DNA from: Candidatus Caldarchaeales archaeon
GTDB taxonomy: Archaea; Thermoproteota; Nitrososphaeria_A; Caldarchaeales; Wolframiiraptoraceae
Direction: 5' to 3'
NCBI GenBank assembly: GCA_039630055.1
Contig: JBCNVN010000003.1
Span: 1-56,057, forward strand
Length of the DNA stretch: 56,057 nucleotides
Shown here: positions 1-56,057 of the stretch, piece by piece
Numbering within the stretch: the stretch's first letter is position 1
Layout of the letters: each line of letters starts with the position of its first letter
Notes under the pieces: generated by a model
What the model was told of the DNA's origin: nothing
The model's database searches: none
The model's input: the letters and a program-made list of their open reading frames with translations, nothing else
Translations under genes and position numbers: made by a program

Positions 1-1
1 C

Positions 2-583
2 CCAGACTTTGCCGATCCAAGCAAACCTGTCGGACCATTCTATGATGAAAAAGAAATGATAGAGATCAGAAAAATCCATCCTGAGTATGTATTTAGAGAA
101 GATAAAGCTAGAGGGGGTTGGAGGAGAGTTGTACCATCTCCTGATCCAAAATACATAGTAGAGATGCCTGTGATAAAATCGTTGGTAGATGCAGGGTTCA
201 TTGTAATTGCAAGTGGTGGTGGAGGTATTCCAGTAATAGAAGAGGATGGTAGAATAAAAGGTGTCGAGGCTGTAATAGATAAAGACTTGGCAGGAGAGAG
301 GCTTGCAACATCTCTAGGTGCAAGTAAGTTCATAATACTAACAGATGTAGATGGAATATATATCGACTACGATAAACCAAGCCGGAGAAAGATAGATGTA
401 ATTAGGGTTGAAGAATTAAAGAAGCTCTATGATGAAGGACATTTTCCGCCTGGTAGCATGGGGCCAAAAGTAAAGGCAGCGATAAGATTTATTGAAAATG
501 GAGGAGACGAATCTATAATATCAGAGTTGAAAGAGCTAATAGATGCGGTAGATGGTAAAGCGGGAACACATATAATCCGTTAA
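2..583 (+). CDS. arcC: Carbamate kinase, 5'-truncated by the window edge
   Basis: Frame is open from position 2 (PDFADPSKPVGPFY...); motifs GWRRVVPSP, GGGGIPV, GVEAVIDKDLA and GSMGPKV are typical of carbamate kinase. Confidence 0.95.
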   Translation, partial: PDFADPSKPVGPFYDEKEMIEIRKIHPEYVFREDKARGGWRRVVPSPDPKYIVEMPVIKSLVDAGFIVIASGGGGIPVIEEDGRIKGVEAVIDKDLAGERLATSLGASKFIILTDVDGIYIDYDKPSRRKIDVIRVEELKKLYDEGHFPPGSMGPKVKAAIRFIENGGDESIISELKELIDAVDGKAGTHIIR

Positions 584-649
584 TCGATAATCTTCATTAA
601 ATCCTAACCGAATATATTTATTTTTCATGTTTCTATCTGGATAATCAAC

Positions 650-1294
650 ATGGTTGTCAAAGGATTAATATTCGACCTAGACGGTACATTACTAGTACAT
701 AAACTGAGATTGAGAGAAGCAAAAGAGAAATTTCTAGAAAGACTTAAACAATTAAATCTACCATCTTTACAAGCCTCGATCGATACTCCAATCGCATACA
801 TATTAAATAAGCTAGATGATGAGAGAAGAGATATAGTATTTAATATCTTGGATGAGGTTTATGAGCCATTCGAGATGGAGTCTGCAGAAGAGGCTGAGTT
901 GAGAGAGTATGTAAGAGAGGTTCTCGAGTTCTTAAAGAATTCTGGTATTAGATTGGGTATAGCCACGAATAATGGAAGGAAAAGCGTTGAGTTAATCTTG
1001 AAGAAGAAGTCTTTAATGGAATTCTTCGATACGGTAGTTACGAGAAATGATATTCGAGATCTTAAGCCGAACAGTATGATGATAATGGAGACGGTGAAGA
1101 GGTTGGATGTAAGGTTGAGTGAAGCAGTCCATGTAGGAGATACAACTTATGATGTATTAGCTGCACATCAGATAGGTGTAAAATGTATAGCTATTACTGG
1201 AGGTGCTCATGGTAGGGAGGAACTTTTATCTTCTAATCCTGAATTTATAGTAGACAGTATTAAGGAAATACCATTAATAATTATGAAGATGTAA
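650..1294 (+). CDS. HAD-superfamily phosphatase (phosphoglycolate phosphatase-like)
   Basis: Motif I FDLDGTL, motif II ATNN, KP, and motif IV VGDTTYD. Confidence 0.9.
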   Translation: MVVKGLIFDLDGTLLVHKLRLREAKEKFLERLKQLNLPSLQASIDTPIAYILNKLDDERRDIVFNILDEVYEPFEMESAEEAELREYVREVLEFLKNSGIRLGIATNNGRKSVELILKKKSLMEFFDTVVTRNDIRDLKPNSMMIMETVKRLDVRLSEAVHVGDTTYDVLAAHQIGVKCIAITGGAHGREELLSSNPEFIVDSIKEIPLIIMKM

Positions 1295-1367
1295 GAGTAC
1301 AAGATCCTAATAGGTTCTGTTAAACTTAATATCTTTCCCTGAGTGATATACAAGGTAAGAGAGAGTA

Positions 1368-2201
1368 ATGTGGAGAAAGTACGCTGCTCTGATCCTCGTA
1401 GCCTTCCTTCTCTCATCATCATTCTTGATATTCACTATGAGTACATCATCTATTCCTGACTTCATAACCCAGCTATTTCAAAATATTGAGAAAGCAGTAT
1501 TTGTAGAGAGAGAACCAGAGTATGTTAAGCTAACAATCCAGTTACAGGAGATGGATCTCAACCACTCCTTAGAATATTTTGGTAATGAATCGGGGACTCT
1601 ACACCCTTTAAGATATACTTATGTGAGGATAGGTGGAGAGGTAAGGTCGACCGACCGCTATGGTAAGGCATCATTCATCATTCCAAAAGGTAATTACTCA
1701 CTTATGATCATAAAGAGTATTGAAGGAAGACGGAGATGGAGCAGTTTAGAGCAGCCCATATCTTTAGAGGTTGGTGGAGGGGTCTGGACTACTTATATAA
1801 ACGTTAAATCAGATGGTGAAGTAAAGATAACATTCTATCTTTTCAGACTTGAGGCCTCTAACATGGAAGTATATCCTGACATCGTCCAAGGTGTAAGTAG
1901 AGTGAAGATGGTTTTTAAACTACCCTATATGGGAGAGTACTATATCGGTAAGCCTACGATAACATATTACACTCCCTGGGGTCAATTAAGAATACATTAT
2001 GAGGATATGGAGATTATTGGGAGGATTTACCTAAAAGATATATGGAGTTTAGTCAGCGTAGATTATCTAGAGAAGAGAGATGGTGGAGTAAATATCGAGT
2101 TGATAGAAGAAGTTAGAAGTTTTCCAACATATGTTCTACCTCGCTATACTTTTCTACCTGTAGAGAGGATTGAGGTAGAGGAAAAGTGGTACAGCCAATA
2201 G
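1368..2201 (+). CDS. Hypothetical protein with N-terminal signal/anchor helix; first gene of the MoxR cluster
   Basis: 277-aa ORF with a hydrophobic N-terminus and a beta-rich remainder; overlaps the next gene. Confidence 0.75.
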   Translation: MWRKYAALILVAFLLSSSFLIFTMSTSSIPDFITQLFQNIEKAVFVEREPEYVKLTIQLQEMDLNHSLEYFGNESGTLHPLRYTYVRIGGEVRSTDRYGKASFIIPKGNYSLMIIKSIEGRRRWSSLEQPISLEVGGGVWTTYINVKSDGEVKITFYLFRLEASNMEVYPDIVQGVSRVKMVFKLPYMGEYYIGKPTITYYTPWGQLRIHYEDMEIIGRIYLKDIWSLVSVDYLEKRDGGVNIELIEEVRSFPTYVLPRYTFLPVERIEVEEKWYSQ

Positions 2202-2656
2202 GTCCTGAGACTGCTCTCTGGATAACGATAGACGTTATCTTAGGTTCTCTAGCGATCTATCTTTTTGTTAGATATATCAAATTAAAGAGGAATGCTAGGT
2301 CTAATAATTATAATCCGACGCCTAAACTTTCTTACACAGTCCTAGATTTTAGATCCTATCTTGAGAGATATGGAAGAAAAGAGGCAGTTATATCTGCTTT
2401 CAATGAAATTGTATCCGGCATGGTTAGGGTCAGTGGGATAAATATTCCAAAGAGCTTTACGATGAAAGAGATCGTAAATAAACTTAACGATAAAATATCG
2501 AGAAAAGACGAAATGATACTATATGAGATGTACGACCTTTATGAGCGTGTAAGATTCGGAGACCATGAACCAAGCGATGAAGAAATCGATAGTTTCACGA
2601 AGAGAATCGAATCTATTTCTAAATTTTCAATCAGTCCACAAGGTGAATATATATGA
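2186..2656 (+). CDS. DUF4129-like membrane-anchored protein
   Basis: N-terminal TM helix; C-terminal 'TMKE...LYERVRFGDHEP' resembles the DUF4129 TxxE...YExxxYG pattern; MoxR-cluster context. Confidence 0.7.
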   Translation: MVQPIGPETALWITIDVILGSLAIYLFVRYIKLKRNARSNNYNPTPKLSYTVLDFRSYLERYGRKEAVISAFNEIVSGMVRVSGINIPKSFTMKEIVNKLNDKISRKDEMILYEMYDLYERVRFGDHEPSDEEIDSFTKRIESISKFSISPQGEYI

Positions 2657-2832
2657 GTATCTCTTCAACCACACTAATAATCGCTATAATAACTATTATT
2701 ATTTCATTTCTTTTACCTAAAATTCCAAAGTTCTCAGAAGGTTATAAAAGAAAATATGTTAGAGAGATGAGGAATGAAAGAAGAAGGTATAGGGATCTCC
2801 TACAGAATGAGTTACAGAAGGGTAAACGGTGA
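2653..2832 (+). CDS. Small (59 aa) single-TM protein missing from the ORF track
   Basis: ATG 2653 to TGA 2832 gives MSISSTTLIIAIITIIISFLLPKIPKFSEGYKRKYVREMRNERRRYRDLLQNELQKGKR. GGTGA SD upstream; ATGA overlap with the previous stop and GTGA overlap with the moxR start. Confidence 0.75.
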   Translation: MSISSTTLIIAIITIIISFLLPKIPKFSEGYKRKYVREMRNERRRYRDLLQNELQKGKR

Positions 2833-3794
2833 TACCGGTGGATAATCAATATTCTACTATTCAAGATATTGCTGAGAAACTGACATCAAATATACATGAG
2901 ATAATAGTTGGGATGGATGAAGCTATAAGAAGTTTACTTATAGGGCTACTATGTGAAGGCCACATTCTATTGGAAGGCCCTCCTGGAACGGCCAAAACAT
3001 ATCTCGTTAAAGTTTTCTCAAGCTCCCTCGGATTAGAGTTTAAGAGAATACAGTTTACCGTAGACCTTATGCCTAGCGATATTATCGGCTCCCTAATATA
3101 TAATAGAGTAACTGGGAGCCTAGAGTTTAGACGTGGCCCCATATTCGCTAACGTCGTACTAGCTGATGAGATAAATCGTGCTTCTCCCCGTTCACAATCA
3201 GCCCTCTTAGAATGTATGCAAGAGAGGCAGGTTACTGTTGAAGGTGTATCTTATCCGCTTCCTAGACCTTTCATGGTGATCGCCACTCAGAACCCTATAG
3301 AACTTGAGGGAACATATCCTCTACCCGAGGCCGAGCTGGATAGATTCTTGATGAGAACCTTCATAAACTATCTAGATACTTCATCAGAGTTAGAGATTCT
3401 AATAAAGAAACAAGTACATGGTGAAGAGATCAATGTTGAAAGAGTTGCAGAACGAGATGTTATTCTCAAGGCGATAGAGTTGACTAAGAGAGTACATGTT
3501 GATAGATCTATTCTAGAATATATTGTCAAACTAGGTAATGAGACCAGAAAACGTGATGACATCTTGCTGGGGATAAGCCCTAGAGGTGAAGTATATCTAC
3601 TATACGCTTCAAAAGCTGCAGCCGCACTAGATGGCAAACCCTACGTTACTCCAGACCATGTTAAATCGGTTTTAAATCTAGTTTTCAACCATAGAATTAT
3701 CTTGAAGAGTAGAAGTGTAAATCCCATGGCATCACGTCAAGAAGTTCTCAAGATTCTTGAAGAGATTGTTGAGGAGGTGGAGCCTCCCAAGTGA
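2829..3794 (+). CDS. moxR: MoxR-family AAA+ ATPase
   Basis: GHILLEGPPGTAKT, RIQFTVDLMPSD, LADEINRASPRSQSALLECMQE, ATQNPIE and GTYPLPEA. Confidence 0.95.
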   Translation: MIPVDNQYSTIQDIAEKLTSNIHEIIVGMDEAIRSLLIGLLCEGHILLEGPPGTAKTYLVKVFSSSLGLEFKRIQFTVDLMPSDIIGSLIYNRVTGSLEFRRGPIFANVVLADEINRASPRSQSALLECMQERQVTVEGVSYPLPRPFMVIATQNPIELEGTYPLPEAELDRFLMRTFINYLDTSSELEILIKKQVHGEEINVERVAERDVILKAIELTKRVHVDRSILEYIVKLGNETRKRDDILLGISPRGEVYLLYASKAAAALDGKPYVTPDHVKSVLNLVFNHRIILKSRSVNPMASRQEVLKILEEIVEEVEPPK

Positions 3795-4996
3795 AGTTAA
3801 CAGAAAAAGCTGTAAGAATATACCAGTACTCTGCAATCTTTTTTTCCATAATATCTTTGATGCTGGTTAACCATCCAATAGCGTTCCTAACACCAATTTT
3901 TATAGTTCTCACTCTAACTATATACGTAAACGCAAGCCTTAGAAAACTTAGAAAAATAGATGAACGGCTTTTCAAATCGTTTCTAAGCATCTCTCCAAAC
4001 ATTTTATCTCTAGGTGACAAAGCAAGGGTTAGATTGAATCTTGAATATATGATGCTAGACAGATTGAAGGCTGAGGTTCAAGTAATTCTCGATAAGGATA
4101 TAAAAGTGGAAGAGGGCAAAACTAGCTGGATAGGGATACTCGATTATAAGAAGAGTATCTTGCTAGAGTTCACAGTTAAAGCTGAGAGGACTGGATTGCT
4201 TAATATCGGACCAGTAATCATTATAGTTAAAGACGATTTCGAGTTCGTGGCAAAAGTTATTGAATTGAAGGTTACTGGAATATTATTCTCATTTCTAGAA
4301 GCTACGAGGGCTAGGGAGGTAACAACAGCCTCTAAGGTAAAAGTCTCTAACCAACCTGGGTATACGCTCAATCTTTTCTTGGGCATCGATGAAGAGTATC
4401 GAGAAAGCATAGAGAGTGATCAACCATCACTAAAGAAGATCGATTGGAGGAGAATTGCTAGAACTGGAGGTCAAGAAGTATATGTTAAAGAGTATGTTAA
4501 GAGGAGGGCCTCAGATATAGTTATAGGTCTCGGAAGCGGGTTAGATGTAGAAACACCCTCCATTGGAGAGATTAGAGCTTGGGTTATTCAAATAGTACTC
4601 TCATATGCTATGTATTATTTAAGAGAGGGTTCAAGAGTATGGCTTCTACAATATAATGACGGTAAGCCGACCTATAGTGAGTTAAATCTAATCTATGGAG
4701 AGTTGGTTACGAGAGATGAAATAGAACCCGCGGGAGGACTCGTAATCTATATCTCTAGATTAATAGATCCAGAGGAATTAGGGTTCTTAAAGAATGGTAT
4801 AGACCTCCAGAAATTTAGGTTAATAGTACTGGTATTAGATATAACAGAAGAAGTCTCAGAATATGTTAAAGATTATGTAGTGGCCTATGAGGATGAAAGG
4901 TTAAGAAAGTTAAAGACAGAGTTATGTGAAGTCGGTACAATAATAAAGCTTAGAGATCTCGTAGATGGTTTTAGGAGGGTTCTAGCTCATAGGTGA
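3791..4996 (+). CDS. DUF58-family protein (divergent), N-terminal TM segments
   Basis: Follows moxR with a GTGA overlap; 'EEYRE...KKIDWRRIAR...VYVKEY' matches a degenerate DUF58 motif. Confidence 0.75.
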   Translation: MKLTEKAVRIYQYSAIFFSIISLMLVNHPIAFLTPIFIVLTLTIYVNASLRKLRKIDERLFKSFLSISPNILSLGDKARVRLNLEYMMLDRLKAEVQVILDKDIKVEEGKTSWIGILDYKKSILLEFTVKAERTGLLNIGPVIIIVKDDFEFVAKVIELKVTGILFSFLEATRAREVTTASKVKVSNQPGYTLNLFLGIDEEYRESIESDQPSLKKIDWRRIARTGGQEVYVKEYVKRRASDIVIGLGSGLDVETPSIGEIRAWVIQIVLSYAMYYLREGSRVWLLQYNDGKPTYSELNLIYGELVTRDEIEPAGGLVIYISRLIDPEELGFLKNGIDLQKFRLIVLVLDITEEVSEYVKDYVVAYEDERLRKLKTELCEVGTIIKLRDLVDGFRRVLAHR

Positions 4997-5718
4997 GCTT
5001 CCATTTGAAGATCTCGGAACTAATACTGAATCTAACATTGTTTTCTCCATACTTGTACACATTACTCTACATACTCTCCAGGTTTACACATATTGATTAC
5101 TTTACATTGATCGGGCTCCTTTCTCTAACAGCCCTAGCCATCTCAAAATATTCTTCAATAATTCTATTTTCTCTCATGTTAGTGCCCTCTATAACATGTT
5201 TTGGATTGTTTATAGTAGGATATCCCCTTCCACTCATAGGATTAGCGGCAGGATACATGCTGTCCTTTCCCCTCTTCATTATACTAGGAACCTATTATGA
5301 GGCTAAGAGTGAAAACATTGTATTAAGTTATCTCACAGCTCTAGTACTCAATCTTTTTCTCATCTTTTCATCGGTGAGGGATAGTCTGACTCCTTCAACA
5401 CTGATTATAACCATTATGTTAAGTATACCTACAAGAATACTTAAAGGAGGTACTTACCATCTACCCGAATCCGTAAATAGTATCCTTACATTTTTAACAG
5501 CAATATCATGTTTAGCGTTATTCTTGATTATTGTTAGGAGGGTAGAATCCAATTTTCCAAGAAATTTAAAAGAACTGAACCCTCTGATACTCTCTACATT
5601 AATAACTTTCGTCTTGTCTCTTCTTACACGCTACTGGATCTACAGCAACCTATTAGTAGCCCTATCAATATCGATTATAATTGCATATCTAATAATATCT
5701 TTGAAGATAGTGAAATGA
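4993..5718 (+). CDS. Polytopic membrane protein of unknown function
   Basis: 241 aa, almost entirely hydrophobic helices; 4-nt overlap with the upstream gene. Confidence 0.75.
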   Translation: MSFHLKISELILNLTLFSPYLYTLLYILSRFTHIDYFTLIGLLSLTALAISKYSSIILFSLMLVPSITCFGLFIVGYPLPLIGLAAGYMLSFPLFIILGTYYEAKSENIVLSYLTALVLNLFLIFSSVRDSLTPSTLIITIMLSIPTRILKGGTYHLPESVNSILTFLTAISCLALFLIIVRRVESNFPRNLKELNPLILSTLITFVLSLLTRYWIYSNLLVALSISIIIAYLIISLKIVK

Positions 5719-5719
5719 G

Positions 5720-7312
5720 ATGGTAGATAATCTAAAGAAATGTTTTCTTATGATTCTAATGATATCCTCGATTATGTCAATATCTATTCACTTAGTAGAG
5801 TCTCAGGTTGAAGACCAATCTGTAATGGTTGGTTTCACTAATTCCTATCTATTTCCACTACTTGACGGCGGTATGCTATATTTTGAGAAAGGTGAAAATC
5901 TTTGGGTCATGGCTATAGAAGATGATGCAAAAGTAAGCTTGATATCTCCCACAAAAGATACAGAGACATTTAGCTTAGAACCCTTACAACCAACTCTAAT
6001 CAAGAAATTTAGTAAAGATGATCAAGTAGGAGAATGGATTTTACAGAGTGGAAAAAATAACTTGACCGTAATACTTTCCGAAGAGGTCGAATCACCTGAG
6101 ATTGTTAGACTTAATTACAGAATTAAAAACGAAGAACTAATAGTAGAGCTTGCCAACAGAACGCAGAGCTCTTTCATAATAGATGTTGAAGATGGAGATA
6201 TTCTTATACCAGCCGGGGTTGAAGTCGAGATAGAGATCGAAGACCTTAACCTAACTGAAGGCAAATATTACGGAGAAGTTGTCATGGACCTAGTTTATCC
6301 AGAAGAATTCACATACTCGGGAAAGTTGGACGGTCGTCCCTATCTTATCAGTATGGAGTCTACCGCTGGTAGGATAATCGGAAAGATTGATAAAGAGTTC
6401 ATGAGGCTGTCTATTCCAGGTCTCCATACAGTTGGGGCGGGAGGAATCATTCCAGTTAGGAAAGGAGAAGCATTACTAAAAGTTAGATATACTTCTATTG
6501 ACAGGGTAGATGGTATAGAGGAGGATGAGGTTACAACTCCAAACTTAGGAGACTTAAAGATTCACGTTGTTGATGATAGCTTTATCGAATGGGCGGGAAA
6601 GAAAGCTTCAAAATCGATTACATTAAATGTTAGAGAGGCATTAAACAAAACTTTAAGAGTAATCTCATCTTTTGAGGATAAATTAGAGCTTTCCTACTCA
6701 ATGATCCCACTTTCATCCATGATCTTCTATGAGCCTAGGCTCAATAAGATTGTTGGAAACATCTCAGTAATCGCCAATGGATATCAAGTTGAAGTTGTAG
6801 ATAATATAGTCTATGTCTTATTATCTGATAGTGAATCTACACTATCTATTCCTGTTACAAGAAGTAGTAGGGAGATCTTAGTACGTGCTTATGTAAACCA
6901 GTTTAGAGCATATGAAGGAAGAGTAAATATAGGTCTAGGAGAGCAGAAAATAATCCCAGTCAAACTATATCATCTACAGATACAAGCCTTCTTTCCAAAC
7001 AATACTCAAGTTCTATATGGAGAGCTTAAGATGAATGGTTCAAGATTAAATTACTATAATGGTACTGCTACTATGCTTATACCGCCTGGTACATACAAGA
7101 TCGAGTTTACAATTGATGAATGGTATGGAAATGCTGATCTGAAAGTCTCAGAAGATGCCTCTATAAAGATTACATTAGTGAGAGGCTTCACTATCTTAGA
7201 TTATCTAAGAATAGTGGCTATTATCGAAGTTGCCATAATTGTATTCTTTATCATCTTAATGATAAGATTTAGGAAAAGCACTCAGTATGGTGGCTTAAAG
7301 GAAATTCATTAA
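5720..7312 (+). CDS. Secreted/surface protein with signal peptide and C-terminal TM anchor
   Basis: 530 aa; N-terminal hydrophobic signal, beta-rich body, C-terminal TM followed by a basic tail. Confidence 0.75.
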   Translation: MVDNLKKCFLMILMISSIMSISIHLVESQVEDQSVMVGFTNSYLFPLLDGGMLYFEKGENLWVMAIEDDAKVSLISPTKDTETFSLEPLQPTLIKKFSKDDQVGEWILQSGKNNLTVILSEEVESPEIVRLNYRIKNEELIVELANRTQSSFIIDVEDGDILIPAGVEVEIEIEDLNLTEGKYYGEVVMDLVYPEEFTYSGKLDGRPYLISMESTAGRIIGKIDKEFMRLSIPGLHTVGAGGIIPVRKGEALLKVRYTSIDRVDGIEEDEVTTPNLGDLKIHVVDDSFIEWAGKKASKSITLNVREALNKTLRVISSFEDKLELSYSMIPLSSMIFYEPRLNKIVGNISVIANGYQVEVVDNIVYVLLSDSESTLSIPVTRSSREILVRAYVNQFRAYEGRVNIGLGEQKIIPVKLYHLQIQAFFPNNTQVLYGELKMNGSRLNYYNGTATMLIPPGTYKIEFTIDEWYGNADLKVSEDASIKITLVRGFTILDYLRIVAIIEVAIIVFFIILMIRFRKSTQYGGLKEIH

Positions 7313-7378
7313 ATTCTCTAGATGTATTATCTGACCTTAGATTTTTATTTAGCTTGACTGGTAAATAGATGATAGAAC

Positions 7379-8773
7379 ATGACTGAGCCGATAAAAATCG
7401 TCCCCGATACAAGTGTAATTATAAATGGAAAGCTTCTAGAATTACTTGAGAAAGAAAATTCGGTAAACTATGAGATAATCTTTCCAGCAGCTGTAATCGA
7501 TGAACTTCAAGCTCAAGCATCTAAAGGGAAGGATATAGGTTTTAAGGGATTGGAGCAGGTGAAGAAGATTAGAGAGCTGGCTGAGCAGAAAAAATATATT
7601 ATCCGGTTTTCAGGTGAGAGGCCGACTCTAGAAGATATAAAGCTTGCACGTAGTGGAAGGATAGATGCAATTATAAGAGATTTCGCTAAGGCTGAGCAGG
7701 CCATGCTTTATACCTCAGATTATGTACAAGCACTTGTAGCAGAAGCTGAGGGCGTCAAGGTTAGATATATCGAAGCATATGAGAAGAGACCTAGACTTTC
7801 ATTCGAGGAATATTTCACACCTGATACAGCAAGTATACATCTTAAAGCTAATCTATCTCCGATGGCTAAGAGAGGAAGACCAGGAGAATTCAGATTGGTT
7901 AAGATTAGAGAAGAGCCGATTACAGAGGATGAATTAAATAAAGTCGTCAATGAGGTTCTCGAAACCGCTAGAATAGGAGGAGAAGGCAGTATTGAATTAG
8001 TGAGAAGTCATGCAATGGTGGTTCAGCTTGGCCTCTACAGAATAGCTATAACTAAGCCCCCCTTCTCCGATAATCTTGAAGTTACAATTGTAAGACCCAC
8101 AGTAAAACTTCTTCTTGAAGACTATACACTATCCAATAGATTGATGGATAGGTTAAAGGATAAGGCTGAGGGAATACTAATTACCGGTCCCCATGGATCT
8201 GGGAAGACTACCTTTGCAAGTAGCTTGGCAGAATTCTACACTATGAATGGAAAGATAGTTAAAACATTCGAGTCTCCGAGAGACCTACAAGTCGGTCCCG
8301 AAATTACACGGTACGGTCCCCTTGAAGGAGATTTTGAAAAGACCGCAGAGTTATTGCTCCTAGTTAGACCCGACTATATAATATTTGATGAGATGAGAAA
8401 AAGCAAAGACTTCAATGTTTTCACCGATCTAAGACTGGCTGGAATAAATGTAATAGGAGTATTCCACTCAAGTAATCCGATCGATGCAGTCCAACGATTC
8501 CTCGGAAGAATAGATCTTGGAATGATACCCAACATAATAGATACAATAATATTCTTAAAAGATGGAGAGATTAAAAAGGTCTACGAAATAAGCTTAGTTG
8601 TAAAGATTCCTTCAGGGATGACCTCAGAAGATCATATAAGACCTGTAATAGAGGTAAGAGATTTCGAGACAGGCATAGTTGAGTACGAGATCTACGCATA
8701 TGGGCAGACAACGGTCATCGTCCCATTGGTAAAAAAACATAGTACAGGAGATTCAAGGAAACCCCAAACCTGA
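7379..8773 (+). CDS. PIN-domain + P-loop ATPase (PINA / MJ1533 family), apparently without the C-terminal KH domain
   Basis: N-terminal PIN 'VPDTSVII...AVIDELQAQA'; Walker A GPHGSGKTT; ESPRDLQV, LLVRPDYIIFDEMR, RPVIEVRDF. Confidence 0.9.
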   Translation: MTEPIKIVPDTSVIINGKLLELLEKENSVNYEIIFPAAVIDELQAQASKGKDIGFKGLEQVKKIRELAEQKKYIIRFSGERPTLEDIKLARSGRIDAIIRDFAKAEQAMLYTSDYVQALVAEAEGVKVRYIEAYEKRPRLSFEEYFTPDTASIHLKANLSPMAKRGRPGEFRLVKIREEPITEDELNKVVNEVLETARIGGEGSIELVRSHAMVVQLGLYRIAITKPPFSDNLEVTIVRPTVKLLLEDYTLSNRLMDRLKDKAEGILITGPHGSGKTTFASSLAEFYTMNGKIVKTFESPRDLQVGPEITRYGPLEGDFEKTAELLLLVRPDYIIFDEMRKSKDFNVFTDLRLAGINVIGVFHSSNPIDAVQRFLGRIDLGMIPNIIDTIIFLKDGEIKKVYEISLVVKIPSGMTSEDHIRPVIEVRDFETGIVEYEIYAYGQTTVIVPLVKKHSTGDSRKPQT

Positions 8774-8852
8774 ATCCTTATACTAAAATCCCAGTAAACA
8801 TTTCAGTATATTTTAAGTTTTTAAGATACTATAGTATCTATCCTGATAGAAG

Positions 8853-9269
8853 ATGGAGATGAGTAAGAAAACCTCTTTATCGCATCAGTTCAAAGAGAAG
8901 TTAAACTCTTTAAGATCTGAGACTGCTATATCTATATACTCCATACTATTAATATTAATTATTATTCTTTTAATGAGTGGTTTAACCTATTCTTTAACAA
9001 CAGAGAATCCTATACCGATAGCTTTTCTAGAAACTGGATCGGTAAGAGTATTTCTTTGGAGTATAAATGCACAGAGTCATGCCGAGACACTAGTAATAGC
9101 CCTGTACTACTTGATGGGAGCAGGTGGGATCTGGCTATACATAAATGCTACTACGAGACTGCATAATCCGAGAGTCACCAGATACATGCTATTCTTTAGC
9201 TTCCTACTAGTATTACTAGCTGGAATAGGGATCTATACAGCATTTATCTCTAAGTTTACTCCACCTTAA
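8853..9269 (+). CDS. OST3/OST6 (OSTC/DC2)-like 3-TM protein, putative oligosaccharyltransferase accessory subunit
   Basis: SGLTYSLTTENP...INAQSHAETLVIALYYLMGAGG...RYMLFFSFLLVLL...ISKF follows the pattern recalled for eukaryotic DC2/OSTC; similar size (138 aa). Confidence 0.65.
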   Translation: MEMSKKTSLSHQFKEKLNSLRSETAISIYSILLILIIILLMSGLTYSLTTENPIPIAFLETGSVRVFLWSINAQSHAETLVIALYYLMGAGGIWLYINATTRLHNPRVTRYMLFFSFLLVLLAGIGIYTAFISKFTPP

Positions 9270-9942
9270 TTCTAGATTCAACTATACCTTTGATATCGAT
9301 GGTGAAATATGCAGGACCAGCACTTTCAGGTTTCTCTATGAAGAGTTCTCTAAGACCTTTAGATTCAGATCTTAATCTTATGATCCAATCAGCCCAGTGA
9401 CTAAGGATCCTATATGCTACCGCGGTTCTATCTTCTTTTTCAGGCATATCATGTACTTGACCTATATATGCTATTAAGACTCTATCTCTCTTAGTCAGTT
9501 CATATAGTATGGCGACTTGAAGTGCGAGTCTCTTATATATCTGTAGATCTTGCTTCCCTTTTCCAGATATCTCTAATCTATGCTGATGTGTTAGATCATC
9601 TAATATTATGACGTCGAACATCTTACTCGAATTGTAGAGGTTTAAGATGAATACTTCTTGATCTCTAAAATTTTGGATTATTCTTATTGATAGTCTTGAT
9701 AGGTCAAGCTCCCATGACTCTAATATCTGTAAAACTCTCTGTGGATGGAGTCTATTAGAGCAATCTATGAATAGAGGTTTTAAGCCAACTTTAATAGAAG
9801 AAGCACATATGGTTAATGCTAAACTCGTCTTTCCAGATTTCTCTTCACCATATATGAAGTATAGTTTTCCTAGTTTAAATCCTCCGTTCAAGAATCTATC
9901 TATTCCTTCAACATGAGTTGAGACGACATCTATGGTTGACAC
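9256..9942 (-). CDS. RadB-like RecA/RadA paralog
   Basis: GIDRFLNGGF, Walker A YGEEKSGKT, FID, Walker B IILDD; ATPase core only, no RadA N-terminal domain. Confidence 0.8.
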   Translation of the reverse strand: MSTIDVVSTHVEGIDRFLNGGFKLGKLYFIYGEEKSGKTSLALTICASSIKVGLKPLFIDCSNRLHPQRVLQILESWELDLSRLSIRIIQNFRDQEVFILNLYNSSKMFDVIILDDLTHQHRLEISGKGKQDLQIYKRLALQVAILYELTKRDRVLIAYIGQVHDMPEKEDRTAVAYRILSHWADWIIRLRSESKGLRELFIEKPESAGPAYFTIDIKGIVESRIKVE

Positions 9943-10084
9943 TAATACTATCCCATCATAGAGGACAAGAACGATAATAATAATTTAACTCGGAAAGCAT
10001 CCTTCGCCCAGATAGTGTTAAGATGTTCCCCATGATAATGTATGGGTTTGGGTTCTCTAATTATATCTATAGAGTTGAGCTCAA

Positions 10085-10324
10085 CTATTTCTTTTGGGAT
10101 ACTGCACCGTATAATGCTATACCCAATCCTGAGACAAGGAGGATTGCACCGAGTAATGCTCCAAGAAAATATATTCTATACTCTCTTTCAGCTCTTGGAA
10201 ACAGTGCTCTTGCAAACTGTCCTATCCAAGTCTGATATTCTGAGACCTTTGAATAGAAGATAAAGAAGACCACCATACCTATAATCATTAAGAATACTCC
10301 TATAGTTAGAATATCAGTTCTCAT
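10085..10324 (-). CDS. Small 2-TM membrane protein
   Basis: 79 aa with two hydrophobic helices; the best candidate among three overlapping ORFs. Confidence 0.6.
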   Translation of the reverse strand: MRTDILTIGVFLMIIGMVVFFIFYSKVSEYQTWIGQFARALFPRAEREYRIYFLGALLGAILLVSGLGIALYGAVSQKK

Positions 10325-10680
10325 AGATGCAACTAATATTTCATAACTTAAAAATTTTCTGAAAGATTAAAAAGATTTTTGAAATGTTTACAGACATCAC
10401 TTAAAAACATAGCCCAGCACTTTTTAAATCTCTTGTGATAATTCTCTTCCTCTCGTTTATCTCAAATCTCTCCGATGCATAGAGAGATAGCCCCATACAT
10501 ACTTCATGGATAAAATTCTCTTAAGATCCTCAACAATTTACTTTACTTTAACTAAACAATTATTCTAACAATTAGGTTAGTATTCTAGCACATCTAGCTG
10601 ATAGAATAGCTAGAGATATTATGACTACTTCAACTATCTTCTCACACAAGGATCAAATAATTCTCTATACCGGGTATATA

Positions 10681-10801
10681 TGCGGGGGGTGGGATTTGAA
10701 CCCACGAACCCCTATGGGAATCCCCAAACACCTTCAGGGGTTCTCATCTCTTGCTGGAGAACCTGAGCCCTGCGCCTTTGACCAGGCTTGGCTACCCCCG
10801 C
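10681..10801 (-). tRNA. tRNA-Leu(CAG) with two introns: 37/38 (10761-10741, 21 nt) and 43/44 (10734-10720, 15 nt)
   Basis: Reverse complement folds as acceptor GCGGGGG/CCCCCGC+A, D-arm GCC-AAGCCTGGTCAAA-GGC, anticodon stem CAGGG/CCCTG with CAG at 10765-10763, long variable arm TCCCATAGGGGTTC, and T-arm GTGGG-TTCAAAT-CCCAC. BHB motifs occur at both insertions; CCA is not encoded. Confidence 0.93.
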
Positions 10802-10890
10802 ATAGCTTGTCCATACTATAATATGGAGAGTAAAATTTATGTTATAAATTCTTATTAAGATCTCGGGAGAGATATTTAGGATCTATCTGT

Positions 10891-11861
10891 TTATTCTTCG
10901 ATTTCTTTCCTGACTTCTCCTCTCATAATCGAAAGTATTATTGCAGCGCCTAGAACTGCGAATATTATTGATATTGATAACCATAATGGTATCTCGATGA
11001 ATCGCACAATGATGAGTTTTATCTCTAAAAAGACTAGTATGCCTGCGAAGGCTGGTCCAACATACTTGAATCTAAACATTGTGATAGCTATTAGGAAGTA
11101 TAATGCTCTCAGCTCTAGGATTGCAGAGATGTTTGAAGTATATGTTAGGAAGAAATTCATTGTAATAGCTATTACTGCCGGAACGGAATCAAACGCAAAA
11201 ATTATGTCTGATGTCTCAATCGCAAGGAGAGCTAGTAAAAGCGGAGTGAACAACAGTTTTCCATCTTGTTTTGAACTAACTATAAACTTGGCTCCATCAT
11301 AATAATCGGCCATGGGAAGAAATCTCCGAGCTAATTTTATAACTGGATTTTTCGACGGGTCTACATTTATTTCCTCTACCTTGAATAGCTTTATTCCTGA
11401 ATAAATTAATACTGCGCCAAAGACATAGATTGTCCAGTGGAATTGTTCTATCAGCCATATTCCTCCAGCGACAAATACTGCCCTAAGCAATATTGCTGTG
11501 ATTATTCCAGCGTAAAGTACTATGGGCTGTACTCTAAGAGGTATATTAAAATATTCAAAAATTACTGCGAAAACGAAGAGATTATCCATGCTTAGACTTT
11601 TTTCTGTGATAAAAGCTGTATAATACAGAGCTACGGCTTCTGGACCAGCAAACCAGTTTATGAATATTCCCCAGCTAAGTCCTACGATGATCCAAAATGC
11701 TGACCAGGCTCCTGCCTCCTTATAGGTCATTGCATGCTTTCTTTTCACATCTGCGAACAAGTCTATCGCTATGATGGTATTATCACAATATGGTATAACT
11801 CCCAAAACCATAAAGGAACTTCTATCTCGACATGAGGTGGTGTAGGACCTTCTTCAACCAT
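10891..11861 (-). pseudogene. terC: TerC/Alx-family membrane protein, frameshifted near the 5' end (pseudogene or sequence error)
   Basis: Body has EKSLSMDNLFVF and IETSDIIFAFDSVPAV. The natural-looking N-terminus (ATG 11861, MVEEGPTPPHVEIEVPLWFWELYHIVII) is in another frame and stops at 11769; one missing base near 11777 would join the two. Confidence 0.75.
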
Positions 11862-12245
11862 TTACCCTTTTAGTTGAGAGCTATAAGAGTCATTAAAAAA
11901 CATTTTTCTTAGAAAGCGATCTAAACTTATTCTAAGAGTTTAAGTTACGAAGCCGATTGTATAGAAACTTTGAAGGCTGTTACTGAGAAAAAGGATTATT
12001 CTTGTTGTCTAGACTCGGATTGATACTATGAACCGCCTACCTGGAAACATTCATGATTCAACCATACTCCTAACCCGTGATTTAATTAATCAAAAATGTT
12101 AAGAAAGAGAATGATTTGTAAAGTCAACTATATTGTACTTAAGTTGCATGAACCTTATGTAGAGTAGACTTGAAAGTCTTTAAGACAAAGTGATCAGGAA
12201 ACAGGAAAAATATGGCAAAGCCAAGAAAGGAAAACATAAATGAAA

Positions 12246-14987
12246 TTACTGTAAGTTTGACCCACTAACTAGATTATATTTAGTTGATGAGAGTTTGTCG
12301 TAACGGCTAATCGATACTAGTTTCAATAATTCAATCGAGAGGAACGTGATTATGCCTCCTAAGCCTATCCATGTCAAGTCATCGAGTGTTGGGTGAGTAA
12401 GATGTAATGCTTCTCTCGTCACAGGGAATAATATCAGGAGTCCTATCAGCATGGCCTCCCATAAGATTGCCAGAATAAGCCATTTATGCGGTCTCACCCT
12501 TAAGACCGTATGTCTTAGTGACCTGCAGCTTATGGCCACTACTAGTTCTATAGCGACGAAGAGGAGAAACAGCCTCGTCCTTGCTGCATCAATGCCGTAG
12601 GGAAGGGCAGTGTAAAATGCAAGTATCATTACTGGCGGTTCAACTATTAAGGCTCTGATCAAGAAGCTTACGACTTCTTTTGAGAAGACGCTTTCACCAC
12701 GTTTCATCGGCGGTCTTTTCATTAAGTCTGGGTCGGGAGGACTTAGACCTAATGCAAGAGCCGGCAATCCATCTGTTGCTAAGTTGACGTAGAGTATGTG
12801 TACGGGTAGTAATGCTAAAGCTTCTTCACCTGAGAATCCCAAGTATCTGAGGAGGAAGAGGGTTGTGAAGGATAAGACTACGATCTCGACGAGGTTCGCT
12901 TGGAGGAGGTATGCTAGATACCTTTTAATATTGTCTAGTATCCATCTTCCAAGCTCTATAGCTTTTACAAGGGTGGCGAGACTATCATCTGTGAGTATTA
13001 GGTCTGATGATTCCTTTGAGACGGCTGTACCTCTTATCCCCATAGCCACACCTACATCAGCTCTCTTAAGTGCAGGAGCATCGTTCACCCCATCCCCGGT
13101 CATCGCTACAACCGCCCCCCTCGTCTTACATGCCTCAACTATCTTCAACTTCTGAATCGGCGTCGTCCTAGCATAAACGGTTACATCCTCTACTTTATTG
13201 GCGAGGTCCGTAGAGCTCATCACTTCAAGTTCTTGACCTGTAAGTACGAAGCCTGTCTCTATCCCACATTCTTTAGCGACCGCTATAGCGGTGAGCTTGT
13301 GGTCTCCGGTTATCATAACAGGCTTGATTCCAGCTGACTTCGCCACTTCTATAGCTTTTATAGATTCAGGTCTAGGAGGATCTATCAAACCCATTAGACC
13401 TAAGAAGGTGAGCCCGTCTTCAGCATCGGATACTTCAGGATTCTCTAGTTCTCTATATCCGAAAGCTAGAACTCTAAGCCCTTCTGATGCAAGCTGTTCA
13501 TTTATCTTTAGTAATTCTATCTTCGTGGTCTCATCAAGTATCCTCTCCTCACCATTTACTATAATCTTGGTAGAACGCTGAACGATTACTTCAGGTGCTC
13601 CTTTTACAAAAGAGACCGGTCTACCATCTACAAGGTTGATCGTTGACATCATCTTCCTCTCACTAGTGAATGGGTTCTCAGCTATCCTAGGATAGGAACT
13701 GGAAAGCTTTGAGATGTCGAAGCCTGCTTTTATAGCTGCGAAGAGGAGGGCCACTTCAGTCGGATCTCCAGAATATCTCCACTTTCCATCAGAGAAGGAG
13801 ACTGTAGCATCATTACAGAGGACTGATGATCTGATGAGAAGGTCGAAGGTTTTCGAGTTGGATGGAACGCCCTCGACCGTTCCATCAGCGTTAAAACCCG
13901 TCCCCGTGACGTTGAGAAGCCTCCGATCAACGTAGATCGCTCTAACCGTCTGCTCTCCCTTCGTAAGAGTCCCCGTCTTGTCAAAACACATGACTTGAGT
14001 AGATCCGAGACTCTCGACAGCTGCCAGTTTTCTAACTAGGGCTCCATGCTTAGCCAAGGTCCATGCGCCTATAGCTAGAGATGCTGTGACTATGGCTGGT
14101 AGAGCTTCCGGGACCGCTGCGACCGCAAGGGCTACACTAAACATGAAGACCTCGATGATAAACTCGAAGGATAAGCCGCCTAGAATCAGAGACTCGAAGA
14201 ACTCGATGGTGAAGAGTACGGCTATTATCGTTATCGCCAATATCCCAAATTTTCTCCCAAGCTCATTCATCCTAACCTCTAGCGGTGTCCTCTCCTCGCT
14301 GACAGCTCCTGTGTACATAGCTACCTTCCCGAATTCTGTAAACTTACCTGTTGAAGTAACTATAGCCTTCCCCTTACCTGAGACTACAAGAGTTCCAGCG
14401 TAGACCGTATTGACTCTATCTGCTAATGGGACGTTGATAGGGAGCTTCTTCGTCACCTTCTCGACAGGAACCGATTCTCCTGTAAGGGCTGACTCGTCGA
14501 TCTTCAACCCTGCGGATTCGATAAGTCTCCCGTCAGCCGCTACTATATCGCCTTCACCGAGGACGAGAATGTCTCCTGGGACCACGGTGTCCGTCGGTAT
14601 AGTGGTCACCTCTCCATCTCTAAGGACTCTACATGTTGGAGCTGTAAGTTCTTTAAGCTTCTCTAAAGCCTTCTCTGCCCGATACTCTTGGACGAATCCA
14701 AGTACACCTATAAAAACTATTATCACTGATATTACTATAGCCTCCACAGTCTCTCCGAGTACGGCTGTGATAGCGGTAGCAGCAAGAAGTATTAGGATAA
14801 GTGCATTCGAGAATTGTCTCAGAAATATAAAGATAGGGCTTATCCTACGTTCTTCAACAAGGATGTTGTGGCCAAACTTCTTAAGCCTCGCCTCAACCTC
14901 AGACGAGCTTAAACCTTTCTCAATATCTGTTCCAATATGTCTCACTACTTCATAGATTTCCATCGCATGAAAATCGGGCTGTGACAT
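12246..14987 (-). CDS. P2A-type cation (Ca2+/Mn2+) transporting P-type ATPase
   Basis: TGES, VPEALP, DKTGTLT, KGAPE, MTGDGVNDAPAL and M6 VNLATDGLPA. Confidence 0.95.
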   Translation of the reverse strand: MSQPDFHAMEIYEVVRHIGTDIEKGLSSSEVEARLKKFGHNILVEERRISPIFIFLRQFSNALILILLAATAITAVLGETVEAIVISVIIVFIGVLGFVQEYRAEKALEKLKELTAPTCRVLRDGEVTTIPTDTVVPGDILVLGEGDIVAADGRLIESAGLKIDESALTGESVPVEKVTKKLPINVPLADRVNTVYAGTLVVSGKGKAIVTSTGKFTEFGKVAMYTGAVSEERTPLEVRMNELGRKFGILAITIIAVLFTIEFFESLILGGLSFEFIIEVFMFSVALAVAAVPEALPAIVTASLAIGAWTLAKHGALVRKLAAVESLGSTQVMCFDKTGTLTKGEQTVRAIYVDRRLLNVTGTGFNADGTVEGVPSNSKTFDLLIRSSVLCNDATVSFSDGKWRYSGDPTEVALLFAAIKAGFDISKLSSSYPRIAENPFTSERKMMSTINLVDGRPVSFVKGAPEVIVQRSTKIIVNGEERILDETTKIELLKINEQLASEGLRVLAFGYRELENPEVSDAEDGLTFLGLMGLIDPPRPESIKAIEVAKSAGIKPVMITGDHKLTAIAVAKECGIETGFVLTGQELEVMSSTDLANKVEDVTVYARTTPIQKLKIVEACKTRGAVVAMTGDGVNDAPALKRADVGVAMGIRGTAVSKESSDLILTDDSLATLVKAIELGRWILDNIKRYLAYLLQANLVEIVVLSFTTLFLLRYLGFSGEEALALLPVHILYVNLATDGLPALALGLSPPDPDLMKRPPMKRGESVFSKEVVSFLIRALIVEPPVMILAFYTALPYGIDAARTRLFLLFVAIELVVAISCRSLRHTVLRVRPHKWLILAILWEAMLIGLLILFPVTREALHLTHPTLDDLTWIGLGGIITFLSIELLKLVSISRYDKLSSTKYNLVSGSNLQ

Positions 14988-15286
14988 CTCAAATCCCTTT
15001 TAAAAAGAGAGATACAGTTTAATATAATTATTTTCACATCATAGCCTTAAAAAGTTTGTAGGATGGTCCATGATTGATTGGTGATAATATTTTTCGAGGG
15101 TGACTCAACAGTAAAACTAGATTGTAGATGCTCTCTAACCATAAATATTTCTCAGGGGTAGCTCACCACCAAGTTCCAATTTTAGAAGAAAGGTTTAAAA
15201 GTTATCGAAATCAATAGATGATAGCATTATTATAGATATTGTAGAAAAGATGGAGAAAAAGATTATTATGTTGCTCAAGTCTTCGT

Positions 15287-16042
15287 ATGATTGAAATGAA
15301 GATCCAGAATAATTTTCTGCTAGTATTTCTCTGGCTTACACCGATCTTTATTATGTTAATGATTAGAGTTCCTTGGCTTATGATAACCGGTGCTGAGAGG
15401 TTCTTTATACCACCAAGTGAGCTCGAGTTCTATCTAGGTCAATCATCTAAATACTTCTCGATCCTGTCTGTGATGGTCTTCCTCATGTTTAGGTTTAGCA
15501 TAAGTTTTAGGGATATTGGGATCTGGTCGACGACGAGGCTGGCGTTAGGTGATATTCTCCATGGAGGCGTCTTCGCTCTATTCTACATCTTGATAACTTG
15601 GATTCTGTCAATCCTCTTCATACCTTTAATCCCTGGCAGAACTGAGACAGTTATCTTCAATGCATTCTATGGATATGTTATACCAGTAAATAAGATGGTA
15701 GAATTTGTATTACTACTTAATCCATGGTTGTACTCATTCTACATGATATCTGTTCCAGCTATAATTGAAGAATTGTATTTTAGAGGATACTCTATAAGTC
15801 TTCTCAAGAATATGTTTGGTAATTTATGGGTGGTTAATGTGGTCCAGGCAACATTATTCTCTGTTCTCCACTGGTATAGGGGATTATTAGCAGGGATAAT
15901 CCCGATGTTTCTATTCGGCTTTCTCTTCGGATTCTTAACCATAAAAAACAATTTCAGGATTACTTCTGCTCTAACGGGTCATCTGATAGTAAATAGTTTA
16001 AGCATATCCTTATACCTGCGAGGATTGGAGATGATAAGTTAA
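15287..16042 (+). CDS. CPBP (CAAX/Abi) intramembrane glutamic protease
   Basis: EELYFRG, FSVLH and GHLIVN motifs in a polytopic membrane protein. Confidence 0.9.
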   Translation: MIEMKIQNNFLLVFLWLTPIFIMLMIRVPWLMITGAERFFIPPSELEFYLGQSSKYFSILSVMVFLMFRFSISFRDIGIWSTTRLALGDILHGGVFALFYILITWILSILFIPLIPGRTETVIFNAFYGYVIPVNKMVEFVLLLNPWLYSFYMISVPAIIEELYFRGYSISLLKNMFGNLWVVNVVQATLFSVLHWYRGLLAGIIPMFLFGFLFGFLTIKNNFRITSALTGHLIVNSLSISLYLRGLEMIS

Positions 16043-16107
16043 AGACAGGATCCGACTTTACTTGGGATATTTTAAAAATAAAAGAGGGGTTTTAGGATAT
16101 TAATGAT

Positions 16108-17496
16108 TTAATCTGCTAGTGGTGGTTTGAAGAATATTCCTCCCCAGAGTAGCCATACTAGGAATAGTGCAAACACTATGTTGATTATCTGGGCTATAAC
16201 GTATGCTATTGCGGGTCTACCTCTTCCTATGGCAACTAGATCTTTGAATCTTGTGTCTAGACCGATCCCGACGAAAGCCAGCGGGAAGAATACTACACTT
16301 CTAAACAGTCTATCTACTGGAGTTGCCCAGAATTTTGCTACAAAGTCGGATTTTGCTTTCGCTAGCGAAACTCCAAATGCGTCTGCGACGGAAACTATAA
16401 CGATCGATAGGATAATGCTAGAGATTATGAATCCTAGTATGAACTTCGGGAACCTGTACCAGACCTCCAATGGGCTAACCCTCTCTTCCGGCTTCTTCTC
16501 TACTCTGAAGACCCATACCACCGCCAGTAGGAATGCTACGAAACCTATGAGAACATTCTGTGCCATTTTAACTATGGCTGCTACATCAACGGCTCTTCCA
16601 CCTAGGAAGCCTCCTGCAGCAACTACCGCAGGGGTGGTATCTATTGTGGCCCCAATCCATGCACCTGCAACATGTAGCCAGTATTGGCCTATGACTGGTG
16701 CTAGAGCTTTAGATATGTATGGGAGACCGACGAGCATCGGTACAGCTGTGATTAAGACTAGCGATATAGTGTAGCTGACATATTTTGGATCTCCCTTTAC
16801 TGCACCTCCTGCAGCGATCGATGCTGATACTCCGCAGATGGATACTCCAGAAGCCATTATGCTTGAGAACTGTCTATCGAGCCCGAACCCTCTACAGATA
16901 TAGTAGGCTGCATACCAGATCACTATTACATTTATCAGTGCTTGGACTACTGCTAATCCTCCGGCTACGACTAGGTCTGTGAAGAATATGTTGAGCCCTA
17001 GAATTACTAGACCGATCTTGATAAATAATTCTGTCTTAACGGCTGGTTTAAGCCATTTCGGTACTCCGACAGTATTACTTATCAGAAGGCCTATGATTAG
17101 AGCCCATAATGGGTATTCTAGACCCCAGGCTTTAGCGAATTCTGTAGCTCCAATGATTATGGCGATCCATGCAAATATGAACATTACAATGTATCCTGGA
17201 ATATATTCCTTTACGAATCTTCCCTCAATCACGGAGACCGCTATCACTGTTAAGATCATTGTGAAGATTAATACTATTATCCATCCAGCGAAGTGGTCTG
17301 CAGATGCCCATGCAGGTGGAGATGGAAGCCATTTTGCCTCTGCCTTTAGGTACCAGCCTACCCATGGTTGGTAAAATGGTTGTGCTGTCCATCCTGTGGC
17401 CGCAGCCGCTCCAAGTCCTATCAATAGTATTATAAAGCCTATCCAGACAGCCCACCAGTCTTCTTTCTTCCATAAACTAGACCAGGTTATCGGCAT
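16108..17496 (-). CDS. YeiH/UPF0324 putative sulfate/sulfite exporter family transporter
   Basis: EDWWAVWIG, ALIIGLLISN, ELFIKIGLVILG, SGVSICGVSASIA and WYRFPKFILGF. Confidence 0.88.
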   Translation of the reverse strand: MPITWSSLWKKEDWWAVWIGFIILLIGLGAAAATGWTAQPFYQPWVGWYLKAEAKWLPSPPAWASADHFAGWIIVLIFTMILTVIAVSVIEGRFVKEYIPGYIVMFIFAWIAIIIGATEFAKAWGLEYPLWALIIGLLISNTVGVPKWLKPAVKTELFIKIGLVILGLNIFFTDLVVAGGLAVVQALINVIVIWYAAYYICRGFGLDRQFSSIMASGVSICGVSASIAAGGAVKGDPKYVSYTISLVLITAVPMLVGLPYISKALAPVIGQYWLHVAGAWIGATIDTTPAVVAAGGFLGGRAVDVAAIVKMAQNVLIGFVAFLLAVVWVFRVEKKPEERVSPLEVWYRFPKFILGFIISSIILSIVIVSVADAFGVSLAKAKSDFVAKFWATPVDRLFRSVVFFPLAFVGIGLDTRFKDLVAIGRGRPAIAYVIAQIINIVFALFLVWLLWGGIFFKPPLAD

Positions 17497-17616
17497 ATCT
17501 ACTCGATCATGGGATAGTAGTAAAACTTTATATCTTTTTGCATGGAAAAATTTGCCTTTAAAATTTTTAGGAAGATATAGTATATATGGATAGCTGTTGA
17601 TAGGTTTAACGTAGGT

Positions 17617-18669
17617 TTGAAGATTATACAGATAGAAGTTTCTTCGAGATGTAATGCAGAATGTGTAATGTGTCCTAAACCTTATTCTAAAACCTTATGG
17701 GGTCTAGGAGACCTGAGCCTTGAAGACTACATCAAGATAAGCAACTATTTTGATGGATGGGATGTAGTATGGTTGCAGGGTTGGGGTGAACCTCTTCTCT
17801 CCAAAGACATATACGAGATGGTTAGGATAGCTGAAAGAAAAGATGTGAAGGTTGGTTTAACAACGAATGCTATGCTCCTAAGTGAGGAATGTTCGAGGAG
17901 GTTGATTGAGAGCGGATTGAAGGTTGTTACTATATCCATTGCAGGAGGGACTAGAGAGACCCATGAGAGTATTAGGAGAGGAACAAATTTTAAGAAGATT
18001 CTGGAAAATGTTAAGACATTGGTAAGATTGAGGAGGAATATGGGTGCGAGAGAGCTTAGGATATATTTCACCTTCTTAAGAATTAAGCAGAATATTGGAG
18101 AGCTTCCAAAAGTGGTCGAGCTAGCATCAGAACTAGATGTAGACAAGGTAATAGGAACAAACATTGATTATATCCCTACTAGAGAGCACTATGAGATGAA
18201 GATCTTCTCAGAAGGAAAAGCTTCTAGAGAATATTTGGAGATAGTGAAGAAGAGTGAGGAGAGGGCGAGAGAGCTTGGAGTATCGATCTACAACTATCCC
18301 CTAGAGATGAAAGAAGTCCCGGTCTGTCCTGAAGATCCTATCAAAGGGTTTTTCATCTCCTATGATGGAGCCATCTCTCCATGCGTCTACCTAAACTTAC
18401 CATTGAAATCACCATTTATCCCAAGATACTTTAACAATACCCAATTCTATATTCCAAAGACTATTTTCGGCAACATAAGGACAGAGAAGATAGAAGATAT
18501 ATTGAGAAAGAAAGAATATGTTGAGTTTAGAGAGATATATGAGAAGAGAGAGAAATTAATTAAAGCAGGAGAGGATCCTCTTCATACCTTCTTCGATTTA
18601 ATGGAATTACGTAGAATCCCTGAAATTCCTGAACCTTGTCGAACTTGTTATAAGGCTTATGGAGTTTAA
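17617..18669 (+). CDS. Radical SAM protein with SPASM/twitch domain
   Basis: CNAECVMC, LQGWGEPLL, TTNA; C-terminal C...GAISPC...FGNI...CRTC. Confidence 0.9.
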   Translation: MKIIQIEVSSRCNAECVMCPKPYSKTLWGLGDLSLEDYIKISNYFDGWDVVWLQGWGEPLLSKDIYEMVRIAERKDVKVGLTTNAMLLSEECSRRLIESGLKVVTISIAGGTRETHESIRRGTNFKKILENVKTLVRLRRNMGARELRIYFTFLRIKQNIGELPKVVELASELDVDKVIGTNIDYIPTREHYEMKIFSEGKASREYLEIVKKSEERARELGVSIYNYPLEMKEVPVCPEDPIKGFFISYDGAISPCVYLNLPLKSPFIPRYFNNTQFYIPKTIFGNIRTEKIEDILRKKEYVEFREIYEKREKLIKAGEDPLHTFFDLMELRRIPEIPEPCRTCYKAYGV

Positions 18670-18671
18670 TA

Positions 18672-18860
18672 TTAAAACTCGGTGACTGTTATAGCACCTG
18701 TTGGGCAGACTGCCTCGCATGATCTACATCCTATACATAGGTTTTGATTGACTGGCTCAGCCTTCCCATTCTGGAGCTCAAAGACACTTACGGGACAGAT
18801 CGTAACACATTCACTATCTCCTGTACATTTTCCCTTATCAACAGATACCATCCAAGGCAT
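18672..18860 (-). CDS. fdx: Dicluster ferredoxin (CxxDxxCxxxCP and CxxCxxCxxxCP)
   Basis: [12 protein letters not shown] and [12 protein letters not shown] in 62 aa. Confidence 0.95.
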
Positions 18861-18955
18861 ATATTCTCACAAGTACATTGATCTATATCTAAAATTTAAA
18901 TGTGATTCTTCTAAAAAATATTTTGTTAAAGAATAAAAAATGGAGAGGATAGAGG

Positions 18956-19168
18956 TTAATCAGTTGCTTCTGGAACTTTTACTCTTGTTTCTCCTCCGAA
19001 TGATACCCATTCAACTTTTCCTTCACTAACAAGCATGTTGACAGCCTTATCTACAATCTTCTTATCTAGTTTTAATGTTCTAGCAATATCTTTATTTGTA
19101 ACCGACCTTTTCACTTTCTTCAAGTATTCTAGAATCTGCTGCTTAACCGTTTCAGTAACCTCCGACAT
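18956..19168 (-). CDS. DsrD-like winged-helix protein
   Basis: 70 aa, first gene downstream of dsrB; KQQILEYL...AVNMLVSEGKVEWVSFGGET parallels DsrD but lacks its YWSSGST signature; GAGGT SD. Confidence 0.6.
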   Translation of the reverse strand: MSEVTETVKQQILEYLKKVKRSVTNKDIARTLKLDKKIVDKAVNMLVSEGKVEWVSFGGETRVKVPEATD

Positions 19169-19411
19169 CCCTACCTCAAATTTTAATCTTTAATTCTAGT
19201 TGAAAAGCATTATCTTCATTTAATTAAAGGAGGGTCTGTATCTGATATACTATTCCCTTATACGATGTCAAACGAAAACACATAGAATTATATCCTATAT
19301 ACCGTCAGCCCTATCATAGTATATCGTAAAATTCTATTATGATAAAAATTTGAGAGATAAGGGATCTCTTTCTATCTTTCTATTCTATTTATCCAATTTA
19401 TTGTCGAATGT

Positions 19412-20485
19412 TTATCTCCATTTAAACAGTGTCGTTGTTCTAAATGTCGGTAGTGAGAATATGTAGTCGTCAATGTGTTTTTCTGTGAAAGGTATACCTG
19501 TCAACGTAAAGAATCTCTCCCACCCTATCCTCCTTATCCAGTCCCCTATCCTCTCACCTTTCTTGGCATACTTGATCCATGTATCTATCACTTGTCTAGC
19601 AGCTTTGACTGCCTCTGGCCATCTTGGAGGATTATTCGGAAGATATGGGATGGCTAATCTCGAGAATTCAGGAGGCCCTCCAGCGACAGCGTTTCCTCCA
19701 ACCCACATGGATAGACAATCGTATTTTGGATTGTGTATGAACATCCCTGGGCAGACAGTATAGCAGTTTCCACAGTACATACATCTCTCCTCGTTGACTA
19801 TAACAGACTTCTTCTCTGGAGCGGGTCTAATGGCTCCCGTTGGACAGCTAGCGACAAGTGTTGGTATCTCACAGAGTCTACTAACGATGTCATCCATCAC
19901 TATTGGAGGCTTCCTATGCATCCCTACAAATGCCAGGTCAGAGCAATGTACTGCGCCACACATATTGAGGCAGCAGGCCACCGCTATCTTAAGCTTTCCA
20001 GGGAGATCGTCTCTGATAAAGTATTCGTATAGTTCATCGTAGAGAGCCTTGGAAAGCCCTGGAGCATCTATTATCGCTGTGTGACAGTGAACCCAACCTT
20101 GGGCACTTATTATAGCCTTCAGAGATCTACCTGTACCGCCTACAGGCCAACCCCTCTCTTTCAATTCTTTAAGCAATCCTTCAAGTTTATTCTTATCTGT
20201 GACTATGAATTCTACATTGTGTCTACTTGTGAACTTTACGTATCCATCAGAGTATTTGTCAGCGATGTCACATAGCTCTCTAACAAAGTAGACGCTGACG
20301 ATCTTGGGTATTCCAGCTCTAACCATATAGACCTCATCTCCATCCATAGATACATGTTTAATTATTCCTGGCCCTACATATTCATGGTATTTCCATTTGC
20401 CGTAATTCTTGAGTAATGCTGGATGAAGCATCTCTCTATAGTGGGGTGGCCCGATATCTGTTACAATTTTTCTCTCTGTAGACAT
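19412..20485 (-). CDS. dsrB: Dissimilatory sulfite reductase beta subunit
   Basis: TDIGPPHY, NYGKWKYHE, TSRHNVEF, QGWVHCHT, ACCLNMCGAVHCSD, CMYCGNCY and PNNPPRWPE. Confidence 0.98.
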   Translation of the reverse strand: MSTERKIVTDIGPPHYREMLHPALLKNYGKWKYHEYVGPGIIKHVSMDGDEVYMVRAGIPKIVSVYFVRELCDIADKYSDGYVKFTSRHNVEFIVTDKNKLEGLLKELKERGWPVGGTGRSLKAIISAQGWVHCHTAIIDAPGLSKALYDELYEYFIRDDLPGKLKIAVACCLNMCGAVHCSDLAFVGMHRKPPIVMDDIVSRLCEIPTLVASCPTGAIRPAPEKKSVIVNEERCMYCGNCYTVCPGMFIHNPKYDCLSMWVGGNAVAGGPPEFSRLAIPYLPNNPPRWPEAVKAARQVIDTWIKYAKKGERIGDWIRRIGWERFFTLTGIPFTEKHIDDYIFSLPTFRTTTLFKWR

Positions 20486-20489
20486 ATCT

Positions 20490-21668
20490 TCACTTCACCC
20501 CCTCGAGTTCTTCAGGATTCCAGAAGAAGTATGGATTAGCTCTAGGAGCGTAAACCATCTGCGGCATCGGTGGTTGACCGATACTTTTCAAGAAATTCCT
20601 CATCCCAACCCTATATACCAGCTCTCCCACCCTCTCTCTCGGCTTAGCATTTTCATCCCACCAATCAAGGATCTTCCTCGTCAATTCTTTTAGTTCTGTG
20701 TATGGTTTATCGGCTTTCATAAATGGTACTATGACCCATCCGAGGAAAGCTCCTTGAAGTATTGTAGCTTTTCCTCCGAGGAGAACCGATACTCCTCTGT
20801 CATCTCCGGGGAGAATAGCTTTTGGAAGAGCTGATAGACACCTCATACATCTAGTGCAGTCTTCTGGTATGACTCTTAACTCTTTACCATCCCATTCGAG
20901 GGCTTGGGGAGGGCATCTCGCCGCTACAGTAGCTATATTGACACCTTTCTTAGCATACTCTCTAACAGCTTCTTGATCTATCTTTATCGAGTCTCTCCAT
21001 GTTCCTATAATTGCTAAGTCTGCACGTGCTAGAGCTGCAACACAATCATTTGGACATCCAGCGATCTTAATCTTGAATTTGTATGGAAATCTAGGTCTAT
21101 GTATCTCGTCTTGGAGCTCCATAGTCATCTCCTGGTATATGTCGAGAGTGTCGATGCATGTCCATTGGCAGAATGCTGGCCCACCGCAACAGCTTAGGCT
21201 TCTTACATCTCCTCCTGAGCCTCCTAGGTCGAATCCAATAGAGAGTAGATCTTCAAAGCATGGTTGTAAGCTGGCTGTTTGAGCTCCTAAGAGAATGATG
21301 TCTCCTGTTGAGCCGTGAAGGTTCATAAATCCTGATCCATGCTTCTCCCACACATCGCAAAGCTTTCTAAGTGCCTTAGTTGAATAAAACCATCCGGCGG
21401 GCTCTGCAACTCTAACTGTATGAACTTCAGGGGTAGGCATATCACTGGTGGGAAGGTCACTGTATCTGCCGATTACTCCAGCTCCATAACCTCTTACACC
21501 AACTATACCTCCATGCTTCCAGTGGGTTACCCTCTCCAAGTAGGATCTTTCAAGCTGTAGTAGGATATTCTTTGAGTAGGGTTTTATATCTGCCATCCGT
21601 TTTAACTCCTTTATAAAGCTGGGCCACGGCCCCTTATCTAGTTCATCTAGGAGAGGTGTCTCAGACAT
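20490..21668 (-). CDS. dsrA: Dissimilatory sulfite reductase alpha subunit
   Basis: TPLLDELDKGPWPSF, HWKHGGIVGVRGYG, HTVRV, HGSTGDI, CX5C (CGGPAFC), FPYKFKIK and GCPNDC. Confidence 0.98.
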   Translation of the reverse strand: MSETPLLDELDKGPWPSFIKELKRMADIKPYSKNILLQLERSYLERVTHWKHGGIVGVRGYGAGVIGRYSDLPTSDMPTPEVHTVRVAEPAGWFYSTKALRKLCDVWEKHGSGFMNLHGSTGDIILLGAQTASLQPCFEDLLSIGFDLGGSGGDVRSLSCCGGPAFCQWTCIDTLDIYQEMTMELQDEIHRPRFPYKFKIKIAGCPNDCVAALARADLAIIGTWRDSIKIDQEAVREYAKKGVNIATVAARCPPQALEWDGKELRVIPEDCTRCMRCLSALPKAILPGDDRGVSVLLGGKATILQGAFLGWVIVPFMKADKPYTELKELTRKILDWWDENAKPRERVGELVYRVGMRNFLKSIGQPPMPQMVYAPRANPYFFWNPEELEGVK

Positions 21669-21762
21669 ATCTTACTCATTTATATACTATTGAGTCAGAA
21701 ATATATATTCTTTATTATTGAAAAATTCACAATGAATAAAATGAATGGAGAAATTATAACTA

Positions 21763-21777
21763 TATAACAATGTTATA
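21763..21777. promoter_or_regulatory. Perfect 7-1-7 palindrome TATAACA-A-TGTTATA upstream of dsrA (candidate operator)
   Basis: The same palindrome with centre C recurs at 54692-54706. Confidence 0.35.
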
Positions 21778-21957
21778 AGATTTATACCATAAATAAAGTT
21801 TGACGTTGCTCATCATAAAAATTGGTTATGAAGCTAAAGGATGATCCTCATCATCTATCCAGTTTATAAATCTACATATATTCCGGTACTATTCTTGTTA
21901 AAGTTATCTAAAAGTAGTCTCCAAAATATTTTTAGAGGTTTCGATCCACTATAAGTT

Positions 21958-23343
21958 TCAATAGACTAATGCATTTGCGACTATCTCACTTAAACCTGAT
22001 ACTTTAATATTCGAGTTATAATAGCTAATTACGTCTAGGAACTGTCTCTTACAGTTTGCGCAGATGGTTACCAATGTTGAGGCACCAGTATTCTGAACCT
22101 GCTGTAATTTTAGTCTTCCATAAGTCTTCATTCTAAAGTCTAGGAAATTATATTTATTCATAAGTGCGAATCCGCTACCTCCACCGCAACAATAATTGTA
22201 CTCTCTGTTCGGATACATCTCTCTGAAATCTCTACATGAGGCAGCGATTACTCTACGGGGTTCATCATATATTCCTCCACATCTTCCTATCTTGCATGAA
22301 TCATGGAATGTTACCGGCTCGACATTCTTGTTTTTATCAAGTTTTAGCTTACCCTCTCTCAACAGCTTATCATATAGTTCAACTATGTGTATCACCTTGA
22401 ATGGTCTCTCCTCAGGTGGTATGAGATCTTTTATTATGTGTCCTAGAACGTCATATGCGTGTCCACATTCTCCTACAACGACATATTCTGGCTTAAGCTT
22501 ATTAATAGTATCTAGATGTGCTCTAATCACTCTCATCAAGTCTTTATCACTATAGAATAGCCCATAGTTGACGTTGTCGAATACTCCTGTTCTAGGAGAA
22601 TTGAATGTCCAATCTTCATTAACGTAATTCATTATCTCAACTATTCCTCTAATAGTATCGAGAAAGGATAGATAGTCTCCCGCATTATTTATTATCAGAT
22701 ACTTTGCACCAACTTTATCAATTGGAATCTCCACATTTACATTCTTTCTATTCTCTTCAATCTCGCTTTTTACAAAATCTAGAATATTGACCAGGGCTTC
22801 ATAGGTTATCTTTGGAGCGTTACCATATTTTAGTATGTTCTCTACACCTTCCTCTTTTAATTCATCTGGAACTATACCTATTTCTGCTAATATCTTTCTT
22901 GCTTCTCTCATAATCAGCCCATTGTCTAGACCGAATGGACATGCTAAGACGCATCTTCTACAGATAGTACACCTATAGGCTGCCTCGGATATAGCATTGA
23001 TATCTCTTTCTGTAGCTTCAGCAGCGCCTACCAGTCTACCGAAGATCTTTCCACTCAATGTAAAGTGTTTCTTATAGATCCTTCTTAGCATATCAGACCT
23101 GTAGACTGGGCTATAGATCCTTTCTCTCCCACTTCCAATATAGACTGGGCATGCCTCGGCGCATGTACCACAATGTGTGCAAGCTTCCAGGCTTAATTTT
23201 AGTGGAAGTAAGAATGGCCAGTTATTCTCTTTGGTAAGCATTTCTCTGAATGCTTTAAGAAATCTTTCAACCTTCGGCTCGTTTGGACGGATCTTTGCAT
23301 CAGATATACATCTATAATCATCGAATAACTTTTCTACCTTCAT
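21958..23343 (-). CDS. dsrK: DsrK-like Fe-S/CCG (HdrD-like) protein, copy upstream of dsrA
   Basis: CTHCGTCAEACP, CTICRRCVLACP, GECGH, FHDSC, CCGGGSG, ICANCK; ATGA-coupled to a DsrM-like gene. Confidence 0.85.
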   Translation of the reverse strand: MKVEKLFDDYRCISDAKIRPNEPKVERFLKAFREMLTKENNWPFLLPLKLSLEACTHCGTCAEACPVYIGSGRERIYSPVYRSDMLRRIYKKHFTLSGKIFGRLVGAAEATERDINAISEAAYRCTICRRCVLACPFGLDNGLIMREARKILAEIGIVPDELKEEGVENILKYGNAPKITYEALVNILDFVKSEIEENRKNVNVEIPIDKVGAKYLIINNAGDYLSFLDTIRGIVEIMNYVNEDWTFNSPRTGVFDNVNYGLFYSDKDLMRVIRAHLDTINKLKPEYVVVGECGHAYDVLGHIIKDLIPPEERPFKVIHIVELYDKLLREGKLKLDKNKNVEPVTFHDSCKIGRCGGIYDEPRRVIAASCRDFREMYPNREYNYCCGGGSGFALMNKYNFLDFRMKTYGRLKLQQVQNTGASTLVTICANCKRQFLDVISYYNSNIKVSGLSEIVANALVY

Positions 23344-24041
23344 TTACTCATCCCTCCATGTCTCTGGTCAAGAATTATTTTTTGACCGTAAAATATCGAT
23401 ATTGGATGTATAAGGGTCTTAAAAGGTAGATACATCATGTAAATCTGTGCAAAGAGTATGTGAACCAAAAATATAATATCAGCTGGAGGTAAGACTGGAT
23501 TTAAGCTTAAGATCCCCTGAACCCATGCCCATACTTGAGCAGAATCCACTAACTTAAACATTCGAATATATTGACCGAGAAATAGTGTTATAATAAGTAG
23601 TGCTAGAGCGAAGTAATCTGTAAAATAAGATTCAGCTCTTTTGTCTTTGAGCCTTCTCAAGAGGAAACCGATAGATCCGATAGCTGCAGAGAATCCTGCG
23701 ACCGTGCCTATCTCATATTCTAGAGCTACATGAGGTAGGAAAACGTATTTGGCATGTAGTGAGAGGCTTATAATCAATCCAATATGAAACATCCACGTTA
23801 ACGTAAAAATCAACTTATCAAATTTCCTTGGACCGGGTAATGAGAAAATCCTCAAACCAATTGTAAGTAGTATGCTTGTACGGGTTTTTTTAGCTGGGAA
23901 GACAGCCCACATTATCGGCTTGGGTAAAAACATCCACTTAAAGAAATTGTATGCCAATGCTACTATGAACATTATTAAAGTAAGATAGGGCAATACCACT
24001 CCTATAGTACTCACAATAAGATCAGTCAACTTATAAGACAC
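23340..24041 (-). CDS. dsrM: DsrM-like (NarI family) diheme cytochrome b, copy upstream of dsrA
   Basis: Multiple TM helices with two His pairs (FHIGLIISLSLH; VHILFAQIYMMYLPFKTLIH). Confidence 0.85.
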   Translation of the reverse strand: MSYKLTDLIVSTIGVVLPYLTLIMFIVALAYNFFKWMFLPKPIMWAVFPAKKTRTSILLTIGLRIFSLPGPRKFDKLIFTLTWMFHIGLIISLSLHAKYVFLPHVALEYEIGTVAGFSAAIGSIGFLLRRLKDKRAESYFTDYFALALLIITLFLGQYIRMFKLVDSAQVWAWVQGILSLNPVLPPADIIFLVHILFAQIYMMYLPFKTLIHPISIFYGQKIILDQRHGGMSK

Positions 24042-24098
24042 CTTATATAGTGGTAGTAAACTTATATTTTAACATATTTTCGCTACTCTAATCTTTGA

Positions 24099-24845
24099 CT
24101 ATTCTTCTAACCATTTAAGCCTCCTTCCCAACGAGGCTACTCTTCCAAAGACTAATACCGCCGGAGCCTTAACATTATTCTCTCTAGCAATTTCAATGAT
24201 ATTATCAAGTTCAGAGATAAATACTCTCTGATCTCTAAGTGTTGCATTCTCTATTATGGCCACAGGTGTTTCTCGGTGAAGACCCGTCTTTAAAGCTGCT
24301 TCTACTATCTTCTCAAAGTTCGAAACCCCCATCAAAACAATTACAGTATCCACAGATTTGAATATCTTCTCCAAGTACTCCATCTCTCCAGATTCATTAA
24401 ATCCCTCTCTCCTATGACCTGTAACTATCGCAACGGATGATGAATAGTCTCTATGGGTTATGGGGATGCCTGCATAAGCTGGAGCAGCAAGAGCTGAAGA
24501 TACCCCTGGAATTATCTCATATCGTATTCCAGCCTGTTTAAGGACTTCACATTCTTCTCCACCTCTAGCGAATAACATAGGATCACCATTCTTCAACCTA
24601 ACGACCTTATCATATTTCTGAGCCTTCTCGATCATAAGCTTGTTTATCTCTTCTTGCTTCCAGCTCTCACCCATCTTTTTACCAACACAGATCAATTCTT
24701 TAGCATTTACAGCGAATTTTAATATCATCTCATCTATAAGCCTATCATATATTACGATGTCAGCCTTCTCCAAAACCTTCAAACCTTTTAGAGTTATTAA
24801 TTCGGGGTCTCCGGGACCTGCACCAACGAGATATACTTTGCCCAC
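24099..24845 (-). CDS. cobA: Uroporphyrinogen-III C-methyltransferase (siroheme synthesis)
   Basis: GKVYLVGAGPGDPELITLKG, VVRLKNGDP, RGGEE, IPGVSS and GIPITHR. Confidence 0.96.
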   Translation of the reverse strand: MGKVYLVGAGPGDPELITLKGLKVLEKADIVIYDRLIDEMILKFAVNAKELICVGKKMGESWKQEEINKLMIEKAQKYDKVVRLKNGDPMLFARGGEECEVLKQAGIRYEIIPGVSSALAAPAYAGIPITHRDYSSSVAIVTGHRREGFNESGEMEYLEKIFKSVDTVIVLMGVSNFEKIVEAALKTGLHRETPVAIIENATLRDQRVFISELDNIIEIARENNVKAPAVLVFGRVASLGRRLKWLEE

Positions 24846-25038
24846 GACCTAATTCCACTAACACTTAAAACTACATGCTTTGATATATAGTCTTAAGAGC
24901 TTATGAGAACTTTCACAAAATCTAATCCACATGCCTGGAGAACCTATTATTTGACATTTTGATCTTATTAAACCTTCATTAAGGAGTAGAAAAATCAATC
25001 TTTTTAAGCATTCCTTACAAAAATTCAATGGACGTTCC

Positions 25039-25719
25039 ATGAGGATGCCATTCTTTATAGAGATGTCCAATAAGAGGATCTTGATAATTGGTGGAGGCGA
25101 CGAAGGTTTTAGAAGAGCTGAGAAGTATTGTAAGACTGGAGCGGAGATAATAGTCTATAGTAAAAGTTTTGATGATGGTTTGATGAAGCTATCAAGCGAT
25201 AATAGAGTAAAACTGGTTGTAGGAGATGTAGAAGATGAAGAAAGATTAGAAAGGTTGATTGAAGATGTAGATATAGTGATGGTCGCTCTAGATGAGAAGA
25301 ACTACAACTATAAGATCGAGAAACTTGCTAGGAGACATCGTAGATTACTAAACCTTGCCAATGATGCCGAAGAGACTGAGGTAGTAGTACCAATAGATTC
25401 CAAGATAGGCTCTATCAGGATCGCTTTAACCACAGAGGGTAAGAGTAGCATGGTTGCGAGAGAAGCTCTGGATAAGATAACAAAATTCTTAGAAGGAGAA
25501 CGTGAACTATTAGATTTGGCAGAGATAATGTATAAAGTAAAAAGGATAGTAAGAAAAAATATACCAGATTATAAGAAACGATTTGAGATATATAGGAAAA
25601 TCTTCAACAATGCTTCACTGAGAGAAGCTCTCAGGTCTGGAGATCATAGGAGAGCTGTAGAGATATACTCTAAAATCTTGATGGATGAAGGTTTAGACCC
25701 TGGAGAGGTCAAAGTTTGA
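25039..25719 (+). CDS. Precorrin-2 dehydrogenase / sirohydrochlorin ferrochelatase (SirC/Met8p/CysG-N type)
   Basis: MPFFIEM..KRILIIGGG Rossmann motif, LNLAND, IALTTEGKS; divergent from cobA. Confidence 0.9.
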   Translation: MRMPFFIEMSNKRILIIGGGDEGFRRAEKYCKTGAEIIVYSKSFDDGLMKLSSDNRVKLVVGDVEDEERLERLIEDVDIVMVALDEKNYNYKIEKLARRHRRLLNLANDAEETEVVVPIDSKIGSIRIALTTEGKSSMVAREALDKITKFLEGERELLDLAEIMYKVKRIVRKNIPDYKKRFEIYRKIFNNASLREALRSGDHRRAVEIYSKILMDEGLDPGEVKV

Positions 25720-27095
25720 TCAACCCTCGAAGGATAATTATCTCGAGTGTTAGTGGAAAGTCTGGTAAGACGGTTATAACGACGGCGATAATCAAGAAGC
25801 TTGAAGAGCGAGGGTACAAGGTTCAACCATTCAAGGTTGGACCAGACTTCATAGACCCCTCTTATCATAACAAATTTTCAAGTAAACCTTCACGAAACCT
25901 AGACTCCATCATCATGAAGAGAGAAGTTCTATTATCATCTTTTACAAGATCGATGAAAGATGCAGACATAGGTGTAGTTGAAGGTGTCTTCGGGCTCTAT
26001 GATAGTATGGATGGGGTGTCCGAGAACGGTAGTACAGCTCAACTCGCCAAGATCCTCAAAGCTCCTGTGATTTTAATCGTAAACGCCGAGAGGATAAACC
26101 GAGGATTATTAGCGATAATAAAAGGTTTTAGAGAGTTTGACAGAGAGGTCAAGCTCAAAGGCTTAATCATAAACAACATAGGAAGCGAGAGGCAGAGGGA
26201 AAAGATTGTAAAGACAGTTCGAGAACATTTTAAAGATCTGGAGATTGTTGGAGCAGTCTATAGGAGTGAGCTCGTTGAAGAGAAGATGAAGTACAGGCAT
26301 CTAGGTTTGATACCGATGGATGAGAGGGCTATGGAACTTCATGATATAAGAGAGGCCATAAATCAAGTAGCAGAACAGATCGATATAGATAAAATAATTG
26401 ATATTGCATCTCAAGTTGAAGAACTTCCAGAGTCGACCGAAAATCCATTAAATATCCACTTCAATATAAGGATAGGTATAATGAAAGATAGTGTATTCTC
26501 ATTTTACTATCCTGAAAATCTTGAATACCTCCAACAACTATCAGAGAAGATATATTACGTAAACTCTATAGAGGATGAGGTCCTCCCCGATATCGACCTA
26601 CTCTATATTGGAGGTGGATTTCCAGAGGTTTATGCAAGTCTACTTGAGAAGAACAAACCATTAAAGAGAGATATAAAAAGTAAGTTTGAGAAAGGTCTGA
26701 AGATCTATGCTGAATGTGGAGGGCTCATGTATCTTTCAGATAAGATCAAGACGTTTAATGGAGAAGATTATGAAATGGTTGGGCTGATTAGGGGTGATGT
26801 CGAGATGTTTAGAAGACCTATCGGTCATGGATACGTCTATCTTAAAGCAATTAGAGACAATCCACTAGTACGAGTAAATAATAGTATCATAGGACATGAA
26901 TTCCATCACTCTCGAATACACTTGAAAGAGAAAGTAGATTTCGCTTTCCATGTCACTAGAGGATATTGTATAGATGGGGTACATGATGGTATACTTACCG
27001 ATAGAATTCTAGCCATGTATACACATATCCATTTCCTCCATGATGATCAGCTTGTTTCTAACATCCTTAGATGGGTAGAGAAAGATCAGAGATAA
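25716..27095 (+). CDS. dsrN: Siroheme a-amide synthase DsrN (cobyrinate a,c-diamide synthase family)
   Basis: SGKT, FKVGPDFIDP, VEGVFGLYD, RHLGL, FYYPEN, YAECGGLMYL, GHEFHHS. Called dsrN rather than cbiA from the dsr/siroheme context and the lack of other cobalamin genes nearby. Confidence 0.85.
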   Translation: MINPRRIIISSVSGKSGKTVITTAIIKKLEERGYKVQPFKVGPDFIDPSYHNKFSSKPSRNLDSIIMKREVLLSSFTRSMKDADIGVVEGVFGLYDSMDGVSENGSTAQLAKILKAPVILIVNAERINRGLLAIIKGFREFDREVKLKGLIINNIGSERQREKIVKTVREHFKDLEIVGAVYRSELVEEKMKYRHLGLIPMDERAMELHDIREAINQVAEQIDIDKIIDIASQVEELPESTENPLNIHFNIRIGIMKDSVFSFYYPENLEYLQQLSEKIYYVNSIEDEVLPDIDLLYIGGGFPEVYASLLEKNKPLKRDIKSKFEKGLKIYAECGGLMYLSDKIKTFNGEDYEMVGLIRGDVEMFRRPIGHGYVYLKAIRDNPLVRVNNSIIGHEFHHSRIHLKEKVDFAFHVTRGYCIDGVHDGILTDRILAMYTHIHFLHDDQLVSNILRWVEKDQR

Positions 27096-27904
27096 CCTAC
27101 TCCTCTCAGAAAATCTAGTATCTCTCTATTAACTATGTCTGATGCTTCAAGAAGAAAATAATGTCCATATCCTTCGAGTATGATAAGCTTGGAGTTCTTT
27201 ATCATCTGGTTAGCTCTCTTGACATAGCTTAACGGTACTCGATCGTCTCTATCACCAGCCATTATAAGTGTCGGAACCTTAACCTCTTCCAACCTCTTGG
27301 ATATATCGAACTTACTAATAGTCTTAACCAGATTCAGATAATCTCTTCTCCTATTCTCAGTTAAGTCTTTTATCGCCCACTCTTTAACCTCTTTTGGAGT
27401 GTTTGGATGGAAGGTTCTCTCTATCTCCCTTCTTACAAGTTCTTCATAATTAGAAGTCTCGAATCCCTCGAAATCTGCAAAATTCATAAACATCGTTAAC
27501 ATCTCCCTCCAAACTCTAAGATATGCTTCAAAAAGCATTTTAGGTCTCTTAAATAATCTGCTAGCAAGGATTACAAGAGCCTTAACTCTTTCTGGATGAG
27601 TAAGATAGTATTGTGTAGCTATCATTCCACCCATTGACCATCCTATGATAGCCACTTCCTTTACATTTAGATGATTTAGAAGATAATCTAGATCATCTGA
27701 AAGATCTTCAATCTTTACTGGCTTCTCAAGCCCGATAGACTTCCCATGTCCTCGAACATCTAGAGTGATCACTTTATAATATTTTGAGAATTCTGGGACC
27801 TGCATTCTCCACCATTCGTGGGAGGCCCAAGCGCCATGTATCAATACTAGGGGCCTACCTTCACCCACCACTTCATAATAGATACCATTATCTAATATCG
27901 GCAT
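27086..27904 (-). CDS. Alpha/beta-fold hydrolase
   Basis: LIHG, DVRGHG, nucleophile elbow GWSMG, GDRD and GH catalytic His. Confidence 0.92.
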   Translation of the reverse strand: MPILDNGIYYEVVGEGRPLVLIHGAWASHEWWRMQVPEFSKYYKVITLDVRGHGKSIGLEKPVKIEDLSDDLDYLLNHLNVKEVAIIGWSMGGMIATQYYLTHPERVKALVILASRLFKRPKMLFEAYLRVWREMLTMFMNFADFEGFETSNYEELVRREIERTFHPNTPKEVKEWAIKDLTENRRRDYLNLVKTISKFDISKRLEEVKVPTLIMAGDRDDRVPLSYVKRANQMIKNSKLIILEGYGHYFLLEASDIVNREILDFLRGVGYL

Positions 27905-28143
27905 CAGTTTAAACCTTTAGAAGGGTCAAATTAAAGTATACGTCAAGTTCAAAACATGTTTTAGAAAACTTTATATAGCTACTGCTTTCAGAGTCTCAGC
28001 CTATATTCTTCTGAACAATAAATTATTCCTTCTACCTCCAACTTACTAGTTGGTCTAAACATCTACATATTTTATTTTGATTTTTACACCTAAAAAATTA
28101 TATACCGGCATCAAAAATTATAAGATACTGTAGGTGATGGTTA

Positions 28144-28464
28144 ATGCCGTATGTAGAATTTAAAGGTCAGAAACTAGAGGTTGATGAAGATGGTTTCCTA
28201 CAGGAACCTGATAAATGGAGCCCTGAGGTAGCCGAATTTTTCGCAAAACATTTCGAGAATGTGGAAAGTCTTACAGATGAACACTGGAAAGTAATAAATT
28301 ATTTAAGAGAGTATTGGCTTAAGTATGGGGTTGCACCACCGATAAGGATGCTCATTAAACAGACCGGCTTCTCTCTCCAGAAGATCTATCAACTCTTTCC
28401 TTCAGGCCCTGCTAAGGGAGCATGTAAAGTCGCCGGGTTACCGAAGCCAACCGGATGTGTCTAA
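28144..28464 (+). CDS. dsrC: DsrC with both conserved C-terminal cysteines
   Basis: VDEDGFL, LTDEHW, APPIRML and LFPSGPAKGACKVAGLPKPTGCV; GGTGA SD. Confidence 0.97.
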   Translation: MPYVEFKGQKLEVDEDGFLQEPDKWSPEVAEFFAKHFENVESLTDEHWKVINYLREYWLKYGVAPPIRMLIKQTGFSLQKIYQLFPSGPAKGACKVAGLPKPTGCV

Positions 28465-28533
28465 TCAGATAGAAAGCCAGAGATCTAGTGTCTTCCACTG
28501 ATTTAAAATAATACTGATTTAGGGTGAAGATTA

Positions 28534-29229
28534 TTGAGTCATGATCATGAAGTAGAAAAGCCAGTATCCAAAGAGAGAAGGTCTACCCTAAAATTTATCA
28601 CGATAATCTCATTTATACTGGGTTTCGGTAGTTTAGCTAGCTTAATCAAGTCTGTTACCCCTCCTATTCTAGAGATCCCTGAATGGCCTAGAGTAAAGGT
28701 TGCAAATATTAGAACCATCAAACCTATGACCTGGTACCTCTACTCCTATCCTACTACTGAGATTCCATGCATACTTATAAAGACGGGTAAGAATGTAGAT
28801 GGAGGGGTTGGACCAGATAGAGATATTGTTTCATACGTTATGATCTGCCAACATGCAAGATACTATGGCACGATCTATATACCACCAGAGATAAATCGAG
28901 ACCCGAACAAGCTAAATTATCTGAAGACCGTTCCACCGGATATTCTCAAGCTTCACCCAGAGAAAAACCTACTATACTGTCCTGCACATGCAGGAGTCTA
29001 CGACCTAGATAACGGGGGAAGCGTTCTCTATGGACCTCCATTCTGCGGTCTAAGTAGAGCCGTCCTAGAGTATGATGAAGAGACTGGAGATATATATGTG
29101 GTTGGATTAGCTCCCCCGGCTCCACCACTTCCAGGAGTTACCCAATGTTCTATAGATGAAGAAGAGTTAAAGAGGATAATGCTTGGGAAGAAGCTTGTAT
29201 CTGAAGTTGTTTTAGAAGAGAAGGTTTAG
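28534..29229 (+). CDS. Tat-exported Rieske [2Fe-2S] protein (archaeal SoxF/SoxL-like) lacking the disulfide cysteines
   Basis: RRSTLK Tat motif plus TM; GVGPDRDIV; box I CQHARY; box II CPAHAGVY; GPP. Confidence 0.92.
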   Translation: MSHDHEVEKPVSKERRSTLKFITIISFILGFGSLASLIKSVTPPILEIPEWPRVKVANIRTIKPMTWYLYSYPTTEIPCILIKTGKNVDGGVGPDRDIVSYVMICQHARYYGTIYIPPEINRDPNKLNYLKTVPPDILKLHPEKNLLYCPAHAGVYDLDNGGSVLYGPPFCGLSRAVLEYDEETGDIYVVGLAPPAPPLPGVTQCSIDEEELKRIMLGKKLVSEVVLEEKV

Positions 29230-29240
29230 GAGGTTTAAAG

Positions 29241-30719
29241 ATGAAGAAAGGTATAATTGAGAGGTTTTCAAACTGGCTGGATGAGAACTTTGGATTCACC
29301 AAGACTATACTTAGACCAGTCCCTGAATATTCTTTGAGGAATCCTTCATACTGGCTTGGAGCTTTAGCTACAGTAGCATTCTTTACAGCTGGCGTATCTG
29401 GTATAATCCTACTACAGTATTACGATCCTCACCCGGATAATGCATGGGAGTCTGTAAGTAAGATTATGGTTGAGGTTCCATTTGGAAACCTTTTAAGAAA
29501 CATCCACATCTACTCTGCATTCTCGATGATTTTTATTACATTTATACATTTTATGAGAAATTATTTCGTCATTGCATATAAGAGACCTAGAGAGTTGATG
29601 TGGATTGTGGGGATGTTGTTAGGTATGGCCACATTGATGATGGGGTTCACGGGTTATCTTCTACCATGGTATGCTCTATCCTATGCAGCCGTAGGATTTG
29701 GGATAACAATAATAAAACAGTTGCCACAACCTCTAAGCGGTTTCTTAGAATACATAGTCTCAGGTTATGGTACAGATGCTGAATTGCTGAGAAGATTCTA
29801 TACATTCCATACAGTCTTGCTTCCAGCAACGATAATAATCTTGCTTGCTGTGAAATTACATATATTTGAAGTTCATGGTATAACTGAGCCTTTATCAAGG
29901 AATTTACCGGATGAAGAGAAGAAACTTGTACCATGGTTCCCAAACGTATTCATGTATTTCATGATACTAGTTACAGCTTTTATCGCATCAATCTTGACTG
30001 CCTCAATAATATATCCATTCGGATTACATGAGAAATATACTCCTGGGATAGTTACGATACCGATGCCTGAGTGGTATTTCATGTGGACTTATGCTATAGC
30101 TAAAACAGAATTTATCGAGGTGCTCGGAGAGACAGGTTTCAAAATATTTGTATCAACTCTCATAATCATAGTGTTAATCTTCGTATTCTTACCATTCATA
30201 GATAGATGGAAAGATAAGCATCCTTCAGAGAGACCATTCTTCATAGCTGTAGGTGTCTGGATTATAGTTGAGCTAGTATTGATGACTTACCTAGCCTGGG
30301 TTACAGCTGGCACATATATCCCATCCTATGTGGCTATACTAAGTATATTGATTCCAGGTATAGTCATCTTTCTAGTAGCCTATGGATATAAGAGAAGGAT
30401 GGAGAGAGCACCCGAGCTAGTCTGGGAGAAATTCAGCAAGATAAGTGCGACCAGATTAGATGGTAACAGGTTTGATCCTAGAAGATATAGCTGGAACTTT
30501 GTCAGATTCATATTAGGTGTAATGTGTGCTGGACTATCGTTTAGGATTATATGGGGTTCAATCTTTGAAGGGATTGGTATAGGATGGACCATGCTCGGTC
30601 TAGCCCTTATCTCAATCTCTATTCTTGAATCTATTAGAGCAGTATACATTGCAGATCTATCTTCACAGAACATAAAGAATAGATCGAGAATGCTTGAAAG
30701 GTGGTGGGGGATTGGTTAG
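29241..30719 (+). CDS. Cytochrome b of a Rieske/cytochrome b complex (long archaeal type)
   Basis: AWESV, helix-B His pair H-x13-H, YKRPRELMWIVG, FTGYLLPW, LRRFYTFH, Qo motif PEWY, LPFID, RP; extra C-terminal TM helices. Confidence 0.95.
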   Translation: MKKGIIERFSNWLDENFGFTKTILRPVPEYSLRNPSYWLGALATVAFFTAGVSGIILLQYYDPHPDNAWESVSKIMVEVPFGNLLRNIHIYSAFSMIFITFIHFMRNYFVIAYKRPRELMWIVGMLLGMATLMMGFTGYLLPWYALSYAAVGFGITIIKQLPQPLSGFLEYIVSGYGTDAELLRRFYTFHTVLLPATIIILLAVKLHIFEVHGITEPLSRNLPDEEKKLVPWFPNVFMYFMILVTAFIASILTASIIYPFGLHEKYTPGIVTIPMPEWYFMWTYAIAKTEFIEVLGETGFKIFVSTLIIIVLIFVFLPFIDRWKDKHPSERPFFIAVGVWIIVELVLMTYLAWVTAGTYIPSYVAILSILIPGIVIFLVAYGYKRRMERAPELVWEKFSKISATRLDGNRFDPRRYSWNFVRFILGVMCAGLSFRIIWGSIFEGIGIGWTMLGLALISISILESIRAVYIADLSSQNIKNRSRMLERWWGIG

Positions 30720-30972
30720 AAGAACCGATATAACACTAGCAGTACTCTTAGTATTTCAACTAGTCTTAACAGTCCTCATCTGGATGATCAACCCGATAAT
30801 AGTGACTCAGCAGATAGCTGCAGCAGGGTTCATTGCATCCAATCTACTCATTCTTGGAATGATCATATACATTTATTATAGAGGAGAAGATTATGATCAA
30901 GAATGGATATCAGCAGGTTTAGGAGTGATAGTCTTGATATTATTATTAACATATTTTAAGGGAGGGTTCTAG
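30712..30972 (+). CDS. Small 3-TM membrane protein between cytochrome b and dsrM
   Basis: Probable TTG start at 30712 after GGTGGTGGGGG (the track starts at 30694); overlaps the cyt b stop and abuts dsrM with a 0-nt gap. Confidence 0.75.
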   Translation: MVRRTDITLAVLLVFQLVLTVLIWMINPIIVTQQIAAAGFIASNLLILGMIIYIYYRGEDYDQEWISAGLGVIVLILLLTYFKGGF

Positions 30973-31782
30973 TTGGATATCCTATTATTTATCCTAGGTT
31001 CAATAACCCCCTACATTGCCTTCTTTACACTGGTACTAGGCTTAATATATAGAGTGGCTAGATGGCTGTCAATACCTGTTCCATTTAGATTCCCAGTAGC
31101 TCCCGCACCAATAACTTATGGAGGGGTTCTAAAAAGACTATCATTAGACTTCTTTGTATTTAGAAATCTGATAAGGGGAGGTAAGAAGCTGTGGCTCGGT
31201 GGATATGTATTCCACATAGCTCTAGCGATAACACTAGTATCCCATATAATAAACATCTATTTCCATCAAGTATGGGAAGTAATAGGATATGGATGGTATG
31301 AGGCGGTCCTATACTCAGGCTTCTTCTTTCTAGCCGTTCTATCCTTTCTCCTCATAAGGAGAATACTACTACCCAATATTAGATACATTTCTAATGTAGC
31401 CGACTATTTCATCTTATCTCTATTGATCGCTGTCGTCTTCTTAGGGGTCTTCATACGGAGTTTCGGGCTAGTAGATATGGCTTCTGTAAGCAGATACATG
31501 TACAGTCTATTAACATTCAATCCCATAACCCCGCCGAATAATGTCTGGTTCCTCACCCACTACGCCCTCGCCCAGATGCTATTCATATATATACCCTTCA
31601 GCAAGGTCTCCCACCTGATAGGCTGGGTCCTATCAACGACGAGGAATATGAGAAATATAACTAGATGGAAAAGACATGTTAATCCTTGGGATTATCCTGT
31701 AGAAGTGATCACTTGGGAAGAATACTATGAGAAATTTAGAGAAGAGTTGGAAAGTATTGGTCCAGGTGGTGAGAGGCGTTGA
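30973..31782 (+). CDS. dsrM: DsrM diheme cytochrome b
   Basis: FHIALAITLVSH, RRI...IRYIS...DYF, THYALAQMLFIYIPFSKVSH and the DsrM tail TRN...RHVNPW. Confidence 0.93.
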   Translation: MDILLFILGSITPYIAFFTLVLGLIYRVARWLSIPVPFRFPVAPAPITYGGVLKRLSLDFFVFRNLIRGGKKLWLGGYVFHIALAITLVSHIINIYFHQVWEVIGYGWYEAVLYSGFFFLAVLSFLLIRRILLPNIRYISNVADYFILSLLIAVVFLGVFIRSFGLVDMASVSRYMYSLLTFNPITPPNNVWFLTHYALAQMLFIYIPFSKVSHLIGWVLSTTRNMRNITRWKRHVNPWDYPVEVITWEEYYEKFREELESIGPGGERR

Positions 31783-33245
31783 AATTAGATATGAGCTTCC
31801 CGGGAAGAAAGTATAAGCTGTATGCTACATGGAAGAGAGATATGGAGACGATGAATCTACCCTTCCCGAGAGAATGGAGCCACAACCAGTTTAATCTACC
31901 TCCAAACTGGAGAGAGATAGCATTAAAGAAGATGGATGAGATGATTAATAAGATGAGGTCTGTAAAGCTCTTTCTAGATATCTGCGTAAAGTGTGGAGCA
32001 TGTACAGATAAGTGCCCATTCTTTCTCGGTACTCTAGATCCAAACAACATGCCTGTCGCGAGGCAAGACCTCTTCAGATCGATATACAAGAGATACTTTA
32101 CATTAACAGGCAAGATCTTTAGAGGATTGGTTGGGGCCGAGGAGCTAACAGAAGATATGGTCGAGAAATGGTACACATACTTCTATCAGTGCTCTCAATG
32201 TAGGAGGTGCTCAGTCTACTGCCCATACGGAATAGATACTGCAGAGATAATGATAGCTGGTAGAGAAGTATTGACAGCCATAGGTCTCAGCCCTAGGTCT
32301 TTAACCGAAGCAATAGCAAAATGTGAGACGATAGGGAACCATATGGGGATTCCTCCGGCAGCCTTGCTAAGCGCGGTAGAGTTTGCAGAAGAAGAGATAA
32401 GGGAAGAAACAGGAATCTCGGTTAAGGTACCGATCAATAAGAAGGGAGCGGAGATACTCTACATCCCACCTTCTGCAGATTTCTTCGGTGGCCCCCACTG
32501 GGGAACCTTGAAAGGAGTGATAAAGATGTTCCACCAGATTGGCCTAGATTATACGATCAGCACGTATGCTAGTGAAGGAGGAAACTTTGGAACATGGCTT
32601 GGATATGAACATATGAAGAAGATAAATAAGAAGATAGTTGAAGAGGCTAGGAGGCTTGGAGTAAAATGGATTCTGGGAGGAGAATGTGGACATATGTGGA
32701 GGGTCTTCCATGCATTTATGGATACGTTAAATGGTCCATTAGACTTTCTGGAGGAGCCTGTCTCACCTATAACCGGGACAAAGTTTGAGCATGCAGCCTC
32801 AACTAAAGTGGTTCATATATGTGAATTTACTGCAGACCTTATAAAACATGGAAAACTCAAGCTCAATCCAGATGCAAATAATAATTACGTGGTTACATAT
32901 CATGACTCATGCAACCCTGCCAGAGTTCTAGGATTGATCGAAGAACCTAGATACATCTTAAAGAATGTATGCAGGAACTATGTAGAACTCGACCCAACTC
33001 TGAACAGGGAGAGAACTATATGTTGTTGTGCAGGTGGAGGTCTCCTCGCAGATGAGACGATCGAGCTGAGGTTAAAAGCTATCAGACCAAAGATCGAGGC
33101 GATAAAGAGAACTGGAGCAAACTTCCTTGCATGCATCTGCGCAATAGACAAAGCAGCTTTTACAGAATATACTGACCACTTCAAGCTACCGATAACTGTG
33201 GGAGGAGTTCATGAACTAGTTGGAAACGCCCTCGTATTCGACTAA
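31779..33245 (+). CDS. dsrK: DsrK Fe-S/CCG catalytic subunit
   Basis: LFLDICVKCGACTDKC, NMPVAR, FYQCSQCRRCSVYCPYGIDTAEI, SEGGNFG, GECGHMWR, YHDSCN, CCAGGG and ICAID. Confidence 0.95.
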   Translation: MKLDMSFPGRKYKLYATWKRDMETMNLPFPREWSHNQFNLPPNWREIALKKMDEMINKMRSVKLFLDICVKCGACTDKCPFFLGTLDPNNMPVARQDLFRSIYKRYFTLTGKIFRGLVGAEELTEDMVEKWYTYFYQCSQCRRCSVYCPYGIDTAEIMIAGREVLTAIGLSPRSLTEAIAKCETIGNHMGIPPAALLSAVEFAEEEIREETGISVKVPINKKGAEILYIPPSADFFGGPHWGTLKGVIKMFHQIGLDYTISTYASEGGNFGTWLGYEHMKKINKKIVEEARRLGVKWILGGECGHMWRVFHAFMDTLNGPLDFLEEPVSPITGTKFEHAASTKVVHICEFTADLIKHGKLKLNPDANNNYVVTYHDSCNPARVLGLIEEPRYILKNVCRNYVELDPTLNRERTICCCAGGGLLADETIELRLKAIRPKIEAIKRTGANFLACICAIDKAAFTEYTDHFKLPITVGGVHELVGNALVFD

Positions 33246-33391
33246 TACTCTCTTAAAGAAAACCTCAAGATATACTCTTAACCAATTATAAGAATTAATC
33301 ATTAGTAGATTAAGGCCCATTTCAAACAGTCAACATCTATAATAGTAAAATTAATTATGATGTCGAAAACTATGATTAACAATGATGTTTT

Positions 33392-33967
33392 ATGTTGTCT
33401 AGAAATTATGTGTTGATAGGTATTGGAGGTGCAAGTGATGAGGAGCCTTTACCATTAGCAGTGGAGAAGACTAGGAGGTTTGCACAGAGACTAACACAAT
33501 ACAGAGAATATGTTAAATTATTGAGCGGTGGAGATGGTGGACTTATGAGGATAGCATCTGAGGAATTTGTTAAAAGAGGGGGTGATACTGTTGGATTTAT
33601 ACCTCTGGAAGATGAGAAGAGACTGCCTACAGATCCAAGATATAACCCTTACAATTCTATCAGGATCTTGACTGGGATAACCTTGCAAGCCAGGAGTATA
33701 ATGCTTGTTAGAAGTAGCCATTCATTCGTAGTATTAGGAGGTGGTGCTGGAACAATAATAGAAGCATACTTAGCATACCTATTCTCTATACCTCTCATAT
33801 TCTTGACCGGTACCGGATATCCATCGGATAATATTGAGAAAATATGTTTAGATGGCTACCTAGATCATAAAAAAATTATTAGAGCATACTTTACTGAAGA
33901 CGCTGAGGAGGCGGCTGACCTAGCCTATAAAATGGGCTCTGAGAGAATGAGGGCATCTATTGTTTAA
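33392..33967 (+). CDS. LOG/SLOG-family nucleotide-binding protein (TIGR00725-like)
   Basis: SGGDGGLM, TVGFIP, ARS..LVRS and GGGAGTIIEAY. Confidence 0.85.
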   Translation: MLSRNYVLIGIGGASDEEPLPLAVEKTRRFAQRLTQYREYVKLLSGGDGGLMRIASEEFVKRGGDTVGFIPLEDEKRLPTDPRYNPYNSIRILTGITLQARSIMLVRSSHSFVVLGGGAGTIIEAYLAYLFSIPLIFLTGTGYPSDNIEKICLDGYLDHKKIIRAYFTEDAEEAADLAYKMGSERMRASIV

Positions 33968-34484
33968 GTTGATAGTATGCTCCAACCGCTGAGAGAAAGA
34001 TAATTATTATAATAGATAGTATAGGGTTCTGGGGAATGAACATATTGATGGAATGAGAGACGAGCATGGCGCCGAGTATCGCTGTACCGATAGATAGAAC
34101 CTTGTTAAAGAGTATGAAAACAATAACAAAAACTATTATAGAAATTATGAGGGGGATCGTCCAGTCTTGAAAATACGGTCTCAGAAAACTATACGTAAAG
34201 TATCCGCCGATCAATCCGCCGAGAAAATACATTAATAAGATAGTTAATATTCCTGAGATGATGAATCCGATTAAGGGGATTATGTAGATATATGGTTCAC
34301 CAATTTCTAGCCGTGGAACGATTAGCTGATAAAATATATATGCTCCAACAATTCCACCGACTATAAACGTAACCATCTTCACTATCTTTCTACCATAAAA
34401 GACCAACAACAACCCTAGTACTAGAAAGATTATCCCCGAGAGTGAGTCTATGAAACCTAAACTCTTACCAAGGTTTAATATCAT
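33957..34484 (-). CDS. DUF4203-like polytopic membrane protein
   Basis: GLLLVFYGRK..K...FIVGG and TAILGA pattern; about six TM helices. Confidence 0.7.
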   Translation of the reverse strand: MILNLGKSLGFIDSLSGIIFLVLGLLLVFYGRKIVKMVTFIVGGIVGAYIFYQLIVPRLEIGEPYIYIIPLIGFIISGILTILLMYFLGGLIGGYFTYSFLRPYFQDWTIPLIISIIVFVIVFILFNKVLSIGTAILGAMLVSHSINMFIPQNPILSIIIIIFLSAVGAYYQLKQ

Positions 34485-34505
34485 CGTAAAAATAAGATTA
34501 TCCTC

Positions 34506-35525
34506 TTAGATAAGTTTTTTCTTAATATACTGTATAACTTTGAGTATTAGATCATCCGTCTTAGCGAATCCACCTAGATCTGGTGTCATGACCGTTCTAT
34601 CTTGCAGTACCGTTTCCACTGCTTCTCTAATGAGTTCTGAGGCCTCCGCAAACTCTTTTCTTCCCTTTCTATATGAGAGCCACTCGAGCATCATAGATCC
34701 AGTAAGTATCTGACCTAGTGGATTAGCATATTCGGGATCGATATCGGGAGCGGATCCATGAACTGGCTCGAACAACCCATACTCATCACTAACATTTGCT
34801 GAACATGTTAAACCTAAGGATCCGACAAGTCCAGCTGCTTCATCGCTAAGTATATCTCCAAACATGTTCGGAGTCAGTAAGACATCAAACCTCTTCGGAT
34901 TGATTATCAATTGATAAGCTGCATTATCAACATACATATCTTCAACCGTTACATCATGGTATCTCTTTCCTACTTCTAATGCGACATCTCTAAAGAATGA
35001 GTAACTCTTAAGAACATTTCCTTTATGTACAATTGTAACCTTCCTTCTTCTCTTTAAAGCCATATCAAATGCTATCTTCGCTATTCTTTCAGTTCTTTTC
35101 CTAGTAATGATCAGTAGAGCTACTGCATGGTCAGGGCCAAGATCTTCTACACCTCTATAAAGATCTTCCGTATTCTCTCTAACTATGACTAGATCTACGT
35201 CTTTCCAGAAACTCTTGACGCCTCTAAAAGTTTTAAATGGTCTAATGTTGGCATAGAGATCTAGATGTTGTCTCAAAAATACGATTACCTCTTTTGCTGT
35301 CTCACCTATAGGTCCCTTAAAGCATGCTTCAGAGTTTACTATCTTATCTAGAGAGTCCTTTGGTAGAGCTTCTCCAAACTCTCTCAATACATTATCTCCA
35401 GCTGGAGCATCAATAAATTCTAAACTGAGATTATAGAGATCTGCAACTTCTTCTAATACTCTAATAGCTGATCTAACCACTTTTGGCCCTATCCCATCTC
35501 CATCTATAACACTGATCTTTACCAA
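34506..35525 (-). CDS. leuB: 3-isopropylmalate dehydrogenase (isocitrate/isopropylmalate DH family)
   Basis: GDGIGP, LYANIRP, VRENTEDLY, NMFGDILSDEAA, FEPVHGSAPDI, TPDLGG; divergent from leuA. Confidence 0.88.
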   Translation of the reverse strand: MVKISVIDGDGIGPKVVRSAIRVLEEVADLYNLSLEFIDAPAGDNVLREFGEALPKDSLDKIVNSEACFKGPIGETAKEVIVFLRQHLDLYANIRPFKTFRGVKSFWKDVDLVIVRENTEDLYRGVEDLGPDHAVALLIITRKRTERIAKIAFDMALKRRRKVTIVHKGNVLKSYSFFRDVALEVGKRYHDVTVEDMYVDNAAYQLIINPKRFDVLLTPNMFGDILSDEAAGLVGSLGLTCSANVSDEYGLFEPVHGSAPDIDPEYANPLGQILTGSMMLEWLSYRKGRKEFAEASELIREAVETVLQDRTVMTPDLGGFAKTDDLILKVIQYIKKKLI

Positions 35526-35649
35526 ATCTATCTCATCACCTTCCTTACTAGATTGAATATAGACTTTTAATAATCTTTTAAATGTTGTTCAATGATACTT
35601 TTAAAAATCAAGATCTCAATGAAAGTTGTTATCCTATGTAGACTCATCT

Positions 35650-35664
35650 GAAAAGGTTTATATA
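35650..35664 (+). promoter_or_regulatory. BRE/TATA promoter of the leuA-ilv operon
   Basis: GAAAAGG followed by TTTATATA; implies a 5' leader of about 125-135 nt. Confidence 0.6.
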
Positions 35665-35729
35665 TTCTAAGATTAGTTTTCTATTTTAAGAAGCGTGGTG
35701 GGAATATTGCTTCACAAAGAGACGTCTTA

Positions 35730-35810
35730 TTGAACTCTAAGGCCTTGTCCAAAACTCTCTTGGTGAGAACCAATAATCCATCTCCGACTATATGTATCCT
35801 CCTTCTATAG
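35730..35810 (+). promoter_or_regulatory. Candidate leader peptide ORF (26 aa, ending ICILLL) upstream of leuA
   Basis: TTG 35730 to TAG 35810 gives MNSKALSKTLLVRTNNPSPTICILLL; the stop overlaps the leuA SD AGGTGG. Confidence 0.45.
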
Positions 35811-35819
35811 GTGGTCCAT

Positions 35820-37349
35820 ATGGCCTGGAGAAGTCTACTCTCTACAGAATATATCCTCCCCCAGAAAGTTAAGATATTTGATACAACCCTTAGAGATGGA
35901 GAGCAAACCCCTGGAGTAGCCTTAAGAGTAGATGATAAAGTTACTATTGCGAAGGCTCTAGATGATCTAGGTGTAGATGTTGTGGAAGCAGGATTTCCAA
36001 CCGTTTCAAGAGGGGAAGAAGAAGCTATAAAGAGATTAGCTAGAGAGAATCTAACTGCAAAAGTTTGCGTATTAGCTCGTGCTACCACTCTAGACATCGA
36101 TAAAGCTATTGAGTGCGAGGTCGACTGGGCTCACATATTCATCGCCACCTCCGACATCCATCTAAAACATAAGTTGAATATGAGTAGAGAAGAAGCAGTC
36201 GAAAGAGCTGTAAAGATGGTAGAATATGCAAAAGAGCATGGACTAACAGTTCATTTCTCTGCAGAGGATGCTACCAGAACCGACCTGAACTACTTGGTCA
36301 AAGTATTTAAAGCCGTTGAAGAAGCAGGTGCAGACAGCATCGATGTCCCCGATACAGTTGGCTTCGCTACACCAGCAGCTATAAGAAGAATAGTATCTAC
36401 TGTTAAGAATAACTTGAAGATACCTGTAGCTGTCCACTGCCATGATGATATGGGTTTAGCTGTAGCAAATTCTTTAGCAGGGGTTGAGGCGGGAGCAGAG
36501 ATGATCCATGCAACTATAAATGGATTAGGTGAGAGGGCGGGAAACGCCTCACTCGAGGAGGTCGTAGTTGCACTACATACTTTATATGGAGTAGAGACTG
36601 GAATCCGGCTGGAGAAGATCTATGAAGTCTCTAGACTCGTCGAGAAGCTGACAGGTATAATCGTTCCGAAGAATAAAGCAGTAGTAGGAGATAATGCCTT
36701 CAGCCATGAGAGCGGAATACATGTCCATGGAGTTATAATGTCTCCTGAAACTTATGAGCCGATAGACCCATCTATGGTAGGTAGAAGGAGAAGGATAATC
36801 CTCGGAAAACATTCTGGAAAACATTCAGTGGTAGAGCTTGCAAGACAATTCGGGGTCAAGTTGAGTAATGATCAGGCTGAAGAGGTCTTGGAGAAGATAA
36901 AGATACGAGGAGATCTAGGTTATAAGATAAGTGAATCTGAGTTCTTAAAAATATTGAAGGAGGTTACAAATATGGTCGATCAGAATAGAGGGGGAATAAT
37001 TCTCGAAGAAGTATCGATTAATTCATCGATGGATAAAACCTTGGCGTTCCTATATCTAAGATATCGTGGAGAAGACCATGTATTCGCTGGGGTTGGAAAA
37101 AATAGTATCGAGGCTCTACTCAACATCTATCAAGAAGTGATAAACAAGTTTTCTAAATGCAAATTATACGACTACAAGATCTGGGTATCACCATATCTAA
37201 GAACATGGTCGGAGTCTGAGATAGTATTATTGGCCAATGGAACTGAATTTACCGGTAGAGGGATCGATCCAGACCCCTCCTTAGCCTTTATACATGCATT
37301 CATCAATGCATTAAATCAAGTTTTAGAAGGAGTTGGTAAAGATGGTTGA
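35820..37349 (+). CDS. leuA: 2-isopropylmalate synthase
   Basis: IFDTTLRDGEQTPG, EAGFP, FSAEDATR, VHCHDDMGLA, GERAGNA, HESGIH, LGKHSG. ATG 35820 is preferred (SD AGGTGG); the track uses GTG 35811. Operon with ilv genes. Confidence 0.88.
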   Translation: MAWRSLLSTEYILPQKVKIFDTTLRDGEQTPGVALRVDDKVTIAKALDDLGVDVVEAGFPTVSRGEEEAIKRLARENLTAKVCVLARATTLDIDKAIECEVDWAHIFIATSDIHLKHKLNMSREEAVERAVKMVEYAKEHGLTVHFSAEDATRTDLNYLVKVFKAVEEAGADSIDVPDTVGFATPAAIRRIVSTVKNNLKIPVAVHCHDDMGLAVANSLAGVEAGAEMIHATINGLGERAGNASLEEVVVALHTLYGVETGIRLEKIYEVSRLVEKLTGIIVPKNKAVVGDNAFSHESGIHVHGVIMSPETYEPIDPSMVGRRRRIILGKHSGKHSVVELARQFGVKLSNDQAEEVLEKIKIRGDLGYKISESEFLKILKEVTNMVDQNRGGIILEEVSINSSMDKTLAFLYLRYRGEDHVFAGVGKNSIEALLNIYQEVINKFSKCKLYDYKIWVSPYLRTWSESEIVLLANGTEFTGRGIDPDPSLAFIHAFINALNQVLEGVGKDG

Positions 37350-39048
37350 GATGTCTGGTGCTAAAGCACTAGTTGAAGCATTGAAACTCCTCAAGGTTAG
37401 TGTGATATTTGGGATACCTGGAGGAGCCATAATGCCTGTATACGATGAGTTGAAAGACTCTGGGATAAGACATATCTTGACTAGGCATGAACAGCATGCA
37501 GCCCACATGGCGGATGGATACGCTAGAGCGGTTAAGAGGCCCGGGGTATGCATGGCGACATCAGGTCCCGGCTCAACCAACTTGATCACGGGGATAGCTA
37601 ACGCCTATATGGATTCGTCTCCAGTGGTAGCTATCACTGGACAAGTCGCGACAACCGTTATGGGTATGGGAGCTTTCCAAGAAACGGATATGGTAGGCTT
37701 AACAACCCAAATAACTAAATGGAGTTATCAAATAAGATCTGTAAAAGAGATACCGAGAGCGGTGAAGACAGCCTTCAATGTCGCATCTTCTGGGAGAGCT
37801 GGTCCAGTGGTACTAGATCTGCCTAGAGATATCCAGATAAGTCTAGGAGATGTAAATCTATTTGAGGAGCAATTATTTTTTAAGAATAATGAGACCCCTC
37901 CACCTGACCCTATATTGGTGAAGAAGATTGTTGAAGAAATCCTAGAATCTGAGAGACCGGTAATATTGGCGGGTGGAGGTGTTAAATGGGCTAGAGCTGA
38001 GAGGCTCCTACTCAAGTTAGCTGAGAGACTACTAATTCCTGTCGCAACTACCTTTATGGGTAAGGGGACCTTCCCTGAGATCCATCCTCTATCTTTAAGA
38101 TGCGTTGGAATGCATGGTAACCCGGTGGCCCATGAAGCCATCATGGATGCAGACCTCCTACTGATCATAGGTGCGAGACTATCTGATAGAACAACATGTA
38201 AGATTGATGAGTTCGGTCAAGGAGCAAAAATAATACATATAGATATAGATACTTCAGAGATTGGAAAGAACAAAGATGTATACTTGGGCTTAGTAGCCTC
38301 GGCTGATAAAGCACTAGAAGCGATCCTTGAGGGTTTAGACAAGGTTTTAGAGAAGAAGGAGAAGACGGTCTGGATTAATAAGATTAAAGAGATAAGAAGC
38401 AAATGGGATGAAATAGTAGGAGATGACGGTCTTATAAGTAACAGCGATGTAGGATTGATATTTAAAGCACTTCGAAGAGCTACTCCTCCAAATACCATCG
38501 TAACAACAGAGGTAGGTCAAAATCAGATGTGGGCATCAGTACTCTGGAGAATAGTTGAGCCGGATACATTTATCACTTCTGGAGGTCTTGGGACGATGGG
38601 CTTCGGCTTCCCAGCAGCTATAGGTGCTAAGGTAGCTAGACCTGAATGTCCGGTTATAGATATTGCTGGTGATGGGAGCTTCTTGATGAATGAGAATAAT
38701 CTAGCAGTAGTATCCACAGAGAATATACCTGTTACCGTTGTTATACTAGATAACCGTATGCTAGGAATGGTAGCCCAATGGCAGAGGATGTTCTATAATA
38801 GAAGATACATGGCCGTCCAGTTCAACAATTTCCCCGATTTCGTAAAATTAGCTGAAGCATACGGTGTAGAAGGTGTCAGGGCTGAGACACCTCAAGAAGT
38901 TGAAAAAGCAGTTTCATACGCTATCAGAAACAATGTTCCACTAGTGGTTGACGTACCTATAAACCCTGAAGCAGACGTTTTACCCTTCGTACCGACTGGA
39001 AGAAGCTATAAAGATATTATTATTCCAGGAGGTTCCACTAGAAAATGA
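37342..39048 (+). CDS. ilvB: Acetolactate synthase large subunit
   Basis: FGIPGGAI, RHEQ, TSGPGSTN, FQE, VGQNQMW, SGGLGTMGFG, GDGSF and LGMVAQWQ. Confidence 0.96.
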   Translation: MVEMSGAKALVEALKLLKVSVIFGIPGGAIMPVYDELKDSGIRHILTRHEQHAAHMADGYARAVKRPGVCMATSGPGSTNLITGIANAYMDSSPVVAITGQVATTVMGMGAFQETDMVGLTTQITKWSYQIRSVKEIPRAVKTAFNVASSGRAGPVVLDLPRDIQISLGDVNLFEEQLFFKNNETPPPDPILVKKIVEEILESERPVILAGGGVKWARAERLLLKLAERLLIPVATTFMGKGTFPEIHPLSLRCVGMHGNPVAHEAIMDADLLLIIGARLSDRTTCKIDEFGQGAKIIHIDIDTSEIGKNKDVYLGLVASADKALEAILEGLDKVLEKKEKTVWINKIKEIRSKWDEIVGDDGLISNSDVGLIFKALRRATPPNTIVTTEVGQNQMWASVLWRIVEPDTFITSGGLGTMGFGFPAAIGAKVARPECPVIDIAGDGSFLMNENNLAVVSTENIPVTVVILDNRMLGMVAQWQRMFYNRRYMAVQFNNFPDFVKLAEAYGVEGVRAETPQEVEKAVSYAIRNNVPLVVDVPINPEADVLPFVPTGRSYKDIIIPGGSTRK

Positions 39049-39326
39049 GCGATCAGACTCTAAGCAAGAGATATCTTATCTGGGGTACAGTAGTAAACCA
39101 GCCTAACATAATTGAGAAGCTTGCTGGAACAATCCGACGATCACCTAAACTATTCCAGTTAGTAAAGATGTATTATGGACCCAGTGGGGAAGATGGAAAA
39201 TCGATATTCTATGTTGAGATAATCTCTAATGAAAAGAATGCTCAAAGACTCCTAAAGATTTATGAGAATTATGTAGAAACTTTAAGAGTCTGGTGCAGAG
39301 AGGTGAAGTTAGAAAATGATTTATAG
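39045..39326 (+). CDS. Probable acetolactate synthase small (ACT-like) subunit, very divergent
   Basis: Lies between ilvB (ATGA overlap) and ilvC; 'VVNQPNIIEKLAGTIRR' echoes the IlvH/N 'V.N.PGVL.RV...F.RR' pattern. Confidence 0.6.
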   Translation: MSDQTLSKRYLIWGTVVNQPNIIEKLAGTIRRSPKLFQLVKMYYGPSGEDGKSIFYVEIISNEKNAQRLLKIYENYVETLRVWCREVKLENDL

Positions 39327-39359
39327 TCGTAGAAGTAGTACTAGAGAGGGTTGAGATCT

Positions 39360-40361
39360 ATGGTGAGGATCTGGAGAGATGAAGATATAGAAATGAACGA
39401 TATTAAAGATGAAGTCATAGCGGTTATCGGCTATGGTAGTCAGGGTAGAGCTCAAACTCTTAACATGAAAGATTCGGGACTAAAAATTATAGTAGGCGTT
39501 AGAAGAGAGGGAGAATCTTGGAATAAAGCACTACAAGATGGAGTGAGGACCATGAGCATCGGAGAGGCGGCAGAAGAAGCTGACATAATCCATCTTCTCA
39601 TTCCAGATACAGAACAACCGAAAGTATATAAAGAGCTCATCGAACCACATCTAGAATCAGGTAAAACTATAAGCTTCTCCCATGGATACAACTTCCACTA
39701 TAAACTTATCGATCCACCTAAAGGTGTAGATGTAATCATGGTTGCACCTAAAGGACCAGGCCCACTTCTCAGAGAGATGTATCTAAAAGGCGATGGTGTT
39801 CCAGCATTAATAGCTGTGGGAAGAGATTTTTCTGGAAGAGCCTTGAAGAAGGCTTTAGCCATGGCCAAGGCGATAGGAGCAGGGAGAAGAGGGATAATAG
39901 AGACGACTTTCCAAGAGGAGACCGAGACAGATCTCTTCGGAGAGCAGGCGGTTCTAGTAGGAGGCGTCATGGAATTGATAAAGAAAGGTTTCGAGGTTCT
40001 CGTCGAGAATGGTTATCAGGCTGAGCTAGCTTACTTCGAGGTTTGTAATGAGCTCAAACTAATAGTCGACTTAATATATAGGGGTGGACTGACAGAGATG
40101 TTGAAGGCAGTATCAGATACGGCTAAGTATGGTGGGCTGATAGTTGGACCTAGGATCGTAGATGAGAATGTTAAGAAGAATATGCAGAAAGCTTTGATAG
40201 AGATTAGAAATGGAGGCTTCGAGAAGATTTGGACGGGAAATCCGAGAGCTAGAGAGATCTTAGAAAAAGAGATGGAGAAGGTTGCAGATCATCAGATTGA
40301 GAAGGTTGGGAGAGAGATTAGAGCATTATTCAAGGATAGAGGCCAGACATCTTTACGATAA
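39360..40361 (+). CDS. ilvC: Ketol-acid reductoisomerase
   Basis: [40 protein letters not shown] and SDTAKYG. Confidence 0.97.
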
Positions 40362-40388
40362 TATTCATCCAATATAGATCAAGAAAAA

Positions 40389-41120
40389 TTAGAATCCGTT
40401 TATTTTGGATTGCTCAACGTTTTCATAATCGGTATACTTAGCAGTAATTAGTTGATGTATCTCCATACTCTTTCTATATGGGATCTTTCCTACAGTTGAG
40501 AGTACATTTGGATCTGCATTAAATACCTCTCTTAAACTTCCCAGACCCTTCAATAATCTTTGAGCAGTTACAACACCAACACCTGGAAGAGATGTTAATA
40601 CAGATATCTGCATCTCACTTACTCCCATCTTCTTCCTCTTAGGCTTAACCCAGACTTCCCTCCTATCCTCTCCCCTTCTCGAGATAACTGATATGAGTTT
40701 TGCACTATCTTCAGATGAGCTTGTGAAAAATATAGCTACTTTGAAATCATATAGTAGACTTGCTAATGCTCCCCAAAAAGCATTCTCATTCTTAAAATAT
40801 CTCAAACTATTCCTTATCTCTCCCTCTATTAAGAATGTAGGGTGTGGTGATGCTTGAGAGAGATTGGAAGCCTGGTCGAACAATCTGCCATCAAGGATCG
40901 ATGATACAAAATCGTTAACGGTCTTCCTCTCTATAATTATTTCTCCTGGAAGAGCATAATCTCCAACCTCTAGAACTTCAAACCTAACGCTTACACCATA
41001 CTTTATAAGTAGGGAGGGGACGCCTGACTTCTCTTCTCTTCTATCAACTATCACGGTACCTGTCTTTATCATCCTCAACTTCTCCAAAGCCATACCTCTA
41101 CCTATATCATATTCTATCAT
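40389..41120 (-). CDS. xpf: Short XPF/ERCC4 structure-specific endonuclease with (HhH)2 and PIP-like tail
   Basis: VDRRE, VGDY, IERKTVNDF...DGRLFDQ, LPGVG HhH, C-terminal QSKINGF; true start may be 41092 or 41072. Confidence 0.9.
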   Translation of the reverse strand: MIEYDIGRGMALEKLRMIKTGTVIVDRREEKSGVPSLLIKYGVSVRFEVLEVGDYALPGEIIIERKTVNDFVSSILDGRLFDQASNLSQASPHPTFLIEGEIRNSLRYFKNENAFWGALASLLYDFKVAIFFTSSSEDSAKLISVISRRGEDRREVWVKPKRKKMGVSEMQISVLTSLPGVGVVTAQRLLKGLGSLREVFNADPNVLSTVGKIPYRKSMEIHQLITAKYTDYENVEQSKINGF

Positions 41121-41224
41121 TAACCATAGTTAAAACTTATTTTCTAGACATCATTAAGGGTTAGAGTTGAGAAATCTTAAAGGTGGAAACCATACCTTAG
41201 TTTATCTCTGTAGTTACTTCATGT

Positions 41225-41998
41225 CTATGGTAGGCTGAGCTTATAGAAATATCTAAAGTATATCGCTAGGCTAAACAATAATAATGAGGAAGACAAGGCT
41301 ATCCAATCTCTAGAACTCATCTTTAGCTCTCTCAAGTATGTTCTATTCTTTTTTACACCAAAACATTTTACTTCTATTGCTTCAGCAAGCTCATAAGATC
41401 TCCTAAGGACACTAACCATCAGTGGAACCAGTACTGGAATATATTTCCTCAAGCGGACTATTATATTCCCTTTCTCAAGCTCTAATCCTCTACTCTTCTG
41501 AGAATCCAGTATCGATTGAAGTTCCTCTGCTAGTATTGGTGTAAATCTTATAGCCGATATGAATGCGAAAACATACATGTAGGGGACTCTCATTTTTGTT
41601 AATGCCATTCCAAGCTCTTCAGGAGTAGTTGTAAGGAAGAATATTGAGAAAGATGCTAAGAAGGCTATAAGCCTATAGGCTAGTTGGATAGATTCATAGA
41701 TACTCTGTAGACTTATAGTTTGACCTGGCATTGATATTTTGAATAAGAAGTTGACTAAGAACACGAGGATTATTAATGGAGAAGCGCCGTATACTGTTCT
41801 AGACCATCTACCAAATACTTTAGCGATAATTGAGAGGATGGCTTCTATAAAGATTATAATCGTTATTACTGTGACCTCGATATACATCATGGTTACGGCC
41901 ATGAGTAAGAAAGATATGATAAGTTTAACTCTAGGATCTAGCTTGTGAATTATACTCTTACCAGGATAGAATTGTAAACCTCTAAGTACTATTGACAA
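41225..41998 (-). CDS. ecfT: ECF transporter transmembrane T component
   Basis: SIIHKLDPRVK, TTTPEEL, IRFTP, SQKSRG and LAEAIE. Confidence 0.92.
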   Translation of the reverse strand: MSIVLRGLQFYPGKSIIHKLDPRVKLIISFLLMAVTMMYIEVTVITIIIFIEAILSIIAKVFGRWSRTVYGASPLIILVFLVNFLFKISMPGQTISLQSIYESIQLAYRLIAFLASFSIFFLTTTPEELGMALTKMRVPYMYVFAFISAIRFTPILAEELQSILDSQKSRGLELEKGNIIVRLRKYIPVLVPLMVSVLRRSYELAEAIEVKCFGVKKNRTYLRELKMSSRDWIALSSSLLLFSLAIYFRYFYKLSLP

Positions 41999-41999
41999 A

Positions 42000-42812
42000 T
42001 CATCTCAATCTCCTCATAACTTCTAATGCAATATCTTCAGGTCGGCCGAGATGAGGTCTGATACCTAAAAAATCCAGAACATAAGTCAATGATACTATCT
42101 GGGGCGGTATCAGCCTACACTCTTGAAGTATTTTTAAGTCTGTTAAAACTTCTTCAGCTGGTCCATCTCTCACGATCCTACCTTTGCTCATCAAGATTAT
42201 TCTCGGGTTAAGATCAGCTATGAACTCAACATCATGAGATGATATTATGATGGTCTTACCTTGTTGGTTAGCCTGTCTAATTATCTGTATCATCTTCTCC
42301 TTCTGTAGTATATCCTGTCCAACCGTCGGCTCATCTAGAGCCAATATCTTAGGAGACCATGCTAAGACTATCGCCATCGCAAGTCTCTTCTTCTCTCCAC
42401 CACTCAGTAGGAATGGAGACTTATCTCGATATTCCTCAAGCTCCATGAACTTTAAAGCCCAATCAACTCTCTTCTCAACTATCTCAGTCGAGTACCCAAA
42501 ATTATTTAATGCGAAGGCGATCTCCTCATATACGGTGGGAGAGAAGAACATGTTTTCAGCATTCTGAAAGACTATTCCAACTTTCCTCGATAGGGAGGCA
42601 ACTGTTGAGTGTCTAGTATCTACGCCGTCTACGAGAACTCGTCCTGAACTAGGCTTAATCAATCCGTTTAAATGTTTCAGAAGGGTTGTCTTTCCCGCAC
42701 CATTCTCTCCCATCAAGGCAACTATCTCTCCATCTTTAATCTCCAAGTTAATCTCATTCAATGCCTTAAATCCATTGGGGTAGACATACTCAACATCTTC
42801 AAAGATTATAAT
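42000..42812 (-). CDS. ecfA2: ECF transporter ATPase (EcfA2); start probably non-canonical (ATT/ATA near 42812-42809)
   Basis: GENGAGKTT, LSGGEKKR, LDEPT; homology extends 5' of the track's TTG (IIIFEDVEYVYPNG) up to an in-frame TGA at 42818-42816. Confidence 0.88.
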   Translation of the reverse strand: MIIFEDVEYVYPNGFKALNEINLEIKDGEIVALMGENGAGKTTLLKHLNGLIKPSSGRVLVDGVDTRHSTVASLSRKVGIVFQNAENMFFSPTVYEEIAFALNNFGYSTEIVEKRVDWALKFMELEEYRDKSPFLLSGGEKKRLAMAIVLAWSPKILALDEPTVGQDILQKEKMIQIIRQANQQGKTIIISSHDVEFIADLNPRIILMSKGRIVRDGPAEEVLTDLKILQECRLIPPQIVSLTYVLDFLGIRPHLGRPEDIALEVMRRLR

Positions 42813-43663
42813 ACTTCATCCCTCCATCTACGTATCTCTCTAACCAGCTCATCTACTGAGAGAGGCATCCTCGAGCTCATCATACCATTGAGAAAACTCT
42901 TCAACTGTTGAGCTACTCTTACAACTCTAGGAACAGGTACCCCATAAGGCATCACATCAAACTTCCCTAATATTTCTCTAGGATCACCTTGAAGAACCAC
43001 TCTACCATCATTCATTACAATCAATCTATTAACGTATGGCAGTAACATATCTAATCTATGCTCTGCGATGATTACAGTTATCCTATACTTATAGTTCAGC
43101 TCAGCTATTGCATCGATCAATTGTTTAGCTGAAAGAGGGTCTAGTGAGCTAGTCGGCTCATCAAGTAAGATTATCCTGGGTCTCATAGCTAGTATAGATG
43201 CGATTGCAACCTTCTGTTTCTGTCCTCCAGATAGCTCATTCGGAGATTTATCTCTCAACTCTTCTATCCCCATCACTTTAATGGCCCAGTCAACCCTCTC
43301 CCTAATCTCATCTCTAGGCATCGATAGATTTTCTAATGCAAATGCTATATCTGCCTCAACGTTTAAAGCGAATAATTGGTTATCTGGATTCTGGAAGACC
43401 ATCCCCGCATACTGAGAAAGAATAGATGGAGAATGGCTACGTGTATCTAGACCGCAAACTATCACCTCACCCTCCATCTCTCCTTCATAAAAATGCGGTA
43501 TCAATCCATTAAAACATCTAAGAAGGGTTGATTTACCGCATCCACTCTTCCCAGCAAGTAATACGAATTCACCTTCACCAATCTCTAGGTTAATCCCTCT
43601 TAGACTCCACTCAGAGCTGCCTGCATACATAAATCCTAGGTTGACGGTCTTTATAATTACCAG
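42806..43663 (-). CDS. ecfA1: ECF transporter ATPase (EcfA1); start possibly non-canonical (CTG 43663 or ATT 43657)
   Basis: GKSGCGKST, NGLIPH, VFQNPDNQ, LSGGQKQK, LDEPT; the first beta-strand VIIKTVNLGF lies 5' of the track's ATG 43630. Confidence 0.88.
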   Translation of the reverse strand: MVIIKTVNLGFMYAGSSEWSLRGINLEIGEGEFVLLAGKSGCGKSTLLRCFNGLIPHFYEGEMEGEVIVCGLDTRSHSPSILSQYAGMVFQNPDNQLFALNVEADIAFALENLSMPRDEIRERVDWAIKVMGIEELRDKSPNELSGGQKQKVAIASILAMRPRIILLDEPTSSLDPLSAKQLIDAIAELNYKYRITVIIAEHRLDMLLPYVNRLIVMNDGRVVLQGDPREILGKFDVMPYGVPVPRVVRVAQQLKSFLNGMMSSRMPLSVDELVREIRRWRDEVL

Positions 43664-44685
43664 ATCTCAACTACCTCCGGCTCCAATCCTAATCTACGCG
43701 ATAATGTCTCTATTACATGATCTGATAGTTCTTCTATGGTCCCCTTACACTCTAGATGGGCGGCTGAGGCATGGCCACCACCATATCCTCCAAGCTTATA
43801 GCTTATATCTCCCGCTAGATCTACACCTATATTTATCTTTGTCTCTTCAACGAAATCATTGGATGCACGGATGGATCCTCTAAGCCAATTTTTCTCGTTT
43901 TCACCTATGGCTAAGGCTAGATGGGCTCCAAGCGAGACTAGTGAACGTGCTACAGAGCTTTGAAAGGCTCTGACATTTGTGATAACGATGAGCCAGTTTC
44001 CAAATCTATAGATCTTCATTCTTGCAGCCCCCTTTAATCTTGCTATCCTCTCAGAAGCATCCATGGTATGCTCAAGCCTTGATAGTATATTATTCAGTTC
44101 AATACCTCTACTCATCAGTTTGCAGAACTTTATAGATGTCTCCATATCTGCTACAGACAGTCTAACTGTATCATAGTATATCCCTATGAGTAATGCTTCT
44201 ACCTCTTTCAGATTAAGTTCTAAGCCGAGAAATTCAGATAAATCATAAATGAGTTCGCATAGTGATTGATAAGATTCGCTTGAGTATATTTTAACATGTG
44301 ATGGGTATCTACGATAAGTCTCAGAGTGATGGTCTAATACAATCACCTTCTTATCTTTATCCAAGATTATCTTATGATACTCGCTTAACTGTTCTGGAGA
44401 CCCAGCATCTACCACCACGTAAACCTCTACATCTTCAGGATCCTGCAATAAATCTATTGAGAAGTATTCTAGTAAGGCTTTTGAATGAGATGTAGGAGTA
44501 TCCGGCACGATAATAAATGTGTCTCTAGCTTGAAATATCTCTCTCATGACCTTTCTCAAAACAAATGCTGAGCATATTGAGTCTGGGTCTCCACCCTCAT
44601 GAGTCAATATAGATATTCTTAGACCTTTAATAGCTTGAAGCTCTCTAACGAGGTTTGAGATTAGCTTTTCATCCCTCATATTCAT
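43657..44685 (-). CDS. DHH/DHHA1 phosphoesterase (NrnA-like)
   Basis: THEGGDPDS, VVVD, LDHH, GIYYDT and GGGHASAA. Confidence 0.92.
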   Translation of the reverse strand: MNMRDEKLISNLVRELQAIKGLRISILTHEGGDPDSICSAFVLRKVMREIFQARDTFIIVPDTPTSHSKALLEYFSIDLLQDPEDVEVYVVVDAGSPEQLSEYHKIILDKDKKVIVLDHHSETYRRYPSHVKIYSSESYQSLCELIYDLSEFLGLELNLKEVEALLIGIYYDTVRLSVADMETSIKFCKLMSRGIELNNILSRLEHTMDASERIARLKGAARMKIYRFGNWLIVITNVRAFQSSVARSLVSLGAHLALAIGENEKNWLRGSIRASNDFVEETKINIGVDLAGDISYKLGGYGGGHASAAHLECKGTIEELSDHVIETLSRRLGLEPEVVEIW

Positions 44686-45047
44686 GATAGTTTCTTCTCA
44701 GAAAGTGTAGACTGTACCTCTCTTTGTAGCGTATCCAGCTGACCCCTAGTCCTCTGTTCTTGCTTCTCTAATATCTTTAATCTTGTCTCAGCCAGCTCCT
44801 TTCTCTCACTCAGCTCTTGGAGTAATTTCTGACGAGAAGACTGGACTAGGATTGGGCCAACAACTTTATACACTGTCACCTCATCCACAACCTTTCCTAA
44901 CTCTTCTATTGCATTCTTTACTTCTATTAATTCTGCTTCTAGTCTCTGTCTCTCGACTAGGATGACGTTTAGAGTTTGGGTAAGCTGTTGAAGTCTAATT
45001 ATCTGTTGTTGTAGACTTGGAGGTAGCTCTCCACTTTTAACTGCCAA
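44682..45047 (-). CDS. pfdB: Prefoldin beta subunit
   Basis: ELPP..QQQI..LQQL coiled coil and VYKVVGPILVQ hairpin; TTG 45047 after GGTGGA is preferred over the track start at 45098. Confidence 0.93.
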   Translation of the reverse strand: MAVKSGELPPSLQQQIIRLQQLTQTLNVILVERQRLEAELIEVKNAIEELGKVVDEVTVYKVVGPILVQSSRQKLLQELSERKELAETRLKILEKQEQRTRGQLDTLQREVQSTLSEKKLS

Positions 45048-45370
45048 GTCTATCCACCATCCACTATATTGTGAAGAGACAGAATTTAAGCATATCAATC
45101 CAACTCTTTTAACAAGATAGCTAATCTTATTATAGATTAGGGCTTGACAGTATCTATATGTCCTTCAAAACTTAAAGAATCTATATGTATAGACCGTTAC
45201 TTCACCGATAATGTTAGCCTATTCTAAACTTTTACTCACATGCTCTTTAAGAGGTTAGTAGCGACCATTGATGAGGTCATAATTGTTATTTGTATGGAAA
45301 ATAATAGAGAAGATTTATATAGAGAGAGCTCGATAGGTATTCTACTAAAGAAGTAGCGGGAGGGAGTTGA

Positions 45371-46954
45371 ATCGATTACGTTGAAATCCTCGATACAACT
45401 CTTAGAGACGGTGCACAGACTACTGGTGTATCTTTTACTTTAGAAGAGAAATTGAAGATAGCTGAGAAGCTAGATGAGCTAGGTGTAGACTATATAGAGG
45501 GTGGATGGCCAGCTTCCAACCCAAAAGATAGTGAATTCTTTAAGAGAGTTAAGGAATTATCGATATGTAGGTCGAAGATAGCTGCCTTCGGGAGTACTTT
45601 AAAGAAGGGTACACCTCCAGACCTTGATCAATCTCTAAACTCTATAATTGATTCAGATGTTCCAGTAGCTGTAATATTCGGTAAGTCTTGGACACTCCAC
45701 GTAGAGAGAGTCTTAAGATGCACTCTAGAAGATAATCTAGAATTGATATGGACTAGTATTGACTATCTTAGAAAACATGGATTAGAAGTGATCTTTGATG
45801 CAGAACACTTTTTTGATGGCTATCTCGATAATCCGGACTATGCATTAAAAGTTCTCGAAGTAGCTCAAGAAGCTGGAGCAGAGACTATAGTGCTAGCTGA
45901 TACAAATGGTGGAAACATATTTACAACCATAATGAAGATTGTAAGTCTAGTTAGGGGAAAGATTACAAAAAATATCGGAATACATACACATAACGATAGT
46001 GGCCTTGCAGTTGGAAATACTTTAGCGGCTGTAGAAGCAGGAGCACGTCATATTCAAGGAACTATCAATGGATTGGGTGAGAGATGTGGTAACGCAGACT
46101 TAGTCCAGATTCTCCCAACACTCATGCTTAAGATGGGTTACAATGCTTTAAAGACGAATGTTCCTGTCAGTGAGAAATTAAAAAAGCTAAAGTCTATTTC
46201 CACATATGTTGCTGAGGCCTCTACTATACCCCTTTCACCATATCATCCATATGTAGGAGAGTATGCCTTCAGCCACAAGGGCGGAGTACATGTAGACGCG
46301 GTCCTAAAAGAGAAGAGAGCATATGAGCATATAGATCCAACCCTCGTCGGCAACATTACGAGACTGGTCGTCTCTGAGCAGGCTGGAAGAGCCGCCGTCC
46401 TTCAGGAGGCTTTAGAGATGGGATTAGAACTTTCAAAAGATGATCCTGCGGTTGGGAAAGCTCTACAAGAGATTAAGAATATGGAGGCTAGAGGATATAG
46501 ATTTGATAATGCTGTTGGAAGTATTAGGCTGGTTATTCTAAAAGCTCTAGGATACAATGTAGATAGATTAAAGATAATCTCTTGGAGGACCTTGGTGGAG
46601 AGAGGTCCAACAGAAAGGGTTGAAGCAGTAGTTATACTTCATGTAGATGGAGATGTTGTACATGGTGTAGGGAACGGTGTTGGACCAGTACATGCTCTCG
46701 ACCTTGCACTTAGAGATGCGTTACTCAGAAAGCTTCCACACCTCGAAAAAGTAAAACTTACAAATTATAAGGTATCAGTTGTAGATGCAGCTGAAGGGAC
46801 CGGGGCTGCTGTAAGAGTCTTCATAGAGTTTACGGATGGTCAGACCAACTGGGCTTGCACAGCCTACTCACGAAATATCTTAGAAGCAAGTTTAAATGCT
46901 CTGATCGATGGATACACCTATAAGATGATCATTCATGAGTTATCGAGAAATTAG
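45371..46954 (+). CDS. cimA: Citramalate synthase (CimA, LeuA family); no canonical start before the catalytic motif
   Basis: In-frame IDYVEILDTTLRDGAQ from 45371; YIEGGWPASNPKD, FGKSW, DAEHFFDGY, HTHNDSG, HKGGVH and GVGPVHALD. Confidence 0.88.
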   Translation: MDYVEILDTTLRDGAQTTGVSFTLEEKLKIAEKLDELGVDYIEGGWPASNPKDSEFFKRVKELSICRSKIAAFGSTLKKGTPPDLDQSLNSIIDSDVPVAVIFGKSWTLHVERVLRCTLEDNLELIWTSIDYLRKHGLEVIFDAEHFFDGYLDNPDYALKVLEVAQEAGAETIVLADTNGGNIFTTIMKIVSLVRGKITKNIGIHTHNDSGLAVGNTLAAVEAGARHIQGTINGLGERCGNADLVQILPTLMLKMGYNALKTNVPVSEKLKKLKSISTYVAEASTIPLSPYHPYVGEYAFSHKGGVHVDAVLKEKRAYEHIDPTLVGNITRLVVSEQAGRAAVLQEALEMGLELSKDDPAVGKALQEIKNMEARGYRFDNAVGSIRLVILKALGYNVDRLKIISWRTLVERGPTERVEAVVILHVDGDVVHGVGNGVGPVHALDLALRDALLRKLPHLEKVKLTNYKVSVVDAAEGTGAAVRVFIEFTDGQTNWACTAYSRNILEASLNALIDGYTYKMIIHELSRN

Positions 46955-47083
46955 ATTATAGATTATATGAGAAGCATTCACCATATGTCTTAGTTCACAA
47001 TTTTATATTTTTAAATACTTTGAACGGTTCTTGATGTTGGATTAACCTACAATTCACAGAAATCTTCCCTACCACTTTAATCT

Positions 47084-47410
47084 CTATCTCTCGTATATCT
47101 CTTCTTTTCGAGAGTTTTGGATAACGTCTATAAGCCTTAAAGTTCTCAAAGATGCATCGATAAATCTTAAGAAAGAATTTAATGCCGCTCTTAAGGCAAC
47201 TATATCTTCAGCATAGATCGTTAATTTTATGCTCTCACCAGCTTCACATAGGTCTACCCTGGTTCTTCTAGAAGGTATCTCTCTTATTTCCGTAGAAACC
47301 GATTTAAGAATTATTTCTCTCTCTTCTCTCGGTAGATCTATTTTGATCTCAGCCTTGTTTTTACCTTTTCGGGAAGGGTGTCCATGATCCTCCTGCAAAC
47401 TTGTATCCAC
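47084..47410 (-). CDS. pcc1: KEOPS complex subunit Pcc1
   Basis: IYAEDIVALRAALNSFLR signature; position after rpl37ae; exact start uncertain. Confidence 0.88.
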   Translation of the reverse strand: MDTSLQEDHGHPSRKGKNKAEIKIDLPREEREIILKSVSTEIREIPSRRTRVDLCEAGESIKLTIYAEDIVALRAALNSFLRFIDASLRTLRLIDVIQNSRKEEIYER

Positions 47411-47588
47411 ATCTCCTACATGCCCATATGCCTGCTGAGACCCTCTTCACGCTTATCGAACTACATCTAGGGCATAATTGTAATGCCCTCTGTTCCTGTT
47501 CGATATCTGCAACTCTTTTTCTAAGAGTTGAACCATATCTAGCTAAAAACCTCTTGGCTGGGTTACCCTGAACTCTCCTAGTACTCAT
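47361..47588 (-). CDS. rpl37ae: 50S ribosomal protein L37Ae (eL43)
   Basis: RF.ARYGSTLRK, CPRC...VKR...GIWACRRC..KFAGG. Confidence 0.95.
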   Translation of the reverse strand: MSTRRVQGNPAKRFLARYGSTLRKRVADIEQEQRALQLCPRCSSISVKRVSAGIWACRRCGYKFAGGSWTPFPKR

Positions 47589-47648
47589 CTAGCATCCTAG
47601 TAAACATTAATTATCTTATATATATTATCATCTTCTAATCCGGACGGC

Positions 47649-48506
47649 TTATCCACTAGGTTTAAGATAGTCTTCTAAATTTATATTCAGTTCTTCACAG
47701 AACTTCTTTCTAATAGTTTCTGTCTTCTCTCTGGCAATCTGAATAAGTTGTTCCACTAGATTTTCCGGTATCAAGCCTGGCGAATTTTTCTGTATAGATA
47801 TTATGTTTCCCAACTCATCTATGCCTATAACGATAGAGACGTCTAAAGCTGCTTCCTCCTCTAACTGGGGATCTACTAGGAATCTTCCCCTAATCAATCC
47901 AAATGTAGTAGTAAATGGTAGTGAACGGAGCTTGAGATTAAAGTATTCTCCAGTCTTTTGGATCTTTCCACCTACAACTTCATACTTAGGGATCTTAGCA
48001 GTAGCTAGAGCAGCTAAAGCAGCTATAACTGATGGGTCATAATAATTTCCATCATAGTCTAGTACATATACATCTATGAACAATATGTATGCTTTCTCTC
48101 CCTCAATCAGACAAAGTTTCTCTAGGTCGATAGTCTTGCTCTCTCTTATACTTCTATCTACTACTCTGGCAAGCTCTACCCCTCTTTCATCAGGTGGACC
48201 AGGCTCAAAGCTTATCGAGGCCAACGGAAGCAATTCTGCATTTACTGTAAACGAGCCTTCTCTCGGCCTATCAGGATATGGGGGACCGACCTCGGTCTTG
48301 ACTCCTACAAGTATCTTGGTTCCACCCATCGAGACTAGAGATGAGCCATCGGCTTTCTCCACTATCCCCGTAGTTATAGTGATAGGTCTCAGGTCTGTTG
48401 GAGATCTTCCATCAAGTCTCTTCCCCTGCTTTAAGAGATTGAATATTTTTTCTTGAACTATTCCGGCAACAAGGCTCTTTTTTGCTTGTGATGGCATAGA
48501 TGACAT
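47649..48506 (-). CDS. rrp42: Exosome subunit Rrp42
   Basis: RLDGR, KADGSS, FEPGPPDE..VELARVVDR and VLDYDGN. Confidence 0.96.
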   Translation of the reverse strand: MSSMPSQAKKSLVAGIVQEKIFNLLKQGKRLDGRSPTDLRPITITTGIVEKADGSSLVSMGGTKILVGVKTEVGPPYPDRPREGSFTVNAELLPLASISFEPGPPDERGVELARVVDRSIRESKTIDLEKLCLIEGEKAYILFIDVYVLDYDGNYYDPSVIAALAALATAKIPKYEVVGGKIQKTGEYFNLKLRSLPFTTTFGLIRGRFLVDPQLEEEAALDVSIVIGIDELGNIISIQKNSPGLIPENLVEQLIQIAREKTETIRKKFCEELNINLEDYLKPSG

Positions 48507-48511
48507 CTTTA

Positions 48512-49246
48512 CTAAACCTCCATCGGAGTTACATCACTATACTTTCTTCTAAGAGCTTCCTTCTGTCTTTGATAAACTTCTAATATGCCCTTCTTACCCA
48601 TCTCAAAAGCCTGCTTAAATTCTTCATTGGTAAATCTACCGTTCAACTGGAGGAGGACTATGGAGTTTAGTCTAGGGGCCATAGCCATAGGCATATCCGC
48701 CTCACCATACTTATCTTCTAGGTCGCATAAGTCTAGAACTATCTGCCCTCCAACTTTCCCTACAGCTATAGCTGCTACAAGGTCGGCCATGGGTATGCCT
48801 GCTTCTGCAAGAGCTAGAGATGCAGCAGTAAGTCCAGCTGTTCTAGTCCCACCATCTGCTTCTATAATTTCAATAAAAACATCGATACTTGTACGTGGAA
48901 ACTCTTCAAGGAAGACGACGCTCTCAAGAGCTTCTCTAATAACTTTAGATAACTCTATCTCTCTTCTAGTCATACCTAGAGGCTTTCTCTCATCTACACT
49001 GAAAGATGTCATATGGTATCTACAGTTGAGTATCGCTCTATCTGGTAAGGCTAGATGTTTAGGATGGACTTCTTTCGGACCGAATACTGCAGCGAAAACC
49101 TTAGTCTTCCCCAGTTCAATATAGGCTGATCCATCACTCTTCTCTAATACGCCAACTTCTATCTTCATAGGTCTAAGCTCATGCGGTCTACGACCATCAA
49201 TCCTCAATCCATCTTCACTAATTAGTTTCAATACTCCATCTCTCAT
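48512..49246 (-). CDS. rrp41: Exosome exonuclease Rrp41
   Basis: [33 protein letters not shown] and [10 protein letters not shown]. Confidence 0.97.
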
Positions 49247-49247
49247 A

Positions 49248-49913
49248 CTACTTCTCTCTTTCCAAAACGCTTTTTATTAAATTTCTGACTCTCTCCGTTA
49301 ACCCCTGTGAATGGGCTTCACGATCGATCATCTTTATCGCTGAGATAGCTGCAAACTCGTTTGCTGGAGTTGGTCCATCAATAACCACGAACCCATTTCT
49401 CCCTACTATTAGTTCACATCCAGACTCTTTCTTTATCATGTTTATCATAGAACCTCTCTTACCGATCAATCTTGGGATCTTTAATGGATGCATGTTAACC
49501 AGAAGTCCGGAACTGATCTTTTTGATTCTTCCACCAGCATCTAGAAATATTCCTCTAAGTCCACTCTCTCTAACGTTTGCATAGATTACATCTCCAATCT
49601 TTAAGTTTAAGGCTTGAACTTCCTTCTTATCAGGTATTCTTATAGTGGCTGTAAGATGTCTTCCCAAACTTACCTCAAAACCATTAGGCTTAACATCTAT
49701 TACTGTACCTATGACTCTGTCTCCTTCTTGGGGAACGTAAGCTCCTTTAAACGCGATTACACATACTCTATTGTTTCTTAATGTCGCAAAACCGACCTTT
49801 GAAGCGTAAACTCTACCCTCTAAATGGTATGTTCCCTCTCCACTTCTCTCTCCATTGTCTGAAAGTAGCTGTCCAGGTAGAACAATCTCTCTCTCAGAAA
49901 AATAAACGGGCAT
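49248..49913 (-). CDS. rrp4: Exosome RNA-binding subunit Rrp4
   Basis: [19 protein letters not shown] (S1) and [17 protein letters not shown] (KH). Confidence 0.95.
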
Positions 49914-49920
49914 AGCTCCT

Positions 49921-50625
49921 CTACTCCTCTACAATATTTACTTCAACCCTTCCGCCTGCCATCTTATTCAATCTATCTATTAAATCTAAATGCAGGCCTG
50001 TCGGAACCTCTACAATGCTTCTCCAGCTTCCATCCTTCCCCCATTCTTCTCTAACTATCTTACCCATATTCTTAACTAGACCATATGCTCTACCTACTAC
50101 ATCTCCAGGCAGTCTTATCTTAATCTTTATAATGCCTATTTTAAGTGGAAGTATTGTTCTAAGCTTCTCTATAATCTTCAATGCTTGTTCTTTTGCATCT
50201 TGGAATGGATCTATAGTCGCACCCGCCTGCTCTATTGCTAGCTCTATCCTCTGAGGTGGGTGGGGCAGGTTAGTTCTAGGATCTACAGCATTCTTAGAGA
50301 TGAAATCTATAATAGCCTTCTTCTTCTCTTCTATTAGTAGCCTCCTCTGCTCTGCTGTTATCTGTATAGTTCCTTCTTTCAATATTATCTCCGCTATCTT
50401 GAAGAATTCAGTTGTACCGAAAGCTTTATTCAGTTCTTCTTCACCAGCCCTGCTACCTTTACGAGAATCTTTGTAAACTTCTTCATAAACTACAATCTTC
50501 GATATAGGTATATTTTCTCCTAATCTGTATTTTAGAGCCTTATCAGGGTCTATAAGTATCTCAAACGTAGTCCCCTTTCTCTCAATCTTGGCCACCGTGT
50601 ACGAGGTCTTCACCGGCATTTTCAC
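49921..50625 (-). CDS. Ribosome maturation factor SBDS/Sdo1
   Basis: FEILIDP, KAFGTT, IQITAEQRR and DPRTNLPHPPQRIE. Confidence 0.96.
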   Translation of the reverse strand: MKMPVKTSYTVAKIERKGTTFEILIDPDKALKYRLGENIPISKIVVYEEVYKDSRKGSRAGEEELNKAFGTTEFFKIAEIILKEGTIQITAEQRRLLIEEKKKAIIDFISKNAVDPRTNLPHPPQRIELAIEQAGATIDPFQDAKEQALKIIEKLRTILPLKIGIIKIKIRLPGDVVGRAYGLVKNMGKIVREEWGKDGSWRSIVEVPTGLHLDLIDRLNKMAGGRVEVNIVEE

Positions 50626-50756
50626 TTATCCAATGATCGCCCATTATTTAAGTAATCAGTTAACATTAATAAAACCGGGAAACCGTAGAGATGTTAGTGG
50701 AGAGGTAAAACTCATTAATGATTATCGTGAAATAGATATCCTAGAGAGTTTTAGAG

Positions 50757-52556
50757 GTGTTTAAGTTGAGTATGTTGAGGGTTGCTGTTTTAGAGAAGGA
50801 TAGATGTGATTCACGTAAGTGTGGGATACCCTGTATTCGGTTCTGTCCTCCTGTAAGAAATGGGGTTGAAGCGATAAAAATGGGTGATGATAACTATCCG
50901 ATAATAGTTGAGCAACTATGTATTGGCTGTGGTATCTGTGTTAACAAATGCCCATTTAATGCTATATCTATAGTTAATCTTCCACAAGAGTTAAGTAAAG
51001 ATCTCACCCATCAATATGGGGTTAACGCTTTCAGAATCTATCGGCTTCCATACCTAGAGAAGAGTACGGTTATAGGCTTAATAGGTAAAAACGGTATTGG
51101 GAAGACTACCGCGGTACAGATACTGGCAGGCCAGATCAAGCCGAACCTAGGGAAACTTGATTCAACCGATATAAGCTTACTAGAGATCTCGAGATATTTT
51201 AGAGGGACCCTTCTTCAAGAATATCTAACCCAACTCTATAATGGTAATCTAAAGATAAGTTACAAACCCCAATACATAGATAAAATACCAAAGATAGTTA
51301 GAGGAAAGGTTAAAGATCTGCTCCAGAAGATTTCTACTCAAGATAAGCTCGATGAAATAGTTAAACAATTTGAATTAACTCATCTACTGGAAAGAGACGT
51401 CTCTGTTCTTAGTGGAGGTGAGCTTCAGAGACTTGCAATAGCCGCATGCATCTTAAAAGATGCTGAAGTCTATCTATTCGATGAGCCGAGCGCATACCTC
51501 GATATTAAACAGAGGTTTAAGATCGCCTCAATAATAAGAAGTTTTGGTAAGGATGGTTCAAGAACTCTAGTCGTAGATCATGACCTAGCCGTTCTAGATT
51601 ATCTAGCAGATAAGATCTTCGTATTCTATGGTAAACCCTCAGTCTACGGGATTGTTTCAGGCCCATTCAGCGTTAGAGAAGGAATAAACATATTTCTTCA
51701 AGGATATATTCCTTCAGAGAACATAAGATTTAGACAAGATAAAATCGTATTCCAAGTTAGACCACCCTCCTTAGAGACAGGGGTTGAGGGGTCTGAATAT
51801 CTCTACTGGCCAAATATGGTGAAGACTTATGAAGGTTTCAGATTGGAGGTTAGAGAAGGTAGAGCTTATAGAGGTGAAGTAGTTGGGATAGTTGGAGCCA
51901 ATGGGATTGGGAAGACGACCTTCATAAAGCTTCTAGCAGGAGTTGAAGAATGTGATGAAGGATTTAAGCTTTCCTATAAATCTATAAGCTTCAAGCCTCA
52001 ATATCCAGAACCTAGAGATGCATCGGTTGAAGAAGTTTTAAGGAATGCTGCTGGGAGAAAATTTGATTCAGAAGTCTACAGAGACGAGTTGCTTAAACCA
52101 TTTAGAATAGAAGATATTCTCGATAGAAACCTTCTAGACTTGAGTGGTGGAGAGCTCCAGAAGGTCGTTATCGTCGAGGCCCTATCTAGAGATGCAGAGA
52201 TCTATCTATTCGATGAGCCGAGCGCATATCTCGATGTTGAAGAAAGATATATGATGACGAAGATCATGAAAAGAGTTACAAGAGATAGAAAAGCTTACAC
52301 ATTCATCGTAGACCACGATCTGATGGTACTAGACTTCTCATCAAGTAAGTTGATGGTATTTACAGGAGAACCTGGAAAGCATGGTGTAGCCGAGGCACCC
52401 ACAGATCTCCATACAGGTTTTAACAAATTCTTGAAAGAAATGAATATTACGTTTAGAAGAGATCCGGATACTGGGAGACCTAGAGCTAACAAGCTTGGTT
52501 CACAGCTTGATAAGATACAGAAAGAGATAGGAGAATACTATTATCTATCATCCTAA
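50757..52556 (+). CDS. ABCE1/RLI ribosome recycling ATPase
   Basis: N-terminal Fe-S domain (C..C..C..FCP, CIGCGICVNKCPF), two NBDs (GKNGIGKT, GANGIGKT, LSGGELQ twice), ITFRRD..TGRPRANK; start may be ATG 50772. Confidence 0.97.
   Translation: MFKLSMLRVAVLEKDRCDSRKCGIPCIRFCPPVRNGVEAIKMGDDNYPIIVEQLCIGCGICVNKCPFNAISIVNLPQELSKDLTHQYGVNAFRIYRLPYLEKSTVIGLIGKNGIGKTTAVQILAGQIKPNLGKLDSTDISLLEISRYFRGTLLQEYLTQLYNGNLKISYKPQYIDKIPKIVRGKVKDLLQKISTQDKLDEIVKQFELTHLLERDVSVLSGGELQRLAIAACILKDAEVYLFDEPSAYLDIKQRFKIASIIRSFGKDGSRTLVVDHDLAVLDYLADKIFVFYGKPSVYGIVSGPFSVREGINIFLQGYIPSENIRFRQDKIVFQVRPPSLETGVEGSEYLYWPNMVKTYEGFRLEVREGRAYRGEVVGIVGANGIGKTTFIKLLAGVEECDEGFKLSYKSISFKPQYPEPRDASVEEVLRNAAGRKFDSEVYRDELLKPFRIEDILDRNLLDLSGGELQKVVIVEALSRDAEIYLFDEPSAYLDVEERYMMTKIMKRVTRDRKAYTFIVDHDLMVLDFSSSKLMVFTGEPGKHGVAEAPTDLHTGFNKFLKEMNITFRRDPDTGRPRANKLGSQLDKIQKEIGEYYYLSS
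51469..52228 (+). repeat. 28-bp exact direct repeat (51469-51496 and 52201-52228) at the two Walker B motifs of ABCE1
   Basis: TCTATCTATTCGATGAGCCGAGCGCATA in both copies, extending to 34/35 identity. Confidence 0.9.
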
Positions 52557-52615
52557 CCGGTCATAGGAAGATTTTGGAAGATTGATTATACTTAATAGTA
52601 AAAAATTAGGCGTGA

Positions 52616-53137
52616 ATGTATGAGGAGGTTTCGATGGATAGTAGGAGTATGAGTATAATGTTTAGAAGGGCCACGATAGTTAACTCATTGATATCAATAG
52701 TCTGGACCATCATCATAGTACTGCCTCTCGAGCCTTTCTCCCTACTCTTGAGGGTAATAGTTGGAGGAGGGCCTGGAATATGGTTCTTGCTAGCCTACAT
52801 TCTCCACATCATCATTGGATCAGGAGTTTTCACCGGATTTTCATATCTTTACTACTTGATTGAAGATTCATCGAATATCAAGGCTGAAAATATATTTAAC
52901 CTGACTGGATTCTTCCTCCTATTTATCGGAGTTAACATTACTTTAATAGTTTTAGCAGTAGCTGGAGCTATCGGAGGATATTATCTAAACATCTTACATC
53001 TGCCGATAGAAATTGTCCGAGAGACTCTAGAACCTTTCGTAAATCCTTTAAGGATACTCTCTATAGTAACAGTGATCGGAGCTTTACTGTGTTTAGAGCC
53101 GTTTCTAAGAATTGACTTCCGTGGCCGAACTTTATAA
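52616..53137 (+). CDS. 4-TM membrane protein, paralog of 54121..54699
   Basis: Shares the RVI..G..G.WF...Y....I.G.......Y..IE and IGV.......GG pattern with the paralog. Confidence 0.7.
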   Translation: MYEEVSMDSRSMSIMFRRATIVNSLISIVWTIIIVLPLEPFSLLLRVIVGGGPGIWFLLAYILHIIIGSGVFTGFSYLYYLIEDSSNIKAENIFNLTGFFLLFIGVNITLIVLAVAGAIGGYYLNILHLPIEIVRETLEPFVNPLRILSIVTVIGALLCLEPFLRIDFRGRTL

Positions 53138-54036
53138 TCTATTCTATAACCTATGTAGAAGGCTACGATCGCCGATATGATTACTGTCAAGATAAAGAAC
53201 ATGGAGAGAATAATGTGGGAAGAATTATTCCACTCAGGTTTAGAATATCTCCATGCAACGGTATTATTCTCTTTCGAGATTATTGAAATAAATGGGGGAA
53301 CCTGTCCTCCTCCCACCTCAAATAAGGGTCTTCTATCAAATACCTGTCCATCATCTACGTACCATCCACCTAAAACCCTGTTCCCATCAACTAGAATCGA
53401 GTATAGAACGGCTTCACCCATATTTTTAAAGACTTCTTCATTGTAGGTATATGATTCTAGAGCGATTACTTCTTGTTCACCATCCATAAAAGTTGAACTA
53501 TTATCGACGACTATTTTTATATCTATCTTCTCACCAGTTGAAAGATTTAAGATTGAAGAAGCCCAACATCCTGCTGGACAATCTTCACCATCCTCGTAAT
53601 ATATTGAGATTGCTACTTTGTCTTTTGGAGAGAAGTAAGGTGTAGAATTTAGTCTGACCGGTACATAGTTTTTACCTTTATAGGAAATTTCTGTGACATA
53701 CATAAAATAACTAGACCAATAAGAACTATTTCGATATATGCCTGTAGCAGTTTGAATTATGGTTCCACCTTTAGTCATTATACTAACGATCAGATAAATA
53801 GTATTATCTGTGTAGTTAATGTTTGGCAGAGAAAAGACTGCTGTTATATTGCTATGTTTACCCCATTCGACTGTGCCTCCACCTTCGAGGGGGCTGCCGT
53901 TTGGAATAGTCAATCCAAGACCCCATGATCTCATATAGATCCAAGAGTTTTGGTCTACGTTATTCCAAGATCTCTCTGAGATTATTAATATTTGAGTCGT
54001 AAGTAATATTGATATTATTAGTGAAGATGTTTTCAC
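52981..54036 (-). CDS. Secreted beta-rich protein with C-terminal TM anchor, possibly glutamic-peptidase-like
   Basis: Signal peptide, many NxS/T sequons, 'IIQTATG' and 'IALESY' segments, TM near the C-terminus; 157-nt convergent overlap with the neighbour. Confidence 0.65.
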   Translation of the reverse strand: MKTSSLIISILLTTQILIISERSWNNVDQNSWIYMRSWGLGLTIPNGSPLEGGGTVEWGKHSNITAVFSLPNINYTDNTIYLIVSIMTKGGTIIQTATGIYRNSSYWSSYFMYVTEISYKGKNYVPVRLNSTPYFSPKDKVAISIYYEDGEDCPAGCWASSILNLSTGEKIDIKIVVDNSSTFMDGEQEVIALESYTYNEEVFKNMGEAVLYSILVDGNRVLGGWYVDDGQVFDRRPLFEVGGGQVPPFISIISKENNTVAWRYSKPEWNNSSHIILSMFFILTVIISAIVAFYIGYRIDYKVRPRKSILRNGSKHSKAPITVTIESILKGFTKGSRVSRTISIGRCKMFR

Positions 54037-54120
54037 ATTTTATTTCATAAAAAAATCATTAAAAAGTTTATCTGATAGATTCTATACTGTTTGAGAAGTC
54101 TTAACGTAATTGAAGGATTT

Positions 54121-54699
54121 TTAACTTGTCTCAGTTCGCTTTCTCAATGTTATGATGAATCCTAACCCTCCAGCGATTACTCCGATAATTAACAATGTTA
54201 GAAACAACGATATCCAGAATGGGTATCCCAATGGTATACTGTAGAATATGTTTACATGTACTTGTCCAGGGTTCCAACCTTGTCCACCAACTTCAGGAGG
54301 TAGCATGGCTGCGCCACCCAAGTATCCTCCTATTATCATCAAGCCTGAAGCTCCAGTGACTCCTATATTCATTAATATAATATGTATCCATGCTAGAAGA
54401 TTTGAAACCCCTGTAATGCTCTTTCCCATCAGGTCTTCAATATAATGATAGAATAATGCTGTTACTGCTACTCCAACGACTCCTACTATTAGATAGATTA
54501 GATATCCGAATGTAAACCATTGGCCTGCGCTTCCAAATGCTATAACCCTGCTAGGCTCCGGTTTCAACCAGAATATCTGACCTATTAAAAAGTATATTGT
54601 CAATGCTGTTATCAATCCACCTTGAATTATGCCTGCAGTCATAAATCTTGAGGTCCAAACAGACTTAATTTTCTGTTCCATAAGAATCTGATATAACAC
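54121..54699 (-). CDS. 4-TM membrane protein resembling the C-terminal helices of heme-copper oxidase subunit I
   Basis: SRVIAFGSAGQWFTFGY...LFYHYIE...LAWIHIILMNIGV...GGYLGG. Confidence 0.7.
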   Translation of the reverse strand: MLYQILMEQKIKSVWTSRFMTAGIIQGGLITALTIYFLIGQIFWLKPEPSRVIAFGSAGQWFTFGYLIYLIVGVVGVAVTALFYHYIEDLMGKSITGVSNLLAWIHIILMNIGVTGASGLMIIGGYLGGAAMLPPEVGGQGWNPGQVHVNIFYSIPLGYPFWISLFLTLLIIGVIAGGLGFIITLRKRTETS

Positions 54700-54706
54700 T
54701 GTTATA
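54692..54706. promoter_or_regulatory. Perfect palindrome TATAACA-C-TGTTATA over the start of 54121..54699
   Basis: Overlaps the GTG start, about 25 nt downstream of a minus-strand TTTTTATA box (54738-54731). Confidence 0.35.
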
Positions 54707-54800
54707 CCATATAAAAAACCTTATGCTTCATATAAAAATCTCATAATAGATATAGGTTTAATAAGAGATATAATTCATTATCTCAACAATTTTAAGAGTA

Positions 54801-55439
54801 TTAAGATGTTCCAGATATAATCTTGGTTACTTCAGTAACGTCTTCCAGATAGTAGTCTGCTTCTCCCCTCTTATTATAAACGATGGCAGTGATCATTCCA
54901 ATCTCTTTTGCAGGTTTAACTTCAACCTCCCATCTATCTCCTACGTAGAGTATTCTGTCAAAAGAGGTCCCCAAAAGTTTTGACAATAGTATGTATCCAT
55001 CTTTCATCGGTTTTGGAGATGCATCATCGCTCGTGACCACGACATCGAAGTCTGATGAGTTAATGCCTATTGCCTCTAAAACTTTTGAAAATAGACTTCT
55101 CCCAGAATTTGTGTGACATCCGGTCTTAATATTCATCTTCCTTAGTTCTAATAAGAGGTTTCTCACTTCAGGTCTAGGCGCAATATAGTTAGAAGGGTAT
55201 ACTTTCTCAGCAAGACGCTCATAAAATATCTTCCTATCAACTCCCATAAGTTCAACGCTTAAACTAACGGTCTTTGTTTTCTTCTTAATTATCTCCAATC
55301 TACGTGCTGCCTCAAGATCATCTATTCCTAAAATCTCTCCTAAGACTTTATTGATCTGCTCTTTCAAATGGGCTTCGTATCTCCTAGACCTATACAATGT
55401 TCCATCTACATCGAAGACTACAGCATTTATCCCAATCAT
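54801..55439 (-). CDS. HAD-superfamily hydrolase
   Basis: FDVDGTLY, HTNS, PKP and YVGDRWEVE. Confidence 0.9.
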   Translation of the reverse strand: MIGINAVVFDVDGTLYRSRRYEAHLKEQINKVLGEILGIDDLEAARRLEIIKKKTKTVSLSVELMGVDRKIFYERLAEKVYPSNYIAPRPEVRNLLLELRKMNIKTGCHTNSGRSLFSKVLEAIGINSSDFDVVVTSDDASPKPMKDGYILLSKLLGTSFDRILYVGDRWEVEVKPAKEIGMITAIVYNKRGEADYYLEDVTEVTKIISGTS

Positions 55440-55634
55440 ATGATATATTCTTTACCCCCATCAAAATCGAGCTGTCATGCACATATTAAATTTTTTAGAG
55501 TATAGAGTTAACAATCCCCATTCTATAAATATATAAATAATGATATATGTCAATTCATCTTAATCACTTCTATAATGCCTCTAATACAATGTAAATTATG
55601 AAAAACTGCACAAGACCTTAATCTTCTAGTTAGA

Positions 55635-55925
55635 ATGTTTATATTGGAGCACTATCTCTCACTTCTCATGAAACTAACCTTTAGAGCGGTTCTCTTCTAC
55701 ATCTTGATTATCTTAGGTTTAACTACGCTTATTACTGGGCTAGTTCTATACTCGTGGCCCAGAGGACCCCAGTCTGGTAGAATAGAGTTTCTCGGTTTAA
55801 GAAAAGATGATTGGAGAGATTTCCATATGCAGATATCGATAGTTCTATCAGTAATATTGTTAGTACATATACTTGAGAATAGAAGCTGTGTTAAGGTATA
55901 TGTGAAGACTACTTTGGGTAGTTGA
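55635..55925 (+). CDS. DUF4405-like small membrane protein with two His residues
   Basis: ITGLVLY...FLGL.KDDWRDFH....LVHILEN pattern; start may be ATG 55668. Confidence 0.75.
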   Translation: MFILEHYLSLLMKLTFRAVLFYILIILGLTTLITGLVLYSWPRGPQSGRIEFLGLRKDDWRDFHMQISIVLSVILLVHILENRSCVKVYVKTTLGS

Positions 55926-55926
55926 G

Positions 55927-56055
55927 TTAGACTGCTTCAACCATCTCCATAGATATCTCGATGCCTTTTATTATATTTGAAACTTCTTTGAATTCTTCTA
56001 GATGTTTCTCGATGTCTTCTGAAGTATGTTGGACTGATACTGTCCATTGTTCATC
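55927..56055 (-). CDS. C-terminal end of a probable class-III aminotransferase (glutamate-1-semialdehyde aminomutase-like), truncated by the window edge
   Basis: Reverse strand reads DEQWTVSVQHTSEDIEKHLEEFKEV...EAV-stop, similar to the GSA-AT-type 'S..HT.EDI' tail. Confidence 0.6.
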   Translation of the reverse strand, partial: DEQWTVSVQHTSEDIEKHLEEFKEVSNIIKGIEISMEMVEAV

Positions 56056-56057
56056 TG

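Follow-up and report, generated by a model that had tools for sequence, protein, structure and literature searches.

In the DsrMKJOP complexes of Archaeoglobus fulgidus and Nitratidesulfovibrio vulgaris, a DsrM-DsrK core reduces the DsrC trisulfide, while a second membrane module, comprising the NrfD-type DsrP, the Fe-S protein DsrO and the trihaem cytochrome c DsrJ, is described as oxidizing quinol on the outer side and feeding the DsrM haems, so that electrons reach DsrM from a protein on that side (Yin et al., 2026 preprint). The DsrMK-only systems of Gram-positive sulfate reducers and Thermoproteales combine dsrC and dsrMK but lack dsrJOP, and their DsrM is reported to have a NarI-like open quinol site (Yin et al., 2026; Neukirchen et al., 2023); the main texts searched on these systems make no mention of Rieske or cytochrome b proteins. 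Rieske/cytochrome b (bc) complexes have been linked to other reductases. In Haloarchaea, their genes lie within the operon for Nar, a terminal reductase of anaerobic respiration, to which the complexes are proposed to deliver electrons (Baymann et al., 2012, PMC3509893), in anammox bacteria (Kuenenia) one branch of the split electrons of bc-type complexes has been proposed to drive a difficult reduction (PMC12954380), and in Sulfolobus archaeal cytochrome b homologues form part of larger terminal complexes without cytochrome c1 (SoxABCD, SoxM and SoxNL-CbsAB; PMC4122944).

The window considered here, meaning the whole 56,057-nucleotide stretch of DNA that was analyzed, belongs to a metagenome-assembled genome (92% complete) of Candidatus Geocrenenecus, an uncultured archaeon from hot springs, and carries a bc module inside a dsrC-dsrMK operon (Table 1), an arrangement for which we found no published description in the literature searched. 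The ORFs are exactly as the sequence-only reading had given them, and the absence of dsrJ, dsrO, dsrP, cytochrome c and copper protein genes from the unit was confirmed; the accompanying claim that an oxidase gene is missing holds within the unit, but heme-copper oxidase and cytochrome bd genes are located elsewhere in the genome.

Table 1. Features of the dsr region in the window.
Feature	Position	Strand	Size	Match or remark
2x[4Fe-4S] ferredoxin	18672-18860	-		Fer4 match
DsrD-like protein	18956-19168	-		PF08679, 22.3 bits, just below cut-off 24.2
dsrB	19412-20485	-		TIGR02066, 479 bits, above cut-off
dsrA	20490-21668	-		TIGR02064, 514 bits, above cut-off
Divergent second DsrM-like/DsrK-like pair	23340-24041 / 21958-23343	-		upstream of dsrAB; DsrM model 38.9 bits, DsrK model 309 bits (cut-off 400)
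Uroporphyrinogen-III methyltransferase	24099-24845	-		NF004790, 306 bits
Sirohaem synthase N-terminal domain protein	25039-25719	+		TIGR01470, 81 bits
a,c-diamide synthase, DsrN type	25716-27095	+		TIGR00379, 487 bits
Promoter-like A/T box (BRE/TATA-like)	28079-28105	+		about 45 nt 5' of dsrC
Rieske/cytochrome b-dsrMK unit	28144-33245	+		the six genes below
dsrC	28144-28464	+	106 aa	PF04358, 128 bits; TIGR03342, 128 bits (cut-off 53.5)
Rieske [2Fe-2S] protein	28534-29229	+	231 aa	profile and fold matches to AioB and SoxF
Cytochrome b, unsplit, C-terminal extension	29241-30719	+	492 aa	PF00033, PF13631, PF00032
Small membrane protein	30694-30972	+	92 aa	three hydrophobic stretches; follows cytochrome b
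dsrM, NarI-type dihaem cytochrome b	30973-31782	+	269 aa	PF02665
dsrK, catalytic CCG/Fe-S subunit	31779-33245	+	488 aa	NF045796, 594 bits (cut-off 400)

The genes of the unit are separated by 69, 11, -26, 0 and -4 nt from dsrC to dsrK (ORF coordinates), and their order is identical in all seven other species of the genus, where the operon proteins are 57-94% identical (DsrC 92-94%, DsrK 90-93%). Across the eight species, the gap between dsrC and the Rieske gene ranges from 36 to 69 nt, while the 0-nt junction of the small membrane protein with dsrM and the 4-nt overlap of dsrM with dsrK never change. A conserved promoter-like box is present 5' of dsrC only; in an alignment of the 150 nt 5' of dsrC, all eight species share this A/T box as well as a ribosome-binding motif (GGTG), and the box would act as the promoter. 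We infer that the six genes are co-transcribed as one unit of the sulfite-respiration system, whose sirohaem genes (24099-27095) sit between the two dsr units.

Outside the genus, the linkage is found again, with the genes rearranged, in a distant genome of the Thermoprotei (G390), with the order dsrC-Rieske-cytochrome b-small subunit-ferredoxin-dsrA-dsrB and with dsrM-dsrK further along the same strand, adjoined by homologues of the second DsrM-like/DsrK-like pair of the window. The DsrK of G390 is 70% identical to that of the window, and among 120 genomes of its class no other has a close DsrK; its congener G286 lacks both DsrK and cytochrome b, and no cytochrome b was found in the flanks examined at five other Thermoprotei dsrK loci. 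Since the bc genes of G390 adjoin dsrC and dsrAB rather than dsrMK, the strictly conserved neighbor of the module is dsrC, not dsrM. In addition, DsrM-like and cytochrome b clusters of a protein collection share equal-sized source contigs (four, one and one cases, one of them with NCBI accessions ten apart), which hints at further lineages with the linkage. Given the order kept in 7/7 congeners, the recurrence in G390 and these hints, the operon linkage is not a chance adjacency, as the sequence-only reading had anticipated.

The Dsr proteins themselves are of recognizable types. DsrC has both C-terminal cysteines (C94 and C105), and the four DsrM histidines (H81, H91, H196 and H214) are invariant in the DsrM alignment. 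However, the model for DsrMKJOP-type DsrM (NF038037) gives 164 bits, under its cut-off of 300, and two features of the DsrM proteins named as DsrMKJOP subunits, the occluding arginine pair and the helix-3 insertion, are absent. This DsrM thus resembles the DsrMK-only type, in which the quinol site is open, and the criteria set out by Yin et al. (2026) predict that it oxidizes quinol itself. On this prediction, nothing needs to replace DsrJOP and DsrM could work independently of the bc module; the proposal that this module functionally replaces DsrJOP therefore stands as far as the missing genes are concerned, but not in the need for a replacement.

The cytochrome b retains a PEWY motif at residues 276-279 and the histidines H89, H103 and H190, whereas Lys205 occupies the fourth ligand position, opposite His202 of cytochrome b6; these residues are invariant in 9/9 clade members. 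In the tree, the dsr-linked cytochrome b proteins form one group (9 rows, one change, SH-aLRT 82) inside a 30-row clade with support of 96. The lysine is also present in 119 of the 120 best homologues, including proteins named Nitrososphaerales, and in clade members without dsr linkage, and hence is not a dsr specialization. The small membrane protein has no family in Pfam or NCBIfam, but G390 has a 31%-identical homologue after its cytochrome b, and small membrane ORFs also follow cytochrome b in G364, G320, G401 and L111, none of them dsr-linked; it is probably an accessory subunit of the bc complex. All parts of the bc module, among them the lysine, the C-terminal extension and the small subunit, are found in relatives without nearby dsr genes.

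The only bc part changed in the genus is the Rieske protein, which carries a twin-arginine signal and a membrane anchor. It has no Pfam match, yet its profile matches AioB (E 1e-17) and SoxF (1e-15) in the PDB, and its AlphaFold model (pLDDT 85.9) matches the Rieske folds of both, SoxF best, with a TM-score of up to 0.89 by target. The cluster ligands C105, H107, C149 and H152 are invariant in 18/18 aligned Rieske proteins. The two boxes read CQHARY and CPAH, with about 20 extra residues between them, and neither disulfide cysteine remains; both are missing in 8/8 Geocrenenecus proteins, whereas other archaeal Rieske proteins have the box I cysteine in 29/29 and the box II cysteine in 28/29 cases, and the dsr-linked Rieske protein of G390 retains both. 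Besides, the potential-tuning serine is replaced by glycine. These changes fit a new partner on the outer side with a lower potential. Matching cofactor changes in both bc subunits had been taken as a sign of specialization; the changes are real, and the missing Rieske disulfide is a genus-specific trait, but the cytochrome b lysine does not bear this out.

Among the described systems, the locus shares the DsrM-DsrK core with DsrMKJOP, but in place of DsrP, DsrO and DsrJ, none of which was found, the operon holds a Rieske/cytochrome b/small subunit set, and it shares its dsrC-dsrMK content with DsrMK-only systems, which are described without the Rieske/cytochrome b genes present here. The placement within an anaerobic reductase operon resembles haloarchaeal Nar, as portrayed by Baymann et al. 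(2012); there, however, the reductase faces outward and is fed via an outer-side b-type cytochrome, whereas here no carrier cytochrome was found and DsrK works with DsrC in the cytoplasm, so the electrons must recross the membrane. Anammox bacteria also combine a bc-type complex with a cytoplasmic reductase, but the partners reported are NAD(P) reductase and multihaem proteins rather than DsrMK, and the Rieske potentials given (+303 and +335 mV) belong to proteins with the disulfide, while here the disulfide and the serine of the tuning pair are missing (PMC12954380). Of the Sulfolobus components, SoxC is the best NCBIfam match of the cytochrome b (179 bits, far under the cut-off of 740) and SoxF the best fold match of the Rieske protein, but the partner in the Sulfolobus complexes is described as an oxygen rather than a sulfur reductase, and their cytochrome b homologues have PPWF or PDWY as Qo motif and four histidine ligands (PMC4122944).

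A further parallel comes from two bacterial metagenome contigs (L120 and L144), in which cytochrome b6-subunit IV-Rieske genes are followed, overlapping or at most 4 nt away, by a fusion of a NarI/DsrM-like dihaem module and a DsrK/HdrD-like CCG protein. Their cytochrome b is split and their Rieske protein canonical, whereas here the former is unsplit and the latter modified; the fused protein (639 aa) is just 23-25% identical to DsrK, and neither dsrC nor dsrAB was found in the flanks examined. Judged by gene content and order, these contigs represent an independent case of a Rieske/cytochrome b set paired with a NarI/HdrD-like module, on which no paper was found in the literature searched.

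The best reading of these observations is that a Nitrososphaeria-type bc complex is made together with DsrC and DsrMK and works in the same electron chain. More specifically, we tentatively propose, with a probability of about 40%, that the module is a quinol-oxidizing front end feeding DsrM and DsrK. The PEWY Qo site would oxidize quinol and release protons outside, the exported Rieske cluster would pass one electron to the outer haem of DsrM, from which it would be carried across the membrane to DsrK and on to the DsrC trisulfide, and the second electron would return through the cytochrome b haems to the quinone pool. The module would then be a functional analogue of DsrJOP, which takes electrons from quinol and supplies DsrM from outside, and more protons would be moved per electron on this route. 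The tight packing, the genus-wide order, the recurrence in G390, the grouping of dsr-linked cytochrome b proteins, the equal-sized contigs and the genus-specific Rieske changes count for this proposal, as do the outer-side input to DsrM in DsrMKJOP and the L120/L144 pairing. It is also favored by the failure to find an outer-side carrier that the Rieske protein could use: in the genome, at 92% completeness, the search for multihaem c, cupredoxin, EB_dh and NrfD proteins gave no NrfD/DsrP, no match to PF00127, PF06525 or PF09459, and no ORF with at least two CxxCH motifs (eight ORFs have one each). Against it count the DsrMK-only character of DsrM, with which DsrMK could work without the bc module, the distance of the bc genes from dsrMK in G390 and the occurrence of the module parts in relatives without dsr genes nearby. 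A Q cycle, moreover, would by a rough estimate require an acceptor about 150 mV above the quinone, a level that DsrM, DsrK and the trisulfide may not reach.

A possible aerobic role, in view of the heme-copper oxidase in 7/8 genomes of the genus and in G390, likewise counts against the front-end proposal and is the core of the view that the two complexes are separate. The bc module would then be an ordinary complex III for oxygen (with a heme-copper or bd oxidase) or for another acceptor, and its place in the dsr cluster would reflect only common regulation or the joint inheritance or transfer of the whole block. This cytochrome b is the sole copy in its genome and belongs to the family of the proteins named Nitrososphaerales; at L111, the Rieske, cytochrome b and small subunit genes are followed by two putative bd-oxidase ORFs, and a second G390 copy lies beside succinate dehydrogenase-like ORFs (both read from the sequence by eye). 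Nevertheless, we consider separate complexes rather unlikely. The bc genes are enclosed by dsrC and dsrMK with 0-nt and overlapping junctions in 8/8 species, and in G390 they are again enclosed, between dsrC and dsrAB. The ORF just upstream of oxidase subunit I, at the subunit II position, encodes no cysteine and hence no CuA site to accept carrier electrons, and carrier proteins were not found in the genome. Besides, an oxidase of the same kind is encoded in G286, which lacks this cytochrome b, while in genus g4 the Rieske/cytochrome b pair occurs in 7/7 genomes and the oxidase in 0/7.

The route proposed by the sequence-only reading, in which Qo chemistry splits the electrons and the low-potential one passes from haem bL, or the lysine-ligated inner haem, in a lateral or inward direction to the DsrM haems and DsrK and so drives trisulfide reduction, with the Rieske electron going to an outside acceptor or an outside donor entering via the Rieske cluster, appears improbable to us. 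It has a published counterpart in the proposal for anammox Rieske/cytochrome b with a cytoplasmic NAD(P) oxidoreductase (PMC12954380), cytochrome b homologues are described within Sulfolobus oxidase supercomplexes (PMC4122944), the lysine ligand may make the inner haem unlike that of textbook complexes, and the small protein directly abuts dsrM throughout the genus. The route requires, however, a Rieske acceptor or donor, and none was found in the genome; the lysine, shared so widely, is no adaptation to DsrM; the part changed in the genus is the outer-side Rieske protein, not cytochrome b; and in G390 dsrM lies apart from the bc genes. Still more doubtful is a reverse or disproportionating use, in which reduced sulfur would be oxidized and electrons would flow from DsrC through DsrK, DsrM, quinone and Rieske/cytochrome b towards an oxidase. 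Such an oxidative chain needs a quinol-oxidizing complex downstream of DsrMK, oxidases are encoded in the genome, and related bins are reported to have sulfide:quinone reductase and facultative anaerobiosis (Hua et al., 2018, PMC6053391), but a DsrD-like gene follows dsrB (its score just below cut-off), the published work consulted places the DsrAB of the lineage with the reductive bacterial type, and no carrier between the Rieske protein and the oxidase was found.

Overall, while physical contact, electron route and energetics of a putative bc-DsrMK assembly are inferred from gene content, gene order and its conservation, cofactor ligands and the lack of a recognizable outer-side carrier, the presence of bc genes in a dsr operon may represent a new mode of coupling sulfite reduction to energy conservation.

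The operon found in the window is a conserved, new combination of known modules that is probably functional. Its six genes lie on one strand with successive gaps of 69, 11, -26, 0 and -4 nt from dsrC to dsrK, and the open reading frames, gaps and family matches agree with the sequence-only reading, which had described a single-strand unit of dsrC, Rieske, cytochrome b, a 3-TM protein, dsrM and dsrK.

Features of the dsr region in the window (nucleotide positions)
Feature	Positions	Strand	Basis
dsrC	28144-28464	+	PF04358
Rieske-like protein	28534-29229	+	profile and fold match to SoxF, AioB
cytochrome b	29241-30719	+	PF00033, PF13631, PF00032
92-aa membrane protein	30694-30972	+	ORF call
dsrM	30973-31782	+	NarI family PF02665
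dsrK	31779-33245	+	NF045796, 594 bits (cut-off 400)
second divergent DsrM-like/DsrK-like pair	21958-24041	-	DsrK model, 309 bits (cut-off 400)

DsrC scores 128 bits against PF04358 and has both C-terminal cysteines (C94 and C105), DsrK also matches the CCG family PF02754, and no c-type cytochrome gene was found within the six-gene unit. The genes for DsrA (514 bits), DsrB (479 bits, both NCBIfam), a DsrD-like protein and a ferredoxin are on the opposite strand, beyond the second DsrM-like/DsrK-like pair, and siroheme genes are situated between the two dsr units. This second pair lies directly upstream of dsrAB and may be a candidate donor route to DsrAB; its homologues in G390, a distant Thermoprotei genome, adjoin dsrMK. 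A SLOG/LOG-like protein (PF18306) is encoded at 33392-33967, 146 nt after dsrK, and holds the same position in three of the seven fetched congener loci (L028, L029, and L034).

The source assembly (1.54 Mb, 80 contigs, 92% complete, the window being contig C23) belongs to Candidatus Geocrenenecus, which has been placed in Wolframiiraptoraceae, Caldarchaeales (Buessecker et al., 2022), and dsrAB genes of the lineage have been described before (Hua et al., 2018). All seven other Geocrenenecus species of the genome collection carry the six genes in identical order. Across the eight species the gap between the small-protein gene and dsrM is invariably 0 nt and the dsrM/dsrK overlap 4 nt, with Rieske/cytochrome b gaps of 0-11 nt and dsrC/Rieske gaps of 36-69 nt. 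Co-transcription of the six genes is likely, since an A/T box resembling a promoter is kept upstream of dsrC, together with a GGTG motif, in 8/8 species, and the dsrC-Rieske spacer showed the GGTG motif only in the same comparison.

The linkage exceeds chance adjacency, as had been proposed, given the order kept in the seven congeners and the renewed enclosure of Rieske and cytochrome b genes in a dsr cluster in G390. The G390 contig carries on one strand dsrC, Rieske, cytochrome b (47% identical to that of the window), a small membrane protein (31%), a ferredoxin, dsrA, and dsrB, followed further along the same strand by hemA, dsrM, dsrK, and the second DsrM-like/DsrK-like pair; unlike in the window, the bc module (Rieske protein, cytochrome b, and small membrane protein) adjoins dsrC and dsrAB, and dsrM is not its neighbor. 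DsrK was detected at E <= 1e-80 in 18 of 401 sampled genomes of the phylum, and in this sample the G390 protein (70% identical) was the only close one outside Geocrenenecus. The relatives of G390 are Thermoprotei-like families. G390 is the sole genome of 120 in its class with such a DsrK, and its congener G286 yielded no cytochrome b at E <= 1e-40 and no DsrK at E <= 1e-120. Other genera of Wolframiiraptoraceae either lack cytochrome b or have a different one of the His type (31-34% identical), which is paired with a canonical Rieske protein and has no dsr genes in its vicinity.

A quick IQ-TREE analysis of 52 cytochrome b sequences placed the nine dsr-linked rows in one group with an SH-aLRT support of 82, which is not strong, and FastTree on 78 rows placed them inside a 30-row clade with a support of 96. 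Equal-sized source contigs in a protein collection give hints of further dsr-linked lineages, a match in size that does not imply adjacency: one pair of DsrM-like and cytochrome b clusters shares four equal-sized contigs, and the members of another both come from a 12,019-nt contig. The NCBI accessions of a G390-type pair are ten apart. The DsrM of Methanodesulfokora (Korarchaeota) is 50% identical to that of the window, and none of the cytochrome b clusters looked up had a contig equal in size to its own. A metagenome scan with the cytochrome b alignment returned 80 loci, with a Rieske match in 12, a DsrK-like match (23-25% identity) in three, and dsrC, dsrM, dsrA, or dsrB in none; the scan used generic cytochrome b motif patterns and covered many short contigs, so it has little bearing on how rare the linkage is.

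The Rieske protein matched no Pfam family at E <= 0.01, PF00355 included, and its NCBIfam matches were all below threshold (arsenite_ox_S, 65 bits against a cut-off of 95.65). A profile built from eight orthologues nevertheless matched the arsenite oxidase protein AioB at E 1e-17 and SoxF of Sulfolobus at 1e-15, in alignments that bring the CxH and CxxH boxes into register, and the cluster ligands C105, H107, C149, and H152 were invariant in 18/18 aligned proteins. The AlphaFold model (pLDDT 85.9) retrieved SoxF (4.8e-10) and AioB (7.6e-10) in Foldseek, with an rmsd of 2.1 A and a TM score by target of 0.83. An arsenite oxidase link was rejected, the search of the genome having given no molybdopterin-family protein. 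At the N-terminus an RR motif is followed by a hydrophobic helix, which fits a prediction that the Rieske domain is exported and membrane-anchored.

Box I of this protein reads CQHARY and box II CPAH, so that both disulfide cysteines, now Tyr and Ala, are gone in 8/8 Geocrenenecus species. Among the other archaeal Rieske proteins of the set the second cysteine of box I is kept in 29/29 and the CxCH of box II in 28/29, the sole exception being the degenerate-looking sequence of locus L090; the dsr-linked Rieske protein of G390 retains both cysteines. A natural precedent is the AioB of NT-26, which likewise lacks the disulfide, as judged by PDB entry titles. The Ser/Tyr pair of Rieske proteins is known to tune the potential (PMC12954380), and the Ser position is Gly in the window and Ala in G390. 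A second, canonical Rieske gene with both disulfide cysteines and an RR signal is present near sdhA on another contig of the same genome (G000:C10:22011-22594; L054:4012-4594), where a frameshift splits box I between His and Gly-Cys. Its homologue was found in 2/8 genomes and not in the other six, and is intact (172 aa) only in the closest species; the frameshift marks either a pseudogene or a mistake in the assembly.

The cytochrome b of the window scores 109 bits against PF00033, 113 bits against PF13631, and 29 bits against PF00032, and its Qo motif PEWY is invariant. The histidines H89, H103, and H190 are present and the fourth heme-ligand histidine is absent; in the alignment Lys205 stands opposite His202 of cytochrome b6, the second ligand of the inner heme, in 8/8 Geocrenenecus species. 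H207, two residues further, is W, F, or Y in relatives and, by our own reasoning, lies off the helical register. In a large protein collection, 119 of the best 120 homologues carry the lysine, several of the proteins bearing the name Nitrososphaerales, and the histidine is retained by 26/26 other cytochrome b proteins of the phylum in the set. Members of this Lys-type family are the window's protein, those of the fetched loci L079, L100-L103, and L105-L117, and the listed proteins P0061-P0180. The survey of Qo motifs by Kao and Hunte (2014) dropped sequences without four histidines and mentioned Pyrobaculum alone as lacking the fourth; this filter may explain the absence of the Lys form from its discussion.

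The lysine is not tied to dsr genes, since it occurs in both cytochrome b copies of G390, the second included, and in G364, G320, and G401, three relatives without a dsrK match. The sequence-only reading had taken matching cofactor changes in the two bc subunits as a sign of specialisation; both changes are real, and that of the Rieske protein is specific to Geocrenenecus, whereas that of cytochrome b is common to relatives that are not dsr-linked. Judged from these alignments, the Rieske change is thus a genus-level specialisation on the outer membrane side, and the only bc change of that kind, given how widespread the cytochrome b lysine is beyond the dsr-linked members.

The bc module itself appears largely generic, with dsr as one of several contexts. 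This is indicated by a C-terminal extension of cytochrome b that is common to many homologues aligning over 99% of the query, by small membrane ORFs downstream of cytochrome b in G364, G320, G401, and L111, none of them dsr-linked, and by what surrounds the module in two of these. In G364 (L100:6798-11245), a complete genome without dsrK, a 400-aa EB_dh-family (heme b) protein is encoded upstream of the Rieske, cytochrome b, and small-protein genes and is likely the outer-side acceptor there. L111:7167-12542 carries Rieske and a Lys-type cytochrome b, whose gene overlaps that of a 94-aa membrane protein, and also two ORFs read by eye as bd-oxidase-like, which would make it an oxygen-linked setting for the family. 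Downstream of the second Lys-type pair of G390 (G390:C19, L103:6956-11684) come a membrane protein of 123 aa and ORFs, also read by eye, that resemble succinate dehydrogenase. A search of the Atlas sequence collection with the 92-aa protein matched unnamed small membrane proteins only.

In DsrMKJOP, quinol is oxidized at DsrP and the electrons pass through DsrO and DsrJ to DsrM, where the outer heme receives them from DsrJ, and then to DsrK; the NarI-like quinol site of DsrM is closed in these complexes by two arginines and an inserted loop within helix 3, whereas DsrM of DsrMK-only systems is NarI-like and probably oxidizes quinol itself (Yin et al., 2026, preprint). The window resembles DsrMK(JOP) systems in a DsrK above the cut-off, a NarI-type DsrM with four histidines, and a two-cysteine DsrC accompanied by DsrAB, and differs from DsrMKJOP in that searches of the 92%-complete genome for an NrfD-family protein (DsrP type) and for a multiheme cytochrome c (DsrJ type) found neither. 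The heme histidines H81, H91, H196, and H214 of DsrM were invariant in the alignment, and its score of 164 bits is below the cut-off of 300 for NF038037, a model named for the DsrMKJOP type. We typed DsrM by alignment with two proteins named DsrMKJOP subunit DsrM by NCBI, the available PDB chains being NarI only. The named proteins have R-H-L-R around the second histidine of helix 2, the arginines of which we take to be the blocking ones of Yin et al. (2026), and an insertion of about eight residues; the proteins of the window, G390, and Methanodesulfokora have S/I/A-H-I/L-I-N and lack the insertion. By this reading the DsrM of the window would be of the DsrMK-only type, and therefore the bc module would not be strictly required as a partner for quinol oxidation.

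Because the Rieske domain appears to be exported and no soluble or anchored carrier is recognizable, its electron would have to pass to a partner in the membrane that carries a cofactor on the outer side. The 92%-complete genome yielded no molybdopterin enzymes, cupredoxins, SoxE, EB_dh, or NrfD proteins, and no ORF with at least two CxxCH motifs. The operon points to DsrM as that partner, with its outer heme as the point of electron entry. Quinol would be oxidized at the Qo site and an electron delivered through the Rieske cluster to the hemes of DsrM, which would pass it to DsrK and then to the DsrC trisulfide, with the second quinol electron recycled through cytochrome b; we assign this chain a probability of roughly 40%. 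Proton release per electron would be doubled relative to direct quinol oxidation at DsrM. Such a chain is feasible only if the DsrM/DsrK/trisulfide end lies some 150 mV above quinone. The missing disulfide and the replaced Ser would fit a Rieske potential tuned downward for such a partner.

Among the alternatives, two separate complexes with an aerobic bc complex seem rather unlikely, yet they rank second in probability to the Rieske-to-DsrM chain. A heme-copper oxidase subunit I gene is present in the genome of the window (G000:C1:96896-99049; L052:1497-3650), among ORFs read by eye as ribosomal-protein-like. The 192-aa membrane protein encoded just upstream of it has no COX2 match and, lacking any cysteine, cannot hold a CuA site; the enzyme is probably a quinol oxidase. 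By genus, such an oxidase occurs in 7/8 Geocrenenecus genomes, that of the window included, in 2/3 of genus g3, and in none of g4 (0/7), g2 (0/14), and g5 (0/3); g4 has a Rieske/cytochrome b pair in 7/7 genomes despite the missing oxidase. The route of the sequence-only reading, in which the low-potential branch feeds DsrM, has a parallel in published proposals for anammox bacteria (PMC12954380) but provides no acceptor for the electron of the Rieske cluster; we judge it improbable. Overall, that interpretation has partial support, which covers the linkage and the Rieske change but not a specialised cytochrome b. Least probable of all is a reverse, sulfur-oxidising chain. The divergent heme-copper oxidase of the window's genome is found in G390 and G286 as well (about 205-217 bits), and cytochrome bd pieces and NiFe hydrogenases are encoded elsewhere in the genome of the window. 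Dissimilatory sulfate reduction was rejected on the setting of one gene: the sole ATP sulfurylase (G000:C15:6447-9525, L196) is grouped with APS kinase and glycosyltransferases, a context that points to sulfation or assimilation instead.

Whether DsrM physically meets the bc module was addressed by complex prediction with cytochrome b and the small protein (9-row alignments), which gave a median score of 0.31 against a mark of 0.32, with single runs at 0.42, 0.31, and 0.00 and controls at 0.00, 0.00, and 0.01. No DsrM homologue above 471 aa appeared at E <= 1e-10, which is weak evidence on fused forms, and none of the best 120 listed cytochrome b homologues exceeds 534 aa. The best indirect support for the two modules working together comes from another domain of life, where bc and NarI/HdrD modules recur in another gene form. 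Two metagenome loci, L120:44-3470 and L144:502-4312, which are bacterial (L144 has a sigma-70 gene), encode cytochrome b6, a PEWY-bearing subunit IV, and a Rieske protein of the canonical type, followed, with an overlap or within 4 nt, by a fusion protein of 639 aa, in which a NarI-like membrane domain is joined to an HdrD/DsrK-like CCG domain, and then by a 356-363-aa Fe-S protein. A literature search turned up no description of such operons. A third locus, L140, has a cytochrome b match and a DsrK-like match in a 651-aa ORF. A tentative proposal, with the odds against it, is that the bc module and DsrMK are joined in a single membrane supercomplex. This would add a third type of quinol:DsrC-trisulfide oxidoreductase to DsrMK and DsrMKJOP, and with the design having arisen independently in the bacteria of L120 and L144 it would represent a general class of respiratory complexes not yet described. 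If the proposal is true, Qo chemistry would add Q-cycle protons or split electrons, and sulfite respiration would pay better at high temperature.

No description of a bc-dsr operon was found in the literature covered, which left subscription journals outside its scope. The terms 'Rieske' and 'cytochrome b' are absent from the main texts of Buessecker et al. (2022), Neukirchen et al. (2023), Hua et al. (2018), and Diao et al. (2023), the supplementary gene tables of which may list the genes; in a 2026 mLife paper 'Rieske' is likewise absent, and the sole match to 'cytochrome b' is 'cytochrome bd quinol oxidases'. How sulfite and sulfate respiration couple their last step to energy conservation is still open, and the 2026 structures of DsrMKJOP raise the question of what DsrJOP offers over plain DsrMK (Yin et al., 2026), for which a lineage with a Rieske/cytochrome b complex in the place of DsrJOP is a natural comparison. 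The chain from the Rieske protein to DsrM predicts that sulfite respiration in these archaea is sensitive to Qo inhibitors and that the Rieske protein has a low potential, expected to be well below +150 mV given that the disulfide and the Ser are missing. If true, it would widen the known uses of Rieske/cytochrome b complexes in anaerobes and would provide a concrete physiological setting for the little-known Lys-type family of archaeal cytochromes b.
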